Shown here one piece after another: positions 1 through 64,000 of a stretch of DNA of 64,000 nucleotides. The DNA is from Thermoanaerobaculia bacterium. GTDB lineage: Bacteria > Acidobacteriota > Thermoanaerobaculia > UBA5066. The translations under genes and the position numbers were made by a program. The DNA lies in the NCBI GenBank assembly GCA_038245905.1, contig JBBRRY010000008.1, positions 1 to 64,000 on the forward strand, read 5' to 3'. Position 1 is the first letter of the stretch, and each line of letters opens with the position of its first letter. The notes under the pieces are model-generated. The model saw nothing but the letters and a program-made list of their open reading frames with translations, did not search any database and was not told the origin of the DNA.

Positions 1-4
1 CGGG

Positions 5-700
5 TCACCAGTAGAGGAGCCATCCCCTTTCGACCCGCGAGGCGTGCGCCTGCAGCGTGATTCGCTCGTTGCCGGGAACCATCCCTGGAACCGGGGCGAT
101 CTGGTGAAGCTGGTGCCCCGAGTGGAGGACGCAGCGGCCCGTCGTGTACGGGTGGTGCTCTGTTTCGAGGCTGTCCACCTTTACCTTCCTCTCCGCGGGC
201 GGAAGTGCCGCCAGGTCCTGGTAGAAGATCGGCCAGAGGCGGAGGCCGGCGCCGCACGCGGGAATATGGACGGCCAGCGTGAGCGAGAGGTGCGCTGAGG
301 GCGTCCCCAAGGAGCCGAATTCGACGAGGTCGTATTGCTCGTCGAAATGGATCTTCGCCAGCTTCGTGTAGGACTCGTGGAATCCGAAGATGTGAAAGCC
401 CGGAAGAGCGAAGTCCTCGTGGAAAAAAACTGCTTCGCCGAGCTCCTCCTCGATGCGAACCCGGAGCCGCTCGTGGAGCCATCCGAAATGCTCCGCGAGG
501 AGCGGGTTGCTCGCGCGGGCGAGAGCGCGGTAGCCGGAGGCGCCACCGGCGACCGCGTCGAGGTAAATGGCCGCGCCGAGGGTGAAGAACGGAAGGTCAG
601 GGCTGCGGCGCGTCCAGCGATCCGAGAGGGCGTGAATCGTGTCGTCCAGGCCGCGGCACTCGTCCGGCGAGAGAATTTCGAGCACGTGCGGAGCGTTCAT
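5..700 (-). CDS. Putative 2OG-Fe(II) oxygenase-like protein
   Basis: HxD motif (IHFDEQ), distal His (LHQIAP) and downstream Arg (ERITLQ), as in double-stranded beta-helix dioxygenases. Confidence 0.6.
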   Translation of the reverse strand: MNAPHVLEILSPDECRGLDDTIHALSDRWTRRSPDLPFFTLGAAIYLDAVAGGASGYRALARASNPLLAEHFGWLHERLRVRIEEELGEAVFFHEDFALPGFHIFGFHESYTKLAKIHFDEQYDLVEFGSLGTPSAHLSLTLAVHIPACGAGLRLWPIFYQDLAALPPAERKVKVDSLETEHHPYTTGRCVLHSGHQLHQIAPVPGMVPGNERITLQAHASRVERGWLLYW

Positions 701-712
701 GGCGGGACGTTA

Positions 713-2524
713 TCAAGAACCACGCTGGAGGTCGGACCAGCGCGCGTAGAGGCGGTCGATCTCGGCCTGCTTCTCCTCGAGGGCCGCGAGGATGGCGACC
801 AGCTTCGGCGCGTCGCTGGCGTGCGCAGGGTGCTCGCTTTCCGCCCGAAGAGCGTCGCGCTCCGCCTCGACGGCCTGGATACGCCCCTCCATGCCGCCGA
901 GCTCGCGCTGCTCGTTGAACCCGACGCGGCGCTTGCGTGGAGCGACTTTCGCGGCCGAGCGCCGCGCGGGAGCGGCGCCTTTCCGCTCCGCGTACCACGC
1001 CTCCCACTGGTCGAGGCCGGCGAGCGCCGTGAGCGTCCCGTGTCCCTTGCCGTCCTTCCCGAACGCGAGGATGCGGTTCGTGACGCGGTCGAGGAAGTAC
1101 CGGTCGTGCGTCACGAGGATGACCGCGCCGGGGAAGTCCGCGAGGCAGTCCTCGAGGACCTGCAGGGTCGCGAGGTCGAGGTCGTTCGTGGGCTCGTCGA
1201 GGACGAGGAGGTTCGTCTTCTTCAGCATGAGCCGCGCGAGGAGCAGCCGGGCCTGCTCGCCGCCCGAGAGGCGGCTCACCTTCATGTCCTTCTGCTCTTC
1301 CTTAAACAGGAATCGGTCGAGATAGCTCCGGATGTGGACGAGAGAGCCGCGGTACTCGACGTGGTCCCCCTCGGGGCAGATCGTCTTCGCGACGGTCGCC
1401 TCCGGGTCGAGGCTGTCGCGGCCCTGCTCGAACGTGACGGGCTGGAGGTTCTCCGTGCGGAAGATCTCGCCCGTGTCGGGCTTCTCCGTTCCGAGGAGGA
1501 TCCTGATGAGCGTCGATTTGCCGCACCCGTTCGGCCCGAGGAGGCCGATTCGGCTCCGGGGCGTCACGAGAACGTGGAGGTGCGAGAAGAGCACGTTCTT
1601 CCCGTAAGCCTTGCCGATGCCCTTGGCCTCGATGAGCCGCTTTGGGTTCTTCTCGGACGACTGGAAGTCGAGGCGCACGCTCCTCGATTGGTTCCGGGCC
1701 GACAGCTCTCCGACCTCGTCCTCGAGCGCGCCCGCCCGCTGGATTCGCGCCTGCTGCTTCGTCGAGCGCGCCTTGGCGCCCCGGAGGAGCCATTCGTTCT
1801 CGCGCCGCAGCTGATTCCGGAGCGACGACTCCCGCTGGGCGTCTGTCGCGAGGCGCTCTTCCTTCACCCGGACGTACGTCGCGTAGTCGCCGCGGACATC
1901 CAGGAGGCCGTTCGCGTTCCGCCGGTCGAGCTCGAGGATCCGGTTCGCCACGCGTTGCAGGAACAGCCGGTCGTGCGTGACCGTCACGGTCGCGAAAGGA
2001 GCGCGCGCGAGGAGCTCCTCGAGCCAGAGGATCGCGTCGACATCGAGGTGGTTCGTGGGCTCGTCGAGAAGGAGGAGATCGGGCTTCCGCACGAGCTCGC
2101 GGGCGAGGGCGACGCGCTTTTTCCATCCGCCCGACAGCGTCGCGACCGGGGTCTCCGTCGTGCGGCCTTCCGTCGTCAGCGAGAGCCGGGCGATGTACTC
2201 GTCCGCGAGGAAGCCCGCTTCCCAGTCCTCTTCGCCGTGGTGCGCGCTCGCCCCCTCGAGGACTGTCTCGCGAATCGTCGCGTCGTCGCGAAAAGCCGGC
2301 ATTTGAGAGAGGTACCCGATGCGGAGGCCCCGCTGGGTGGCCCGCGTGCCCTCGTCCGGAGGAATCTCGCCCGCGAGAATCGACAGCAGCGTCGACTTCC
2401 CGGCGCCGTTCGGGCCGATGAGGCCGATGCGGTCGCCCGAGTCCACGGAACAGGAGATCCCCTCGAACAGGGGATGCGAGCCGAAGGCCTTCGTGAGGCC
2501 GGTGGTGGTGAGGAGGATTCCCAT
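713..2524 (-). CDS. uup: ABC-F family ATPase (Uup-like)
   Basis: Two ABC domains (GPNGAGKST, LSGGW, LLLDEPTNHLD; GPNGCGKST, LSGGE, LDEPTNDLD), no TM segments, C-terminal coiled coil ending LYARW. Confidence 0.85.
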   Translation of the reverse strand: MGILLTTTGLTKAFGSHPLFEGISCSVDSGDRIGLIGPNGAGKSTLLSILAGEIPPDEGTRATQRGLRIGYLSQMPAFRDDATIRETVLEGASAHHGEEDWEAGFLADEYIARLSLTTEGRTTETPVATLSGGWKKRVALARELVRKPDLLLLDEPTNHLDVDAILWLEELLARAPFATVTVTHDRLFLQRVANRILELDRRNANGLLDVRGDYATYVRVKEERLATDAQRESSLRNQLRRENEWLLRGAKARSTKQQARIQRAGALEDEVGELSARNQSRSVRLDFQSSEKNPKRLIEAKGIGKAYGKNVLFSHLHVLVTPRSRIGLLGPNGCGKSTLIRILLGTEKPDTGEIFRTENLQPVTFEQGRDSLDPEATVAKTICPEGDHVEYRGSLVHIRSYLDRFLFKEEQKDMKVSRLSGGEQARLLLARLMLKKTNLLVLDEPTNDLDLATLQVLEDCLADFPGAVILVTHDRYFLDRVTNRILAFGKDGKGHGTLTALAGLDQWEAWYAERKGAAPARRSAAKVAPRKRRVGFNEQRELGGMEGRIQAVEAERDALRAESEHPAHASDAPKLVAILAALEEKQAEIDRLYARWSDLQRGS

Positions 2525-2536
2525 GGATGGAGCAAG

Positions 2537-2613
2537 TGGCGGGGCCGACGGGGCTCGAACCCGCGACCTCAGGCGTGACAGGCCTGCGCTCTAACCAACT
2601 GAGCTACGACCCC
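2537..2613 (-). tRNA. tRNA-Asp(GTC)
   Basis: Reverse complement GGGGTCGTAGCTCAGTTGGTTAGAGCGCAGGCCTGTCACGCCTGAGGTCGCGGGTTCGAGCCCCGTCGGCCCCGCCA: cloverleaf, anticodon GTC, encoded CCA. Confidence 0.97.
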
Positions 2614-2667
2614 GAATTCCGTCCCAAAACAGTCGCCGCGGGACGGGACGCGGAGTATACAGAGCCG

Positions 2668-5600
2668 GTGACGAGCTGCAAGCGGACGATCGTCGTCGTT
2701 CTCATGGCTCTCGCGGCGCGGGCGGAATCGGCTTCAGAGGGAATGCGGATCCAGACGTTCGTGCCGGGCGTCGCCCATGGCCGCCTCCCCGTCGTCGTCG
2801 ACCTCGGCGCGTCGCCTCCTCCGGCCGAGCTCCTCCTGAACGGCGCCCACGCCTGCCGCGTCACCGCCGTGCGTCAGACCTGCCTCGTGGAGCTCGGGCC
2901 CGCGCCCCAGGTCGCGCTCCTCGAGCTCGTGCGGCGAGACGCGTCCGGAAGGGTCGTCGAAAGGGCGCGCCGCTGGGTGAACAAGCCCTCCGACGCGCGC
3001 GCGGAAGTCCTCGTGAGGAGCGACTGCACGCGTGCCGCCGGACCCTGCACGCTCCGGTTCTCCTGGTCCCATGAAAACGCGATCGCGCCCAGCGAGCTGA
3101 CGGTCACGATCGACGGGGCGAAGGCCTGGCAGGGCGAACCGCGCGACGTCGCGGTGCCCTACGCGGCCGGCAGCGCGGCGCGGGTCATCGGGGTCGACCT
3201 CGTCTTTCGGGACGGCGAACGGGTGTCGCAGACGTTGCTCATTGGCAGCGGCATCTCGAGCGCCGTCGAGGCGCCCTTGAGCGCCGTAAACGTCTTGCCC
3301 GAGGAACCGGGCGGACGTGATCCGGCGGAGATCAAGACGCTGGGCGGCCGGGTCGTCGCCACCGTCGAACAGGGAGAGAGGGAAGTTCTCTTCGTGGTCG
3401 CGCCGTCGGCGGTCGCGAAGCTTCAGTCGCTCACGGAGACCTCGCAGAGAGCCTTCACGAAAAACGCGAGCCGAATGGACAAGGCGCTCGAGGGCGTGAA
3501 CCACATCGTCTACTTTTCTCCCCTCGGGACGCGCACGGCGTACAGCAGCGCGTCCCGGGTCTCCGACCGGATGTTCCGCCTCAAGGGATTCGACTGCACG
3601 CCGAAGCGGGACTACCGCGAGCGCACGCTCTCGCTCCCCTGCGTGGACCAGGATCTCCTCGCGGGCGATCAGTACCGCCTCGCGGCGACCGTGGCCTCTG
3701 CGACGTTCAATCGCGCGGCCGTCCCGCGCCGGCGAGCCGTCGTCGTCGTCCTGGGCGACGACGAGCCGAAGCAGGACGAGAGCGCCTACGGCGCTGCCGA
3801 CGCCCGCCGCTATCTCGCCGACATCCTCGTGCCGCTCGAGGTCTGGCGCCTCGGCCGCGCCACGGGAGGCAACTGGCCGGCTGGACGCCGGCTCGCGAAC
3901 GCCGACGACCTCGCGCGCGCCTGGGAGTCGCTGCGGGCCGGGCTCGACGCGCAGAGAATCTGCTGGATCGCGGAGGACCTCGACCCTTCGGCCTTCCGGC
4001 TCTCTCCTGAGGACGCGGGGTTCGCGCTCGCGGGCCGTCGGCCCGGGGGAGCCGTGCCCGACACCGAAATCGCGTCGTCCGAATCGGCCGCGGTCTCCGC
4101 CGCGGCCGCAGGTGAGACGGCTCGGACGCGCCCCGACAAAGTGGGCCGCGTCGCGGCCTCGCAAGAGGTCTCTCTCGTCAATCTCGACGCGAACGTCACG
4201 GATAAGAATGGGCAGCCGGTCCACGGCCTCACCGTCGCGGATTTCGACCTCCTCGTCGGAGGAAAGCCCGTCGCGATCTCGAACTTCTCCGAGATCGCGG
4301 GATCTGCAGGGACCGACGCGGCGGGGCCCCCGCGCCCGAAGCGCAAGGTCGCGCTCTTCGTCGACCGCCTCACACTCGGCGACGCGCGCCGCAGCCAGCG
4401 CTTCTTCCAGTCGCTCGACGACTTCGTCGCGCGGACGCTCGGGCCGGGCGACGAGGTGACTCTCCTCTCGTTCGACGTCGGTCTGACCGTCCTTGTCCCC
4501 TTCACGGAAGACGCCGGAACGATCCACCGCGCGCTCGAGAAGCTCGCGAAGGAGAGCGCGCGGCCCCCGAGTCTTTTCAGCGGCACCGAGGGGGCCGAGC
4601 GCCTCGTGGACGAGATCGCGCAGGCGGAAGCCGAGATCGCGGCCCGCGAGGCGCGAGGCCGGCCGGCGGCGGCCGCGCCGCCCGTTCAGGCCGCGCTGAA
4701 TCTCCCCAAGCCCGCGGACCCGGGAGTCCTCGCGCAGGCGCGCTTCCTGGCGACGGAGGAGTGGCTGCGGACGCGCCGCAAGGTCGCGGCGCTCCGCTCG
4801 GTCCTCGCGGAGCTGGGCGGTCTCGACGGACGCAAGGTCCTCATCTTCGCGAGTCACAGGCTCTCCCGGAACCCGGGCTACGAGTACTTCCTCTCGAAGC
4901 GGCTCGACCGCGAGAGCGTGGTCCCGCCGGAAGCCCGCGAGCTTGACGCGCGCGAGCTCCTCCTCTCACTCGCGAGGGCCGCGAACGGATACGGCGTCAC
5001 TCTCCACGGCCTCTACCCGGAGGCGGGCGGAGACTTCGAGCTCGCCGTCGCGGAGAAGACGACTCCGACGTTCTCGGGCGCCGCCTTCACGGGGCGCGGG
5101 ATGGAGATCGACGCGAACGAGAACGCCGGCCTGCACCTCGCGGTGGACGACACGGGCGGCCTCGTGGGCATGGGCGCCGAAGCCGCGCCCGACGTCCTCG
5201 CGCGGATGTCGCGGGACCTCGACGCCTACTACTCGTTCGGCTTCCCGGCTCCGGGAGGCGCGGGGGAGCGGAAGGTCGAGCTCAAGCCGAAGAGGGCCGA
5301 CCTCGTCGTCCGCACGCGCCGCACGTTCGTCGAGCGCTCGCCCGAAGAGCGCATGTCCGACAAGGTCGTGTCGAACCTTTTCGGGGTCCTGAAGTCGCCG
5401 CGCTTTCCCCTCACGACCCGCGTCGTGAGCGCGGTCCCCGCAGGAAAGAAGGGCCTCAGGGTTTCGTTCGAGGTGAAGATCCCCGCGGCCGCGCTCGCGC
5501 TCCTGCCCGTTGCCGGCGGACGCCAGGCACGCGTCTCGGCATTCGTCGCGATCCTCGACGGAGGCGACGTGACGACGGCGACGCCCGTCACAAGGGACTT

Positions 5601-5763
5601 CACGCTGCCCGAGAACGTCGCGGACTCCGCCGCTCACTTTACGTACGTCGGCGAGGTCGTCACAACGAGCGCGTCCCCCCTCATCTCGATCGGCATCCTG
5701 GACGAGACGTCGAAGGAAGCGGGCTTCGAGAGGCTCGAGACGAAGGCTCCCGGCAAAACCTAG
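2668..5763 (+). CDS. Large exported VWFA-related (Acidobacterial-type VWA) domain protein
   Basis: Signal-peptide-like N-terminus from GTG 2668; VSLVNLDANVTDKNGQPVHGLTVADF, GRKVLIFAS, DTGG and YYSFGF motifs. The ORF-track start at 2527 overlaps the tRNA and is rejected. Confidence 0.75.
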   Translation: MTSCKRTIVVVLMALAARAESASEGMRIQTFVPGVAHGRLPVVVDLGASPPPAELLLNGAHACRVTAVRQTCLVELGPAPQVALLELVRRDASGRVVERARRWVNKPSDARAEVLVRSDCTRAAGPCTLRFSWSHENAIAPSELTVTIDGAKAWQGEPRDVAVPYAAGSAARVIGVDLVFRDGERVSQTLLIGSGISSAVEAPLSAVNVLPEEPGGRDPAEIKTLGGRVVATVEQGEREVLFVVAPSAVAKLQSLTETSQRAFTKNASRMDKALEGVNHIVYFSPLGTRTAYSSASRVSDRMFRLKGFDCTPKRDYRERTLSLPCVDQDLLAGDQYRLAATVASATFNRAAVPRRRAVVVVLGDDEPKQDESAYGAADARRYLADILVPLEVWRLGRATGGNWPAGRRLANADDLARAWESLRAGLDAQRICWIAEDLDPSAFRLSPEDAGFALAGRRPGGAVPDTEIASSESAAVSAAAAGETARTRPDKVGRVAASQEVSLVNLDANVTDKNGQPVHGLTVADFDLLVGGKPVAISNFSEIAGSAGTDAAGPPRPKRKVALFVDRLTLGDARRSQRFFQSLDDFVARTLGPGDEVTLLSFDVGLTVLVPFTEDAGTIHRALEKLAKESARPPSLFSGTEGAERLVDEIAQAEAEIAAREARGRPAAAAPPVQAALNLPKPADPGVLAQARFLATEEWLRTRRKVAALRSVLAELGGLDGRKVLIFASHRLSRNPGYEYFLSKRLDRESVVPPEARELDARELLLSLARAANGYGVTLHGLYPEAGGDFELAVAEKTTPTFSGAAFTGRGMEIDANENAGLHLAVDDTGGLVGMGAEAAPDVLARMSRDLDAYYSFGFPAPGGAGERKVELKPKRADLVVRTRRTFVERSPEERMSDKVVSNLFGVLKSPRFPLTTRVVSAVPAGKKGLRVSFEVKIPAAALALLPVAGGRQARVSAFVAILDGGDVTTATPVTRDFTLPENVADSAAHFTYVGEVVTTSASPLISIGILDETSKEAGFERLETKAPGKT

Positions 5764-5767
5764 AGTC

Positions 5768-5842
5768 TGGTGGGAGGTATCGGGATCGAACCGATGACCT
5801 GCTGCGTGTAAAGCAGACGCTCTACCACTGAGCTAACCTCCC
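5768..5842 (-). tRNA. tRNA-Val(TAC)
   Basis: Reverse complement GGGAGGTTAGCTCAGTGGTAGAGCGTCTGCTTTACACGCAGCAGGTCATCGGTTCGATCCCGATACCTCCCACCA: anticodon TAC, CCA end. Confidence 0.95.
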
Positions 5843-5965
5843 GTGAACAGTCTACGACCCGAAAAGCCCGAAGTCGTCGACTCCGGAAGAAACCGGAGGG
5901 TCCGTGTCATTTCCTATCTGATCGGAAACAGCGCCGCGGTCCGTATTTCCCCGCAAGGAGCCCAG

Positions 5966-7441
5966 ATGGAGCGCTACAACCTCGTCGTGATCGGTGCCGG
6001 TTCCGGCGGCCTCGTCGTCGCCGCCGGCGGTTCCGGACTGGGCGCCCGCGTCGCGCTGGTCGAAAAGCATGCGCTCCCCTTTACCCCCGAAGGAGGCACG
6101 CCCGTTCGGGCAATGGGCGGCGACTGCCTGCAATACGGCTGCGTGCCCTCGAAGGCTCTCCTCCGTGCCGGGAAGGCAGCCCATGCCGCTCGCGAAGCGG
6201 GCCGCTTCGCGATCCGCGGCTCCTCGGACCCCGGCCCGCAGGACCTCGGCGCCGTCATGGACTACGTGCATGGCGTCCAGGCTCACATCGCTCCGGCCGA
6301 CTCCGTCGAGCGATTCGAGGGCCTCGGCGTGGACGTTCTTCTCGGCACGGGGAAGCTCGAGTCGGCCCACGAGGTCACAGTGAACGGGACGACAGTGTGG
6401 GGCCGTCACGTCGTCATCGCGACCGGCTCGCGCGCGAACATCCCGCCGATTCCGGGGCTCGAGGAGACGGGTTACCTTACGAACGAATCGGTCTGGGGCG
6501 CCCGGGCGCTGCCCGGCAGCTTCCTCGTCATGGGCGGCGGGCCGATCGGCACGGAGATCGGGCAGGCGTTCGCCCGCCTCGGATCGAAGGTCACGATCGT
6601 GTCGTCCTCGCCGCACATCTGCGCGAAGGAGGACGCCGACGTCGCGGCGGTCCTCGTCAAGCAGCTGAAGTCCGAAGGCGTGACGATCCACGACAACGGG
6701 TCCGCCACGAGGGTCGCGAAGCAGGGCGACAAGAAGGTCGTCACCGTGAAGCCGAAGAGCGGGCCGGAGTTCGAGGTCGCCGTCGACGAGATCCTCGTCG
6801 CGACGGGGCGCCGCCCGAACATCGAGGGCCTGGGCCTCGAAGCCGCGGGTGTGAAATTCTCGAAACGCGGCATCGACATCGACGCGAAGTGCCACACGAA
6901 CGTGCCGTCCGTCTGGGCGATCGGCGACGTCGCGGGCCCGTATCTCTTCACGCACTGGGCGGGCTACCAGGCTGGCATCGTCCTTAGGAACACGCTCTCG
7001 CCCGTCGCGCTCACCTCCGCAGACGTCACGAACACGCCCTGGATCACGTACACCGACCCCGAGATCTCGCACGTGGGCCTCAGCGAAGAGGAGGCGAATC
7101 AGAAGGGCATTCCCCATCGGGTCTTCCGCGCCTCCTTCGCACACAACGACCGCGCGATTTGCGACGGGACCTCCGAGGACAATTTCACGAAGGTGCTCGT
7201 CGACCCGAAGGGGAAGATCCTGGGCGCCACGATCGTCCACCCGCACGCAGGCGATCTCCTCGGTGAGATCGTTCTCGCGAAGAAGAACGGGCTTCCTCTC
7301 TCGGCGCTCGGCTCGGTCATTCACGCCTATCCGTCGCTCTCCGAGATCCACGGCGCCGTGGCACGGGAATATCTTAAGACGTCGCTCACGCCGGGCCGCA
7401 AGAACATCCTCACGAAGCTCGCTGCTTTCCTCAGGAGATGA
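5966..7441 (+). CDS. Pyridine nucleotide-disulfide oxidoreductase (dihydrolipoamide dehydrogenase/mercuric reductase-like family)
   Basis: GAGSGG FAD motif, GGDCLQYGCVPSK redox disulfide, GGGPIG, HAYPSLSE; SD AAGGAG before ATG 5966. Confidence 0.85.
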   Translation: MERYNLVVIGAGSGGLVVAAGGSGLGARVALVEKHALPFTPEGGTPVRAMGGDCLQYGCVPSKALLRAGKAAHAAREAGRFAIRGSSDPGPQDLGAVMDYVHGVQAHIAPADSVERFEGLGVDVLLGTGKLESAHEVTVNGTTVWGRHVVIATGSRANIPPIPGLEETGYLTNESVWGARALPGSFLVMGGGPIGTEIGQAFARLGSKVTIVSSSPHICAKEDADVAAVLVKQLKSEGVTIHDNGSATRVAKQGDKKVVTVKPKSGPEFEVAVDEILVATGRRPNIEGLGLEAAGVKFSKRGIDIDAKCHTNVPSVWAIGDVAGPYLFTHWAGYQAGIVLRNTLSPVALTSADVTNTPWITYTDPEISHVGLSEEEANQKGIPHRVFRASFAHNDRAICDGTSEDNFTKVLVDPKGKILGATIVHPHAGDLLGEIVLAKKNGLPLSALGSVIHAYPSLSEIHGAVAREYLKTSLTPGRKNILTKLAAFLRR

Positions 7442-8205
7442 CCATGGCGGAGGCACAAGCCCCGATGGCTCCCGATGTCCCCATTGCCCCGAAGAAGTTT
7501 CCCGTCGTCCCGGTTCTCATCGGGATTGCCGTGCTCGTCGCTCTCTACTTCCTGTTTCGCGCGCTCCCCGTCAAGGAATGGCTCGTGTCGTTCCAGCATT
7601 ATGTGAAGGGCCTCGGCTTCGCCGGCTACGTCCTGTACGCCGTCGTCTACGCCGTGTGCTGCGTCCTCTTCGTGCCGGCGTCCGTGCTCACACTCGGAGC
7701 GGGCGCGATCTACGGGCTCGGTACCGGGACGGCCGTCGTTCTCGTCGGCGCGACTCTCGGCGCGACGCTTTCGTTTCTCCTCGCCAAGACCGTCATGCGG
7801 AAGCGCATCGAAGGAATGACCGCGGGCAACGCGAAGTTCCAGGCGCTCGATCGCGCAATCGGAAAGGAGGGCGCGAAGATCGTCTTCCTGGTGCGCCTCG
7901 CACCGGTCTTTCCCTTCACGTACATCAACTACGCGTTCGGCCTCACGGGTGTGAGAACGCTCCCGTATGTCATCGCCTCGTTCTTCGGGATGATCCCGGG
8001 GACGTTTGCCTATGTCTATCTGGGCTCGGCGGCGGCGGGAGCGGCGTCCGGCGAGGCGGACACGACGAAGAAGATCGTCCAGATCGCCGGAGCCGCCGTC
8101 GCGCTCGTCGTCACGATCTTCGTCGCCCGCGTAGCGACCCGGGCGATCAAGAGCGCGGGCGTCGCGGAGGCGAGCCCCGCGACGCCCGCACCGGGATCGA
8201 TCTAG
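7438..8205 (+). CDS. TVP38/TMEM64 (DedA/SNARE-associated) membrane protein
   Basis: LFVPASVLTLGAGAIYG, RLAPVFPFTYINYAFG and GMIPGT motifs; ATGA overlap with the oxidoreductase. Confidence 0.85.
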   Translation: MTMAEAQAPMAPDVPIAPKKFPVVPVLIGIAVLVALYFLFRALPVKEWLVSFQHYVKGLGFAGYVLYAVVYAVCCVLFVPASVLTLGAGAIYGLGTGTAVVLVGATLGATLSFLLAKTVMRKRIEGMTAGNAKFQALDRAIGKEGAKIVFLVRLAPVFPFTYINYAFGLTGVRTLPYVIASFFGMIPGTFAYVYLGSAAAGAASGEADTTKKIVQIAGAAVALVVTIFVARVATRAIKSAGVAEASPATPAPGSI

Positions 8206-8765
8206 GGGGTTTTCGTCGGCTTGACGACGGGAACGACTCCGGGCTGCACGTGGACCGTATTGCCGCTCGGCTGCGCCGCGATCGTGACGTTCGTCTCGGG
8301 CGACGCATTGTTTCCCGCCGTGGCCGTGATCTTGTAAGAGCCGGGCGGGAGGCCCATGAAGACGGCGACCCATCCCGAGCCGGACGTGATCTGGGCGTTC
8401 GGACCTGGTCCCTTGATCGGGGACACGCCGGGGCCGAAGCCCTTCGGGAACGCGCCCTTGTCGTAGTGGCCGGCGTGGTACTTCCCACCCACGAAGTTCG
8501 AGCCGCAGGACGTCGTCGGCGCCACCGGCGTGCAAGCCGCGTTCACCTCGAGCGGGCCCGTCCAGTCCTTGTCGCCCTTGTTCAGCACGAAAATCCAGTT
8601 GCCGTCCGGAAACACCGTGAAGGGCGTCTGCACGGCCAGTTGGCCGGCCTGCTGGGCGGCACCCGTATTCACGCTCGTGGACGGCTTCTTCGTCTCCGCC
8701 GCGGCGGCCGGAACGACCGACGCGAGGACGAGAAGTGCTGCGGAAATGATGCGGGGGTTCTTCAC
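8202..8765 (-). CDS. Secreted hypothetical protein
   Basis: GTG start after AGGGAGA SD; signal peptide (KNPRIISAALLVLASVVPAAAA); beta-rich body with two Cys. Confidence 0.65.
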   Translation of the reverse strand: MKNPRIISAALLVLASVVPAAAAETKKPSTSVNTGAAQQAGQLAVQTPFTVFPDGNWIFVLNKGDKDWTGPLEVNAACTPVAPTTSCGSNFVGGKYHAGHYDKGAFPKGFGPGVSPIKGPGPNAQITSGSGWVAVFMGLPPGSYKITATAGNNASPETNVTIAAQPSGNTVHVQPGVVPVVKPTKTP

Positions 8766-8803
8766 TTGATCTTTCTCCCTTGTTGGTGACGTCGAACTCT
8801 TCG

Positions 8804-9454
8804 TCATTTGGCGCTGTCGGAAAGGACCGATACGTTTTGGATCTCCGGTGGCTGGTGGGAGATGTCGTCGAGGAGGAGCGGCACCGCTGGGCGGGACCCG
8901 TCCCAATCGAAGACCGAGAGAGAACCGTTCCTTTGCCGGATCTCGTCCATCCGGGAGAGCGCGCGTCCGAGAAGGCGCGTCATGAGGATCCGGTTGAATC
9001 GCCCGTGGGCGACGACGAGCGGCGCCCGCGCGCCGGAGGACAGGAGCCGCGCGAGAGAGCGGTCGGCGCGGAGCGCCGCGCGAGCCGGCGATTCGCCCCC
9101 GGAGGGCGACAGCTCCGTCTCGCCCGCCCGCCACCGGGCCCGGACGCCCGAGACCTCTTTCTCGATCTCGCCGTCATAGGGCCGGCCGGACCAGGCTCCC
9201 CAGTCGAACTCGACGAGATCCGGATCGAGCAAGACGTCGAGGCCCAGGACCGCCGCGACGGCGCCCGCGGTCTCCCGCGCCCGGATCATCGGACTCGCCC
9301 ACACCGCGTCGATTCCCTCGCCCGCGAGGCGGGCGGCGAGGCATTCCGCCTGGCGGCGCCCCGTCTCCGAAAGGTGAGTGTCGAGCCGCGAGCCCTGCAG
9401 CGAACCGGCAAAATTGCCTTCGCTCTCGCCGTGGCGGACCAATCTGAGGATCAT
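8804..9454 (-). CDS. Histidine phosphatase (phosphoglycerate mutase) family protein
   Basis: LVRHGES, SPMIRARET, GES and VVAHG motifs. Confidence 0.9.
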   Translation of the reverse strand: MILRLVRHGESEGNFAGSLQGSRLDTHLSETGRRQAECLAARLAGEGIDAVWASPMIRARETAGAVAAVLGLDVLLDPDLVEFDWGAWSGRPYDGEIEKEVSGVRARWRAGETELSPSGGESPARAALRADRSLARLLSSGARAPLVVAHGRFNRILMTRLLGRALSRMDEIRQRNGSLSVFDWDGSRPAVPLLLDDISHQPPEIQNVSVLSDSAK

Positions 9455-9500
9455 TCCGCGGGATTCTATGAAATGCGCGCCGCCTTATCATTCTCATCCT

Positions 9501-10580
9501 ATGCGCACCGTCGCCCGCGACTTCCCCGACGTCATCGGAGCCATTTCCGACGAGGGCGTCCGCGCGCTCTTCTCGCAGCGGTTTCTCGTCGCCACGGAGA
9601 TCTACGACGAGCTGGTCGACGCGGCCTGCCTCCGCATCCTCGAGGAGGTCGGACGAGAAGTTTCTGCTGAGGAGGAGCTCCCCTCGCACACCCGGCCCGC
9701 CTACCGCTACATCGTGGAGAAGCTCTCTCATGCAAAGCCGCCCTCCGAGTCCGTCGAGGCCCTCGCCGCGGAGCTCGCCGCCACCGAGCCCGACGCCGCC
9801 GTCGGAGCGGAAATCGTGTCGCTTCTCGCCGCGGAGGGGCCGGACTTCTTTCGCGGAAAGAAATCGGGCGAGGAGATCCTGTTCTCGCCCGCGCGCCTGC
9901 CTCTCTGGATCCGGTACTTTTCCAACGCGAACATCCTCTACGCGATCAACAACACGCTCGGCGCCGAGACCCTCGCGCGCGTCCTGCCCGCGAGCGGCGC
10001 CGAGGTGCTCGAGATCGGCGGCGGATGCGGCAGCGCGGCCGAGGTGGCGCTCCGGCGCCTGGGGCCCTCCGTTTCGCGCTGGCGCTTCACCGAGATCGTC
10101 CCCACCTTCGCGCGCCGGGGCGAACGCGCCGCGCGGGCCGCGGCGGCGCCCGGAACGCTCGTGGAGGCGGCCAGGGTCGACATGACGAAGCCGTGGGAGG
10201 CTCAGGGAATCGCTCCCGCCTCGTTCGACGCGGTCTACTCCGTGAACTGCTTCCACGTGGCGCCGGACCTCGGCTTCGTGCTCCGGGAGGCACGAGCCGC
10301 GCTGAAACCGGAGGGGGTCGCCGTCGTGTCCGAATGCGTGAAGCCCGGAACGAATCCGCCACCTTCTTACGTCGACTTCGTCTTCAATTTCCTGACGAGC
10401 TTCACGAACGTGACGCTGGATCCGGTGCTCCGCCCCAACCACGGCTTCCTGTCGCCCGCCGCGTGGCGCGCGAACTTTGCAGCAGCCGGCTTCCGCGACG
10501 TCACGCTCGTCCCGGACGTGGACGCCGTCGCGGCGCGCTATCCGAAGTTCTTCGTGGGTGCCGTCGTCGCGCGGCGCTAG
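9501..10580 (+). CDS. Class I SAM-dependent methyltransferase resembling PKS/NRPS C-MT domains
   Basis: VLEIGGGCGS, FTEI, QGIAPASFDAVYSVNCFH, LKPEG. Confidence 0.8.
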   Translation: MRTVARDFPDVIGAISDEGVRALFSQRFLVATEIYDELVDAACLRILEEVGREVSAEEELPSHTRPAYRYIVEKLSHAKPPSESVEALAAELAATEPDAAVGAEIVSLLAAEGPDFFRGKKSGEEILFSPARLPLWIRYFSNANILYAINNTLGAETLARVLPASGAEVLEIGGGCGSAAEVALRRLGPSVSRWRFTEIVPTFARRGERAARAAAAPGTLVEAARVDMTKPWEAQGIAPASFDAVYSVNCFHVAPDLGFVLREARAALKPEGVAVVSECVKPGTNPPPSYVDFVFNFLTSFTNVTLDPVLRPNHGFLSPAAWRANFAAAGFRDVTLVPDVDAVAARYPKFFVGAVVARR

Positions 10581-11698
10581 AGGAACGGAACTCCCTCCGC
10601 CGCGACTCTCTCTACGAGACGCGACAGCTCCTCTGCGCGCTCTTCGAGCGAGCTCACGAGCGCGAACTGCGTCCGAGCCCGGCTCAGGTTCTGTCCGTCG
10701 CGTTGGATCCGGAAGTAGACGTCTCCCTCGAGATGGTCCGTCAGAAAGCGCATCCCGCACTCGTACGCAAGGACCATTCCCGAGAGGACGAGGCGGTCCC
10801 TCTCCAGCGGAGAGAGGAGGCTCCCCGTCGCCTCGAGATAGCCCCGGACGAGCGCCTCGAACATCGGGACGCTCGCGACGACTTGCGTAACATCCGGCTC
10901 GTCCTCGGCGACCGGGTTCGTCGCCGTCCGGACCATGTCGCCGAAGTCGTGGAGGAGGAGCCCCGGCATGACCGTGTCGAGGTCGATCACGCAGACCCCC
11001 TCCCCCGTCACGTCGTCGAGAAGAACGTTGTTCAGCTTCGTGTCGTTGTGGGTGACGCGCTCCGCGAGGAGCCCGGCCGCCGCGAGCGCGGCGAGGCTAT
11101 TCGCGAGCGGCTCGTGTCCTTCGACGAACGTGATCTCCCGCGCGACGCCGGCCGCCCAGCCGAGGACGTCCCGAGCCACGGCCTCGCGAAAACGGATCAG
11201 TCTCCAGGGCGTGTCGTGGAAGTGCGGGATCGTCTCGGCGAGACGCGGCGGCGGCAGGTCCGAAAGCAGGCGCTGAAAGGTGCCGAACGCCTTCGCCGCC
11301 TCGTACGCCTGCCGCGGGGAAGAGAGCACGTCCCAGCTCCGCGCTCCTTCGACGAATTCGTACGCCCGAAAGACGCGCCCGTCCGCATCACGGTGAAGAC
11401 CCGAGCCGCTCGTGGCCGGGATCAACGTGAGCGCCCGCAGGGATGCAACGGACGATCCGGTCAGCTTCGCCGTGAGGTGGCGCGTCACGCGCGCGACGTT
11501 CGCCATGAGCGCGTCCGGGTTCCGGAAGACGTCCGTGTTGATTCGCTGGAGGATCGCCCGACGGGCGGCCCCTCCCTCGAGCGCGACCGCCCACGTCTCG
11601 TTGATGTGCCCGTTCCCCCATCGCGTGAAGGCCACGGGCCTCCCCGGAAAGGCGAACGCCGCAGCCGCCGGCGCAAGATGTTGCGGGTCGGTCCTCAT
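10577..11698 (-). CDS. Aminoglycoside phosphotransferase family kinase (N-acetylhexosamine 1-kinase-like)
   Basis: GNGHINET, LQRIN, THNDTKLNN, IDLDTVMPG, DFGD, RFLTDHLEGDVYF. Confidence 0.85.
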   Translation of the reverse strand: MRTDPQHLAPAAAAFAFPGRPVAFTRWGNGHINETWAVALEGGAARRAILQRINTDVFRNPDALMANVARVTRHLTAKLTGSSVASLRALTLIPATSGSGLHRDADGRVFRAYEFVEGARSWDVLSSPRQAYEAAKAFGTFQRLLSDLPPPRLAETIPHFHDTPWRLIRFREAVARDVLGWAAGVAREITFVEGHEPLANSLAALAAAGLLAERVTHNDTKLNNVLLDDVTGEGVCVIDLDTVMPGLLLHDFGDMVRTATNPVAEDEPDVTQVVASVPMFEALVRGYLEATGSLLSPLERDRLVLSGMVLAYECGMRFLTDHLEGDVYFRIQRDGQNLSRARTQFALVSSLEERAEELSRLVERVAAEGVPFL

Positions 11699-11704
11699 CT
11701 CGCG

Positions 11705-11917
11705 TTATTTCAGCTCGAACTCGACGATCACGCCCTTCTCTTTGCCTTCGTTGACGAGCGTGTGCGTGACCCTCGTGTCCACCCAGTGAAATTCGCCGGC
11801 CTTGGTCGGATGCGCTATGGACGCACCCTCGGGCGAGGTCATCCGCAGGTCCATGTCGGTTGCGGCGACGATCCGCACTCGGTCCGTGGAATGAACCGGT
11901 CGCTCAGGTTCGATCAC
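11705..11917 (-). CDS. Short cupin-like protein, probably truncated or internally deleted
   Basis: C-terminal cupin half KAGEFHWVDTRVTHTLVNEG...VEFELK; GTGA overlap with the upstream gene; the first cupin HxH motif is not seen. Confidence 0.5.
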   Translation of the reverse strand: MIEPERPVHSTDRVRIVAATDMDLRMTSPEGASIAHPTKAGEFHWVDTRVTHTLVNEGKEKGVIVEFELK

Positions 11918-12396
11918 GCGAGCGCCCCCCGCAGGACGGCCTTGCCGGATGTCACTTCGACGAGCGCGACGCTCGTCATCTTCTCGGCACCGCGCGGAAG
12001 TGGTGCGATCGGGATCTCGCCGTCGCCGGTCAGATCTGCGGTAAAGCCGGGGCCGAGAAAGACGCGCCGCCCCGCCGTGAACCGGAGCCGATAGCTCACA
12101 CCGGGCGCAAGGTACCAGCAGAAAAAGGCGGCCTTTCGCTCGCGGCGGTCGAGGAAGAAGCGGCCAAGCGGCGCTCCGCGGCGGCGCCGCTTCCCCGGAG
12201 GCGTGAGAGTCGCGGACGGGATGAGGTCCGCCGGGCGCGAGACGAGGTGGAACGCGGCCTCGCGCTCGGCGCAGAAGATCGCGACGCGCTCGCGCAGGCG
12301 ATTGCGAAGGCGGGTGGGCGCCTTCACCTGCGGCACGCAAAAGGAAAGCGCCCAGACGACGTCCGCGAACCCTGCGAAGACACTGTCCTCAGTCAA
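11914..12396 (-). CDS. Putative soluble anti-sigma factor (RskA-like, lacking TM helix and ZAS motif)
   Basis: Overlaps the ECF sigma stop; LSFCVPQVKAPTRLRNRL resembles the end of an anti-sigma domain; beta-rich C-terminus resembles the RskA C-domain (inference). Confidence 0.5.
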   Translation of the reverse strand: MTEDSVFAGFADVVWALSFCVPQVKAPTRLRNRLRERVAIFCAEREAAFHLVSRPADLIPSATLTPPGKRRRRGAPLGRFFLDRRERKAAFFCWYLAPGVSYRLRFTAGRRVFLGPGFTADLTGDGEIPIAPLPRGAEKMTSVALVEVTSGKAVLRGALA

Positions 12397-13039
12397 GGGT
12401 CTTCCTCAGCTTGATGAGGCCCTGGCGGATCCGGGTCTTGATCGTCCCGAGCGGCTGGCCGAGCTTCTCGGCGATCTCGACGTGTGTGAGTCCCTTGAAA
12501 AACGCGAGCTCGACCGCCTCGCGCTGGACGGCCGACAGCGTCGTCACGGCCGCGCGCACGGCGTCGCGGGTCTGGCGGAAGGAGGCGACCAAGTCCGGCG
12601 CGGCCTGTTCGTCGAGGGGATCGAGGTTCACGGCGGGATCGTCGAACGAGATCGTCCGGTCCTCGCGGCGGTGGCGGGCGCGCAGGCGGTCGATTGCGCG
12701 CGAGCGGGCGACCGTAAAGATCCAGGCGGGCGGCGCGCCGCGCGAGGCGTCGTAGCGGTCGGCTTGCCGCCAGACCTGCCAGAAAACGTCGAGGGCGACA
12801 TCTTCGGCCTCCTCGGCGTTCTGAAGGACCTTCCAGACGAGGGAGTAGACGGGCGACGAGTAGCGTTCGTAGAGAGCGTCGAGCGCGGTCGAATCGCCGT
12901 TCTTGATGCGTTCCACGAGGTCGAGATCGCTCGCGGGCGGCGCCTTGGCTATTGGGGGCGCGGGTGTCAGGGCGTCTCTCATGCGGAGCGGCGAGACTAG
13001 CAGGACTGGATCGTGCCGGGCTTGAAGGTGCGTCTCCAT
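12389..13039 (-). CDS. ECF sigma-70 factor (SigK-like); alternative start ATG 12982
   Basis: Region 2 (AEEAEDVALDVFWQVWRQADRYD, WIFTVARSRAIDRLR) and region 4 ([26 protein letters not shown]). Confidence 0.92.
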   Translation of the reverse strand: METHLQARHDPVLLVSPLRMRDALTPAPPIAKAPPASDLDLVERIKNGDSTALDALYERYSSPVYSLVWKVLQNAEEAEDVALDVFWQVWRQADRYDASRGAPPAWIFTVARSRAIDRLRARHRREDRTISFDDPAVNLDPLDEQAAPDLVASFRQTRDAVRAAVTTLSAVQREAVELAFFKGLTHVEIAEKLGQPLGTIKTRIRQGLIKLRKTLD

Positions 13040-13079
13040 CGGCTTCCCTCCGACGGCGGGCGACCGTTCGGATCTCCGG

Positions 13080-13107
13080 AAATCTGCACCTCAGCCGGAC
13101 GCGTAGA
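13080..13107 (+). promoter_or_regulatory. Putative ECF sigma promoter for the fasciclin gene
   Basis: AAATCT-N16-CGTAGA; the same spacing and -10 recur at 14840 and 18638. Confidence 0.45.
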
Positions 13108-13180
13108 GAGGGGGACGTAGGAAACCGACCTCCGCCGAACTCTCCCTCAACCCACTTCAAACACACTCAAGGAGTCACTC

Positions 13181-13708
13181 GTGAAGAAGCTTCTCGGATC
13201 TGCAGTCGTCCTCGCCCTCCTCGCGTCTCCGGCCTTTGCCGAAGACCACTCGATGACCGCGACCAGGGACATCGTCGACGCCGCAGTCGCCTCCGCCGAC
13301 CACACGACGCTCGTCGCCGCCGTCAAGGCCGCCGGCCTCGTCGACACCCTCAAGGGCAAAGGCCCCTTCACCCTCTTCGCGCCGACCAACGCGGCGTTCG
13401 CGAAGCTCCCGGCCGGGACGGTCGAGAACCTCCTCCAGCCCGAGAGCAAGGCGACCCTCACGAAGATCCTGACCTACCACGTCGTCGCCGGGAAGCTCGA
13501 CGCGGCCTCTGTCGCCAAGGCGATCAAGGCCGGCAAAGGAAAGGCCACCCTCACGACGGTCGCGGGCGGGAAGATCACCGCCTCGATGGCCGGCAAGAAC
13601 GTGGTGATCACGGACGAAAAGGGCGGCAAGGCTACCGTGACGGCCGCCGACCTCATGGAGTCCAACGGCGTCATCCACGTCGTCGACTCGGTTCTCCTTC
13701 CGAACTGA
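13181..13708 (+). CDS. Secreted fasciclin (FAS1) domain protein
   Basis: Signal peptide; GPFTLFAPTNAAF, ILTYHVV, SNGVIHVVDSVL; SD AAGGAG. Confidence 0.95.
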   Translation: MKKLLGSAVVLALLASPAFAEDHSMTATRDIVDAAVASADHTTLVAAVKAAGLVDTLKGKGPFTLFAPTNAAFAKLPAGTVENLLQPESKATLTKILTYHVVAGKLDAASVAKAIKAGKGKATLTTVAGGKITASMAGKNVVITDEKGGKATVTAADLMESNGVIHVVDSVLLPN

Positions 13709-13729
13709 ACCGGTCTTTCGTCGGACACA

Positions 13730-13764
13730 GGGGAGCGGGCGTCAGCCCCTCCCCTTTTTCTTTT
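13730..13764 (+). terminator. Intrinsic terminator after the fasciclin gene
   Basis: GGGGAGCGGGC-gtca-GCCCCTCCCC hairpin followed by TTTTTCTTTT. Confidence 0.75.
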
Positions 13765-13805
13765 CTCCGGGCCGCTCACCGCCGCCTGAAGAATGGGGGC
13801 CTCAG

Positions 13806-14156
13806 TTGAATCGTTACGCCATTTTCGCTCAACTCGTCATCGCCCTGTCGATCGCGATCGTCTGGGTCGGCCGCTTCGACAACATCGTGCAGGAGTTCAA
13901 ACGTTACCGCCTGCCGGACCTCCTGCGCACCGCCGTCGGCGCTGCGAAGATCTCCCTGGCCACCCTGCTGGTAGCGGCAATCTGGTATCCCGCTTTGGCC
14001 CTCCTTCCCGCTCTGCTGATGGCCACTCTGATGGTGGGGGCTCTGTGGGCCCACTTCAGTGTCCGCGACCCATTGAAAGAGTACCTGCCGGCTCTCGGCC
14101 TTCTGGCCTTGTCTCTTTTCGTGGCGGGCGTTCACTCAGGAGTGATACCCGGTTGA
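13806..14156 (+). CDS. DoxX-like small membrane protein
   Basis: Four hydrophobic segments; EFKRYRLPDLLRTAVGAAKI and LMVGALWAHFSVRDP patterns. Confidence 0.65.
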   Translation: MNRYAIFAQLVIALSIAIVWVGRFDNIVQEFKRYRLPDLLRTAVGAAKISLATLLVAAIWYPALALLPALLMATLMVGALWAHFSVRDPLKEYLPALGLLALSLFVAGVHSGVIPG

Positions 14157-14181
14157 GCCTCGCAACTGCTTGAGAACCATC

Positions 14182-14694
14182 ATGGGACGCGTCAGCCAGC
14201 TCTCCCGAACCCAGCTGGTCGCGCGGCCGCTCGACCAGGTGTTCGCGTTCTTCGCCGACGCTTCGAATCTGGAGGCGCTCACGCCGCCGTTTCTTCACTT
14301 CCGCATCCGCACACCCATGCCTGTGGAGATGCGCGTTGGTGCACGGCTCGACTACGAGCTGTCTTTGTTTGGAGTGCCCGTGCACTGGCACAGCCGAATC
14401 ACCGACTGGCAGCCCGGGCGCCGCTTCATCGACGAGCAGGAATCAGGTCCCTACGCCCTCTGGCGCCACACCCACGAGTTCGAGGCGCGTGGAAGCTCGA
14501 CGCTGGTGCGCGATGTCGTCGACTATTCAGAACCGCTCGGTCCGCTCGGCACGATCGCGCACGTCCTTTTCGTCCGGCGTACTCTCGACCGGATCTTCGA
14601 CTTCCGGCGAGATGTGATCGGGCGCCTCCTCGAGCACCCGCACGCGCACCAGTCTGGAGACGACGAGGGGTTGGCCAATGTTCACATGGCGTGA
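14182..14694 (+). CDS. SRPBCC (START-like) family protein
   Basis: VFAFFADASNLEALTPP, FIDEQESGPYALWRHTHEF, IFDFR. Confidence 0.88.
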   Translation: MGRVSQLSRTQLVARPLDQVFAFFADASNLEALTPPFLHFRIRTPMPVEMRVGARLDYELSLFGVPVHWHSRITDWQPGRRFIDEQESGPYALWRHTHEFEARGSSTLVRDVVDYSEPLGPLGTIAHVLFVRRTLDRIFDFRRDVIGRLLEHPHAHQSGDDEGLANVHMA

Positions 14695-14839
14695 CCCCTG
14701 CCGCACCACACCTCATCCGGCGCGGCGGGCGGCTCATGCCCCCGGCGTGCGGCATCGCGGCCGCTCTCGCCATGCCGACAACCCCGGCTCCAGCCGTCGA
14801 CCCGGGAGGCACTCCTCCGGATTCCGCGGGTTGTGTCTC

Positions 14840-14867
14840 GCATCCGCCCGCCCCCACGGGGCGTAGA
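14840..14867 (+). promoter_or_regulatory. Putative ECF sigma promoter for the 14887-16831 operon
   Basis: GCATCC-N16-CGTAGA, 19 nt upstream of the ATG with a GGAGG SD in between. Confidence 0.5.
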
Positions 14868-14886
14868 TCGTACGATTGGAGGCTCC

Positions 14887-15108
14887 ATGACCAACCCCTA
14901 CGTGGATCCCGATACGAAAACCTGGCCGGATCTCGCGATCGGCCTCTTCGAAAAGCTGACCGGCCGCGGCGCCGAGATCACCTACGACTTCGAGAATCTC
15001 GACGTGAACGTCCCGAGCCGGACCGGCAAGGACGCTGACCACGCGCTCTGGACGCTGAACGGCCGCGTCGTCATCCGCACGCGCGAGATCGCGGCCGCAA
15101 AGCCGTGA
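14887..15108 (+). CDS. Small hypothetical protein (73 aa)
   Basis: GGAGG SD; globular-looking sequence (TWPDLAIGLFEKLTGRGAEITYDF); GTGA coupling to the next gene. Confidence 0.7.
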   Translation: MTNPYVDPDTKTWPDLAIGLFEKLTGRGAEITYDFENLDVNVPSRTGKDADHALWTLNGRVVIRTREIAAAKP

Positions 15109-15419
15109 ATCCGGGCCTCGCCGTCGACGGCTGGTTGACGCTGACGGGCCCTGCAGGCTCGATGAGACTGACCGGCTTCGGAACCCGCCTCGTGCTCGAC
15201 GCCTCCAACATCCACTGGGCGCCGGTCGCCCGGATGTCCGTCCGGCGGCGCGAACGGGGCTGGCTTCGCTCGGCGTCCGGCGCGCTCGAAGCCCAGCGCC
15301 TCCGCGTCGACGTCGAGAGAGGCGGACGCGTCCTCTTCTCGATGGGCGCCGGCTGCCGCGGCGGGCTCCTCTCGTGGCTCCTCGGCGGAGCCGCGGTCGC
15401 ACGGCGCCGGCGCGCGTGA
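15105..15419 (+). CDS. Hypothetical protein
   Basis: GTGA overlaps with both neighbours. Confidence 0.55.
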   Translation: MNPGLAVDGWLTLTGPAGSMRLTGFGTRLVLDASNIHWAPVARMSVRRRERGWLRSASGALEAQRLRVDVERGGRVLFSMGAGCRGGLLSWLLGGAAVARRRRA

Positions 15420-16831
15420 ACGTTCTCGTCACCGGGGCGACCGGCTACATCGGCTCGCAGCTCGTGCCGGAGCTCCTTGCGGGGGGCCACCGGGTCCGCT
15501 GCCTGGCGCGCAATCCCGCCAAGCTCCCCGAGGAGGTCGCGGCGCGCGTCGAGGCCGTGAGGGGCGACGCGTTCGATCAGGCTTCTCTCGCGCCCGCGCT
15601 CGCCGGGATCGACGTCGCGTACTACCTGATCCACTCGATGGGGGCCTCGGAGCACGCGTTCGCCGAACGCGACCGCGCCGCCGCGCGCAACTTCGCTTCC
15701 GCGGCGGCGGCCGCGGGCGTCGCACGCATCGTCTACCTCGGGGGCCTCGGGCGGAATGCGAGCGGCCTGTCCGAGCACCTGCGAAGCCGGCAGGAGACGG
15801 GTGACGTCCTGCGGGAGGGGCCCGTCCCCGTGACCGAGCTGCGGGCGGCCGTCATCGTCGGGGCCGGAAGCGCCTCCTTCGAGATCATGCGCGATCTCGC
15901 GAAGAAGCTGCCGGTCATGATCTGTCCGCGCTGGGTCTCCTCGCGCTGCGAGCCGATCGCCGTGAAGGACGTCCTCTTCTATCTCGTGGGCGTTCTCGAC
16001 GAGCCGCGCACCGCGGGGCGCACGTTCGAGATCGGAGGAGGCGAGGTCTACACCTACGCCGAGCTCCTGCGCATCACGGCAGGGGTGATGGGCCACAAGC
16101 TGCGGATCCTGACGGTCCCGTTCCTCACGCCGCGCCTGTCGGCCTACTGGCTCAACCTCGTGACGACGGTCCCGATGTCCCTCGCGTTCCCTCTCGTGGA
16201 AGGCCTGCGCTACGACGTCGTATGCGAAGAGACTGCGATCCGGGAGATCCTCCCGCGGGCCCTGACGTCTTTCTGCGCGGCCGTCGCGGAGGCGCTTGGG
16301 CCCGACGCTTCGGCCGGCCCGGAGGCGCGGTGGACGGGAGCCTCGACGGAAGCTGCTTCGCGCCCCTGGCCCGAGACGCGTCCTCTCCTTACCGATGCGC
16401 GCGTCGCCCTGTCCCCGCTCGGCCCGGCGGCGCTGTTCGACCGCGTCCGGCGCATCGGCGGCGCGACGGGCTGGTACTTCGCGAACGAGCTGTGGGAGCT
16501 GCGCGGCGCGATCGACCGCGCGCTCGGCGGCGTCGGCATGCGCCGCGGCCGCCGGGATCCCGTGTTTCTGCGTGTCGGCGATGCCGTGGACTTCTGGCGC
16601 GTCGAGCGCCTCGAGGAAGGCCGCCTTCTCACGCTGCGCGCCGAGATGAAGGTGCCCGGGCAGGCGCGGCTCACGTTCGAGGTCGAGCCGGTAGCCGGCG
16701 GCGGCTCACGACTCATTCAGACGGCGGAATTTCACCCGGAGGGCGTAGCGGGCCGAGCCTACTGGTGGGCTCTCCTACCCGTCCATGCGCTCGTGTTCGA
16801 GCTCATGGCGCGGCGCATCGCGGCGGCCTGA
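15416..16831 (+). CDS. Atypical SDR/NAD(P)-binding protein with DUF2867 (YbjT-like)
   Basis: VLVTGATGYIG, YYLIHSM, SEHLRSR, GSASFE; C-terminal IGGATGWY, DFWRVE, AEMKVPG. Confidence 0.88.
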   Translation: MNVLVTGATGYIGSQLVPELLAGGHRVRCLARNPAKLPEEVAARVEAVRGDAFDQASLAPALAGIDVAYYLIHSMGASEHAFAERDRAAARNFASAAAAAGVARIVYLGGLGRNASGLSEHLRSRQETGDVLREGPVPVTELRAAVIVGAGSASFEIMRDLAKKLPVMICPRWVSSRCEPIAVKDVLFYLVGVLDEPRTAGRTFEIGGGEVYTYAELLRITAGVMGHKLRILTVPFLTPRLSAYWLNLVTTVPMSLAFPLVEGLRYDVVCEETAIREILPRALTSFCAAVAEALGPDASAGPEARWTGASTEAASRPWPETRPLLTDARVALSPLGPAALFDRVRRIGGATGWYFANELWELRGAIDRALGGVGMRRGRRDPVFLRVGDAVDFWRVERLEEGRLLTLRAEMKVPGQARLTFEVEPVAGGGSRLIQTAEFHPEGVAGRAYWWALLPVHALVFELMARRIAAA

Positions 16832-16854
16832 GCGGGTCCGCGAAACCGGCGTCC

Positions 16855-17013
16855 TCAGTCAAGAGCCTTCCTCAGCCTGATGAGGCCCTGCCGGATCCGG
16901 GTCTTGATCGTCCCGAGCGGCTGGCCGAACTTCTCGGCGATCTCGACGTGCGTGAGGCCCTTGACGAACGCGAGCTTGACCGCCTCACGCTGAACGTCGG
17001 CCTGTCGCCAGAC
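16855..17013 (-). pseudogene. Remnant of a second copy of the ECF sigma gene (region-2 stub fused to region 4)
   Basis: VWRQAD joined to a 46-aa region 4 that is 41/46 identical to the C-terminus of 12389-13039; no start codon of its own. Confidence 0.85.
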
Positions 17014-17036
17014 CCCCGATCGGGAACCGGACCGGA

Positions 17037-17765
17037 CTACTGCAAGCCGCCGCGCGCCCGCGAGCCGGGCCGGCGCGCGCGACCGCGCAGCGTCGGGGGC
17101 ACGGGGGCCGGCCGCGCAACGTGGTGCGCGCGGAGCCAGTCGCGCAGGGCCACGGGGTCTGCGGCGCACGCGTCGGCCCCGGTCGCGTCCGCGAGTGACG
17201 GGTCCCGGCGGAACGCGACGCCCCCGACGAGGACCTTCGCACCAGGCGCGACGGAGCGGATCCGGCCGATCAGGCCTGCCGCCTCGACGACGTGCCCCGC
17301 GAGCGAGAGCGAGAGGCCGACCGCCTCGGGCTCGCGGAGCGCGATGTAATCGAGCGCCGAGTCCCGCGGGACGTTTGCCCCGAGGAGCTCGACCTGCCAG
17401 CCCTCTCCCCGCCCGATCTCGGCCGCAAGACGCACGCCGAGCTCGTGGAACTCGCCCGCGAGGCAAGTGAGGACCAGCCGGGGGGCGCCGAGAGGCGGAA
17501 ATTTCTCGCAGCTCGCGTTCATGAGGAAGGCGCGCGAGGCGAGGGCCGTCGCGAGGTGCTCCTCCGCCACGCCAATTTCGCCCTTCTCCCAAAGCCGGCC
17601 GACCTCGTCGAGCGCGGGCTGGACGAGGTCCCGGGCGAGGAGCGCCGGGTCGGAACCCCGCGCGACCGCCTTGCGGAAGACGGCGTCGACCTCCCGCTCG
17701 TCGCCCGCGAGGAGCGCGACGAGGAGCGGGCCCGGGAGGTCCGCGATGTCCGGGAGACCGGTCAC
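17037..17765 (-). CDS. Stand-alone cobalamin-binding protein of CarH/AerR(PpaA) photoreceptor type; alternative start ATG 17837
   Basis: Helical-cap motif [14 protein letters not shown]12 motif GEFHELG, LLGANVP, VGLS, VLVGG; no MerR HTH. Confidence 0.85.
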
Positions 17766-18007
17766 AGGCTTCCTCCGCCGCAGAAGGGCTTTCGGATTCC
17801 GCCGGAGCCCGGGATGGACGCGCGGTCGGTTTCTCATACCAGAATCACTGGTCGGAGGCCTTGATTGTGATTGTCTCGTCGAGTCTCTCCGTTTCGACTT
17901 CCGGGCCTTCGGGCATCGAGTCCTCCCCGCCAAACAAGCCTCATCATGGACCTTCCGCCATTCCCACTGAGCCCCTGTACATCTTCGATGCCTGGACGCT
18001 TTGCCTC

Positions 18008-18631
18008 TCAGTGCGCGAGCGGGACGAGGACTTCGTTCCGCCTCATGAACCACGGGGTCCACGGGGGGTCGTAGCGGGCGAACACGTGTGGCATGTCCGC
18101 AGGGGCGAGACCGGCTTCCTTCGCCTCGAGCACGAGCTTCTTGGCCGCGGCCTCGAACTTGTCGGCGCCCCACGTGCCCGAGAAGCGCACGGCCGCCACG
18201 CGCCGCGACGGGATCGCGCGCAGGCGAACGCGTGTGTCGTCCGGCGTTGGAAGCGTCTTCATCGTGAAGGACGACGGCATCGTAAACGTGACGACCCATC
18301 CGTCCGCGGTCCGCTCCGAGCCGACGGGCGCCGTCATCGCGATCTTGATCCCGCGCACGGGCTCGGCGCCGACGGGCGCGGTCATCGCGATCTTCCGCCC
18401 GGCGTCGTTCGCGCCGAAGATGTAGCCTGCAAGACGACGAAAACCCTCGTTCGTCCCGTCGCCAAATGCGCCCGTCACGACGGTCTCAGCGACGACCACG
18501 GGCTCGTAGACGCGGACTTCGAACGAATCGAAATTCTTTTCGACTCGATACTTCGGCTCCTCGACGGCCATGGCGGCTCCTGGCGCCCCGAGAAGGACGA
18601 GCACGAACGGGGCGAGACGCGACCGCGTCAT
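18008..18631 (-). CDS. SOUL family heme-binding protein with signal peptide
   Basis: EEPKY, FEVRVY, GFRRLAGYIFGAN, duplicated KIAMTAPV, ARYDPPWTPWFMRRNEV. Confidence 0.92.
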   Translation of the reverse strand: MTRSRLAPFVLVLLGAPGAAMAVEEPKYRVEKNFDSFEVRVYEPVVVAETVVTGAFGDGTNEGFRRLAGYIFGANDAGRKIAMTAPVGAEPVRGIKIAMTAPVGSERTADGWVVTFTMPSSFTMKTLPTPDDTRVRLRAIPSRRVAAVRFSGTWGADKFEAAAKKLVLEAKEAGLAPADMPHVFARYDPPWTPWFMRRNEVLVPLAH

Positions 18632-18637
18632 GCCCTC

Positions 18638-18665
18638 TCTACGCCGAGTCCCGTGGAGCGGTTTG
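18638..18665 (-). promoter_or_regulatory. Putative ECF sigma promoter for the SOUL gene (likely leaderless)
   Basis: CAAACC-N16-CGTAGA-GAGGGC-ATG; shares CGTAGAGAGGG with the site at 13102. Confidence 0.45.
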
Positions 18666-18704
18666 TGCGCTGGAAGCTTCTTTTCCTTCAGTCGTCGCAC
18701 GGCG

Positions 18705-20084
18705 CTAGTCTTTCTTCCGCGTGCCGGTGACGAACGCCGCGATATCGCCGATAACTTCGGCCGCGACGTGCCCGGGTCTCCGGTACTCCTCCGGCCCGCT
18801 CCGGCCTTTGCCGGCCACGAAGAAATGGTTGAGACTCGGATACGATTTCAGCGTCGCATTCCGCCGGCCGGCGAGCGCCCGCTTCCAGCCCTCGAAGTCG
18901 TTCATCGTGACCTGGTAGTCCCGCTCGCCCTGCAGGACGAGGATCGGCCGTCCGAGGGAACGGGCGGCGTCGACCGGCCGCTGGGCTTCGAGGTCCAGCC
19001 AGTAGGAACGCGAGGCGCCAAGGATCGGGCGCGAGATCGGATCGGGACGGCCCGCGTAGAGATCGGCCAGCGCGTCGGCTTCTTTCCGCACGGCGGGCGC
19101 TGCCGCCCGCTGCACGTCGCTCGCGCCGGGGTCGGCCAGCCACTGCGCCTGGTCCCTCACGACCTCCGACATGAGCCGTGACGGAGACGCCAGCATCACG
19201 ACTCCGAAGAGCGCGCCGTCGAGGACGGCGATCCGGGGTGCGAGAAACGCCCCGAGGCTGTGGCCGGCGACGAAGACTCGACGCCGATCGACGCCCGGCG
19301 TCTCGTAGAGGAGCTGGACGGCCGCGAGAGCGTCGTCGAGCACCTCGTCCTTGACCGTGATGTCCCCCGCCGCCGCCATCTCTTTCCCGTACACCTTCGA
19401 GCGCTTCTCATAGCGAAGCACGACGATGCCGCGTGACGCGAGTCCCTGCGCAAGATCCTGGAACGGGCGAAGGCCGCCGATCGCTTCGTCGCGGTCCTGC
19501 GGGCCCGAGCCGTGCACGAGGACGACGCCGGGAAAGGGCCCTTCTCCCAGCGGGATCGTGAGCGTCCCCGGAAGCGACACGGAGCCCGAGGCGACCCTGA
19601 CCTCCTTCTCGCGGAACGTTTCGGGCGTCACGTAGGCGGGCGCCGTCCACGTGGGGCGCTCGTCGCCTTCCGGTTCGAGAAACATGCCCGCGAGCCGCCC
19701 GTCGGCCTGAAACGTCAGTTTCAGCTCCGCTCTCTGCTTCTCGAACGTGCAGCTCGTAAAGGCGAGCGTGTATTCCTTCGCGAGGAAGGTACGCGGCTCG
19801 GCACACGACTTGAGGAGACCTCCTTTGCCGATAACGCCCAGCCAGAAGGTCCGCAGCTTCGCATCCGGCAGGGCGACCTTCAGCTCGTCGTCGAAGCGGG
19901 ATTCGAGGGCTGCGAGGTCTCCCACCCTCAGCTCTGCGGCGACGTCCTTCGCGAGGGCCGCCGCCACGGCCGCCGGCAGCGGCGCAACACCCGGAGCGGA
20001 GGGCGCCTCTTCGGGCGTCCCGGCCCCGGCCGGGCTCGCCGCCGCGAGAGCGGCGACGGCGACGATATGAATCAGCTTCATCAT
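18705..20084 (-). CDS. Exported alpha/beta hydrolase with DUF3887-like N-terminal domain
   Basis: Signal peptide; [16 protein letters not shown] nucleophile, [13 protein letters not shown]. Confidence 0.85.
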
Positions 20085-20124
20085 GGAGCGCCTTCGTTTC
20101 CTTCTGATACTGTTTCCGGCAGCC

Positions 20125-21291
20125 ATGAAAATACACGAATATCAGGCCAAGGAAATACTCCGCGGGTTCGGCGTCCCGACGCCCCGCGGCCGCGTCACCG
20201 ACTCGCCGGAAGAGGCGGGCCGGATCGCGAAAGAGTATGGGGGGCGCGCCGTCGTCAAGGCGCAGGTCCACGCCGGCGGACGCGGCAAGGGCGGCGGCGT
20301 CAAGCTGGCGAAGACCCCGGACGAGGCCGTCGAGCTCGCCAGGAAGATCATCGGCATGCAGCTCGTCACCCATCAGACGGGACCGGGCGGCCAGAAGGTC
20401 AAGAAGGTCCTCGTCGAGGAGGCGCTCGACATCGCGCGGGAGCTTTACATCGGCATCACGCTCGACCGCGTGATCGGCCGGCCCGTGATGATGGCGTCGA
20501 AGCAGGGCGGCATGGAGATCGAAGTCGTCGCCGCAAAGGACCCGGACGCCATCGTGAAGGAAGCGTTCGATCCGGCCTGGGGGCTCCAGCCCTTCCAGGC
20601 CCGCAAGCTGGCTGACGCGCTCGGCCTCGCGGGCGAGACGCACAAGAAGGCCGTCAGCTTCCTCATTGCGCTCGCGAAGGCCTACGTCGCCACGGACGCC
20701 TCGCTCGCCGAGATCAACCCGCTTCTGATCACGGGCGGCGGGGACGTCATCGCGCTCGACGCGAAGATGAACTTCGACGATAACGCCCTCTTCCGGCACC
20801 CGGACATCAGGGAATATCGCGATCTCGACGAGGAGGACGCGCTCGAGGTCGAAGCGTCGAAGTACGGCCTCAACTACATCAAGCTCGACGGCAACGTCGG
20901 CTGCATGGTGAACGGCGCCGGGCTCGCGATGGCCACGATGGACATCATTCAGTACGCGGGCGGCCGCCCCGCGAACTTCCTCGACGTCGGCGGCGGCGCG
21001 AACGAGGAGCAGGTCAAGAACGCGATGCGGATCATCCTGTCCGACTCGAACGTGAAGGCCGTCCTCATCAACATCTTTGGCGGCATCATGCGGTGCGACA
21101 TCATCGCGACCGGCGTCGTGAACGCCATCAAGGAGATCGGCATCAAGGTTCCCGTCGTCGTGCGCCTCGAGGGCACGAACGTCGAGGAGGGGAAGGCGAT
21201 TCTCAAGAGCTCCGGCCTCGCGGTCATCCCCGCCAACGACATGAAGGACGCTGCCGAGAAGGTCATCGCTTCGCTCGGAAAGGCTGCCTGA
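20125..21291 (+). CDS. sucC: Succinyl-CoA synthetase beta subunit
   Basis: [54 protein letters not shown]. Confidence 0.97.
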
Positions 21292-21292
21292 C

Positions 21293-22168
21293 ATGACGAA
21301 CTGGATCTCGAAAGACACGCGTCTCGTCGTGCAGGGCCTTACGGGCCGCGAGGGCAAGTTTCACGCGCTCGCGAGTCGCGACTACGGAACGCAGCTCGTA
21401 GCGGGCGTCACGCCCGGCAAGGGCGGAACGGTCGTCGACGGCGTCCCCGTGTTCGACTCCGTTCACGCCGCCGTGAAGGCGACGGGCGCGAATGCCTCGA
21501 TGGTCTTCGTGCCGCCGCCCGCCGCGGCCGACGCGATCATGGAGGCGTCGGACGCGGGCGTCGCCCTCATCGTCGCGATCACGGAAGGCGTCCCCGTCAA
21601 CGACATGATCAAGGCGAAGGAGTACCTCCTGAAGGGCTCGAGCCGGCTCATCGGGCCGAATTGCCCCGGGATCATCCGTCCCTCCGCCAAGGTCAAGATC
21701 GGCATCATGCCCGCCCGCATCCACAAGGCCGGCTTCGTCGGCGTCGTCTCGCGCTCGGGGACGCTCACGTACGAAGCAGTGGGCCAGACGACGGCGCTCG
21801 GCTTCGGCCAGTCGACGTGCATCGGAATCGGCGGCGACCCGATCAACGGCACGAATTTCATCGACGCGCTCATGCTCTTCCGCGACGACCCCGAAACGGA
21901 GGCCATCATCATGATCGGGGAGATCGGCGGCAGCGCCGAGGAAGAGGCTGCGGCCTGGATCACGAAACACCTCAAGAAGCCCGTCGTCTCCTTCATCGCG
22001 GGGCGGACGGCGCCTCCGGGCCGCCGCATGGGCCACGCGGGCGCGATCATCTCCGGCGGCAAGGGCACGGCCGGCGAGAAGGTCAAGGCGTTGAAGGAAG
22101 CCGGCGTCCATGTCGCCGACTCCCCCGCGCTCATGGGCGAGACGCTGAAGAAGGCGCTCGGGAAGTAG
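21293..22168 (+). CDS. sucD: Succinyl-CoA synthetase alpha subunit
   Basis: [36 protein letters not shown]. Confidence 0.97.
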
Positions 22169-22171
22169 GAG

Positions 22172-22579
22172 TCAGGCCCGGGCCACGAATTCTTCTGGCG
22201 AGAGGACCCGCCCGGGAAACGCCTTCGCGAGCTTGCGGTCGGCCGTGACGAGCGGGAGCCCGAGGCGCTGGGCGGCCAGGACGAATTCGGCGTCGTACGC
22301 GGAGATCTTCCCTTTCTCCGCCGTCCTCAGACATGCTTCCGTCTCCTCTTCGAGGTCGACGTCTGACACGAGTCGGTCCGCTTCCTCGAAGGCGCCGAGG
22401 GCGCCGGCCAGGGTCAGCTTTCCCGCCCGCATCGTGGTGACCAGAGCATTGCGGAGTTCGGACCGCCAGAGCGGCGGAGCCACCCACTGCGAGTCGACGC
22501 CGAGCACGGCGAGCGCGGCGTCCGTTCGCTCGCCGGGTACGACGGCATAGGCGATCAGGTTCGTGTCGACGACGATCAC
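22172..22579 (-). CDS. vapC: VapC-family PIN domain toxin
   Basis: IVVDTN, SE, SAYDAEF and LVTADRKL acidic PIN residues. Confidence 0.9.
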   Translation of the reverse strand: MIVVDTNLIAYAVVPGERTDAALAVLGVDSQWVAPPLWRSELRNALVTTMRAGKLTLAGALGAFEEADRLVSDVDLEEETEACLRTAEKGKISAYDAEFVLAAQRLGLPLVTADRKLAKAFPGRVLSPEEFVARA

Positions 22580-22821
22580 GGTCGCCCTTCCCGCTTCGCC
22601 CGGTCAATGAAGGCGTCGGTCAGGATCGGTCGGGAGCCGAGTCTCTTGTGCAGGCGGCGCAGCGCGGCAATCGTCTCCTCGGCGGTGCGTGTCCGGAGCG
22701 AAACGCTGCGTTCGAGACGCGACAGCGCTTCCTGATTGAGGCTGCGCCTGTTTCCCTTCGCCTCTTCCTTCAGCTGCTCGACGAGATTCTCGGGAACGTT
22801 CTTGAGAGTGAGCGTCGCCAT
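22576..22821 (-). CDS. Ribbon-helix-helix (FitA/Arc-like) antitoxin
   Basis: MATLTLKNVPENLVEQLKEEAKGNRRSLNQE; GTGA overlap with the toxin; GGAGG SD. Confidence 0.85.
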   Translation of the reverse strand: MATLTLKNVPENLVEQLKEEAKGNRRSLNQEALSRLERSVSLRTRTAEETIAALRRLHKRLGSRPILTDAFIDRAKREGRP

Positions 22822-22843
22822 GACGGGCCTCCGGACACCATTA

Positions 22844-22862
22844 TGGATCCGTTTCGCATCCA
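22844..22862. promoter_or_regulatory. Putative autoregulatory operator of the toxin-antitoxin operon
   Basis: Imperfect palindrome TGGATCCG-ttt-CGCATCCA abutting a minus-strand CATAAT -10 box. Confidence 0.5.
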
Positions 22863-22958
22863 CCGGAAAGGACTCCGGCCTCGCCTGAAGCCTCTGATTC
22901 ACAGGCACCATTGCGGGGCCCTCCCACCAGGCCGAATCTTTCCGGAGGAGCGCAATCC

Positions 22959-23588
22959 ATGTCCGTTCGAAACCGACGCTTCCCCGCCATAGTCCTCGTC
23001 ACGTCCGTCGCTTTCGGCTCGGCCTGTTCACATCCCGGCGGCCCGGCGCCGGCCTCAGCCGCGGTCTCACCCACAAAGTCCGCGAGGGGGACCGCCGAAT
23101 CCAAGGAAGACAACGTCGCCGTCGAGTTCCTCGTTAATCCGGATTCGCCGAAACCGAAGCTCGACGAGTCGCAGGAGTTCACGCCCGCCTCACCTCGTTC
23201 GACGCCACTTCCCGAGTACCCGCCCAATGCACTCGCGGGCGGCGGCCCGTCGGCCGTCGTTGCGGTCCGGCTCGTGCTCGAGGCCGGCGCGGTGCGGGAG
23301 GTGAAGGACAGCCCGAAGCTCGCTCCGTACATCGGCCCATTCGCCGCCGAGTTTCGTCAGGCCGTCGAAGCTGCGGTGAAGCGCCGGGCGTTCACGTCGG
23401 CCCGAATCGACACGCTCGGCCCCGCGCGTCCGGACATGCCCGAGCGGCCTCTGATAGCCACGCGCTACGTACCGACGTTTCTCGACTTCGCGTTTCGCTT
23501 CAGCGTCGTGGACGGAAAAGGCTTCGTGACGGTCGGGAGCGAGAAACCGGAAACCGCGCCCTCGACTCTGCCCGAGCGCATCAAGTAA
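22959..23588 (+). CDS. Hypothetical lipoprotein
   Basis: GGAGGAG SD; signal peptide with lipobox-like GSAC; Pro-rich linker. Confidence 0.6.
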   Translation: MSVRNRRFPAIVLVTSVAFGSACSHPGGPAPASAAVSPTKSARGTAESKEDNVAVEFLVNPDSPKPKLDESQEFTPASPRSTPLPEYPPNALAGGGPSAVVAVRLVLEAGAVREVKDSPKLAPYIGPFAAEFRQAVEAAVKRRAFTSARIDTLGPARPDMPERPLIATRYVPTFLDFAFRFSVVDGKGFVTVGSEKPETAPSTLPERIK

Positions 23589-23600
23589 ACGCGCGGGCCA

Positions 23601-24053
23601 CTACGCCCCGAACTGCCGGAGGTGGTGGTCGAGGTGCTTGTGCATGAGAATGCCCCACTCGTCGCCCCTCAGGCGACCGAAGAAGGAATGCATGCGCCCG
23701 TCAGCCGCCGAGGCGCCCGCTTCGCCGAAGCGGTTGACGATTTCCACGAGGCGCGACTTCTCTTTCGCGAGGTCGCGTGTGTCGGCGACGACGAACGATG
23801 GATTGGTCGGGGAGTTCTTCGAAAAGGGCTCGGGGCCGTGGATGAGCTTCTTCTTGACGAACGGGGCGAGCACCTTCCCGATGAAGGCCTGCGTCTTCGG
23901 GACGTCGCCGGCGGCGACCTCCAGTGCGGCCGCGCAGTGTGCAAGCGCCTGCGCCGGATCCATCTTTCCCCACTGGCGCGGCGCACCGGCCTGCAGCTTC
24001 TCGAGCCGGTCGAGGATTTCGCGGCGGTTGGACGACTCGAAGAAATTCTTCAT
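23601..24053 (-). CDS. DUF1569 (DinB-like) protein
   Basis: WGKMDPAQALAHC, HSFFG, KHLDHHLRQFG. Confidence 0.85.
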   Translation of the reverse strand: MKNFFESSNRREILDRLEKLQAGAPRQWGKMDPAQALAHCAAALEVAAGDVPKTQAFIGKVLAPFVKKKLIHGPEPFSKNSPTNPSFVVADTRDLAKEKSRLVEIVNRFGEAGASAADGRMHSFFGRLRGDEWGILMHKHLDHHLRQFGA

Positions 24054-24120
24054 ACCCCGAGCTTATGCAGAGACCTGCGGGAACGGCAAGAGGCTCCGCC
24101 CGCGTATACTCCGCGGCCGC

Positions 24121-24540
24121 ATGGAAAAAACATTCGCCATCGTGAAGCCGGACGCCTTCGCCTCGAACAATGCCGGGAAGATCCTCTCGCGGATCGAAGC
24201 CGAGGGTTTTCGCGTCGTGGCCTTCAAGCGGCACGTCATCTCGAAGGCCGAGGCTGAGTCTTTCTACGGAGAGCACGCGTCCAAGGGGTTCTTCGGCTCC
24301 CTCGTCACCTACATGACCTCGGGCCCCGTTTACGTTGCCGTTCTCGAGCGCGAGAACGCGGTCGCGCACTGGCGTTCCGTCATGGGCGCGACCGACCCGT
24401 CGAAGGCCGACGCTGGAACGATCCGCAAGGAGTTCGGCCAGTCCATCGAGCGCAACGCCGCGCACGGCTCCGCGAATCCCGCCGACGCCGCGCGGGAAGT
24501 CACCTTTTTCTTCTCGTACGCCGAATTGATCTGGCCGTAA
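24121..24540 (+). CDS. ndk: Nucleoside diphosphate kinase
   Basis: MEKTFAIVKPDA, YMTSGP, MGATDP, GTIR, RNAAHGS. Confidence 0.95.
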   Translation: MEKTFAIVKPDAFASNNAGKILSRIEAEGFRVVAFKRHVISKAEAESFYGEHASKGFFGSLVTYMTSGPVYVAVLERENAVAHWRSVMGATDPSKADAGTIRKEFGQSIERNAAHGSANPADAAREVTFFFSYAELIWP

Positions 24541-24572
24541 CTGTACGCCGAATTGATCTGGCCGTAACTGTA
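24516..24572 (+). repeat. 27-bp tandem duplication of the ndk 3' end
   Basis: GTACGCCGAATTGATCTGGCCGTAACT at 24516-24542 and 24543-24569, then a partial GTA. Confidence 0.95.
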
Positions 24573-24608
24573 AGCCACGTCACATTCGCGCGAGTCATGG
24601 GCCGCCTC

Positions 24609-24623
24609 TGGCGGCCTATTTGC
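24609..24623 (+). promoter_or_regulatory. Putative sigma54 (-24/-12) promoter for the VWA-OmpA operon
   Basis: TGGCGGCCTATTTGC(T): GG and GC at the canonical spacing. Confidence 0.5.
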
Positions 24624-24682
24624 TCCCCTCAGGTGAAAGGGCGCGACACTTCCTGCCGGAGGGCGGACTCGCGCGCCACGAA

Positions 24683-25645
24683 ATGATTCGCCTTCAACAG
24701 TTTACCCTCGCTTCACTGCTTGTTTCCGCGGCCCTGGCTACGGCTGAAGAGATTCCTGCACCTACCTCGGAGCCGGTAAAAGCTACGACCTCGGTCGAAG
24801 TCAGTTACGTTCTGGTGCCTTTCGTGGTCACCGACCTCAAAGGGCGCCCGGTGCGCAACCTGCGCGAACAGGACGTCACCCTTCTCGTGGACGGCACCCG
24901 CGTGAAGACGGACCTCTTCGCGCGCAGCGACGACGCCCCCGTCTCGTTCACGATTCTCCTCGACGGGTCGGGGTCGATGGACATGGCCGGAAAGCTCGAA
25001 GGCGCCCGCGCCGCCGTGAGCGCCCTCGTGGAACAGAAGATTCCAGGGGACGACTTCGCGGTCTTCGTGTTCTCCGAAGGCGCCGTGCGCGAGGTCGTCT
25101 CGTTCACCGACGACACGGCGCGCATCGTCGCAGCCGTTAACGCCGTGAAGCCGTTCGGAAAGACGGCGTTCTTCGACGCTCTTGCGAAGATGCCCGACAA
25201 GTCCCTTCTCGGGAAGAACGGCTCGCGCGCCATCATCCTTCTCACCGACGGGATCGACAACGCGTCCGAGCTCTCCCGCGACGACCTCGCGGCCCTCCTC
25301 GAAGGAGTCGACGTGCCCGTCTACCCCATCGGACTCCGCTCGCCCGGAGCCCCCGTCTTCCCCGCGCCGGGCCAGTCCCTCGAGGCGCTCCTGAACCTGG
25401 AAATTCTCGGACACGTGGCGCGAATCACGGGCGGCCGCCTCTCGATCGTGGACGAAGCCTCGCGCCTGCCGGATTCCATCCGGCTCATCCAGAAGGATCT
25501 TCGCGCCCAGTATCTTCTTGGCTTCACGGCGTCGGGCACCGGGCCCGTGCGCTTCCGCCGCATCGCTCTCCGGCTCCTAGGTCCGCTCCGGGCGATCCGC
25601 GTCCGGGCTGGCTACAAGGGTCCGGCTCCGCCCGCAAAGGGCTAA
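24683..25645 (+). CDS. Exported VWFA-related (Acidobacterial-type) protein
   Basis: Signal peptide; VTDLKGRPVRNL, MIDAS DGSGS, TAFFDA, LTDGIDN, TGG, QYLLGF. Confidence 0.88.
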   Translation: MIRLQQFTLASLLVSAALATAEEIPAPTSEPVKATTSVEVSYVLVPFVVTDLKGRPVRNLREQDVTLLVDGTRVKTDLFARSDDAPVSFTILLDGSGSMDMAGKLEGARAAVSALVEQKIPGDDFAVFVFSEGAVREVVSFTDDTARIVAAVNAVKPFGKTAFFDALAKMPDKSLLGKNGSRAIILLTDGIDNASELSRDDLAALLEGVDVPVYPIGLRSPGAPVFPAPGQSLEALLNLEILGHVARITGGRLSIVDEASRLPDSIRLIQKDLRAQYLLGFTASGTGPVRFRRIALRLLGPLRAIRVRAGYKGPAPPAKG

Positions 25646-25668
25646 CCCACAACAGGAGGACTCTCGCA

Positions 25669-26313
25669 ATGAAACGAACTTCCCTTCCCTTCCTCGCCGC
25701 GGCTGTCGCGGTCATGGGCCTCTCGCTCGCTGGCTGCGCAACGACCACGGACGTCGACAAGAAGATCGCCGACGCGCAGGCCAAGACCGACAAAAAGATC
25801 GAGTCCGTGGAGACGCAGTTCGAGGACATGCAGGAGAAGCAGAAGGCGACCGCGGGCAAGGTCGACGACCAGGGCAGGCAGATCGAGCAGATCAGCCAGT
25901 CCGCCAAGGAAGCCCTTCAGCGCGCCCAGGAAGCCGGCGTTCTCGCGAAGGGCAAGATCGTCTTCCAGCAGTCGTTCGCCGAAGACCGTGTGCGCTTCAA
26001 AGTCAGCTCGTTCGAGCTGACGAAGGACGCGAAGGTGGCGCTGGACGAGTTCGCCGCCAAGATCAAGGGACTCGACAAGGGCGTTTACCTCGAAATCCAG
26101 GGGCACACCGACGACACGGGCGGCGCGGACTACAACGACCAGCTCGGCCAGCAGCGCGCCGAAGCCGTGCGCCGCTACCTCGCGCGGGACCACAAACTCC
26201 CGCTTGGCCGCATCTCCACGATCTCCTACGGCGACACGCAGCCCGTTCAGAGCAACAAGACGGCGAAGGGCCGCGCCCAGAACCGCCGCGTCGTGATCGT
26301 CGTGCTCGAGTAA
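25669..26313 (+). CDS. OmpA-family peptidoglycan-binding lipoprotein
   Basis: Lipobox LAGC, coiled coil, GHTD, YNDQLGQQRAEAV, GRAQNRRV; AGGAGG SD. Confidence 0.92.
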   Translation: MKRTSLPFLAAAVAVMGLSLAGCATTTDVDKKIADAQAKTDKKIESVETQFEDMQEKQKATAGKVDDQGRQIEQISQSAKEALQRAQEAGVLAKGKIVFQQSFAEDRVRFKVSSFELTKDAKVALDEFAAKIKGLDKGVYLEIQGHTDDTGGADYNDQLGQQRAEAVRRYLARDHKLPLGRISTISYGDTQPVQSNKTAKGRAQNRRVVIVVLE

Positions 26314-26329
26314 AAAGGATTCGGATTTT

Positions 26330-26410
26330 CTTAGAAGGGTGGGTTGCCGCGAGCAGATCGAGTAGCCGCCAAGCAGAGCCCATCGCTGCGGCTCTACTCA
26401 CCCTTCTAAG
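26330..26410. repeat. 81-bp inverted-repeat element (bidirectional terminator or MITE-like)
   Basis: CTTAGAAGGGTGGGT...ACTCACCCTTCTAAG (14/15 complementary) with inner arms CCGCGAGC/GCTGCGG, between convergent genes. Confidence 0.7.
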
Positions 26411-26421
26411 CAATCTTTTTC

Positions 26422-27348
26422 TTATCTCTTCTTTCTTCTCTTCCTCAAGTCTTCCAGCAGCTTGAGGAAATCCCCCGGCGGATCCGCGTCGAGAGACACC
26501 GCTTTGCCTTCGGCCGTCTTCCATCCCAGGTGCCCCGCGTGCAGCGCCTGGCGCGGGAACGCGACCGGGAACGGCTTCTGCTTCCGGTCGCGGTAGACGG
26601 AGTCGCCCACGAGGACGTGGCCCGCGTTCGCGAAGTGGATGCGGATCTGATGCGTGCGCCCGGTCTTCAGGCGCGCCTCGACGAGGGTCGCGATCCCGAA
26701 CCGCTCGAGGACGGTCCACTCGGTGACGGCCTTGATCCCCGGCTCTCCCGCCTTCGCGACGCCGCGCCGCCGCTCGCCCGGCTCGGCGACGAGGTCCCGG
26801 TCGAACGTGCCGGCGTCGCCCGTCATGTCGCCCTCGACGACCGCCCGGTAGCGCCGGTCCATCGTGTGCGCGCGGAGCTGCGCCTGCATCCCCACGAGGC
26901 CGCGCCGGCTGCGCGCGAAGACGAGGATGCCGGACGTCTCCTTGTCGAGCCGGTGCACGACGGACACGAACGTCCGCTCTCCGCTCCCGCCGTGACGCCT
27001 CTGGACGTACGCCGAGACCCGGCTGAGCAGCGTGTCGACTTCCTTCGCCTCGGTCGGATGGGTGAGAAGGCCGGAGGGCTTGAAGACTGCGATCGCGTCG
27101 TCGTCCTCGTAGAGCACGACGAGCGACGTCTGGACGCGCCGCTCCTTGCGGAGGTTGCGGTCCCAGCGCAGCGCCACCTCGCGCGATACGATGGCGCCGG
27201 GATCGTTCACGACCGACCCGTCGACCGTCACCTGACCCTCGATCACGGCCCTCTTCAGGCGCGTCGCGGATTCCTCCGGGTAGATGGTCTGGAGGCGACG
27301 GACGATACGCAGGGGTCCGCCGGCGCTCGCCACGGGAACGGTCTTCAT
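26422..27348 (-). CDS. RluA-family pseudouridine synthase with S4-like domain
   Basis: KPSGLLTHP, VHRLDKETSG, TGRTHQIRIH, GDSVY, QALHA. Confidence 0.93.
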   Translation of the reverse strand: MKTVPVASAGGPLRIVRRLQTIYPEESATRLKRAVIEGQVTVDGSVVNDPGAIVSREVALRWDRNLRKERRVQTSLVVLYEDDDAIAVFKPSGLLTHPTEAKEVDTLLSRVSAYVQRRHGGSGERTFVSVVHRLDKETSGILVFARSRRGLVGMQAQLRAHTMDRRYRAVVEGDMTGDAGTFDRDLVAEPGERRRGVAKAGEPGIKAVTEWTVLERFGIATLVEARLKTGRTHQIRIHFANAGHVLVGDSVYRDRKQKPFPVAFPRQALHAGHLGWKTAEGKAVSLDADPPGDFLKLLEDLRKRRKKR

Positions 27349-27409
27349 CCGGATATCGTCGCACGAACCGCCGATGCTCGTGACAGGGCCGCCGCGTAGA
27401 CTCTCTGGC

Positions 27410-28681
27410 ATGAGCCGCCCCTCCGTGTTCTCCGCGCGCCGCGCGCGCTTTTTCGACGCGATGAAGGAAGGCGTGGCGGTGCTCTTCGCGGCGCCCGAGG
27501 CCGCGTTCGGTCACGACGTGCACTACCGCTACCGGCCCGATCCGGATCTCTACTATCTGACCGGTTTTCGGGAGCCGGACGCGGTCGCCGTCCTGGACGC
27601 GGATCGGAAGAGGTTCACGCTCTTCGTGCGGCCGAAGGACCGCACGAAAGAGACGTGGGAAGGCCGCCGTTCCGGCCCCCAGGGTGCGGCGCGCGATTTC
27701 GGCGCCGAAGCGGCCCATCCGATCGCCGAATTGCCGCGGCGGCTGCCCGACCTGCTCCGGCGCGCCCGGGTCCTCCACTACGCGTTCGGGAGCCACGCGG
27801 AGGGCGACCGCACGGTGGCGGGCCTTCTCGCGCGTTTCCGCCGCGAAGCGCGAGATCCAAAGCGCGGCCCGACGGACGTTCGCGACACGACCGATCTCCT
27901 TCACGCGATGCGGCTCGTGAAGACGCCGGACGAGATCGCGCTCATGCAGCGCGCCGCGACCATCGCGGCCGCCGCGCACCGCGACGCCAGGCGCCTGGCG
28001 AAGCCCGGTCTCTTCGAATACCAGATCGAGGCGGCCATCGACCGCCGCTTCCGGGCGATGGGGGCGACCGGGCCCGCCTATCCCACGATCGTGGCGTCCG
28101 GCGACAATGCGACGATCCTCCACTACATCGAGAACTCCCGGCGCCTCGCCGCCGGCGACCTCGTCCTCGTGGACGCGGGTTGCGAGGTCGAGGGTTATGC
28201 GTCCGACGTGACGCGCACGTTTCCTGTATCGGGGCGATTCACTCGCCCGCAGAAACGGCTCTACGGCGCTGTCCTCGCGGCGCAAGTGGGCGCCATCGCG
28301 GCCGTGAAGCCCGGCGTGGCCTGGGACGCGCTGCACGCGGCTGCTCGCGAGATCCTGCTCGACGCGCTGATCGACTTCGGCCTCCTCCGCGGGCGGCGCG
28401 CGACCCTGAAGAGAAAGAACGCCGCGCAGCGGTTCGCGCTCCATCACACCTCGCACTGGCTCGGTCTCGACGTCCACGATCGCGGCCGCTATCGCGACGA
28501 CGCGGGCGCCCCGAGAAAGCTGGAGCCGGGGATGGTGCTCACGGTCGAGCCCGGCCTATACGTGCGCCCCAACGAAAAGAGCGTCCCGAAGGAGTATCTC
28601 GGGATCGGCATCCGCATCGAGGACGACGTCCTCGTGACAGAATCCGGCTCGCGCGTCCTCACGGACGGCGCCCCGAAGTGA
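27410..28681 (+). CDS. pepP: Xaa-Pro aminopeptidase (M24B)
   Basis: YYLTGFREP, LHY, DAGCE, SDVTRTFP, HWLGLDVHD, TVEPGLY, GIRIEDD. Confidence 0.92.
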   Translation: MSRPSVFSARRARFFDAMKEGVAVLFAAPEAAFGHDVHYRYRPDPDLYYLTGFREPDAVAVLDADRKRFTLFVRPKDRTKETWEGRRSGPQGAARDFGAEAAHPIAELPRRLPDLLRRARVLHYAFGSHAEGDRTVAGLLARFRREARDPKRGPTDVRDTTDLLHAMRLVKTPDEIALMQRAATIAAAAHRDARRLAKPGLFEYQIEAAIDRRFRAMGATGPAYPTIVASGDNATILHYIENSRRLAAGDLVLVDAGCEVEGYASDVTRTFPVSGRFTRPQKRLYGAVLAAQVGAIAAVKPGVAWDALHAAAREILLDALIDFGLLRGRRATLKRKNAAQRFALHHTSHWLGLDVHDRGRYRDDAGAPRKLEPGMVLTVEPGLYVRPNEKSVPKEYLGIGIRIEDDVLVTESGSRVLTDGAPK

Positions 28682-28701
28682 CCGGGAGCCGGGACTGAAC
28701 C

Positions 28702-29982
28702 CTACGGCAAGGACGCCGGTTCGGCCCAGACGTCCTTCAGGAGCTCCGTCGCGAGACCCGCGCGGTTTTCGAGAAGGGCGCGCGCCGAGAAGAGGATGTG
28801 GCCCGTGACACCGGGCTGCGCGCGGGTGCGGCGGATCTGCTCGACGATCTCCTTCGCCGGCCAGCCCTTCCCCTCTTCTCCCACGCGGCTCGCGGCAATA
28901 CCCGGCCAAAGGGCACGGAGCGGGGGGGCTTGCGCCGCCCACCACGCGAGGAGCGCCGGAAAGCTCTGCTCTTTAGGGTCGATGGGCCAGTAGAGCTGCG
29001 GCGCGAGGTAGTCGACCCAGCCGCGCTGGATCCACGTCCGCGCGTCGGCCGAGATCTCCTCGTACGCGTCGAATCCCTTCACCTGCGCCGGGCGTCCGGG
29101 CCGCCAGATGCCGAACGGGCTGATGCCCACACGCACGGAAGGCTTCAGGGCCTTCACCTCGTCGTGCAGGCGCTTCACGAACCGGTTCACGTTCCACCGG
29201 CGCCAGTCCTCCCGCCCGAGGGCGCCTCCCGACGCCACGTACTTCCCGAAGCTCGGCCCATCCGGAAACTCCAGGACGTTCCCGGCCCCGTCTTTCTCGG
29301 GATAGGGATAGAAATAATCGTCGAGGTGAACGCCATCGACGTCGTAGCGCTTCACGACATCGAGAACGACCGCGAGCGAGTGCGCCGCGACGTCCTCCTC
29401 GCCCGGATCCAGCCAGAGCTGTTTCCCGTATGTCTTCACGAGGTCCGGACGGCTCCGCGAGAGGTGCGTCGTCGCGGCGCGCGCGCGCGAGGACGTCGTG
29501 CGCGCCCGGTACGGATTGAACCAGGCGTGGAGCTCCATCCCGCGCGCGTGCGCTTCGGCGATCGCGAAGGCGAGAGGATCCCAGAAGGGCTCGGGCGGGA
29601 CTCCCTCGGTGCCGCTCAGGACCTCCGACCACGGCTCGAGCGCGGACGGATAGAGCGCGTCCGCGGAGGACCGCACCTGGAAGATCACCGCGTTCGCGTG
29701 CAGCGCGGCCAGGGTGTCGAGAAGGAACACGAGCTCCTGCTTCTGGCGAGCGGGCGGAAGGCCCGGCGCCGACGGCCAGTCGAGGTTCGAGACGGTGGCC
29801 ACCCAAACGCCGCGAAACTCGCGGCACGTGGAGCCGGGCGCCGGCGCCCGCGACTGCTCTCGAGGCTGCACTCGAGGAAACACGCCCGGCACCCGGGCAG
29901 GCGCCGGAGACGGTGCTCCGCAACCGGCGAGAAGCGGGGCCGCGAACACCGTCGCACGGAGGAGAAAGCTCGAGCCTTTCAA
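28702..29982 (-). CDS. GHL10 (YddW/DigH-like) glycoside hydrolase lipoprotein
   Basis: TTG start overlapping the upstream stop; lipobox LLAGC; EFRGVWVATVSNLDWPS, HAWFNPYR, DDYFYPY, GISPFG, PQLYW. Confidence 0.88.
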   Translation of the reverse strand: MKGSSFLLRATVFAAPLLAGCGAPSPAPARVPGVFPRVQPREQSRAPAPGSTCREFRGVWVATVSNLDWPSAPGLPPARQKQELVFLLDTLAALHANAVIFQVRSSADALYPSALEPWSEVLSGTEGVPPEPFWDPLAFAIAEAHARGMELHAWFNPYRARTTSSRARAATTHLSRSRPDLVKTYGKQLWLDPGEEDVAAHSLAVVLDVVKRYDVDGVHLDDYFYPYPEKDGAGNVLEFPDGPSFGKYVASGGALGREDWRRWNVNRFVKRLHDEVKALKPSVRVGISPFGIWRPGRPAQVKGFDAYEEISADARTWIQRGWVDYLAPQLYWPIDPKEQSFPALLAWWAAQAPPLRALWPGIAASRVGEEGKGWPAKEIVEQIRRTRAQPGVTGHILFSARALLENRAGLATELLKDVWAEPASLP

Positions 29983-31508
29983 CGCTTTAGTGCACGGCGC
30001 AGCGCCGGGCCTCCCTCCTGGACGGCGTCTGAAGGCAGCCATCGGCGGACGACTCCCTCATCCGTGACGACGCACTGCGGTCCCGGAATCAAGCGGAGCT
30101 CCCCGGAGAGCCTCCGGTTGCGGTCGAGGCTGTGATAAGGAATGAAACGGACACGTTCGTCGCTCAGGAACTGGAGCGTATAGGCCGTGTCGTATCCCGC
30201 GTGACAGATGGTGTAGCCCTCCTCGAAGATCGTCTCGAGCGGCGCCCGGAGATCGGGCTCGAGAAGAATGTCGTCGACGACACCGCGCGCCCGCCGCCAG
30301 AGGAAGAAGGTTGCCGCGACCGCGAGCCCCCCGAGCATGAGTGCGACAAGGGCGGACGGAATTCTACGGCGCAGGAGCCGCGCCGCCTCCGTGAAGGAGA
30401 CCAGGAGGAACGCGATCGCGGCCGGAAGGGCCGGCGCAAGGTAACGATCCCCTAACGCATCCAGGCCTTTGAGGAAGGAGACCACGGCGCCGAATCCGAC
30501 GATGGCCGCCACCAGGTCGAGACCCTCTGGAGTGAGCGGCCCGGTTCGAAGACGGCCCGCGAGGCGCCGTCGATACCGGAAGAAGACGAGACTCAGAAGG
30601 GCCATGGCCACCGGGGCGAGAATCGCCGGCGGCAGCAGGCCGTCGAGCCCGACGAACCGCCACGCGTCCGTTCCGAGGAACCGCGCGGTGCGGGCCGGAA
30701 GATCGGACGCCAGCCACCGCGTAAGGAACGGACCTTCGGCCGGCTCGTACCATCCCAGCAAACGGCCCAGCCAGACGGGGAAATAGCCGAGAACGACTCC
30801 CGCGAGCACCGGCGTCAAAAAGCGCGCCCAGCCGCGCCCCGAGGACGCGGCGCGAACGAGGGCGAGGACCGCAACCGGCAGGAAGACGAAGACGATCGTC
30901 TGGTTCATCCACCAGCCGACTCCCGCGAGGAGCCCCAGGACGAAATGACCTATGGGGCGATCCAGGAAAGGACGCGGCCTGGTCAGGGCGCCGGCCGCGA
31001 GGAAAAAAAGTACCGATCCCAGCGCGAAGGACATCTCGGGTCCCAATCCGCTCCGGTATACGGCCGAGAGGTGTACGAAATGGGGCGGGCCGATTGCCAA
31101 CCAGATTCCGGTCGCAGTCGCGATCGGCCACCCGAAGAGCCGCGCGAATGCAAGGAAGTAAAGGCAGATCCCGAAGGCGATCTCGCTCATGCAGGCGAGG
31201 CGCAGCGAGATCGGCCCGCCCTCCGCTCCGACGCCGGCCGGATCCAGAACCGTCCTGCGAATGACCGCGGCAAGCGTGGGCGTCAGCGGGCCCATGTAGT
31301 TCTGTCCCCAGAAAAACACGTCGAAGCCCTTCCCGTCGTGAATCTTCTTGGACATCAGGCCGAAGATCCCGCTGTCGCCGTTCCAGCCCCGGGCAGATCC
31401 TTCCTTCGTCAGGAGCGGGAGCCGGACGAGGACGACAACGGCAAGGATCGCTCCGATCGACGCCGCGCTCTGGAGCGCCGGTCTCCCGCCCGTTCCGAAA
31501 GGCTGCAC
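29979..31508 (-). CDS. Multi-pass membrane protein, probable GT-C (ArnT/PMT-like) glycosyltransferase
   Basis: N-terminal TM followed by NGDSG..GLM and FFWGQNYMG; many TM helices; RYLAP motif; start uncertain. Confidence 0.55.
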   Translation of the reverse strand: MQPFGTGGRPALQSAASIGAILAVVVLVRLPLLTKEGSARGWNGDSGIFGLMSKKIHDGKGFDVFFWGQNYMGPLTPTLAAVIRRTVLDPAGVGAEGGPISLRLACMSEIAFGICLYFLAFARLFGWPIATATGIWLAIGPPHFVHLSAVYRSGLGPEMSFALGSVLFFLAAGALTRPRPFLDRPIGHFVLGLLAGVGWWMNQTIVFVFLPVAVLALVRAASSGRGWARFLTPVLAGVVLGYFPVWLGRLLGWYEPAEGPFLTRWLASDLPARTARFLGTDAWRFVGLDGLLPPAILAPVAMALLSLVFFRYRRRLAGRLRTGPLTPEGLDLVAAIVGFGAVVSFLKGLDALGDRYLAPALPAAIAFLLVSFTEAARLLRRRIPSALVALMLGGLAVAATFFLWRRARGVVDDILLEPDLRAPLETIFEEGYTICHAGYDTAYTLQFLSDERVRFIPYHSLDRNRRLSGELRLIPGPQCVVTDEGVVRRWLPSDAVQEGGPALRRALKR

Positions 31509-31524
31509 GTCGCGCGACGGCCCT

Positions 31525-33675
31525 TTACTTCGCGAGTCCGAACTGGCCGAGAAGGAACGCCCATTCGAACGCCGTCTCGTGGAGGCTGTCGTAACGGCCG
31601 GAGGCGCCACCGTGACCCGCCGCCATGTTCGTCTTCAGGAGGAGCGGATTTCGGTCTGTTTTCAGCGTCCGGAGGCGCGCCACGTATTTCGCGGGCTCGT
31701 GGTAGAAGACCTGGCTGTCGTTGAACGACGTCATCACGAGCATCGCGGGATACGGCCCCTTGTGAAGGTTCTCGTACGGACTGTATGCCTTGATCGCGTC
31801 GTACTCTTCCTTCCTCGCCGGGTTTCCCCACTCTTCGTACTCGCCGACCGTGAGCGGCAGCGTCGGATCACTCATCGTGTTCAGGACGTCGACGAACGGA
31901 ACGTGGGCGACGACGGCGTGGAAGAGGTCCGGCCGCATATTCGTGACCGCGCCCATCAGGAGGCCGCCCGCGCTCCCTCCCGAGATCGCGAGGCGGTCCT
32001 TCGCCGCGATCTTCGAGGAGACGAGGAACTCGGCGGACGCGATGAAGTCCGTGAACGTGTTCTTCTTCTTGAGCATCTTCCCGTCGTCGTGCCACTTCTT
32101 GCCCATCTCGGCGCCGCCGCGGATGTGGGCGACCGCGACGACGACGCCCCGGTCGAGGAGCGGAAGGCGGTTCGAGTTGAACGTATCGGGAATCGAGATC
32201 CCGTAGGAGCCGTAGCCGCTGAGCCACACGGGGAACGGCCCGTCCTTGAGACCGCGCGTCTTCCCGTCCGCCGTCTTCGCGCGCCACACGATCGAGATCG
32301 GGATCTTCGTGCCGTCGGACGCCGTCGCCCACAGGCGGTCGGAGGCGTAGAGGCTGCGGTCGTAACCAGGGACTTCCACCTGCTTGAGCAGCTTCTCGGT
32401 CTTCGCGTCCATGTCGTAGTCGAAGACCGAGCTCGGCGTTACGAGCGACTGGTAGCCGTACCTGAGGACGTTCGTGTCGAACACCCGGTTCGTTTCGGAG
32501 AAGACGGCATAGATCGGCTCTGGGAACGCGAGCGCATGAGAGGCCTGCGTCGTGAGGTTCCGGACGGTGATCCGCGGAAGCCCGTTCGTGCGCTCGTGAA
32601 GGACGAGGTGGTTCGCAAAGAGGTCGATTTCCTCGAGGAGGACGTCCGCGCGGTGGGGAACGATCTCCTTCCAGTTCGCCTTCCCCGGCGACGCCACGGG
32701 CGCCGTCACGAGCCGGAAGTTGCGCCCGCCGGAGTTCGTGCGGATGTAGAAGAGGTCACCGCGGTGGTCGACGTCGTACTCGTGCTCCTGCTCCCGGGGG
32801 GCGACGACAGTCCACGCGCCCGTGGGGTCGTCGGCCTTCAGCACGCGCTCCTCGGACGTCGTGTGGCTGGCCACGTTAAGGACGAGGAACGCGCGGCTCC
32901 GCGTCCGGCCGATCCCCGCGTTGAACCGCTCGTCCTTCTCCTCGTAAACGAGGACGTCCGCGGTCTGGGGCTCGAGCAGCCGGTGCCGGTACACGCGGTA
33001 GGGGCGTTTCGCGGAATCCTCGACCGCGTAGAAGAGCGTCATGTTGTCGGCCGCCCATACCGCGCTCGTCGTCTTCTCGATCCGCTCGGGCCAGAGGGCG
33101 TTCGCGCGCAGGTCCTTCACGAAAAGGGTGTACTGGCGGAAGCCCGTGTTGTCGGTCGAGTACGCGAGGAGGTTGCCGTCGTCACTCACGGCATACCGGC
33201 CGAGCGCCATGAACTTCTGGCCCTTCGCGAGCTCGTTCAGGTCGAGCGTGACGTGCTCGGACCCGTCGGGAAACTTCTTCCGGCAGTAGATCCGGTACTG
33301 CTTTCCCTTCTCCGTCCGGAAGTAGTACAGCCAATCGCCCTCGCGGTAGGGCACCGACAGGTCCGTCTCCTTGATGTGTCCCAGCAGCTCGGAATACAGC
33401 GCACCCTGGAACGCCTCGGTGGGCTTCATCACCGCGGCCGTGTATGCGTTCTCGGCCTCGAGGTAGGCAGCGACCTCTGGGTTTGGCTTGTCCCGGAGCC
33501 AGGCGTATGGGTCGGATCGGGTCTCGCCGTGCAGCGTGAGGACCTTGTCGACTTTTCTGGCGACGGGTGGAGCCGGCGCCTGAGCGGCCGGTGTCTCGTC
33601 GGCGGAGGCGGGGGGCGTCGGTATCGACATGAGTATGGCGAGGAGGAGGGACGAGGACTTCAAAGGAGACTTCAA
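31525..33675 (-). CDS. ptrB: Oligopeptidase B (S9A) with N-terminal signal-like sequence
   Basis: DPYAWLRD, YLEAENAY, GYGSYG, GGSAGG, VPFVDV, EEWGNP, AGHGGASGR; GGAGG SD before TTG 33675. Confidence 0.9.
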   Translation of the reverse strand: MKSPLKSSSLLLAILMSIPTPPASADETPAAQAPAPPVARKVDKVLTLHGETRSDPYAWLRDKPNPEVAAYLEAENAYTAAVMKPTEAFQGALYSELLGHIKETDLSVPYREGDWLYYFRTEKGKQYRIYCRKKFPDGSEHVTLDLNELAKGQKFMALGRYAVSDDGNLLAYSTDNTGFRQYTLFVKDLRANALWPERIEKTTSAVWAADNMTLFYAVEDSAKRPYRVYRHRLLEPQTADVLVYEEKDERFNAGIGRTRSRAFLVLNVASHTTSEERVLKADDPTGAWTVVAPREQEHEYDVDHRGDLFYIRTNSGGRNFRLVTAPVASPGKANWKEIVPHRADVLLEEIDLFANHLVLHERTNGLPRITVRNLTTQASHALAFPEPIYAVFSETNRVFDTNVLRYGYQSLVTPSSVFDYDMDAKTEKLLKQVEVPGYDRSLYASDRLWATASDGTKIPISIVWRAKTADGKTRGLKDGPFPVWLSGYGSYGISIPDTFNSNRLPLLDRGVVVAVAHIRGGAEMGKKWHDDGKMLKKKNTFTDFIASAEFLVSSKIAAKDRLAISGGSAGGLLMGAVTNMRPDLFHAVVAHVPFVDVLNTMSDPTLPLTVGEYEEWGNPARKEEYDAIKAYSPYENLHKGPYPAMLVMTSFNDSQVFYHEPAKYVARLRTLKTDRNPLLLKTNMAAGHGGASGRYDSLHETAFEWAFLLGQFGLAK

Positions 33676-33726
33676 AGCGTCCTCCGATCTCAGGCCAGGA
33701 GAGTAACTCACGGGCGCCGCGCCGTT

Positions 33727-34905
33727 CTAGAACGACCCGCCCGCGCCTCCCCCGCCGAAGCTGCCTCCTCCGCCCTGGAAACCCGGCTCGACGGGTGGCC
33801 GCGCCTCCGGAGCGTGCGCGGCCACGACCGGGACGAGCTCCAGCGCACGAAGGCGCGCCTCGTCGGCGAAGAGAGGCTCCGCCGTGAACCCGTTCCGCTC
33901 CGCTTCCGGGCCCTTCGAGAGCCAGCGGTTCAGCGCGAGCGCGAGGAGAACGAGGGCGCCGCCCGCGAACGTCAGGACGAGCCACGTCTCCGCAATGTGG
34001 ACGTAGTGCCGGAGCGTGATCAGGGAGAGCGCGGCCAGGAGGATTCCCGTGTCGAGCACGAACGTCCGGCGTGAGCGAATTCCCCACCAGAGGACGGCGA
34101 CGGGGAGGAACGCGGTCCCTAGAATCGACGAGATCCGCTCCCGAAAGCGCGGCCCGGGGAGTTCCAGGCCGGCGCCCCGGAGGTTCTCGACGAAGCGGTG
34201 GTCGAGCGCGTAGAGGTTCACGGCGGCGTACACACCCAGGAGCCCGGCGACGACGAGAGCGGCCGCGCATCTCCGATGGGACGGCGCCCACGAAGACCGG
34301 TCGAGGAACCGTTCGAAAAGAAACGTGAGCGCGACGCCGCAGACGACCCAGAGGAGGCGGCCCCCGGGCGCGCGCCCGAGAAGGAGGAACAGCAAGACGG
34401 CAGCGAAAAAAGCCCACACGGGGCTCCCCCAGCGCCAGGCGGCAAACGCACACGCCGTAAGCGCGGCGAGAAGGAGCAGCGTCATGCCTTCTCTCTCGCG
34501 CACTTTCAGCGTCTCCTCCAGGAACAGGAAGACGGCGGCGAGAAAGAAGACGATTCCCCAGAACGCTGTCGCGCCGGCGCCCCCGCGGAGCGCGAGAGCG
34601 GGTGACCGCTCCTGGACTTCCGCCGCGACGACGCAGAGGGCCGAAAGGAGGAAGAGGAGCAGGGGCGCGGTTCCGATCGGCGGACGGAATGCGATCAAGA
34701 ACGCCGCCGTGAGGAGCAAGAGGGCCGCCGTCACGAAGAACGCCGTCAGGAGCCTCCACAGGGGCGCCGGCAGCGGGCGTTGTTCCGGATATCGCCGGGA
34801 GATTTCTTCGAAGGTGCTCTCGTCGACGGCTCCGGCCCTCTTCCAGCCATCTGCCGCGGCGCGAACCTCCTCGACGCGCTCGAAGGCGACCCATTCACTT
34901 TTCAT
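33727..34905 (-). CDS. Multi-pass membrane protein with Gly-rich C-terminal tail
   Basis: About 10 hydrophobic segments; ends GFQGGGGSFGGGGAGGSF; overlaps the upstream gene. Confidence 0.75.
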   Translation of the reverse strand: MKSEWVAFERVEEVRAAADGWKRAGAVDESTFEEISRRYPEQRPLPAPLWRLLTAFFVTAALLLLTAAFLIAFRPPIGTAPLLLFLLSALCVVAAEVQERSPALALRGGAGATAFWGIVFFLAAVFLFLEETLKVREREGMTLLLLAALTACAFAAWRWGSPVWAFFAAVLLFLLLGRAPGGRLLWVVCGVALTFLFERFLDRSSWAPSHRRCAAALVVAGLLGVYAAVNLYALDHRFVENLRGAGLELPGPRFRERISSILGTAFLPVAVLWWGIRSRRTFVLDTGILLAALSLITLRHYVHIAETWLVLTFAGGALVLLALALNRWLSKGPEAERNGFTAEPLFADEARLRALELVPVVAAHAPEARPPVEPGFQGGGGSFGGGGAGGSF

Positions 34906-35869
34906 GGAATCCCATCCGGCGCCGAGCGAAGACGATGAAGAAGAGCGCCACAGCGGCGCTCGCGGCGGCAAGGAGGAAGGCCGCGCCCGAATCCGCATTC
35001 GACCCCTGGAAGATCACCCTCTGGAGGCCCAACCACGAGGCCACGACCGCGAGACCGAGAGGAAGCGTTCGGCCCGCGCGCAAGGCGACAAAAGCCGTCG
35101 CTCCGGCCGCGAGAAACAGGGCGAGTAGCCAGGCGCCCCATCCGTCACCTCTCTCGCCGAACACGCCCGAGAGGAGGCCGCCGAACACGAGCAGCAGGCC
35201 GGCGTTCACGTACACGTCTTCGAAGTGCGCCTTCCATTGGCGGCGAGCCGCCGCGACGCCCACGACGACGAACAGGGCCCCGCACGCGAGCGCCTCGGTG
35301 CGAAGACGCGCTGGGTCGCCGGCGCCAAGCGAGGCCCCCTTGAGGCTCACCGCGATCCCACGCCAAGCGGCAAACGACGCGAGCGCGAGGGAGAGCAACA
35401 TCTTCGAATCGAAGCGGTACGCTAGGAGCACGTAGAACACCGCGACGACGAGAAGATGCCAGGGCCAGCCCGGCCCCAGGATGCGGACCTGGGTCTCGAG
35501 ATACGCGAGATCGGTCGCGACGAGGAGAGCGCCCAGAAGAAGCACGTAGTCGAAGGCGGCATGTGTCGACGCGGCCGCCCGCCACGTGAAGGGCACGGAC
35601 CTCCGCCAGGCCCAGACGAGGCAGGCCGCCGCCGCGAGGCCGATCGCGAGCCCGATCGCCGCCGGACCTATCCGCTCCCGGTTCTCTTTCACGAAAAGGG
35701 CGATCCCGCCGGTCAGAAGAAGCACGCCGGCGTAGAGCGCAGCCCTGATCTCGAGCCGCACGGATACGAGCTCGCGCCGCGCGACGCGCGAGAAGAGTCG
35801 CGCCCGGGACTCCGTCAGCACGCCCTCTTCCCGGAGGTGCTCGACGGCCAGCACGACGTCAGGATTCAC
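34895..35869 (-). CDS. DUF2157-like membrane protein
   Basis: ELVSVRLEIRAALYAGVLLLTGG, FDYVLLLG, AYRFD; multiple TM helices. Confidence 0.7.
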   Translation of the reverse strand: MNPDVVLAVEHLREEGVLTESRARLFSRVARRELVSVRLEIRAALYAGVLLLTGGIALFVKENRERIGPAAIGLAIGLAAAACLVWAWRRSVPFTWRAAASTHAAFDYVLLLGALLVATDLAYLETQVRILGPGWPWHLLVVAVFYVLLAYRFDSKMLLSLALASFAAWRGIAVSLKGASLGAGDPARLRTEALACGALFVVVGVAAARRQWKAHFEDVYVNAGLLLVFGGLLSGVFGERGDGWGAWLLALFLAAGATAFVALRAGRTLPLGLAVVASWLGLQRVIFQGSNADSGAAFLLAAASAAVALFFIVFARRRMGFHEK

Positions 35870-35923
35870 GCTCCCAGCATACGGCCCCTTGCCCGCCGCT
35901 CTCGCCCATGTCAACCTTTGCCC

Positions 35924-36820
35924 GTGCCGCTGCGGATTCTCGTCACCGGTGCCGGGGGCCAGCTTGGAGGCGTCCTCGTGCGCGAGCTGCGCCGTGGAGG
36001 CCACGAGGTCGCGGCCTTGACGCGGGCAGCCCTGGACGTGACCAGGCCCGAGCAGGTGCTCGAGCGCGTCGGAAAGCTCCGGCCGCAGGCGGTCGTGAAC
36101 GCGACGGTCTTCGGTGTCGAGGAGTCCGAGGACGATCCGAAGACCGCACTTGCCGTGAACGCCTTCGCCGTGCGCACTCTCGCGGAGGCCTGCGAGGTTT
36201 CCAACGCGACGTTCCTCCATTTCTCGTCCGATTTCGTCTTCGACGGCACGGCGACGTCGCCGTATCGCGAGACGGACCGGCCCAATCCGGGCAGCGTCTA
36301 CGGCGCGACGAAGCTGCTCGGCGAGATCTACGCCCAGTCGGTGCCGCGGCACTTCGTCCTGCGCGTCGAGAGCCTCTTCGGTATCCGGGAAGGAAAGAGC
36401 ACGATCGACCGGATGTGCGTGGACATCCGCGCGGGCCGCACGGTGAGCGCGTTCTACGACCGCACGGTCTCTCCGGCGTTCGTGGACGACGTCGCGGCCG
36501 CGACCCGGCGCCTCCTCGAAGGGAAGGCTCCCTCGGGTATCTACCACTGCGTGAATGCCGGGTTCACCACGTGGCACGAGCTCTCCCTGGAGCTCGTGCG
36601 CCAGATTGGGAGCACCTCGAACGTCGTGCCGGTCTCCGCGGACGCACTCGCGAGCAGGGTGATCCGGCCGAAATTCGCCGCGCTCTCGAACGAGAAGCTC
36701 GCAAACCTCGGCATCGAGCTGCCCGCCTGGCAGAGCGCGCTCGGCAGGGCGCTCCTTGCGCCCTCGCCCACCGCGACGCCGATCCCGCTCTCCGGAGTCC
36801 GGCCGGCGCCGAGGCCCTAG
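35924..36820 (+). CDS. rmlD: dTDP-4-dehydrorhamnose reductase family SDR
   Basis: ILVTGAGGQLG, SSDFVFDG, YGATKLLGE, GIYH. Confidence 0.85.
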   Translation: MPLRILVTGAGGQLGGVLVRELRRGGHEVAALTRAALDVTRPEQVLERVGKLRPQAVVNATVFGVEESEDDPKTALAVNAFAVRTLAEACEVSNATFLHFSSDFVFDGTATSPYRETDRPNPGSVYGATKLLGEIYAQSVPRHFVLRVESLFGIREGKSTIDRMCVDIRAGRTVSAFYDRTVSPAFVDDVAAATRRLLEGKAPSGIYHCVNAGFTTWHELSLELVRQIGSTSNVVPVSADALASRVIRPKFAALSNEKLANLGIELPAWQSALGRALLAPSPTATPIPLSGVRPAPRP

Positions 36821-36829
36821 AGCCGGTCG

Positions 36830-37207
36830 CTAGCGCCCTGCCGCCACGAGAAACACCCAGTTCGAGACGAGCGCGAGCCCGAGCGCGATGCGAATGCCCC
36901 ACGTCGGATTCGGGACGCGCACGTCCCTCCCCAGGGCGGCCAGTCCGAGCGCGGCGATCCCTCCGATCGCGAACAGGATTCCCGCAATCGCCACGAGCGG
37001 GTTCCAGGTGAACGCGGCCAGGAGCTCGAGCCGGCCGAGGGCTAGGAGAGCCCGCGTGCCCCCGCACGTGGCGCACGGGAATCCCGTGAGCCAGTGAAAC
37101 GGGCAGGGCGGCAGTCCCTTCGCGAGAATCGGCGCAAGCGGGGCGGCCGCGGCACAGACGAGCACCGCGCCGCCCCAGAGGAACCCGAGCTGCCTGCCCG
37201 GTGTCAT
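36830..37207 (-). CDS. DUF2752 domain membrane protein
   Basis: CPFHWLTGFPCATCGGTRA, NP motif. Confidence 0.85.
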   Translation of the reverse strand: MTPGRQLGFLWGGAVLVCAAAAPLAPILAKGLPPCPFHWLTGFPCATCGGTRALLALGRLELLAAFTWNPLVAIAGILFAIGGIAALGLAALGRDVRVPNPTWGIRIALGLALVSNWVFLVAAGR

Positions 37208-37209
37208 GC

Positions 37210-37896
37210 TCAGCGGCTGAAAGCTCTCATCATCGCGGCGCCGGCGAAAATGGCGCCGACCGCGATGCACACGCAGCAGACGATCGTCGGAAGGAGGATC
37301 CCGAGGAGGGCCTTGCCTTGCGTCGTCTTGTGCATCTGCTGCGCGCCGATCACGACGAGGTACGCCGCCCACACGCCGGCCACGAGACCGCCGAGGAGCG
37401 GGACGACGTTCGCGACGTTCGCGACGCTCGCGTAGCACAGGAGACGGAACGTGCCCTCGAACTGCGATTTCGACGACGTCAGCGCCCCGACGATCATGAA
37501 CGAGACGTGGATGATCGCCGCTGCGATGAAGAGCCCGCACGCGACGAACAGGGGGCCCAGAATCACCTGGACGATGAGGGAGCTTCCTCCTCCCATCCGC
37601 GTGAGCCCCGCATACTGCGCGGGGAGCATGCTCGTGAGGCCGGCGCCGAAGATCGTTCCCCAGAGCGCCCGGAAGACGAGGCCGACCCAGCCGACGATCA
37701 CGCCGAAGAGAAGAGGCCGCACGTAGTCGCCCGTCTCCCGAGTCAGGCGCCACGCCTGCGCGGGATCCTTGATGAAGAGGAGCGCCGTGTCGAGGAAGGG
37801 CTGAGGCCCGAGGGCCTGCGTTTCCCAGGGGAGACCGCCCGAAATGGCGGGCGGCGGCACGTACGGGAGAGGGGGCGGCGGGGGCACACTCGACAT
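37210..37896 (-). CDS. YIP1-family membrane protein
   Basis: LPWE N-terminal motif, five TM segments, GAGGAGG SD. Confidence 0.75.
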   Translation of the reverse strand: MSSVPPPPPLPYVPPPAISGGLPWETQALGPQPFLDTALLFIKDPAQAWRLTRETGDYVRPLLFGVIVGWVGLVFRALWGTIFGAGLTSMLPAQYAGLTRMGGGSSLIVQVILGPLFVACGLFIAAAIIHVSFMIVGALTSSKSQFEGTFRLLCYASVANVANVVPLLGGLVAGVWAAYLVVIGAQQMHKTTQGKALLGILLPTIVCCVCIAVGAIFAGAAMMRAFSR

Positions 37897-37979
37897 GGGA
37901 CCTCCTCGATGCGGCTTCTGACTTTGTACGGTGGATCCTATCGCTGCTACGCTTGCGGGACGAAATACCGGGGGTCACC

Positions 37980-40022
37980 ATGCGCGCTTCGCGCCCGCTT
38001 CTCTTCCTCTCAGTCCTTCTCGCCGCCTCGCCTCTCGCCTTCGCGGGCGCCGATCCGCCGGCGAAGAGGAAGTTCGGCGTGGACGAGATCTGGGCCGTCG
38101 CGCGTGTCGGAACGCCCGTCCTCTCCCCGGACGGCAAGCGCGTCGCCTACACGGTTGCCGCGTATGACATGGAGGAGAACAAGTCGAACGCCGATGTCTG
38201 GCTGCTCGAGCTCGCCGGCGGCGCGCCGCGGCGCCTGACGACGAACAAGGCGTCGGACACCTCACCGGCGTTCAGCCCCGACGGCCGGCGCCTCCTGTTT
38301 CTCTCCAAGCGCGACGGGGACGCGGCGACGGAGCTCTACGTCCTCCCCATCGACGGCGGGGAGGCGGAGCGCGTCACGGACATGCCGACATCGGTCGCGA
38401 GCGCGAAGTGGTTCCCGGACGGAAAGAAGATCGCCTTCCTCGCGAGCGTCGTGGCCGGCGCCGAGTCCCCCGAGGACACGAAGAAGGCCATCGAGAAGCG
38501 CGAGAAAGACAAGGTCAAGGCGCGCGTCACGGAGAACCGCCTTTATCGCTACTGGGACCACTGGCTCACGGACCAAGAGTTCACGCACCTATTCGTCGTC
38601 GACCTCGCGACGAAGAAAGTCACCGATCTCACGCCCGGGAGCCGCCGGATCCTCGGGCTCGACGAGGGCGGCGCCTTCGACATCGCACCGGACGGTCAGT
38701 CACTCGTCTTCTCGGCAAACAGCGCCCCCGAACCGTACGAGACGCTCAACTGGGACATCTTCCTCGTTCCGGCCGCGGGCGGCGAGGCGCGAAACCTCAC
38801 GCCGTCGCGGAACGTCGACGACACGAATCCCGTTTTTTCTCCCGACGGAAAGACGATTGCCTTCGGCACGCAAGCGAAAGCCGACGGCTGGCCGGACTAC
38901 ACGCGCCTCGCGCTCCTCGACGTCGCGAGCGGCAAGGTCACGCTGCTGACGGAGGGCTGGGAGAACGGAACAGGCGGCTGGACGTTCACGAAGGACGGCA
39001 AGGCGCTCGTCTTCACGGCCGAGGTCCGCGCGCGGACGAGCGTCTACGCCGTGCCCACGGCCGGAGGCGCTCCACGGGAGATCTGGAAGGGCGGCTCGGC
39101 CTCGGGCCCCGTCGTGACGGCGGGCGGCGAGATCGTGTTCCAGCGAAGCGACCTGAATCATCCCCCCGAGCTGGCCTCCGTGAAGCTCGACGGCATGGGA
39201 TTCCGCGCCCTCACGAGCGTCAACGACGCCCGCGTCGCCTCCTGGGATCTCGGCGCCGTGAAGGAGAAGACCTTCGCCGGCGCAAACGGCGAGGACGTGC
39301 AGATGTTCGTCGTGTACCCGCCCGGCTTCGACGCTTCGAAGAAATACCCGCTCGTCCAGCTCGTCCACGGCGGCCCTGTCGGCACGTTCGGGGACGCCTT
39401 CTCGTTTCGATGGAACCCGCACGCCTTCGCCGCGCCGGGGTATGTGGTCGCGATGGTGAACTTCCACGGGTCGTCCAGCTTCGGACAGAAATGGGTCGAG
39501 TCGATCCTTGGCGCGCACCCCGACAAGCCGTTCACGGACGTCATGAAGGCCACGGACTTCCTCGTCGCCGAGGGGAACGTCGACGAGACGCGGTTGGCCG
39601 CGGCCGGAGGCTCGTATGGCGGCTTCCTCGTGAACTGGATCGCGGGCCACACGGACCGCTTCAAGTGCCTCGTGAGCCACGCCGGGGTTTACGACCTCAT
39701 GGCGCAGTTCGCCTCCGACAGCACCTTCGGCCGGCACCACAGCTATGGCGGCTCCCCGTTCCGGAACCGCGACAACGTCGAGAAGTGGAGCCCGAACCGC
39801 TACGCGGAGAATTTCCGGACGCCGGTCCTCATCCTCCATGGCGAACGCGACTATCGCGTGCCCATCGGGCAGGGCCTCGAGTTCTACGGCACGCTCACGG
39901 CGAAAGGCGTCCCCGCGCGGCTCGTCTACTACCCGGACGAAAACCATTGGGTCCTCAAGGGGCAGAACGCGAAGCACTGGTATGGCGAGGTCCACGCCTG
40001 GCTCGCTCGCTGGCTCAAGTGA
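37980..40022 (+). CDS. Exported S9C peptidase (dipeptidyl/acylaminoacyl peptidase) with TolB-like propeller
   Basis: Signal peptide, SPDG repeats, VHGGP, GGSYGG, HGERDYRVP, DENHW. Confidence 0.92.
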   Translation: MRASRPLLFLSVLLAASPLAFAGADPPAKRKFGVDEIWAVARVGTPVLSPDGKRVAYTVAAYDMEENKSNADVWLLELAGGAPRRLTTNKASDTSPAFSPDGRRLLFLSKRDGDAATELYVLPIDGGEAERVTDMPTSVASAKWFPDGKKIAFLASVVAGAESPEDTKKAIEKREKDKVKARVTENRLYRYWDHWLTDQEFTHLFVVDLATKKVTDLTPGSRRILGLDEGGAFDIAPDGQSLVFSANSAPEPYETLNWDIFLVPAAGGEARNLTPSRNVDDTNPVFSPDGKTIAFGTQAKADGWPDYTRLALLDVASGKVTLLTEGWENGTGGWTFTKDGKALVFTAEVRARTSVYAVPTAGGAPREIWKGGSASGPVVTAGGEIVFQRSDLNHPPELASVKLDGMGFRALTSVNDARVASWDLGAVKEKTFAGANGEDVQMFVVYPPGFDASKKYPLVQLVHGGPVGTFGDAFSFRWNPHAFAAPGYVVAMVNFHGSSSFGQKWVESILGAHPDKPFTDVMKATDFLVAEGNVDETRLAAAGGSYGGFLVNWIAGHTDRFKCLVSHAGVYDLMAQFASDSTFGRHHSYGGSPFRNRDNVEKWSPNRYAENFRTPVLILHGERDYRVPIGQGLEFYGTLTAKGVPARLVYYPDENHWVLKGQNAKHWYGEVHAWLARWLK

Positions 40023-40026
40023 CGCC

Positions 40027-40311
40027 GTGAAGTACACGACTCTCGGCCGCACGGGCGTCACGGTCTCGCGGCTCTGCCTCGGCTGCATGAGCTACGGGAC
40101 GCCCGAGTGGCGCCCCTGGATTCTCGACGAGAAGGCGGCACAGCCGTTCTTTCGCCGGGCGATCGAGGCCGGCGTCAACTTCTTCGACACCGCCGACATG
40201 TATTCACTCGGCGTCAGCGAGGAGATCACCGGACGGGCCCTCCGCATGCCGGACGAGATCGGCGCGCTCGAGGCGCCGTATCTCCCGCACGCGGTTCGCG
40301 GCTTCACGTGA
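40027..40311 (+). pseudogene. Aldo/keto reductase with large in-frame internal deletion
   Basis: N-terminus KYTTLGRTGVTVSRLCLGCMSYG...FFDTADMYSLGVSEEITGRALR fused directly to the C-terminus EIGALEAPYLPHAVRGF; only 94 aa. Confidence 0.85.
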
Positions 40312-41147
40312 CGATTCCCATCGGGGCGGCCTGGCTCGGTGGACTCGCGCTTCTGGCAGGTGCTGGAGTCGGATGGGCCGTCCGGGGATTCCTCGCGCGG
40401 CGGACCGACGCCTCGATGCGGGCCCTCGAAGTCGAGCTCAGAAAGAAAGATGAGGAACTGAGTGCGGCGCAGGACCTCCTGGCCGAGACGTCGCTCACGG
40501 ACGCCCTGACCGGCGTGCACAATCAGCGCTTCGTCGACGCCGCGATCGGTATGCTGCTCGCTCCGGCGCGGAGGGCCGCTCGCGAAGGCGATCCGCCCCC
40601 CGACTACGTCGCGCTGATGCTGGCGGAAGTCGACGACTTCGACCGGATCGACGCGGGCGGGCGCGAGGTGGGCGACGCGCTCCTACGCGACACGGCGCGC
40701 TCCCTCCTCCCGTTCGTGCGGGGCGGGACGATCGTCGCGCGCTGGACCGAGACGACGTTCCTGATCGTCGCGCGCATCCGTTTCGCGGGCGAGGCGCGCG
40801 CCCTGGCGGCGCGCCTCAGGACCTCCGTCGCCGCGAACGTGCGCACAGGGAAGGATGCCCGGTCCGTGACGCTCTCTCTGGGTTTTTCGATCGAACCGCT
40901 CTCGCGCGCGCACCCGCATCTCGCGTCGTTTCGCGACCACCTCGCGCTCGTGGATGCCGCTCTCCGGCGGGCGCAGCAGCAGGGGGGCAACCGAGCCGTC
41001 GGCTGGCGGGCGAACGACGAGGCCTTCGAGCGCGCGATCGCCGCGCGCGGAGAAGCTGGCGTCGCGACGCTCCTGCGCACCGATCCCGCCACCGCGGAGG
41101 CCGAAGGGCTGATCAGTCAGGCCGTGGAACGCGGAGAATCCGCGTAG
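40308..41147 (+). CDS. Membrane-anchored degenerate GGDEF domain protein
   Basis: TM plus coiled coil, SLTDALTGVHN, VDDF, GDALL; active-site motif reads RWTETTF rather than GG(D/E)EF. Confidence 0.8.
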   Translation: MTIPIGAAWLGGLALLAGAGVGWAVRGFLARRTDASMRALEVELRKKDEELSAAQDLLAETSLTDALTGVHNQRFVDAAIGMLLAPARRAAREGDPPPDYVALMLAEVDDFDRIDAGGREVGDALLRDTARSLLPFVRGGTIVARWTETTFLIVARIRFAGEARALAARLRTSVAANVRTGKDARSVTLSLGFSIEPLSRAHPHLASFRDHLALVDAALRRAQQQGGNRAVGWRANDEAFERAIAARGEAGVATLLRTDPATAEAEGLISQAVERGESA

Positions 41148-41149
41148 TC

Positions 41150-41953
41150 ATGAAGGCGAGCTCTCTCGCGCTCAACATCGTCGGCACGTTCCTCTGGGCC
41201 CCGATGGCCCTTCTTCTCCTGTCGGCAGCCCGACTGGTCGCGGGCGCCCCCCTGCCGCCGGCACTCGCCCACCCGAAGCCGGGGCCGGTCGATCCTCTCG
41301 CCGATTCCATCTACCAGCGAGGGGACAGGGCCTTCCAGGCGCAGGACTACCGCCGCGCGCTCCCGGACATCTCCGAGGCGGCGCGGCGCGGGAGCCCGAA
41401 GGCGCAGAACGTCCTCGGAATGATGTACGAGGACGGACAGGGCGTGGCGAGAGACCCCGGCAGGGCCCGCGTTTTCTACGAACAGTCCGCGGCGCAGGGC
41501 TATCGCGCGGCGCAGTTTGCGCTCGGCTCCCTCTACGAATACGGAACGGGCGTTCAGAAGAATTCCGAAATGGCCGCCGCTCTCTTCCAGCTCGCCGCCG
41601 AACAGCGCCTGGGAGTGGCCGAGGCCGAGCTCGGCATGCTCTACGAGCTGGGCGAAGGAGTTCCTCGGGACAGGAAGAAGGCGATTTACTGGCTTTCGAT
41701 GTCCGGCTCGCAGGGCGACGGTCGCGCGCAATGGATCGCGGACTGGCTGCGCCGGCCGGAGACGCCGCGCTTCAGAAACGAGCGTGAGTTTGCCTATTAC
41801 ATCGACTCGCAGGTCGCCGCGTACTACTGGTCGCAAATTCCCCAGGAAGGCGGCGTCCATCGCGCGCCCACGTCCTCGTACCAATGCCGCGACAACAACG
41901 TGAGCTTAAGGTGGTCCGCGACTTGCGCCGCCTTGAAGCGCGAAGGAAGGTGA
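41150..41953 (+). CDS. Exported Sel1-repeat protein
   Basis: Three repeats: AQNVLGMMYEDGQGV, AQFALGSLYEYGTGV, AEAELGMLYELGEGV. Confidence 0.9.
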   Translation: MKASSLALNIVGTFLWAPMALLLLSAARLVAGAPLPPALAHPKPGPVDPLADSIYQRGDRAFQAQDYRRALPDISEAARRGSPKAQNVLGMMYEDGQGVARDPGRARVFYEQSAAQGYRAAQFALGSLYEYGTGVQKNSEMAAALFQLAAEQRLGVAEAELGMLYELGEGVPRDRKKAIYWLSMSGSQGDGRAQWIADWLRRPETPRFRNEREFAYYIDSQVAAYYWSQIPQEGGVHRAPTSSYQCRDNNVSLRWSATCAALKREGR

Positions 41954-41954
41954 G

Positions 41955-42929
41955 TCAGCCCGGCAGGATCAGGACCTTGCCCGATGTCTCGCGCGCCTCG
42001 AGCGCGCGGTGCGCCGCTCCGGCCTCGACGAGCGGGAACGTGCGATCGATCCGGACCGGCAGCGATCCGTCCTTCACCCAAGCGAGGACGTCGCCCGCGC
42101 GCGCGAGAAGCTCGTCGCGCGATGCCGCGTAGTGGAAAAGGGAAGGCCGCGTCAGGAACACGGACCCCTTCGCGTTCAGGACTTGCGGGTCGAGCGGTCC
42201 CGCGGGACCGCTCGACTGTCCGAAGAGAGCCATCGTGCCTCGCGGCGCGAGGACGTCGAGGCCCTTCTCGAACGTCGTCTTCCCGACCGAGTCGTAGACG
42301 ACCTGCACGCCCTTCCCGTCCGTGAGGCGTTTCGTCTCGGCGACGAAATCGACCTGCGTGTAGAGGATGACCTCGTCGGCGCCGGCCTTCCGCGCGAGCG
42401 CGGCCTTGGCCTCGGTCGAGACCGTGCCGATGACGCGCGCTCCGCGGCGTTTCGCGATCGCGCAAAGAAGCAGCCCGACGCCGCCGGCTGCCGCATGGAC
42501 GAGGCACGTGTCGCCGGGGCCGAGCGGCCGCGTGGACGTCGCGAGGTAGTGGGCGGTCATGCCCTGGAGCATCACGGCGGCGGCTTGCCGCGTCGAGACG
42601 TCGTCCGGAATCGGGACGAGCCGGTTCGCGGCGACGAGAGTCTTCTCGGCGTACGCGCCTTGCGCGTTGAAGGTCGCGACGCGGTCGCCAGGCTTCACCG
42701 ACGTGACGTCAGGGCCGACGGCTTCCACCACGCCTGCGACTTCGCCCCCCGGCGTGAACGGATACGCCGCAGGCTTGTAAAGGCCGACTCGAAAGTAGAC
42801 TTCGATGAAGTTGAGGCCGATCGCTTCGACGCGGACGAGCGCCTCGCCGTCCTTCGGAGACGGAACAGCGATTTCTTCGAGACGCAAAGCCTCGGGACCA
42901 CCGGGAGCGGAAACGCGAATCGCTTTCAT
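41955..42929 (-). CDS. qor: NADPH:quinone oxidoreductase (zeta-crystallin/MDR family)
   Basis: [43 protein letters not shown]. Confidence 0.9.
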
Positions 42930-42969
42930 GCCGGGAAGTCTACGGCGTGCGGGCCGGGCTCCGAGAGCG

Positions 42970-45900
42970 CTACTGGAACACGCCGTTCACGTCGAGGACG
43001 ACGTCGACGGTTCCCGCCGTCGTGTTCCAGATCCAGAACGAGCCGTCCGGCGCCAGCTTGACCATCGCGTTGTTCGCGCGCACCTGTCCCCGCCGGATCG
43101 AAACGGTGTTGGCGTTCGGCGGCGTGGCGAGGTCGCCCGAGTAGACGACGACGGATCCCTCGGCATCCAGCGACAGGACCGTGACGTTCGCCGAGAGCGC
43201 CACCATCCCGGACGGGACGCCACACACTCCATTCGCGACGTACTTTCGCCCGGAGGCGGGGCCGATCGAGGGACCTCCCGCCGGGACGCTTCGGGTGTCG
43301 AGGAGGCGGCAGGGGGCGAGCGTGTTGAACCCGCCGCACGTGGCGGCGACCGGGACGGGCACGGACGAGGAGGAAACACAGCCGGCCACCGAGACGACGA
43401 CCGCGACGGTCGTCATGCCGGCGGCCGAGACGCTGAACGCGATGGAGGGCGACCCCTGCCCGGAGCCGATCGTCCCGTTCGTGACCGTCCAGGCGTACGT
43501 CGCGCCCGCTCCGGCGTTCAAAACCGAGGCGGTCCCGGACGCGGCGTTCGGGAGACAGAGGCTCGAGGGCGCCGTAATCGCTGCGGACGAGCCGTTCACG
43601 ACGGCCGAAATCACGCCCCCGGGGCCCGTGCACCCGTTCACGGTCGCCGTGACGAGATAGACACCGCTCGCACCGGGAGACACGTTCGCGATCGCTGGAT
43701 TCTGGAGCGACGACCTGAAGCCGTTCGGCCCCGTCCACGCATAGGTCGCGTTCACGATCGTCTGGGCGGTCAGGGCGAGCGTTCCACCGGCGCAGACCGG
43801 GCCTCCCGTTCCCGCGACGGGCGCGGCGGGCGGCGCGTTGACGGTCACGGCCGTGCTCGCGGCCGTCGAACATCCGTTGACGGTCGCGATCACGACGTAC
43901 GTTCCGGCCGCGGCGGCCGTGACGTTCGGGACCGTTGGATTCTGGAGCGAGGACGTGAACCCGTTCGGGCCCGTCCAGGCGTACGTCGCATTCGCAACCG
44001 GAGCGGCCGTCAGGGAAAGCGTTCCGCCCGGGCAGACCGGGCCACTGTTGCCAGCCGTCGGCACGGGCGGCGAAGGATTGACGACGCCCGGAGTCTCGGA
44101 CGTGGACGTCTGCCCCGAGAACGTGCGGACGACCGTGTACATGCCCGAAGCCGCGGGCGTCGCGAAAGGCACCGTCGGGTTCTGCAGCGTGGACGAGAAG
44201 CCGTTCGGGCCCGTCCACGCGAGGGTCGCGCCCGAGAAGGTGGGCGCCGCGAAAAGCGCGAGAGACGAACCGGCGCAGACGGCGCCGCCGTTCGAGGCAA
44301 TGACCGGCGGCGCGGCGACGGCGAACGTGACGCTCGCGCCGATCGCGTATCCGCCGAGCGTGATCGTGAAGGTGCCGGGAGCCGTGAACTGGAACGCCGT
44401 GCCCTGGCATCCCGTACCGGAGCACCCCGTGGGCGAGGCCGACGAGCCGAAGTTCCAGATCGTGGAGACGGGCGGGGTCGCGTCGACCGAGCCGCTGACG
44501 ACGGCGTAGACCGTGATCGTGTCTCCGAGGCTCACCGGAATTCCGTCGGAGCAGCCGCCGCCGGCTCCGATGCAGGGGGCGAGGCCGTTCACGCGGACCG
44601 TGATCACGGGCGGCGCGGGCGTCACGACGATCGGCCAGGCGGCCGGATCGGAGACGCCGGACACGGACGGCGTCCAGTACGTCACGATCGGGGACGCGCA
44701 CGAGCCCGTCGACGTGTACGAATAGCGGATGCGAAGCCAGTAGGTGCCCGCCGTCGACGGCACCGGAACCGTAGCCGTCAGACCGCCACCGAGAGGGCTC
44801 ATCGCGAGCGGCGACCAGCTCCCGGCGGCGCACGTGCCCGCGCCGGCGTTGCACAGGCTGTATTCGAGGCCCGATCCGCACGCGGAGGCGCCCGACGCCA
44901 CACGGGACGTGTCCGTCACCGAGACCGAGGTCCCCGCCACGACCGTCGTCGCGATGCCGGTGAAGACGAGCGAGACGTCGGTGACGGCAATCGTTCCGAG
45001 GCTTCGGGTGCAAGGGCTGCCGCAGTCGGGACTCGTGTAGCCGGTGGGATACGGCACGGTCAGCCAGTAGTAGTACGTGCCCTTCGCACCGAAATTGTGG
45101 TTGCAGGACGCGGCCGTGCACGTCGCGTCGAGCGCCAGCGACGCCGGGCTCGATCCGAAGTACCACTTGTAGCCCGAGGCCAGCGGCGTCCCGTCGGAAC
45201 CGCTCACGACCGGGTTGCCGAGGAGAATGCTCGGATTCTGCAGCCGGACGGACGGCACCTTCCACGTGATCGGAAACGCCTTCGTGTTTCCAGGGCCGAG
45301 ATCGTTCGCGGCCTCGAGCGCGAGACGAAGCGATGCCGTCGCGCCGGCGGCCGCGCTCGCGACGAAGTCGCCGTTCGCCGTCGCCGAGGCCCAACAGCCC
45401 GCTCCGGTCGACGGCACTCCGCCGTTGCGCGGGTCGCACGGCCCGTAAAGAGCGATCGTCGCGGGGAGAGCCGCTGGAGACGCGAGGTCGGGGTTCCGCA
45501 AACGGGGAAATGAACCGTTGTCCTCGGCCGCATGCCAGTCGAAATCGAAGCGCCATGCCGTGAGGGCGTGAAGAGAAACGGCGCTCGGCGCGATCCGGAG
45601 CTTCGTGCCGACGAACACCGGGTCATCGGGACTCAGGGGGCACGGGCTCGCCCCCGGGCACGTATCGTATTGCACCTGAATGTCGTCGACGGGAGGAGCG
45701 GGCACCGTCACGCAGGTCATCGGGATCACGTAGGCGGACAGGGCGGTCGGGACATACGCGTAGATCGTGTCTCCGGCGCCCGCGAGCCCGCGCATGTAGT
45801 AGTTCAGTCCGAACGCCGGATACGTCGCCGAGTCGAGGTCGACCTGGCCCGGCGTCACGCTTCCCCATGCGGCCACGTTCGTGGAAAACAACCGGTAGAG

Positions 45901-46965
45901 GACGCCCGACCCGGCCCTCTTCGCCCACATCAGAGCCGTCAGGCTGCTGCCGCTCGCGACGAGCGCCGAAACGCCGCCTCCCGCCCACGTCTCGCCGGAC
46001 GGCTGCGGAATCAGGAAAGGCTGGCCGACCACCGTCTTGACTCCGCCCTTCACGGAAACGAGCGCGTATGCGACGGGATTCGAAAGCTCGATGAGGACCC
46101 AGAGCTTTGCGGGGTCCGTCGGATCCATCGCCGCGCTCAGCGACGTAGGCGTGTTCCCTCCAAGGTCGCTGCTCGAGATCGTGACGAGGCCGAAGCTTCC
46201 GGAGATGCTGCCGATCGGGCCGGGATTCGACGCATCCACGATCCGGATCGTGTCCTGGTTGAGATAGACGACGTTGTTTCCCGCGAGCGTGAGAAACACG
46301 CCGCCGGGGCCCGCGACCTCGGAGGGCAAGTTCACGGCGGCCATGGGTCCGGGAAGATTCGAGATGTCGGCCACGGTCAGCGAACCCGGCGCAATCCGGG
46401 AAGAGCCGACCAACGCATACGCGATGTACCGGTTCGAGATCTTCTGGACGACCATTCCGCCCGCGTTACGCGGCGAGAAGCCGCCCGTCACGTTGTTGAA
46501 CCCGCTCGCGGCCGCCGTGGCCGCGACGGAGTCGTAGTCCGGTGCGGCATTCCCGTTAAGCCCGAGAGCAAGACGCTGGCCGTCGGCCGACACGCCGATC
46601 GAACCGACGTAGCTCTGGCCGTCGCCGGCGTAGGGCACCTCGCCCGAGTTGATCATGTTGCGGTAGAGGATGGCGCTCGGGCTGGCCGGATTCGAGAGAT
46701 CGAGAATCGAATAGCCGAACGATTCCTGCATCAGCATGCGCGGGCTCCCGCCCACCTGGTAAATCTGCAGGTCGTAATTCTTCGCCGAGTTCAGACCGAA
46801 CGGCCTCGAAGCACCGGGAGGGTTCGGCTCAAAAGAGAGGGGCGCGGAGTTCAGCGTGCACTGTGCGGCGGCCCGATCGGCCGGAACGCAAAGCAGCGCA
46901 GCGCCGCAAGGAATCAGGGCGAGCAGGAGCCTCCCGGCGCGAGACTTGTTCGATTCTTGCCGCAT
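42970..46965 (-). CDS. Large Cys-rich exported/surface protein: propeller-like N-terminus, PKD/Ig-like repeats, shared C-terminal domain
   Basis: Signal peptide; three WTGPNGFxSxLQNP Ig-like repeats; C-terminal [13 protein letters not shown]...DVNGVFQ. Confidence 0.85.
43590..44310 (-). repeat. Three tandem ~80-aa Ig-like coding repeats (boundaries approximate)
   Basis: GxVCxGxxLxLxA...[18 protein letters not shown]...GxYxV repeated three times; DNA repeat CCGTTCGG.CCCGTCCA. Confidence 0.85.
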
Positions 46966-46990
46966 TTCCGTGGACAACAATGAGTTGAAG

Positions 46991-47005
46991 GCAAGCTCGA
47001 TGCCA
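46991..47005 (-). promoter_or_regulatory. Putative sigma54 (-24/-12) promoter of the large surface protein
   Basis: Minus strand TGGCATCGAGCTTGC matches TGGCAC-N5-TTGC spacing, 25 nt upstream of the ATG; about 210 bp of non-coding DNA upstream. Confidence 0.65.
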
Positions 47006-47214
47006 TGCTATGGACCCCGGCGTCCAGGCCATTTCGGTCGTCGCACGATGACTCATGGTCGCCCGGAAACCGGCCGATGGCGATATGCGTGAAACAACAT
47101 GAGGATCCCTGTGAGACCACTCACCATTCTCAGCCCCTAACGGTCCGACATTTCTTGGTGCGCCGACCTCCGAAACCGACGAAAAGTGGGTGCCGGCGGA
47201 CAAGTGGCTGCCCC

Positions 47215-48858
47215 CTACTCAAACCAGCCGTTCACGTCCACGATCACGTCGAGGGAGCCTGTCGCGCTGCTCGCGATCTTGAAGGCACCCGACCCATCCG
47301 ATGCGAGGCCGATGAGGGCGTTGTTCGCGCGCGTCTGTCCGGTGCGGAAGGCGAGCGTCAGCGCGTTCGGGGCCGCCGGGAGATCGCCGGGGTAAAGGAC
47401 CAGCGTCCCCGCGGCAGCCGTGTTCGTGACGGTCACGTTCGCCGAGACGGATCCGGCGCTTGCCGGAATCCCGCACACCCCTGGCGCGACAAAACGCCGG
47501 GTCTCCCCCGCCGCGAGGGTGGCCGCCGCAATGCGGGTGTCGAAGGCACGGCACGGGGGGAGGGGATGGAACGCGAAGCCGCTCTTGACGATCGCGAACG
47601 AATCCCGGACGACGCCGTCGACGCGTAGGAAGCGCGCGTCGAGACGCGCCCCGTTCACGTCGATCACGAGCGAGCCGCGTTCGGCGAAGCCGCGAAGCAT
47701 TGCCGGGTGGTTCAGCGCCCCGCTCCCGAGCTGGCCGCCGCTCCCCGCGACGACGTAGACGGTCCCCGCGTGCGGCGTCCGCGCCGCGGGCTTGCGGTAG
47801 GCACCGGCCGCCGCCGGGTCTCCCGTCCCTCCGTCCTTCTTCATGCTCGCCGTAAACGTCGTCGAATCCCCGTAGTGCCCGTCGATGAGGTACGAGCGCT
47901 CGTAGACGTGCGAGTGGCCGCAGAGGACGAGATCGACGCCGCCGGCCTCGAGAACCGGATTCACGAACTGGCGCATCTCGACGAGCTCCGTCTCCGTGTC
48001 GGAGTCGTGCGTCCCCTTCGTGTATGGCGGGTGGTGCCAGTACGCGACGATCCACGTCTGGGCGGTCGCCGCGAGATCGGCCGCGAGCCAGGTGAGCATC
48101 GGGCCGCCAGGAAGCCGGCTCACGTCGTATGCGTCGAGGCAGACGAAGTGCACGTTGCCCGCGTCGAAAGAGTAGTACGCCTCCGAGCCCGAGGCGACGC
48201 CGCCGGCCTCGGCGGCCTTCGGAAGCCGGAAGATGTCGAAGTAGACGCCCGTGCCCGCGCTCCCGTTCGCCGAGCCGCCGTCGTGGTTCCCGAAGGCAGG
48301 CCAGAGCGGCATCGACGCGAGAAGGTTTGGAAACGTTCCGAAGACGGCGGCCTGGTATTCGGCGTCCGTGCCCGCGACGTATGCGTTGTCGCCGAGCATG
48401 AGCCACAAGTCCGCCGGGCGGGCTCCGGCGTACGCGAGATACGCGTCGCGAACGGCGCGTGCGTTCGCGTCCGCGGTGCCGGAGTCCCCGACGGCCCAGA
48501 TCCTGAGCGGCGTCGCCGCCCCGGTAAGAGGCGGCGTCACGAACGAGGCCGGCGGACCCGGGCCGAGGACGCCCGAGGCGGTGCCGATCGTGTAGGTGTA
48601 GCGCGTGCGGGGTGCGAGACCCGTGACAGCGACCGCATGCTCGGTCGCGAGGGCGGGATCCGAGAAGACGAGGGTCAGCGAGGCCGGATTCGTCCCCGCG
48701 AAGACGCGTCCGTCCGCGGGGACGTCCGTGCGCCAGCACACGATGACGGAGGACGGCGTCGCGGTCTGAAGGTACGGCCCTCGCGTGACGGCGAGCGCGA
48801 GCGCGCCATGCGCCGCGAGCGAAAGGCCCGCGAGGACGGCGCATCGGAGTCCGCGCAC
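47215..48858 (-). CDS. Exported purple-acid-phosphatase-like metallophosphoesterase with shared C-terminal domain
   Basis: GTG start overlapping the upstream TAG; signal peptide; RGPYLQ, GDSG, LGDNAY, GNHD, HHPPY, GHSH; C-terminal FHPLPPCRAFDTR...DVNGWFE. Confidence 0.9.
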   Translation of the reverse strand: MRGLRCAVLAGLSLAAHGALALAVTRGPYLQTATPSSVIVCWRTDVPADGRVFAGTNPASLTLVFSDPALATEHAVAVTGLAPRTRYTYTIGTASGVLGPGPPASFVTPPLTGAATPLRIWAVGDSGTADANARAVRDAYLAYAGARPADLWLMLGDNAYVAGTDAEYQAAVFGTFPNLLASMPLWPAFGNHDGGSANGSAGTGVYFDIFRLPKAAEAGGVASGSEAYYSFDAGNVHFVCLDAYDVSRLPGGPMLTWLAADLAATAQTWIVAYWHHPPYTKGTHDSDTETELVEMRQFVNPVLEAGGVDLVLCGHSHVYERSYLIDGHYGDSTTFTASMKKDGGTGDPAAAGAYRKPAARTPHAGTVYVVAGSGGQLGSGALNHPAMLRGFAERGSLVIDVNGARLDARFLRVDGVVRDSFAIVKSGFAFHPLPPCRAFDTRIAAATLAAGETRRFVAPGVCGIPASAGSVSANVTVTNTAAAGTLVLYPGDLPAAPNALTLAFRTGQTRANNALIGLASDGSGAFKIASSATGSLDVIVDVNGWFE

Positions 48859-50951
48859 TACTCGAACCAGCCGTTCACGTCCACGATGACGTCGAGGGGG
48901 CCTGCCGTAGTGTTCGCGATCTTGAAGGCGCCGGACCCGTCCGCCGCGAGCCCGACAAGCGCATTGTTCGCACGCGTCTGTCCGGCGCGGAAGGCAAGCG
49001 TCACCGCATTCGGAGCCGCCGGGAGATCGCCGGGGTAGAGGATCAGCGTCCCGGCCGCGCTCGTGTTCGTGACCGTGACGTTCGCGGACACGACCCGCGC
49101 GCTCGCGGGGACGCCGCAGATGCTCCTTACGTCGAAGCTCCTGATCGCCCCGGCGCCAAGAGGCGGCCCACCGAGCGGTCCTATCGCGCGCCGCGTGTCG
49201 ATCGCGCGGCAGGGCGTCAGCGTATGAAAGGCCGTCGCGCCGGGTCCGGTCGCCGTCGCGCCCGCCGCGACGCCCGTGCTCGCATTCCAGTACGAGCCGC
49301 TTGCACTCGTCTCGAGCCGCACGGCGCGCACGAGATACGTGTAAGTGCCTCCGGCGACGCCCGGGTCGACGAACGATGTTCCGGCGACGAGTGCCGGCGT
49401 GACCCGCGTGAACGGACCCGCGGGACCCGCTCCGCGATAGACGTGGTACCCGGCAACCGTGTCGGTGGAGGCGGTCCACGAAATCGAGGCGCTCCCGGCT
49501 CCGCCGGCCGCGGTCACGTTCGCGGCGGGCGCCACGACGTGCATACGGAGCGTGGGATCGCCCATGAGGGCGATGTGGACCGACGGGCCGTAGCCGTAAA
49601 AGTAAGTCCCCGAATTGTTCTCGGTCAGGCGCGCCGCGTACCCGATCGTCTCGCCCATCGCCATGTGATGCACGTGCCACGCGGGCCGGCCGGCCCAGGC
49701 GCATGTGAGCCCGTAGGTCGTCGTCGCGAGCGGCGCGCGCAGGAAGTCGTTCGAGACGTCCCAGTCGCCGAAGTAGCTTCCGAAGAGGAATGTGAAGGCG
49801 GTCTTCGTGTCCGTCGCCGCGAAATTCGACGTCGAGCCGACCCCGCCGGCGCCCTGATAGTTTCCGCCGCCGCAGCCATACGCCCAGAGATAGCCGTTTG
49901 TCGCGAGCGTCCCGAACCAATCGAGCGCGAAGACGTTTGCGGGCCCGAAGAAGGCCGAGAACGCGCGCCAACCCGTGGACGCGAACGCCTCTCCTCCGAA
50001 CGCGCCGAAGTTGTCGTCGATCAGGCCGCGCGCGGGCAGCGTCCAGGCTTTGACTCTGAAGCCGTGTTCCTTGTTCAGGTACTGCCTGAGGAGATCGCTC
50101 TCCATCTTCGGGGCGAAGGCGGGCATGTCTGCGAGATCGACGCGCCCGACGCCCAGCTCGACCGTTCCACCGGGAGCGGAGCTCTGGTCGAACTTGCCGT
50201 CGCCCGCGACGTTGTTCTGCCGGCCGGTCCCGCCGAGGTTCGAGACGTCCGTCCAGACACCGTCCATGTCGCCGTAGTAGAGGTCCGCGGGCCAGGCCCC
50301 CACGTGATCCCCGTGCCCGTCGGGCGCGAGGCTGCCCGAGTACGGGACGGGCACGTGCCCGAACAGGAAGACGCTGTTCACCCGCGTCGGATCGGTGTCG
50401 TAGTCGGCCTTGATGAGCGCCTTCACGGACGGCACCGTCGCGTTCCGCGCGACGTCGTGGCGGAGCACGGTCCAGCCGTCGGCCGCTAGATCGAGCTGCA
50501 GCCGCGTCAGCTCCGCCGCGAGAGGGGCCGCCATCGTGGCATCGACGACGAGGACGACCTTCCCGCGATCTTCGACGAGCGGGATCTCGATGCCGGTCGC
50601 GACGTACCCGAGGCCCGAGACGCTCGCCGCCCGGACGACCTGATACTCGTACTTCGCCCCGACCGTCACGCCGTTGTCCACGAAGCCCGTCGCCGTCCCC
50701 GGAAGGGTCGCGGCGACCGAGCCCCACGTCGAGACCCCCCACGCCTTCCGGTAGACGGTGTGCTGCGTGGCGCCCGCGAACGCCGGCCAGCTCAGCGTGA
50801 TCCTCGGGGGAGTGCTCTGGACGGCCGCGGTCACCTGTACGGCGTAATCCGCCGTCGCCTGGGCGACGGCCGGCCCGTCCGGCAGGGCGAAGGTCCAGGC
50901 GGCGACGAGAACTCCCACGAGAAGGCGCCTCGTCAGGCGGAAATTGTTCAT
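48858..50951 (-). CDS. Exported FN3-domain protein with C25 (gingipain)-like central region and shared C-terminal domain
   Basis: Signal peptide; two FN3-like domains; LFGHVPVP, ADLYYGDMDG, ELGVGRV, IALMGDPTL; C-terminal FHTLTPCRAIDTR...DVNGWFE. Confidence 0.8.
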   Translation of the reverse strand: MNNFRLTRRLLVGVLVAAWTFALPDGPAVAQATADYAVQVTAAVQSTPPRITLSWPAFAGATQHTVYRKAWGVSTWGSVAATLPGTATGFVDNGVTVGAKYEYQVVRAASVSGLGYVATGIEIPLVEDRGKVVLVVDATMAAPLAAELTRLQLDLAADGWTVLRHDVARNATVPSVKALIKADYDTDPTRVNSVFLFGHVPVPYSGSLAPDGHGDHVGAWPADLYYGDMDGVWTDVSNLGGTGRQNNVAGDGKFDQSSAPGGTVELGVGRVDLADMPAFAPKMESDLLRQYLNKEHGFRVKAWTLPARGLIDDNFGAFGGEAFASTGWRAFSAFFGPANVFALDWFGTLATNGYLWAYGCGGGNYQGAGGVGSTSNFAATDTKTAFTFLFGSYFGDWDVSNDFLRAPLATTTYGLTCAWAGRPAWHVHHMAMGETIGYAARLTENNSGTYFYGYGPSVHIALMGDPTLRMHVVAPAANVTAAGGAGSASISWTASTDTVAGYHVYRGAGPAGPFTRVTPALVAGTSFVDPGVAGGTYTYLVRAVRLETSASGSYWNASTGVAAGATATGPGATAFHTLTPCRAIDTRRAIGPLGGPPLGAGAIRSFDVRSICGVPASARVVSANVTVTNTSAAGTLILYPGDLPAAPNAVTLAFRAGQTRANNALVGLAADGSGAFKIANTTAGPLDVIVDVNGWFE

Positions 50952-51028
50952 CCGAATTGTAGTGAAATGTTCTCACGGGGGCCGAGAGAACGGAAGCGCG
51001 GATAAGATGGGGCGAGCAGAGGGGCGCC

Positions 51029-52426
51029 ATGCCGACACGCATCGAAAAGGACACGATGGGCGAGATCGCGGTCCCGGCCGACCGCTACTGGGGCGCGCAG
51101 ACGCAGCGTTCGCTCCAGAATTTCGAGATCGGCGAGATCCGATTCACACGTCCGTTCATCCGCGCCTTCGGGATCCTCAAGCGGGCGGCCGCCGACGTGA
51201 ACCTGGCCCTCGGGCTCCTCCCTCCGGCGAAGGCGGCGCTCATCGCCGCCGCCGCGGAGGAGGTCGCCGACGGAAAGCTCGACGCTCACTTTCCCCTCGT
51301 CGTCTTCCAGACCGGCAGCGGCACGCAGACGAACATGAACGTGAACGAGGTGATCTCGAACCGCGCGATCGAGCTGGCGGGCGGAGTCCAGGGCTCCAGG
51401 GACCCGATTCACCCGAACGACGACGTGAACCAATCGCAGTCCTCGAACGACACCTTTCCGGCCGCGATGTCGATCGCCGCCGTCTCCGAGATCGAGGAAC
51501 GGCTCCTTCCCGAAGTGAAAAGGCTGCGCGACGTCCTCGACGCCAAGGCGAAAGAATTCGCAGACGTCGTGAAGATCGGGCGCACCCACCTGCAGGACGC
51601 GGTTCCGCTCACGCTCGGGCAGGAGATCTCCGGCTGGGTGTCGCAGCTCGACCACGGCGCAGAGCACGTCCGGCAGGCCCTCCCCCACCTCCTCGAGCTC
51701 GCGATCGGCGGCACGGCCGTGGGCACCGGGCTCAACACGCATCCCGAATACGCCGTGCGCGTCGCGAGGCGTGTCGCCGAGCTGACGGGCCATCCCTTCG
51801 TCACGGCGCCGAACAAGTTCGAGGCCCTCGCGGCACACGACGCCCTGGCCTTCGCCTCGGCGGCCCTCCGCACGCTCGCCGGGTCTCTCATGAAGATCGC
51901 GAACGACGTGCGCTGGCTCGCGTCGGGCCCGCGCTGCGGGATCGGCGAGATCCGGATCCCCGAGAACGAGCCCGGGAGCTCGATCATGCCGGGCAAGGTC
52001 AACCCGACGCAGGCCGAAGCGCTCACGATGGTCGTCGCGCAGGTTTACGGAAACGACGCCGCCGTGGCGTTCGCCGCGAGCCAGGGCAACTTCGAGCTCC
52101 ACGTCTACAAGCCCGTCATCATCCACAACGTGCTCGAGTCGACGCGCCTCCTCACGGACGCATGCCGCAGCTTCCGTCTCCACTGCGCCGAAGGGCTGAC
52201 GGCTGACCGTGCGCGCATCGACGAGCTCGTGAAGAAGTCTCTGATGCTCGTGACGGCCCTGAACCCCCACATCGGATACGACAAGGCCGCCGCGATCGCG
52301 AAGAAAGCGCACCAGGAAGGCCTCACGCTCAAGGAGGCCGCGCTGAAGTCCGGCCACGTCACGTCCGAGCAGTTCGACGCGTGGATCGATCCCTCGAAGA
52401 TGGTGGGGCCTGGCGGAACCGACTAG
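51029..52426 (+). CDS. fumC: Class II fumarate hydratase
   Basis: [46 protein letters not shown]. Confidence 0.97.
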
Positions 52427-52517
52427 TCCCGGGAAGGCCGGGCGCTCTCTACGGATACGAGTCGCCCTCGCCGCCGGCCTTTTCGCAGGTCTCGCGGGGG
52501 CCGCGCCGAACGAGGCG

Positions 52518-53900
52518 ATGTTCGAAGTGCGCGTGCCGGAAGGAATGGTCAGGGGCCGCGTGCGCCTCGAGGCGATGGCGCGCGACAAGAGTGTCGTTTT
52601 CGTGAGGTGGCAGGCCGGCGATCGATCGCGAACGTCCGGCACGCCGTTCGAGTTCTTCCTCGACGCCGGTCCGGTCCCCGAGGAGAAGACCGTGATCGCG
52701 ACGGCGCTCGATCGCGACCACCGCCCGCTGTACCGCGTCGAGACGCTCCTGAACCCGGGAGGCCGGCGCATCGCGCTGCAATTCGTCGTTCCGCTCGACG
52801 GACAGAGCGTGAAGGGAGCCACGACCGTCCTCGTGCGCGCCGCGGCGCCCGCCGGGGAGTCTCTCCGGTCGGTCGCGCTCGACGTGAACGGGCGCGACGT
52901 CGCGCTGACCGGCGACGGGGACTTGAGGAGCGCGCGGATCGATCTCACGGACTCGCCCGCCGTCCTCACGGCACGGGTGACGACGACCCTCGGACGCTCG
53001 GCCGAGCGCGCGATCCTCCTGAACGCCCGCGGGCTCCGGGCCTCCCTAGACGCTCACGTCGTCGAGCAGATGGTCGCGGTCACGAAACACGGCGAGCCCG
53101 TGGACGGTCTCAAGGCGGCGGATTTCCGTGTGTCAGACGACGGGGGACCCTGCGAGATCCGCGAGGCGCGGCTCGTGCGCGACGTGAATCTCGCGATCGG
53201 CGTCTCGATCGACACGTCCCAGAGCCTCCTCTACACGGCGGAGCTGCGCCGCGCGGTCGCGAGCCGGTTCTTCCAGATGCTCGGACCGCGCGACACGGCG
53301 TTCCTGCAGCGATTCGGCGTCACAGTGGGGCACGTTCTCGACTGGACGACCTCCCGGAAGAAGCTCGAGGAGAGCCTTCTCGCGCTCGACGAAGACCCGA
53401 TCCCCGGGACGCTCCTCCATGCGGCCATCGTCGACGCCCTCTACCAGCTCCAGGGCGGAGAAGGCGCGCGGGCGTTGCTTCTCGTCACGGATGGGAACGC
53501 GTTCGAAGACGATCTGCCGGAGAAGGAGGCCCTCGCGTTCGCGCGCCAGGCGGGCGTCCCGATTTTCGCGCTGGCGCTGCCATGGGTCCAGGAGACCGAG
53601 AGACCGACGCGCGTGAAGGATGGGAACGGGAACGTCGTCACGACTGTCACGGTGACGCGGGAAGAGCAGCCGACGAATCGGGCCGTCCTCCAGCGCTTCA
53701 CCGACGCGACGGGGGGCCGCACGTACGTCGTCGGAAACACCGCGGGCCTCCCCGCGCTTCTCGCGACGCTCGAGCGCGATCTCAGGACCCGTTACCTCGT
53801 CTCCTTCGTGAGCAACGCGAAGCGCACGGGCTCGTTCCACCCGGTCGAGATCCTCGCCATGCGCGGCGCCGTGCGCACGGCCGCGGGCTTCTTCTACTAA
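52518..53900 (+). CDS. VWA domain protein with N-terminal Ig-like domains; true start probably upstream and non-canonical
   Basis: MIDAS DTSQS, TLLHAA, VTDG, ATGG, RYLVSF; in-frame signal-like sequence upstream of the ATG. Confidence 0.8.
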   Translation: MFEVRVPEGMVRGRVRLEAMARDKSVVFVRWQAGDRSRTSGTPFEFFLDAGPVPEEKTVIATALDRDHRPLYRVETLLNPGGRRIALQFVVPLDGQSVKGATTVLVRAAAPAGESLRSVALDVNGRDVALTGDGDLRSARIDLTDSPAVLTARVTTTLGRSAERAILLNARGLRASLDAHVVEQMVAVTKHGEPVDGLKAADFRVSDDGGPCEIREARLVRDVNLAIGVSIDTSQSLLYTAELRRAVASRFFQMLGPRDTAFLQRFGVTVGHVLDWTTSRKKLEESLLALDEDPIPGTLLHAAIVDALYQLQGGEGARALLLVTDGNAFEDDLPEKEALAFARQAGVPIFALALPWVQETERPTRVKDGNGNVVTTVTVTREEQPTNRAVLQRFTDATGGRTYVVGNTAGLPALLATLERDLRTRYLVSFVSNAKRTGSFHPVEILAMRGAVRTAAGFFY

Positions 53901-53934
53901 CGAACCGGGAGCGGTCGCCTAGAATCGCGCCTCC

Positions 53935-55455
53935 ATGACCGACATCAGGACCGAAGAGGCCGCGCCCGGCCGCGTCTATCCGTGGTACGTGCTCGCCGTC
54001 CTCGTCCTCGTGTACGTCCTCAACTTCGTCGACCGCCAGATCGTCGTGATCCTGGCCGAGCGCATCAAAGCGGACTTGAAGGTCACCGACGCCCAGCTGG
54101 GATTCCTCTATGGCACGGTCTTCGCGGTCTTCTTCGCGGTCTTCGCGATCCCGCTCGGGCGCCTCGCGGACGCCTGGGACCGGCGACGCCTCATCGCGTG
54201 GGGCACCGCGTTCTGGAGCCTCATGACCGCGCTCTCGGGCCTCGCGCGTGGTTTCGGGCCCCTCGCGCTCGCCCGCCTCGGCGTCGGCGCGGGCGAGGCG
54301 AGCGCGGCACCCGCGGCCTATTCGCTTCTTTCGGACTGGTTCCCGAGGGAGAAGCGCGGGGCCGTCCTCGGAATCTTCTCGAGTGGCATCTTCATCGGCG
54401 CGGGCCTGGGCCTCGGAATCGGCGGCCTCATCGTGGACCGCTGGGACGCGGCTTTTCCGGCGGGCGCAGCACCCCTCGGCCTCCACGGCTGGCAGGCCGC
54501 GTTCCTCGTCGTGGGCCTTCCGGGCCTCCTCCTCGCGCTGTGGGTGCGCACGCTTCGCGAGCCTCAGCGCGGCGGCTTCGGCGCTCCGCCCGTCGTGCGC
54601 CACCCGCATCCCTTCCGGCTTTTCGTGGATGAGATGGCCACCGTGATTCCTCCCTTCACGCTCGTCACGCTCGCGCGCAGCGGAGCGGGGTCGTCGGGCC
54701 TCGCGATCAACGCCGGCGCCGCCGCGGCGCTCGCCGCCGCCGCCGCAGTCCTGACCCGGCTCCTCGGGACGGCGCCCCAGTGGATCGCGCTCGCCGTCGG
54801 GCTCTACTCGGTCTTCTCGTGGGCACAGGGGCTGCGGCTGAAGAGCCGCAGGGATTTCGATCTCGTCTTCCGGAACCCGCCGCTCGTCTTCTCGAACATC
54901 GGCTTCGGCCTCGTGACGTTCGGCACCTACTCCACGAGCCTCTGGATCGCGCCTTTTTTCCTGCGCGTCCACCACCTCGACATCGCGCGGGTCGGCCTGC
55001 TCCTCGGCGGCCTGCTCGCCGCAGGAGGCTGGCTCGGGGCCACGTGCGGCGGCCTCCTCGCGGACGCATGGCACAGGAAGACGCCCCGCGGCCGCCTGTA
55101 CGTCGGCGTCCTGACCGCGGCCCTTGCACTTCCTCTCGGCTTCATCCTGCTTTCGCTCCGTTCGGCGTCGGCCGCGCTCCTCCTGAGTTTTCCCGTGGCG
55201 ATCCTGACCGGTCTCTGGATCGGCCCGGCGGCGTCCACCGTTCAGGAGCTCGTACCGCCGCGCCTCCGGGCCACGGCGTCCGCCGTCTACATCCTCCACA
55301 CGACGTTCCTCGGGCTCGCCCTCGGTCCCTACGCCGTGGGGCGCCTGAGCGTCTTCACTGGAGACCTGAAGTCGGCCCTGCTCCTCGCGTTGCCGGTCCA
55401 GGGGGTCGCCGCGGTCCTCCTTTTTCTCGCCGCGCGGCGAATTCCTCGGGCGTGA
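53935..55455 (+). CDS. MFS transporter (spinster-like)
   Basis: NFVDRQI, GRLADAWDRRR, ARLGVGAGEA, LSDWFPREKR, GGLLAD. Confidence 0.92.
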   Translation: MTDIRTEEAAPGRVYPWYVLAVLVLVYVLNFVDRQIVVILAERIKADLKVTDAQLGFLYGTVFAVFFAVFAIPLGRLADAWDRRRLIAWGTAFWSLMTALSGLARGFGPLALARLGVGAGEASAAPAAYSLLSDWFPREKRGAVLGIFSSGIFIGAGLGLGIGGLIVDRWDAAFPAGAAPLGLHGWQAAFLVVGLPGLLLALWVRTLREPQRGGFGAPPVVRHPHPFRLFVDEMATVIPPFTLVTLARSGAGSSGLAINAGAAAALAAAAAVLTRLLGTAPQWIALAVGLYSVFSWAQGLRLKSRRDFDLVFRNPPLVFSNIGFGLVTFGTYSTSLWIAPFFLRVHHLDIARVGLLLGGLLAAGGWLGATCGGLLADAWHRKTPRGRLYVGVLTAALALPLGFILLSLRSASAALLLSFPVAILTGLWIGPAASTVQELVPPRLRATASAVYILHTTFLGLALGPYAVGRLSVFTGDLKSALLLALPVQGVAAVLLFLAARRIPRA

Positions 55456-55468
55456 TACCTTTTCCTCC

Positions 55469-56047
55469 ATGAAGAGAAACTTTGCCCTCGCGCTCGCCGC
55501 CGCGTTCCTCGCGACCGCCACCTTGAAGGGAGAAACCCCCGTGAAGAACCCGTCTGTCGTCATGAAGACCTCCCTCGGGAGCGTCACCATGGAGCTATTC
55601 GCCGACAAGGCTCCGGAGACCGTCAAGAACTTCCTCTCCTACGTGAACGACAAGCATTACGACGGCACGGTGTTCCACCGCGTCATGGATGGCTTCATGA
55701 TCCAGGGCGGCGGCTTCGGCGCCGACGGCAAGGAGAAGCCGAAGAAATCTCCCATCAAGAACGAGTCGGCCAACGGCCTCCAGAACAAGATCGGCACTCT
55801 CGCGATGGCCCGGACGCCCGACCCGCACAGCGCGTCCGCGCAGTTCTTCGTCAACGTGAAGGACAACTCGTTCCTCGACAAGGCCCAGTCGCAGGACGGC
55901 TGGGGCTACTGCGTCTTCGGCAAGGTGACCGAGGGGATGGACGTCGTGAACAAGATCAAGGCGACGCCCACGACGAACAAGGGGGGCGCGTTCACCAACG
56001 CCCCCGTCACCCAGGTCGTCATCGAGTCCATCCGCCTCGTGCCCTGA
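55469..56047 (+). CDS. Exported cyclophilin-type peptidyl-prolyl isomerase
   Basis: Signal peptide; FHRVMDGFMIQGGG, LAMART, QFFVN, GYCVFGKV. Confidence 0.95.
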   Translation: MKRNFALALAAAFLATATLKGETPVKNPSVVMKTSLGSVTMELFADKAPETVKNFLSYVNDKHYDGTVFHRVMDGFMIQGGGFGADGKEKPKKSPIKNESANGLQNKIGTLAMARTPDPHSASAQFFVNVKDNSFLDKAQSQDGWGYCVFGKVTEGMDVVNKIKATPTTNKGGAFTNAPVTQVVIESIRLVP

Positions 56048-56063
56048 GCTGGACCGTCCCCGC

Positions 56064-57239
56064 GTGTCCAGCGTTCCGCCCCCCGCATATGGGTACGCGC
56101 CGCCGCCGCGGCGGCGCGGCCCGATCCTCCTGCCGCTCCTCGTCGGTCTCGCGGCGGGATGGCTCGTCTTCACCCTCATGCGGCGCGTGCCCGGCGACGC
56201 GCGCGTCGCGCCCGCACCCGACCACCTGAAGGGCGCCCCCGCCGATGCGCGGCCCGTCACGGCGCGCGGCGACCTCGCCGAGGACGAGAAATCCACGATC
56301 GAGCTCTTCAAGCGCTCGAGCCCATCCGTCGTCTACATCACGACGCTCTCGCGGCGGGCGGTCAATTTCTTCGAGATGACCGACGTGCCGCGGGGGACGG
56401 GCTCGGGATTCCTGTGGGACCGGCAGGGGCATGTCGTCACGAACTACCACGTGCTTCAGAACTCCGATTCGTCGGTCGTGACGCTCTCGGATCAGACGAA
56501 CTGGAAGGCGACGGTCGTCGGCGTCGAGCCTGACAAGGATCTCGCCGTCCTCCTCATCTCGGCCCCGGCCGAGAAGCTGACGCCGATCGTCGTCGGGACG
56601 AGCAAGGGACTTCAGGTGGGCCAGAAGGTCTTCGCGATCGGGAATCCATTCGGCCTCGACGAGACGCTCACGACGGGCATCGTGAGCGCGCTCGGGCGCA
56701 CGATCGAGGCCGTCACGGGCCGGAAAATCCAGGACGTCATCCAGACCGACGCCGCGATCAACCCCGGCAATTCCGGCGGCCCGCTTCTCGACAGCGCCGG
56801 GCGGCTCATCGGAGTGAACACCCAGATCGCAAGCCCGTCCGGCGCGAGCGCGGGCATCGGATTCGCCGTCCCGGTCGACACCGTGAACGCCGTCGTGCCC
56901 GAGCTGATCGCGCACGGGCGCGTCGTGCGGCCCCGCCTCGGCATCTCGCCGGCGCACGAGAACGTCGCGCGGCAGCTCGGCGTGACAGGCGTCCTCATCC
57001 TCGGCGTGGCGGACGGTTCGGGCGCCGCGAAGGCGGGCCTCCGCGGTACGGAGCGCGACCGGGACGGTTCGCTGATCCTCGGCGACATCATCGTCGGGAT
57101 CGCCGGAAAGGATGTCGCGAGCTACGACGATCTCGTCTCGGCCCTCGAAAAGCAGAAGATCGGCGACTCCGTGCGGGTGCGGGTCCTTCGCGATAACCGC
57201 GAGACGACCGTCGACGTCACGCTCATGGCATCCCCCTGA
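56064..57239 (+). CDS. HtrA/DegP-family trypsin-like serine protease with one PDZ domain
   Basis: TM anchor; GSGF, TNYHV, DLAV, IQTDAAINPGNSGGPL. Confidence 0.95.
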   Translation: MSSVPPPAYGYAPPPRRRGPILLPLLVGLAAGWLVFTLMRRVPGDARVAPAPDHLKGAPADARPVTARGDLAEDEKSTIELFKRSSPSVVYITTLSRRAVNFFEMTDVPRGTGSGFLWDRQGHVVTNYHVLQNSDSSVVTLSDQTNWKATVVGVEPDKDLAVLLISAPAEKLTPIVVGTSKGLQVGQKVFAIGNPFGLDETLTTGIVSALGRTIEAVTGRKIQDVIQTDAAINPGNSGGPLLDSAGRLIGVNTQIASPSGASAGIGFAVPVDTVNAVVPELIAHGRVVRPRLGISPAHENVARQLGVTGVLILGVADGSGAAKAGLRGTERDRDGSLILGDIIVGIAGKDVASYDDLVSALEKQKIGDSVRVRVLRDNRETTVDVTLMASP

Positions 57240-57693
57240 CGTCCGGGATCGGGGTTGCTGCCTGGGGCTCGGCGATCGGAGGCCCGGCAGGCGGAGGTTC
57301 GGGCGGCGCCCCCGGCCGTGCCGGCGCCTCGAGGACAACGGCTTCGCGCCTGGATGCGACTCGCGCGGCTCCCTCGACGACGCGGCCCACGGACACGATT
57401 CTCCGGCCGCCCGTCGGCAGCTCCTCGACGCGCACCTCGATCTCGCCGCCTTTCACGTTCAGAGGCCCACCCGGCACGTGTCCCTTTTCCATGAGCCAGG
57501 CGCGTGCCCAGTCCACGCCCGAGCGCGCGAGCTCCATCGCATAGCGGTCGTTCGCGCGGCGGCGTGACTCGCGAAGATCCGTCATGAGGATCGATGCGAG
57601 CACCCCGAGAATGAGTCCGAACACTGCGAGTGTCGCGAGGACCAGGATGAGCGAGCTCCCTCGCTCCCGGCGAGCACGGGGTTGATCCCTCAC
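57223..57693 (-). CDS. PilX/GspK-like minor pilin
   Basis: Class III signal RRERG|SSLILVL without Glu5; AMELARSGVDWA; GTGA coupling. Confidence 0.7.
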   Translation of the reverse strand: MRDQPRARRERGSSLILVLATLAVFGLILGVLASILMTDLRESRRRANDRYAMELARSGVDWARAWLMEKGHVPGGPLNVKGGEIEVRVEELPTGGRRIVSVGRVVEGAARVASRREAVVLEAPARPGAPPEPPPAGPPIAEPQAATPIPDVRGMP

Positions 57694-58184
57694 GGCGTCT
57701 TCTCCGTCGGACGGCCGCAGACGAGCGGCAGCAGCTCCGCTCCCGACCCGTCGTTCCAGCACAGGAGGAGCCGGCCGATCGCGAGCTCGTCGGCGTCGAG
57801 AGAGAGCGTCCCGGAGAGCGTCCACGTCGACGTCGCGCTCACGACCTCTCCATCGGGCTTCTTCCTCACGTTCGTCCGCGAGACGACGCCGGACGCCACG
57901 GTCCACGAAACTTCGGGGTCCTCCACGCGGAGCGGCGTTAGATCCAGCCGGAACGCGCGGGCCGCGAATGGAGGCGACAGAACGACCGACGACGCGCGCG
58001 CAAAATCGCCGGAGAGCCGCTCGAAGAGGAGCGGGAACATCTCGACCGACAGCCGCTTCGCGCCGAGACCCGCCTGCTGGCGGAGGAGGCCCGTCGAAAT
58101 GGGGAGCAGCGAGAACATCAGCACGACGCCTATGAGAAGGACGACGGAAAGCTCGGCGAGAGAGAAGCCGCCCCTCCTTCTCAC
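57690..58184 (-). CDS. PilW/GspJ-like minor pilin
   Basis: RRRGG|FSLAELSVVLLI; ERLSGDFARA helix; GTGA coupling. Confidence 0.75.
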   Translation of the reverse strand: MRRRGGFSLAELSVVLLIGVVLMFSLLPISTGLLRQQAGLGAKRLSVEMFPLLFERLSGDFARASSVVLSPPFAARAFRLDLTPLRVEDPEVSWTVASGVVSRTNVRKKPDGEVVSATSTWTLSGTLSLDADELAIGRLLLCWNDGSGAELLPLVCGRPTEKTP

Positions 58185-58579
58185 GGCGGCGGACCCGCCC
58201 CACGAAAGACATAGCCCTCCTGGACGATCCGCCGCTCCATCTTCTGGCCATATTCGATCTCGAGATGGACGAGGTAGAGCCCGTCGACGTCGGTCGACTT
58301 CACCCTCAGGAAGGGGCTTCGCGCGTCGAGAGAGTCCACGAAGGCGCCCGGCCCCGCGAACGGCCGGTGGTCCTTCGGGTAAACGTCGTTCCGGAAAGAC
58401 GACCGCAGGTAGATCCACTCGCTGGCGGCCGCGCGCACGGCCCTGTCGTGGTCGAGACGGTTCCGCTCGAGCGCGCGCCGCCGGGCGAGAAAGCCCGCCC
58501 CGAGCGTCAGGACGATCCCCAGGATCGCGAGGGAGACGAGCGCCTCGACGAGAAAGACTCCCCGCGTCCGATGCGCCAT
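58181..58579 (-). CDS. PilV/GspI-like minor pilin
   Basis: HRTRG|VFLVEALVSLAILG with Glu5. Confidence 0.78.
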   Translation of the reverse strand: MAHRTRGVFLVEALVSLAILGIVLTLGAGFLARRRALERNRLDHDRAVRAAASEWIYLRSSFRNDVYPKDHRPFAGPGAFVDSLDARSPFLRVKSTDVDGLYLVHLEIEYGQKMERRIVQEGYVFRGAGPPP

Positions 58580-58592
58580 CACGCGCGTGACG

Positions 58593-59192
58593 TCAGCGCA
58601 CGGCCGAGACGAGCTTCTTGACCGCTCTCTCGGCGGCATCCTCGGCGGCCTGCGCCTCGGCCTCCGTGTCGGCCGCACTGACCTCGGACGAGCCGTTGCG
58701 GCCGGTCACGTCGATGATCTTCGCGGCCGCGCCGGGCGCCGTGACCACCGAGATGGAAACCGAACAGTTCGCCTCGTACGAGACCACGACCTGCTCGACC
58801 CTCACGGGGGCACCCGTGCCGATGGTCTGCCGGTCGAAGGAGCGTCCCTCCCGGCGCTGAATTCCGCATGGGGCGAGCAGGATTCCGATGTACACATCGG
58901 CGGGCCAGGCCTTGCGAAACTCCGTGCCCGCATCGCCCGTGGCGCCCACGTCGGCGAGATGGGCTCCCGAGAGCCGGGCGTCGACGATCGCCCCGAGGCC
59001 GCGGTCGCTCGCGTTCGAGAGGAAGCGCGGGACGAAGCGCTCGAGCTCCGGAGCCGACCCTTTCGCCTCCACGAGGACGATCACCTTCTTCGGCTTCGCG
59101 GCGGGTGTCGGGGACGCGGCCGCAGCCACGCCGGCGCTTACGAGGACGGGCAGGAGAACGGCGACGGCGGCGAGCGGGAGGCGGAATCTCAT
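58593..59192 (-). CDS. Secreted hypothetical protein
   Basis: Signal peptide MRFRLPLAAVAVLLPVLVSAGVAAA; ATGA overlap with the upstream VWA gene. Confidence 0.7.
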   Translation of the reverse strand: MRFRLPLAAVAVLLPVLVSAGVAAAASPTPAAKPKKVIVLVEAKGSAPELERFVPRFLSNASDRGLGAIVDARLSGAHLADVGATGDAGTEFRKAWPADVYIGILLAPCGIQRREGRSFDRQTIGTGAPVRVEQVVVSYEANCSVSISVVTAPGAAAKIIDVTGRNGSSEVSAADTEAEAQAAEDAAERAVKKLVSAVR

Positions 59193-60250
59193 GGCGTGAA
59201 AGTGTACGCCCGCGACACGACTTCGCCCCGCCGGCTCCGGAGGCCGACGTCGAGGAGCGGGAGGACTCCGTCGTCCGGCGCCACGCACACGAGGACGTAG
59301 CGGCCGCCGAGGCGCTTCGCGAGACGCGTCACGGCCCCTCTCGTGAAAATGTGAGTCTTCTCGTACGTGCCGCCTGTGAGCTTCGAGGTGTCCTGAAGCG
59401 TCGTCTCGAGCGTGTGCCAGTCGGCGTCCGAGACGTCCAGTGTGAAGACATTGATCCGTGCCGCGGCCATCGACGCGAATGCGCGCGTGAGGTCGCGGCC
59501 CTCGCGCGGCGAGCCCTCGATTCCGAGCCCCCACCCCAGGAAAAGAAGCGCCTTTCCCCCCGGGATCGGGATGAGAGCGCGCGCGACGAGGTCCAGCGCG
59601 CGTTCGACGTTCGAGGCGCGGCGTGCCGCTTCCGGGTTGAGGCCCGCCGCAAGCGACGGAAACGGCGACGGTACGCTCGCAGGCTCCGTGCCCTGGAGCA
59701 GGCCTTCGTCGAACGCGGCCTCCAGCACCGACCGGCTCGCGGTGAAATCGCAGAGGAGCGTGAGGTGCGAGTCGAAGCGAACGACGGCAACCCGGTCTGT
59801 CGGGACCAGGGTATCGAGCAACCGGCCGATCTCCGATCGCACGCGCATGAGCCCCTTTGCCCGATCGCGGCCGATGTCGGCCTGCAGGAAGAACACGAGG
59901 ATGCGGCCCGGGGGATACCGCACGGCGGGCGCCGTTCCGTCTGCGGAAGGGTCCGCGGCGTCGATCGGTCCCTCGGCCTTCCCCGCGGGAATCCATTCGG
60001 CCGACTCGACCTCGAGCTCTTGTCGCCCCGCGCGCACGCGAAAGTCGGAGGCCATGAGGTCCGGAACGGCCTCTCCCGCCCCGTCCGTCACGTAGGCGTC
60101 CAGGATGACGCGCGTCACCCGCACGTTTCCCTGGAGGGGCCGGATGCGTCCCGGGGGCGGCGTTTCGTCGGCGCGAATCGCCTGGCCCGCGAGAAGCGCG
60201 AGAGCGGCGAATGCAGCGCGTTCAGCGCGAACAATGGGCGTCCGTCGCAG
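59189..60250 (-). CDS. Exported VWFA-related protein with degenerate MIDAS; probable CTG start (first GTG at 60124)
   Basis: RVILDAYVTDGAGEAVPDL, DRVAVVRFD, DFT, GGKALLF, TGGTY; GGAGGAGG SD 8 nt before CTG 60250 followed by an in-frame signal peptide. Confidence 0.75.
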   Translation of the reverse strand: MRRTPIVRAERAAFAALALLAGQAIRADETPPPGRIRPLQGNVRVTRVILDAYVTDGAGEAVPDLMASDFRVRAGRQELEVESAEWIPAGKAEGPIDAADPSADGTAPAVRYPPGRILVFFLQADIGRDRAKGLMRVRSEIGRLLDTLVPTDRVAVVRFDSHLTLLCDFTASRSVLEAAFDEGLLQGTEPASVPSPFPSLAAGLNPEAARRASNVERALDLVARALIPIPGGKALLFLGWGLGIEGSPREGRDLTRAFASMAAARINVFTLDVSDADWHTLETTLQDTSKLTGGTYEKTHIFTRGAVTRLAKRLGGRYVLVCVAPDDGVLPLLDVGLRSRRGEVVSRAYTFTP

Positions 60251-60280
60251 GGGGCGGTCCTCCTCCCGTATTCTCCGTCC

Positions 60281-61309
60281 ATGAAAGAATCGGGCCAGGT
60301 CGACGTCCTCGTGATCGGCGCCGGGCCCGTCGGACTCGCCTGCGCGCTCGAGGCGGCGCGGCAGCAGCTCTCACATGTCGTGATCGAGAAGGCCGCGCCC
60401 CTCCAGACGCTCGTACGCTGGCCGACGCACACGGTCTTCTTCTCGACGCCCGAGCTCCTCGAGATCGGCGGCTATCCGTTCGTGACCGCCGCGGGCAAGC
60501 CCACGCGCCGGGAGGGACTCGCGTACTACCGAAAGGTCGCCGAGCGCGAGGGGATTCTGATCCGCCACCACGAGACGGTGACCTCCCTCAAGCGGTCCGC
60601 CGGACTGTTCCACGTCGGGACCACGAGGGGGGTCCACCGTGCGCGTGCCGTCGTCGTCGCAACGGGATTCTTCGACACGCCAAATCTTCTCGGAGTGCCA
60701 GGCGAGGATCTTCCTAAGGTCTCGCACTACTACACTGAGCCCTTCGCCTACGCGGGATCGGACGTGCTCGTCGTCGGCGGAAAGAACTCGGCCGTCGAGG
60801 CGGCGCTCGACCTCCATCGCAACGGCGCCCGCGTGACCATAGCTGTCCGTGGACGAGCCTTCGGAGCAAGCGTGAAGTACTGGCTGAAGCCGGACATCGA
60901 GAACCGCGTCCAGGAAGGGTCCATTCGCGTGCATTTCGAGACGCATGTCGTCTCGGTCGAGGAGGGCGTCGTCGTCCTCGAGACGGCAGGACAAAAGCAC
61001 GAGATTCCGAACGACTTCGTCTTCGCACTCACGGGCTATCGCCCCGACTTTCCCCTCCTCCGCACTCTCGGCATCGCGATCACCGACGACCTCCACGTCG
61101 TACACGACCCCGTGACGATGGAGACGAGCGCACCGGGTCTTTACGTGGCGGGCGTCGTCGCGGCCGGCATCGAGATCGGGAAGCTCTTCATCGAGAACGG
61201 CCGCCTGCACGCCGTCGCGATCGTGAAGCACATCCTCGCGCGCCGGGGCTCCGCGCCGTCGGCGCCCCTCGCCGCTCCCGCGCTTCGCGATTTTCAGGAC
61301 GGCGACTGA
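60281..61309 (+). CDS. ypdA: YpdA-family putative bacillithiol disulfide reductase
   Basis: IGAGPVG, FFSTPELLEIG, KPTRREGLAYY, HYYTEP, GGKNSA, KYWLKPDIENR, FIENGRLH. Confidence 0.88.
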   Translation: MKESGQVDVLVIGAGPVGLACALEAARQQLSHVVIEKAAPLQTLVRWPTHTVFFSTPELLEIGGYPFVTAAGKPTRREGLAYYRKVAEREGILIRHHETVTSLKRSAGLFHVGTTRGVHRARAVVVATGFFDTPNLLGVPGEDLPKVSHYYTEPFAYAGSDVLVVGGKNSAVEAALDLHRNGARVTIAVRGRAFGASVKYWLKPDIENRVQEGSIRVHFETHVVSVEEGVVVLETAGQKHEIPNDFVFALTGYRPDFPLLRTLGIAITDDLHVVHDPVTMETSAPGLYVAGVVAAGIEIGKLFIENGRLHAVAIVKHILARRGSAPSAPLAAPALRDFQDGD

Positions 61310-61379
61310 CGCACGGCACGGTCCGGGCACCTGTCGTAGACGAAGGCCCGGATTTCCGGTTCAGGAGCGGGATCGAGCG

Positions 61380-62114
61380 TCAATCCACCACCACGAAGCG
61401 CTCTGGCTCTCTGAGCGAAACGCCAGCGCGCGAAAACTCGGAGCATTCGATCCATGGCTGGTCAGCGCCAACGGCGTACACGAAGAGCCCGTCCTTGCGC
61501 GGCGCCACGACGACACACTTTGCCTCTAAGGAACGAATCCCGCAGTGCGCCAAGACGTAGGGGATTCTCTCTTTGTCGTATCCTTTGATTCCCGTTAGCT
61601 GGCAATCGGAATACGTCTCCGAAAGCGCAACCGGAAGGCTCGCGAGCAGCGTCCCCGCGACGTCGTAGCGGTAGATTTGCGCCTCGCGGCATCCAACCGT
61701 CGCACGAATGCGGCAATCGAAGACATCAATGACTTCTCCACCGGGAGGCACCGTCACATCACCGCCGCGCCCGAAGGCTTCCCGGACGGGTCGGGGAGAA
61801 GCGGCAGCGTCCTCGCGCACGAGCTGCAAGCCCTTCCGGTCGTTCAGGTCGATGAGCACGGCCTGATCGTCGGCCAGGGTCATGTAACTGGACGCGTGGC
61901 CGGTGCCCAGGCGGACCCACCGATCACCAACCTTCCCGTGGAACACCTCTTTTCTCGATCCGACGACGATCACGCCGCTGTTCCCGGTCACTGGCCGGCC
62001 GATATCGACCTTCAGCCACGGCGTCACGTAGCGCTCCTCGTGTTTCGTGCACGCAACGAGCACGATGACGGCTAGCATCGCGGCCGCCGCGCTCGCCCGG
62101 AGACGCAGTCTCAC
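61380..62114 (-). CDS. Hypothetical lipoprotein
   Basis: Lipobox LVAC; several Cys; visibly less GC-biased than its neighbours; start uncertain. Confidence 0.6.
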   Translation of the reverse strand: MRLRLRASAAAAMLAVIVLVACTKHEERYVTPWLKVDIGRPVTGNSGVIVVGSRKEVFHGKVGDRWVRLGTGHASSYMTLADDQAVLIDLNDRKGLQLVREDAAASPRPVREAFGRGGDVTVPPGGEVIDVFDCRIRATVGCREAQIYRYDVAGTLLASLPVALSETYSDCQLTGIKGYDKERIPYVLAHCGIRSLEAKCVVVAPRKDGLFVYAVGADQPWIECSEFSRAGVSLREPERFVVVD

Positions 62115-62175
62115 TCGCGGGCTCGCTCCGCCCAAGGCGGCGCCAGCGCCCACCCGATTCCTGCAAGGAGCATTC

Positions 62176-63201
62176 CTACACCGCAGCCTTTTTCGCCGCG
62201 GGCGCCGGCTCGGGAGCGTCCGGGAACGGGTTCACCTTGTTCTCGACGGGAGGAAGGGTCTTGAGGAAGTCGTAGAGCATTCCGAGATCGTCCTCCGTGA
62301 GGCCTGACAGCGAAAGCCACGGCATGACGGTGTTACGACCCTTCGGCGCGATCGGGGCGTTCTCCGCCGTGATCGACGCGAACGACTTGAAGCGGCCGAT
62401 GAACTCGGCCTTCGTCGCCTGGCCGAGATATCCGTCCTTGTGCGGCGTGAGGTTGGGCGTCACGTTGCGCCCCCACGGGCCCTTCATCTCCCATCCGCCC
62501 GTGAACTCCCGGCCCTTGATCGGCTTGCCGTGGTCGTCGTGGGGCGTGTGGCAGCCGATGCAGCCGCCGACCACGGCAAGGTAGCGGCCGTAAGCGAGCC
62601 CGTCCTTCGGGGCCGGGGCGGTCACGGGCCCCTCGAGGGGTTTCGGGACGCCCTTGATCAGGAGGTTCACGGGGAAGTCGAGCTTCTTGACCGGGACCGC
62701 GTGCGCGACCGCCGGAAGCGTGCGGAGGTAGACGACGACCGACTTCGCGTCCTCGTCGGAGAAGTTCCGGTATTCCTCGTACGGCATCATCGGGAAGAGC
62801 GCGTTCCCATCCCTGTCGACGCCCTCGCGGATCGCGCGCAGGACCTCCCCGTCCGACCAGTTCCCGAGCCCGTTCACGGGGTCGGCCGTGATGTTCTGGG
62901 CGCAGACGACGCCCGGGACGGCGAAGTCCTTGCCGAACGGCAGGCCGCCCTGCCCGGCCGTCCCCGGCTTGCGCGGGACACCGAAGCGATCGGCCTGGAG
63001 GTCGGAGTGACACGTGAGGCAGTTGCACACGTGCTCGACGAGATACGTGCCGCGCGCGAGGCGCGCGGGCGTCCGTTCAATGCGTTCGGCCGAAGCCGGG
63101 CGTTGCGCGGGGCGACGAAGCGCGAGAGCCGCCACTGCAATGCCGACGAGGACGGCGAGGCCGAAGGCCGCGTACAAGACCAGCCGCACGATTCTTTTCA
63201 T
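62176..63201 (-). CDS. Membrane-anchored diheme c-type cytochrome
   Basis: N-terminal TM; CLTCH and CIGCH; ARGTYL, NIT, FPMMPY, NLTP, MPW. Confidence 0.9.
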   Translation of the reverse strand: MKRIVRLVLYAAFGLAVLVGIAVAALALRRPAQRPASAERIERTPARLARGTYLVEHVCNCLTCHSDLQADRFGVPRKPGTAGQGGLPFGKDFAVPGVVCAQNITADPVNGLGNWSDGEVLRAIREGVDRDGNALFPMMPYEEYRNFSDEDAKSVVVYLRTLPAVAHAVPVKKLDFPVNLLIKGVPKPLEGPVTAPAPKDGLAYGRYLAVVGGCIGCHTPHDDHGKPIKGREFTGGWEMKGPWGRNVTPNLTPHKDGYLGQATKAEFIGRFKSFASITAENAPIAPKGRNTVMPWLSLSGLTEDDLGMLYDFLKTLPPVENKVNPFPDAPEPAPAAKKAAV

Positions 63202-63219
63202 GAGGCGGGGATTATGGCG

Positions 63220-63978
63220 CTAGACGTCGTCGCAGTCCTCATCCTCGAACAGGTTCCGCTGGTGCCGGCTCGCGCGCCGCGCGGGAGCCGGCGGCCCGGG
63301 CAGGGGCGGCGCCGACGGCTCCTGTACGGACGGATCATCCACCTGGGACGAATTGAGCCGCGGCGAAACCACGTAGGACTCGAGCGCGCCCGGCGGAAGC
63401 GCGTGGAGCAGCTCTTGGAGGCGCTCGGCGTCCTCGGGGCCGGCGTCGAGCCAGAGGTCCTCGGCGCCTCTCTCGAGGATGACTGGCATCCGGTCGTGCA
63501 CGGGCGCCACGTCGGCGCTCGCGTCCGTCGTCAGGAGCGCGAACGTCCGCAGCGGAGGCCCCTCAGGCGATTGCCACTCATCCCACAGCCCCGCGATCGC
63601 GAAGAGCTCACGGGACTTCGCGCGGAAGGCGAACGGGATCGACTCCGGGCCGCGGCGCCTCCATTCGTAGAAGCCGTCCGCGGGCACGAGGACTCGCCGG
63701 CGGCGAAAGGACTCGCGGAAGCTGGGCTTTGTCGCCGCCGTCTCGGAGCGCGCGTTGATGGGTCGGCCCGCGTCCGAAGGGTCGCGGACCCACGCCGGGA
63801 CGAGGCCCCATCGCATCGGCTCGAGAACCCGCGCCCCCGATTCCGAGAGCCGCACGACCGGCAGGTCCTGTCCGGGCGCCGCGTTCCATCGGGGACGGAG
63901 CGGCGCCGGCTCACCACGGACACGAAACCGCGAAATCAGGGCGTCGGCGGGCGACGTGATCCAGTACCGGCCGCACAT
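63220..63978 (-). CDS. yedK: SOS response-associated peptidase (SRAP/YedK/HMCES, abasic-site protection)
   Basis: MCGRY N-terminus, RWGLVP, INARSET, DGFYEW, HDRMPVIL. Confidence 0.92.
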   Translation of the reverse strand: MCGRYWITSPADALISRFRVRGEPAPLRPRWNAAPGQDLPVVRLSESGARVLEPMRWGLVPAWVRDPSDAGRPINARSETAATKPSFRESFRRRRVLVPADGFYEWRRRGPESIPFAFRAKSRELFAIAGLWDEWQSPEGPPLRTFALLTTDASADVAPVHDRMPVILERGAEDLWLDAGPEDAERLQELLHALPPGALESYVVSPRLNSSQVDDPSVQEPSAPPLPGPPAPARRASRHQRNLFEDEDCDDV

Positions 63979-64000
63979 CGGCGCATTGTGCCGCGTTCTT

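Follow-up and report, generated by a model that had tools for sequence, protein, structure and literature searches.

Three genes encoding secreted proteins with different cargo share a terminal domain that is annotated by neither Pfam nor NCBIfam and that, judging from structure prediction, in all likelihood forms a trimer or a pseudo-trimer. The genes are located in the window, i.e. the whole stretch of 64,000 nucleotides that was analysed (Table 1). Over the last ~121-125 residues of the three proteins, 51 of 121 alignment columns are invariant, and the modules are homologous with 45-75% identity (48 and 52% relative to module 1). A profile built from the three copies recovered each of them in the genome at E-values of 1e-64 to 1e-67, which is far beyond chance. 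The common module with a conserved cysteine pair that was proposed in the initial annotation is therefore a genuine shared domain. Both cysteines of the pair (C9 and C40) are conserved without exception in the 17 genomic copies and in all three repeats of 30 relatives carrying triple tandems. Residue numbers follow the module of gene 3, the copy that was used for the structure model and the trimer prediction.

Table 1. Genes and module copies in the window (coordinates of the modules exclude the stop codons).
Feature	Coordinates	Strand	Description	Profile E-value
Gene 1	42970..46980	minus	secreted PKD/Ig-repeat protein, ~1331-1336 aa	
Gene 2	47215..48858	minus	purple-acid-phosphatase-like metallophosphoesterase, 547 aa	
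Gene 3	48858..50951	minus	secreted protein with weak Peptidase_C25-like region, 697 aa	
Module copy 1	42973..43335	minus	121 aa up to the stop codon of gene 1	2.4e-65
Module copy 2	47218..47580	minus	121 aa up to the stop codon of gene 2	1.8e-64
Module copy 3	48861..49235	minus	125 aa up to the stop codon of gene 3	1.0e-67

The longest open reading frame of gene 1 starts from TTG at 46980, and an ATG at 46965 yields a protein that begins with MRQESNK and continues into a hydrophobic, signal-like segment. Its cargo matches PKD (E 2.7e-10), Ig_2 and Ig_7 in Pfam. Gene 2 uses the frame of a long open reading frame (47215-51054) with GTG as start codon and encodes Metallophos (E 1.5e-14) and Pur_ac_phosph_N (E 1.3e-6) domains; the open reading frame 47219-48844 was rejected as gene 2, as it is an arginine-rich wrong frame. 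The overlap of this GTG with the TAG stop codon of gene 3 (TAGTG) points to translational coupling of genes 3 and 2. The sole Pfam match of gene 3 is to Peptidase_C25, below threshold (E 5e-4, 19.8 bits vs a cut-off of 23), and its orthologues carry the NCBI name 'fibronectin type III domain-containing'. Hence, the Ig repeats and the metallophosphoesterase of the initial annotation were recovered, while its C25 label is backed by a sub-threshold match only and its FN3 label by the names of orthologues. The N-terminal signal peptides that it assigned to all three proteins appear as signal-like peptides under our own hydrophobicity rule, with which signal peptides were called throughout.

No entry for the module was found in the copies of Pfam, NCBIfam and PHROGs that were searched, nor is there a label for it among those of Pfam 38.1 in the ESM Atlas. 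Likewise, neither SLH nor CW_binding_2 nor any CBM profile of Pfam matched the modules or a set of 35 relatives, and no Pfam match to C1q or TNF was obtained. In an exhaustive profile search, at least 35,973 protein clusters at 50% identity were found to carry the module, Actinomycetota being represented among the relatives as the initial annotation had stated. The profile search proposed there thus returned no characterised domain at the sequence level, and homologues that are mostly terminal and extracytoplasmic.

The number of copies per protein obeys a rule, being one or a multiple of three. Among the best 150 of the 35,973 matches, a sample that favours multi-copy proteins since scores add up, three copies were present in 129 proteins, six in 13 and nine in one (five in 5, four in 1 and seven in 1), three tandem copies being the commonest form among these highest-scoring matches. 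A second sample of 118 proteins, retrieved via words shared with the gene-3 module only, contained 87 proteins with one copy, 29 with three, two with six and none with two. In triple tandems, the nearest non-self neighbour of a repeat was found at the same repeat position in 386 of 474 cases, from which it appears that the three repeats are passed on together as one cassette.

The module was C-terminal in 136/150 and 114/118 proteins of the two samples, N-terminal in 8/150 and 4/118 and internal in 6/150. Signal-like N-termini were obtained for 84 of 128 and 69 of 103 matches starting with methionine, compared to 4/150 and 0/108 internal control segments. The cargo comprises M12B, M11 and S8 proteins, phosphoesterase, GH10/16/18/113, multihaem cytochromes, CAP, FG-GAP, DUF11, PKD and RCC1, which is too wide for a substrate-specific module, and proteins consisting only of a signal peptide and the module occur as well. 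Varied signal-peptide cargo and an overwhelmingly terminal module, both put forward in the initial annotation, are therefore properties of the genome and of the relatives; its description of the module as single and strictly terminal applies to the three window genes, but not to the family with its N-terminal, internal and tandem copies.

The Thermoanaerobaculia-like genome contains 17 full copies, each single per protein: 12 are C-terminal on varied cargo, one is without cargo and four are N-terminal, directly following the signal peptide. On contig C10, the stretch from 15 to 84 kb contains seven full copies. Polysaccharide genes are interspersed among six of them (at 59.6-69.3 kb and 82.8-84 kb) and a partial match at about 88 kb; these genes code for DUF2079, an NAD-epimerase/dehydratase, a GT2+GT1 protein, GT4 and an ABC-2 permease with its ATPase. 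The genome encodes LpxC and the host is a diderm. Within the phylum Acidobacteriota the module was detected in five of 151 sampled genomes, ruling out that it is a general envelope feature of this phylum.

The single gene-3 module was modelled by AF2 as a beta-sandwich with a pLDDT of 91. Among solved folds, it most closely matched the tip of the adhesin fibre Bd2133 from Bdellovibrio, which is a trimer (VIA Z 9.7, rmsd 2.8 Å over 107 residues; Foldseek E 2.8e-4), with an alignment spanning model residues 1-124 and chain residues 911-1031 at 10% identity. The next unrelated VIA match reached Z 7.5, matches past Bd2133 being generic jelly rolls (Z 6-7.5), and each repeat of the triple tandem matched the tip at Z 8.6-8.7. 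Several of the fold matches in the viral library were phage tail-fibre proteins. At the level of sequence, neither 8OND nor 8OK3 was returned at E ≤ 10 by a profile of the 17 modules searched against all PDB sequences, and the PDB yielded no match to a profile of 30 triple tandems at E ≤ 1.

Three gene-3 modules were predicted to form a homotrimer with ipSAE values of 0.94, 0.93 and 0.94 (best control 0.00); at least 96% of contacts were common to the prediction runs, and the partner pLDDT was 93 or higher. In the calibration, which was based on two copies rather than three and on its own alignments, 20 of 30 proteins with a solved pair structure attained the ipSAE mark, compared to one of 23 whose solved structure is a single chain. 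The predictor may have had the solved Bd2133 trimer in its training data, which could have influenced the predicted trimer. One face of the predicted interface is made up of P8-C9-R10, S50/N52/T54/T56, T87-R-A-N-N91, D119 and N121-G122, the other of Y67-P68, P75-A81, R83 and F124, so that most family motifs are predicted to fall within it. The central strand of Bd2133 corresponds in the collinear alignment to approximately module residues 79-89, which are inside the predicted interface (it includes residues 75-95). The motifs D13-T14-R15, R32 and C40-G-x-P43, invariant or nearly so, are located outside. For the natural triple tandem P0065 a compact model was obtained (pLDDT 93.4, pTM 0.90), indicating that the predicted repeats are not arranged as beads on a string. 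When the triple tandem was searched with Foldseek, single-chain trimers of C1q and adiponectin ranked first (E 2.7e-6 to 2.6e-4).

Taken together, these predictions suggest that one module would be the protomer of a three-fold symmetric beta-sandwich head. In single-copy proteins, as in all 17 genomic cases, three chains would join via the module, while three-tandem proteins would build the same head within one chain, the assembled head being the putative functional unit. By analogy to known systems, the head would most likely bind a surface polymer non-covalently, either an envelope or matrix glycan of the producer or a target surface. It might thereby keep metalloproteases, the phosphoesterase, the Ig-repeat or fibre adhesins and, elsewhere, glycosidases attached, in the manner of the triplicate SLH and CWB2 modules of Gram-positive bacteria and of the fibre-tip domains of Bdellovibrio and phages. 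We hold such an anchoring or adhesive role only tentatively, giving it slightly less than even credence. Against it, the cargo-less copies suit a free lectin equally well, and the neighbours of the three window genes are housekeeping genes, with no polysaccharide genes among them.

The closest competitor, which we regard as unlikely but worth serious consideration, is a substrate-targeting carbohydrate-binding module or free lectin. Here, the head would bind environmental polysaccharides or glycans and bring enzymes to their substrate, with avidity arising from three sites, and the cargo would not be anchored to the producer. The beta-sandwich/jelly-roll fold, the glycoside hydrolases on several relatives and the existence of cargo-less proteins are in line with this, as is a weak Foldseek match to the N-terminal domain of BC2L-C, a trimeric TNF-like lectin (E 3.8e-2). 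CBM35, CBM36 and CBM6 were matched at Z 6.5-6.8, but this is within the generic jelly-roll background and no better than viral capsid jelly rolls. Moreover, no CBM profile matched, and much of the cargo (metalloproteases, phosphoesterase, cytochromes c, CAP domains) has no carbohydrate substrate. A module with no ligand at all, whose sole task is to trimerise or stabilise secreted proteins, seems improbable to us. The strong homotrimer prediction, the conserved motifs in the predicted interface and the trimerising fibre tips among the fold relatives would all agree with it, yet triple tandems in one chain leave the cargo monomeric, and trimerisation of cargo can thus not be the general purpose. 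In addition, cargo-less copies would be without a role, and the conserved residues outside the predicted interface leave room for a ligand site.

Least probable of all, in our judgement, is a secretion or sorting signal, in which a dedicated machinery would recognise the module, carry the protein across the outer membrane or fix it there, and might cleave the module off, as for the CTDs of the T9SS. Those CTDs are folded beta-sandwiches too, and the combination of a signal peptide with a conserved, mostly C-terminal domain on diverse cargo had led the initial annotation to consider an export tag alongside an envelope anchor. Also, neither PEP-CTERM nor above-threshold T9SS CTDs were detected in this genome, leaving no rival known tag, but control genomes were equally silent. 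Against a T9SS- or PEP-CTERM-like tag argue the N-terminal copies (4/17 in the genome, and among the relatives as given above), the internal and cargo-less ones, the tandems of 3, 6 or 9 copies that prevail among the highest-scoring matches and the predicted trimer-forming head. The module is furthermore found in Actinomycetota as well as in diderm Acidobacteriota, no NCBIfam sorting-signal model matched, and no recurrent partner gene for processing or for the outer membrane was present in the window or within 3 kb at 80 related loci. The export tag is therefore not supported, whereas the envelope anchor stays viable and is favoured by analogy to the architecture of SLH and CWB2 proteins.

A more specific form of the anchoring model, which we consider rather doubtful, is that the module is the docking unit of a so far undescribed surface-display system in Thermoanaerobaculia-like Acidobacteriota and some Actinomycetota. 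Single-copy modules of different cargo and the cargo-less proteins encoded beside them would co-assemble as homo- or mixed trimers, and the docking site of the heads would be one particular polysaccharide of the envelope or matrix, produced by the glycosyltransferase and ABC-2 exporter genes on C10. Such a system would be the equivalent of SLH-SCWP anchoring for a diderm, built on a beta-sandwich and giving combinatorial enzyme bouquets.

The family is large and without a Pfam or NCBIfam entry, and in soil and sediment bacteria it is attached to secreted proteins as different as proteases, phosphatases, glycosidases, cytochromes and adhesins. The one-or-three copy rule, the predicted trimer and the link to an adhesin fibre-tip fold offer a concrete and testable mechanism. 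Should the module be an anchor, this would account for the retention of exoenzymes at the cell surface of little-studied Acidobacteriota, and the principle of pseudo-trimeric anchors, known from SLH and CWB2, would then reach into a new fold and into the diderms. If the trimer part alone holds, one family would alternate naturally between homotrimers and single-chain pseudo-trimers, making it a candidate display scaffold.

Among known systems, the tip of the MAT adhesin fibre Bd2133 of Bdellovibrio bacteriovorus (PDB 8OND, 8OK3) has the same fold over the whole modelled module. This terminal beta-sandwich caps an extracellular adhesive protein and assembles into a trimer around a central strand (PMC10769870). 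Bd2133 carries a single copy on a beta-helical fibre, whereas the module is found on enzymes, at either end and in tandems of 3, 6 or 9, and possesses the invariant cysteine pair and a PCRxxDTR motif. C1q and TNF heads, including engineered single-chain trimers (4DOU, 5HKJ, 4ZCH), are likewise trimeric jelly-roll ends of extracellular proteins; however, global superposition of the triple tandem on single-chain C1q is poor (TM ~0.25; VIA Z 7.1 with 209 residues at 5.2 Å) and Pfam C1q and TNF did not match. CBM6, CBM35 and CBM36 are beta-sandwiches about as large as the module and likewise attached to secreted enzymes, but the cargo of the module reaches far beyond carbohydrate-active enzymes. 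To our knowledge, these CBM families neither follow a rule of three nor trimerise.

With the CTD of the T9SS (TIGR04183, Por_Secre_tail) the module shares a folded C-terminal domain on diverse secreted signal-peptide cargo, but it differs in being neither strictly C-terminal nor single, in its cargo-less forms and in its occurrence in Actinomycetota. TIGR04183 did not match the three full proteins in the NCBIfam scan (E ≤ 1), and one match below the cut-off (21.4 bits vs 23) was detected elsewhere in the genome. A tag of the PEP-CTERM or LPXTG type, composed of a short motif, a transmembrane helix and a basic tail, was rejected because the proteins end in DVNGWFE or DVNGVFQ directly before the stop codon, within a predicted beta-strand; TIGR02595 (PEP-CTERM) had no match in the genome, nor in the control genomes.

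In its presumed way of working, the module most resembles SLH and CWB2 (PF04122), which are triplicate, non-covalent cell-wall anchors at the N or C terminus of diverse signal-peptide cargo; their repeats differ by position, those of CWB2 being non-interchangeable, and work jointly as a single pseudo-trimeric unit (PMC4973711). Triplication, placement at either terminus, diverse signal-peptide cargo and position-specific repeats are common to both, which is a likeness of working and not homology: the module has no sequence match to these anchors, belongs to a different fold class (all-beta sandwich), resides in a diderm host and is dominated by single-copy forms in this genome. In C. difficile, a polymer-biosynthesis locus adjoins the anchor-bearing genes, a neighbourhood that is paralleled by the polysaccharide genes amid six module copies on C10.

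That three window proteins combine a signal-like start with a homologous terminal module, as claimed in the initial annotation, was borne out by the present analysis. At the N-terminus of each protein a basic stretch is followed by a hydrophobic stretch, and each C-terminus consists of a module of 121-125 aa that ends directly before the stop codon. Alignment of the three modules revealed 51 invariant positions, a pair of cysteines included. Signal-like starts, here and in all other proteins, were called by our own hydrophobicity rule and not by a dedicated signal-peptide predictor. The stop codon of gene 3 (TAG, 48860-48858) and the start codon of gene 2 (GTG, 48858-48856) overlap in a TAGTG at 48856-48860, an arrangement suggestive of coupled translation of the C25-like/FN3 and metallophosphoesterase genes. 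Both genes have orthologues in relatives (proteins P0157-P0186; P0190, P0191 and P0198). The precomputed Pfam label PF25833.1, carried by gene 3 and the majority of its orthologues, was not reported by the local Pfam scan; it cannot denote the module, because gene 2 has the module and lacks the label. Two frames in the mechanical ORF list of this high-GC window (G+C ~68%) were rejected: the ORF 47219-48844 (minus strand, 541 aa), lying over gene 2, is an Arg-rich wrong frame and no gene, and the 1279-aa open frame 47215-51054 (minus strand) consists of gene 2 plus out-of-frame gene 3 sequence and is no gene as listed.

Module genes of the window and further module-related features of the source genome (C10, C42 and C65, contigs; L020, L022 and L109, loci)
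Feature	Position	Strand	Description
Gene 1	42970 to 46980 (TTG) or 46965 (ATG)	-	PKD, Ig_2, Ig_7 (Pfam)
Gene 2	47215 to GTG 48858-48856	-	547 aa; Metallophos and purple-acid-phosphatase N-domain (Pfam)
Gene 3	48858-50951	-	697 aa; only a sub-threshold Peptidase_C25 match (Pfam)
Cargo-less copy	C10:66844-67350 (L020:9845-10351)		169 aa; signal peptide and module only; extra insert, two extra Cys
Fibre-like proteins	C42:4028-5806, 8393-10195	-	Signal peptide, 'NWSAPSTWSAP'-type linker, module, Gly-rich repeats
Fibre-like protein, third	C65:5633-6724		Same build; cut by contig end, only start of fibre-like part present
Polysaccharide genes	C10:57000-88324 (L020, L109, L022)		DUF2079 membrane protein, NAD-epimerase/dehydratase, GT2+GT1 fusion, GT4, ABC-2 permease and ATPase

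The profile search with the module that the initial annotation had proposed was run on the source genome (assembly of 3.8 Mb in 113 contigs, 96% complete), whose closest relatives carry the names Thermoanaerobaculia or Acidobacteriota. All 31,802 six-frame ORFs were searched and 17 full copies were obtained, a set that was unchanged over four profile iterations. Twelve copies, those of the three window genes included, are C-terminal on cargo. The other nine cargo proteins are two M12B reprolysin-like proteases with TIG domains, an M11-like and an M10-like protease, an FG-GAP protein, a DUF11/PKD protein, an HZS_alpha-like protein, one protein without any Pfam match and a frameshift-split GSDH-like protein. 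In the latter (C10:82780-84009; L022:2778-4009, minus strand), the signal peptide and the N-terminal piece of the GSDH-like part (PF07995) lie in one frame and the remaining propeller and the module in another; either the gene is frameshifted or the assembly contains an error. Sixteen of the 17 module proteins have a signal-like start, and that of the seventeenth lies on the upstream piece of the frameshifted gene.

The initial annotation had further described the three modules as strictly terminal, which holds for these but not for the genome as a whole. In four of the 17 copies the module is N-terminal and follows the signal peptide directly; one of these stands before a DUF1800 domain, and the other three belong to the Gly-rich fibre-like proteins of contigs C42 and C65. 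Another copy is cargo-less and is encoded immediately upstream of the gene for the FG-GAP module protein. Small frames of signal peptide plus module also adjoin module genes in two relatives (G093 and G024, the latter an unpublished genome). The N-terminal and cargo-less copies therefore indicate that the module is neither strictly C-terminal nor cargo-dependent. The C-terminal domains of the two C42 proteins match the phage families phrog_28536 and phrog_17490, both without assigned function (E 2e-17 to 2e-8), and no phage family match was obtained for the C65 protein, a contig-end fragment. The C42 and C65 proteins may form trimeric fibres whose N-terminal end carries the module.

The module belongs to a large family that lacks annotation. 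When 1.84 billion representatives were searched exhaustively with HMMER, 35,973 proteins passed a threshold of E≤1e-3, and 11,610 passed even E≤1e-30. When the three modules were compared in frame with Pfam at E≤10, only a chance match to RNA_pol_A_bac (E 0.14) was obtained; NCBIfam at E≤1 gave no match in the three full-length proteins nor in the module of gene 2 alone, and PHROGs gave none for the gene 3 module, the only copy scanned. No Pfam family covers the module among 35 sampled relatives, no NCBIfam family does so among 16 sampled proteins (15 relatives and the cargo-less copy of the source genome), and module-only proteins are without a precomputed Pfam label. In the ESM Atlas all 30 nearest clusters are named 'hypothetical protein' and share no Pfam 38.1 family; Acidobacteriota and Actinomycetota are the phyla most often represented. 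Profile searches against all PDB sequences yielded nothing significant. Several S-layer matches were obtained: PF05124 (S_layer_C) against the related protein P0008 gave a summed score only, no individual stretch passing; the S-layer model NF052345 (Kustd1514) matched P0219 at E 7e-4 with 17 bits against a cut-off of 1400; and the PDB 'S-layer' chains 8q1o and 7qlh appeared at E ~1 and were lost with a deeper profile. These weak, individually non-significant matches may reflect chance or a very distant relationship and were given no weight in the interpretation. The NCBIfam 'bluetail' domain matched 22 residues of P0025 and P0090 at a score near the cut-off, with no passing stretch.

Copy number and position were analyzed in two samples. 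Among the best 150 of the 35,973 proteins, a list biased to multi-copy proteins since scores add up, three copies were found in 129 proteins, six in 13, nine in one, five in five, and four and seven in one each; the module block was C-terminal (a gap of at most 5 residues to the end) in 136, N-terminal in eight and internal in six. The second sample, 118 proteins chosen by word sharing with the gene 3 module and including window gene 2, contained 87 proteins with one copy, 29 with three, two with six and none with two, and the block was C-terminal in 114 and N-terminal in four. Cargo is broad and includes GH10, GH16, GH18 and GH113 domains, S8 and M12 peptidases, multihaem cytochromes, streptogramin-lyase-like propellers, RCC1, FG-GAP, CAP, DUF11 and GloVer 'choice-of-anchor' repeats. 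Signal-like N-termini were called in 84 of 128 (best-150 list) and 69 of 103 (second sample) proteins starting with Met, compared with 4 of 150 and 0 of 108 internal control segments. The co-occurrence with signal peptides and the diversity of cargo that the initial annotation had proposed to score are both evident in these proteins.

For 386 of the 474 repeats that make up 158 triple tandems, the closest non-self neighbour came from the corresponding repeat position, and the triple was therefore inherited as a unit. A FastTree phylogeny of 578 modules placed 97 of the 104 single-copy modules in one pure clade (support 0.52, in a sample chosen by similarity), and repeats R1, R2 and R3 formed several position-pure clades. 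Within an even sample of the phylum the module was present in 5 of 151 genomes, the source genome included, with 17 modules in the latter and 12, 4, 3 and 3 in G024, G093, G040 and G106, respectively. The family is therefore patchy and expanded in the source lineage.

The AF2 model of the gene 3 module, calculated from a 17-row alignment, is an all-beta sandwich (pLDDT 91, pTM 0.84). A search of 48,161 PDB representatives with an aligner independent of Foldseek gave as best match the C-terminal tip of the Bdellovibrio adhesin fibre Bd2133 (Z 9.7, rmsd 2.8 Å over 107 residues, 10% identity), followed by a match at Z 7.5 and then by generic jelly rolls (viral capsids, CBM35/36); Foldseek concurs on the Bd2133 tip (E 2.8e-4). 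In PMC10769870, this tip is described as a previously uncharacterised beta-sandwich without PDB homologue that trimerises by packing about strand 989-999. Matches in a viral library reached a TM of 0.67; the top two are unnamed, and a DUF2793 protein of a Xanthomonas phage, a tail-fibre protein and a tail-collar fibre protein rank 3, 13 and 28.

Prediction of a homotrimer of three gene 3 modules resulted in ipSAE values of 0.94, 0.93 and 0.94 against 0.00 for the best control, in a calibration where the mark was reached by 20 of 30 true pairs as against 1 of 23 single chains, counts that are rough here as they refer to two copies and to the calibration's own alignments. The trimer runs share at least 96% of contacts, with a partner pLDDT of at least 93. 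One face of the predicted interface comprises P8-C9-R10, S50/N52/T54/T56, T87-N91 and D119/N121/G122, the other Y67-P68, P75-A81, R83, N90-L93 and F124. Most family-defining motifs are accordingly placed by the model at inter-subunit contacts; the likewise conserved D13-T14-R15, R32 and C40-G-x-P43 fall outside the predicted interface. By collinear alignment, the Bd2133 trimer strand would correspond to about residues 79-89 of the module, inside this interface. A natural 395-aa protein of three tandem modules was predicted with a pLDDT of 93.4 and a pTM of 0.90, and the triple tandem is therefore predicted to be compact. The Foldseek E-values of single-chain C1q/adiponectin reflect three jelly rolls in series; with a TM to the triple tandem of ~0.25 and an rmsd >20 Å, an identical assembly is not indicated. 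Judged from these models, the module probably forms a (pseudo)trimeric head.

The genomic surroundings were compared in 80 related loci with 3-kb flanks (457,810 bases, 2,087 ORFs with a minimum length of 100 aa), collected from the three-module alignment by narrow patterns and hence biased to close relatives. The most recurrent neighbour families are syntenic housekeeping genes (fumarase-like, quinone-oxidoreductase-like and aldo-keto-reductase-like by our reading of the sequences) or shadow frames. A co-occurring processing or outer-membrane gene, for which the initial annotation had proposed to search, did not emerge: no non-module family is present in more than 11 of the 80 loci, and among the window-gene neighbours (Zn-dependent dehydrogenase, fumarase, MFS transporter, GGDEF protein, Sel1 protein, S9 peptidase, cyclophilin and HtrA) no secretion or processing gene was found. 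Contig C10 harbors seven full module copies between 15 and 84 kb. Six of them, located at 59.6-69.3 kb and 82.8-84 kb, are interspersed with polysaccharide genes, as is a partial match at the end of the contig (~88 kb), so that a link of the module to envelope glycan is possible. LpxC is encoded further upstream on C10; the organism therefore makes lipid A.

Taken together, we tentatively favor the module as a (pseudo)trimeric head that would serve in anchoring or adhesion, a function to which we give somewhat less than an even chance. Oligomerisation as the sole function is improbable: the triple-tandem form leaves its cargo monomeric, which excludes trimerisation of cargo as a general purpose. 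What selection maintains must be the assembled three-fold head itself. A substrate binder of the CBM or lectin type is unlikely, if less so than pure oligomerisation, and so wide a range of cargo speaks against a substrate-specific CBM.

The initial annotation had proposed an export tag or an envelope/S-layer anchor, and a sorting function is the least probable of the explanations considered here. A cleaved tag of the T9SS/PEP-CTERM type is at odds with the N-terminal placement of some copies, with copies that have no cargo, with tandem triplets and with the occurrence in both diderm and monoderm phyla, and no conserved partner gene was seen in the window or in the 80 related loci. On these grounds the anchoring or adhesive head is favored over the export tag.

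Neither the module nor the rule of one, three, six or nine copies with a predicted trimer is described in the libraries and literature searched. Supplementary Fig. 20 of PMC10769870 lists proteins of Synechococcaceae and Competibacter that Foldseek relates to the Bd2133 tip, and it may already touch the module family. Binding modules of this general kind, terminal, three-fold and non-covalent, are already known from secreted proteins. According to PMC4973711, the cell-wall anchors SLH and CWB2 consist of triplicate repeats that act as one pseudo-trimeric unit, stand at either terminus, have non-equivalent positions and are attached to diverse signal-peptide cargo. The module resembles these non-covalent anchors in its deployment, namely in the triplicate unit, the placement at either terminus, the non-equivalent repeats and the diverse cargo; its predicted fold is nearest to the tip of an adhesin fibre, that of Bd2133. 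By sequence it is no member of SLH, CWB2, T9SS-CTD, CBM or C1q, and the likeness is one of deployment only; what is new is the predicted fold, the phyla and the alternation, as modelled, of a homotrimer with a single-chain trimer.
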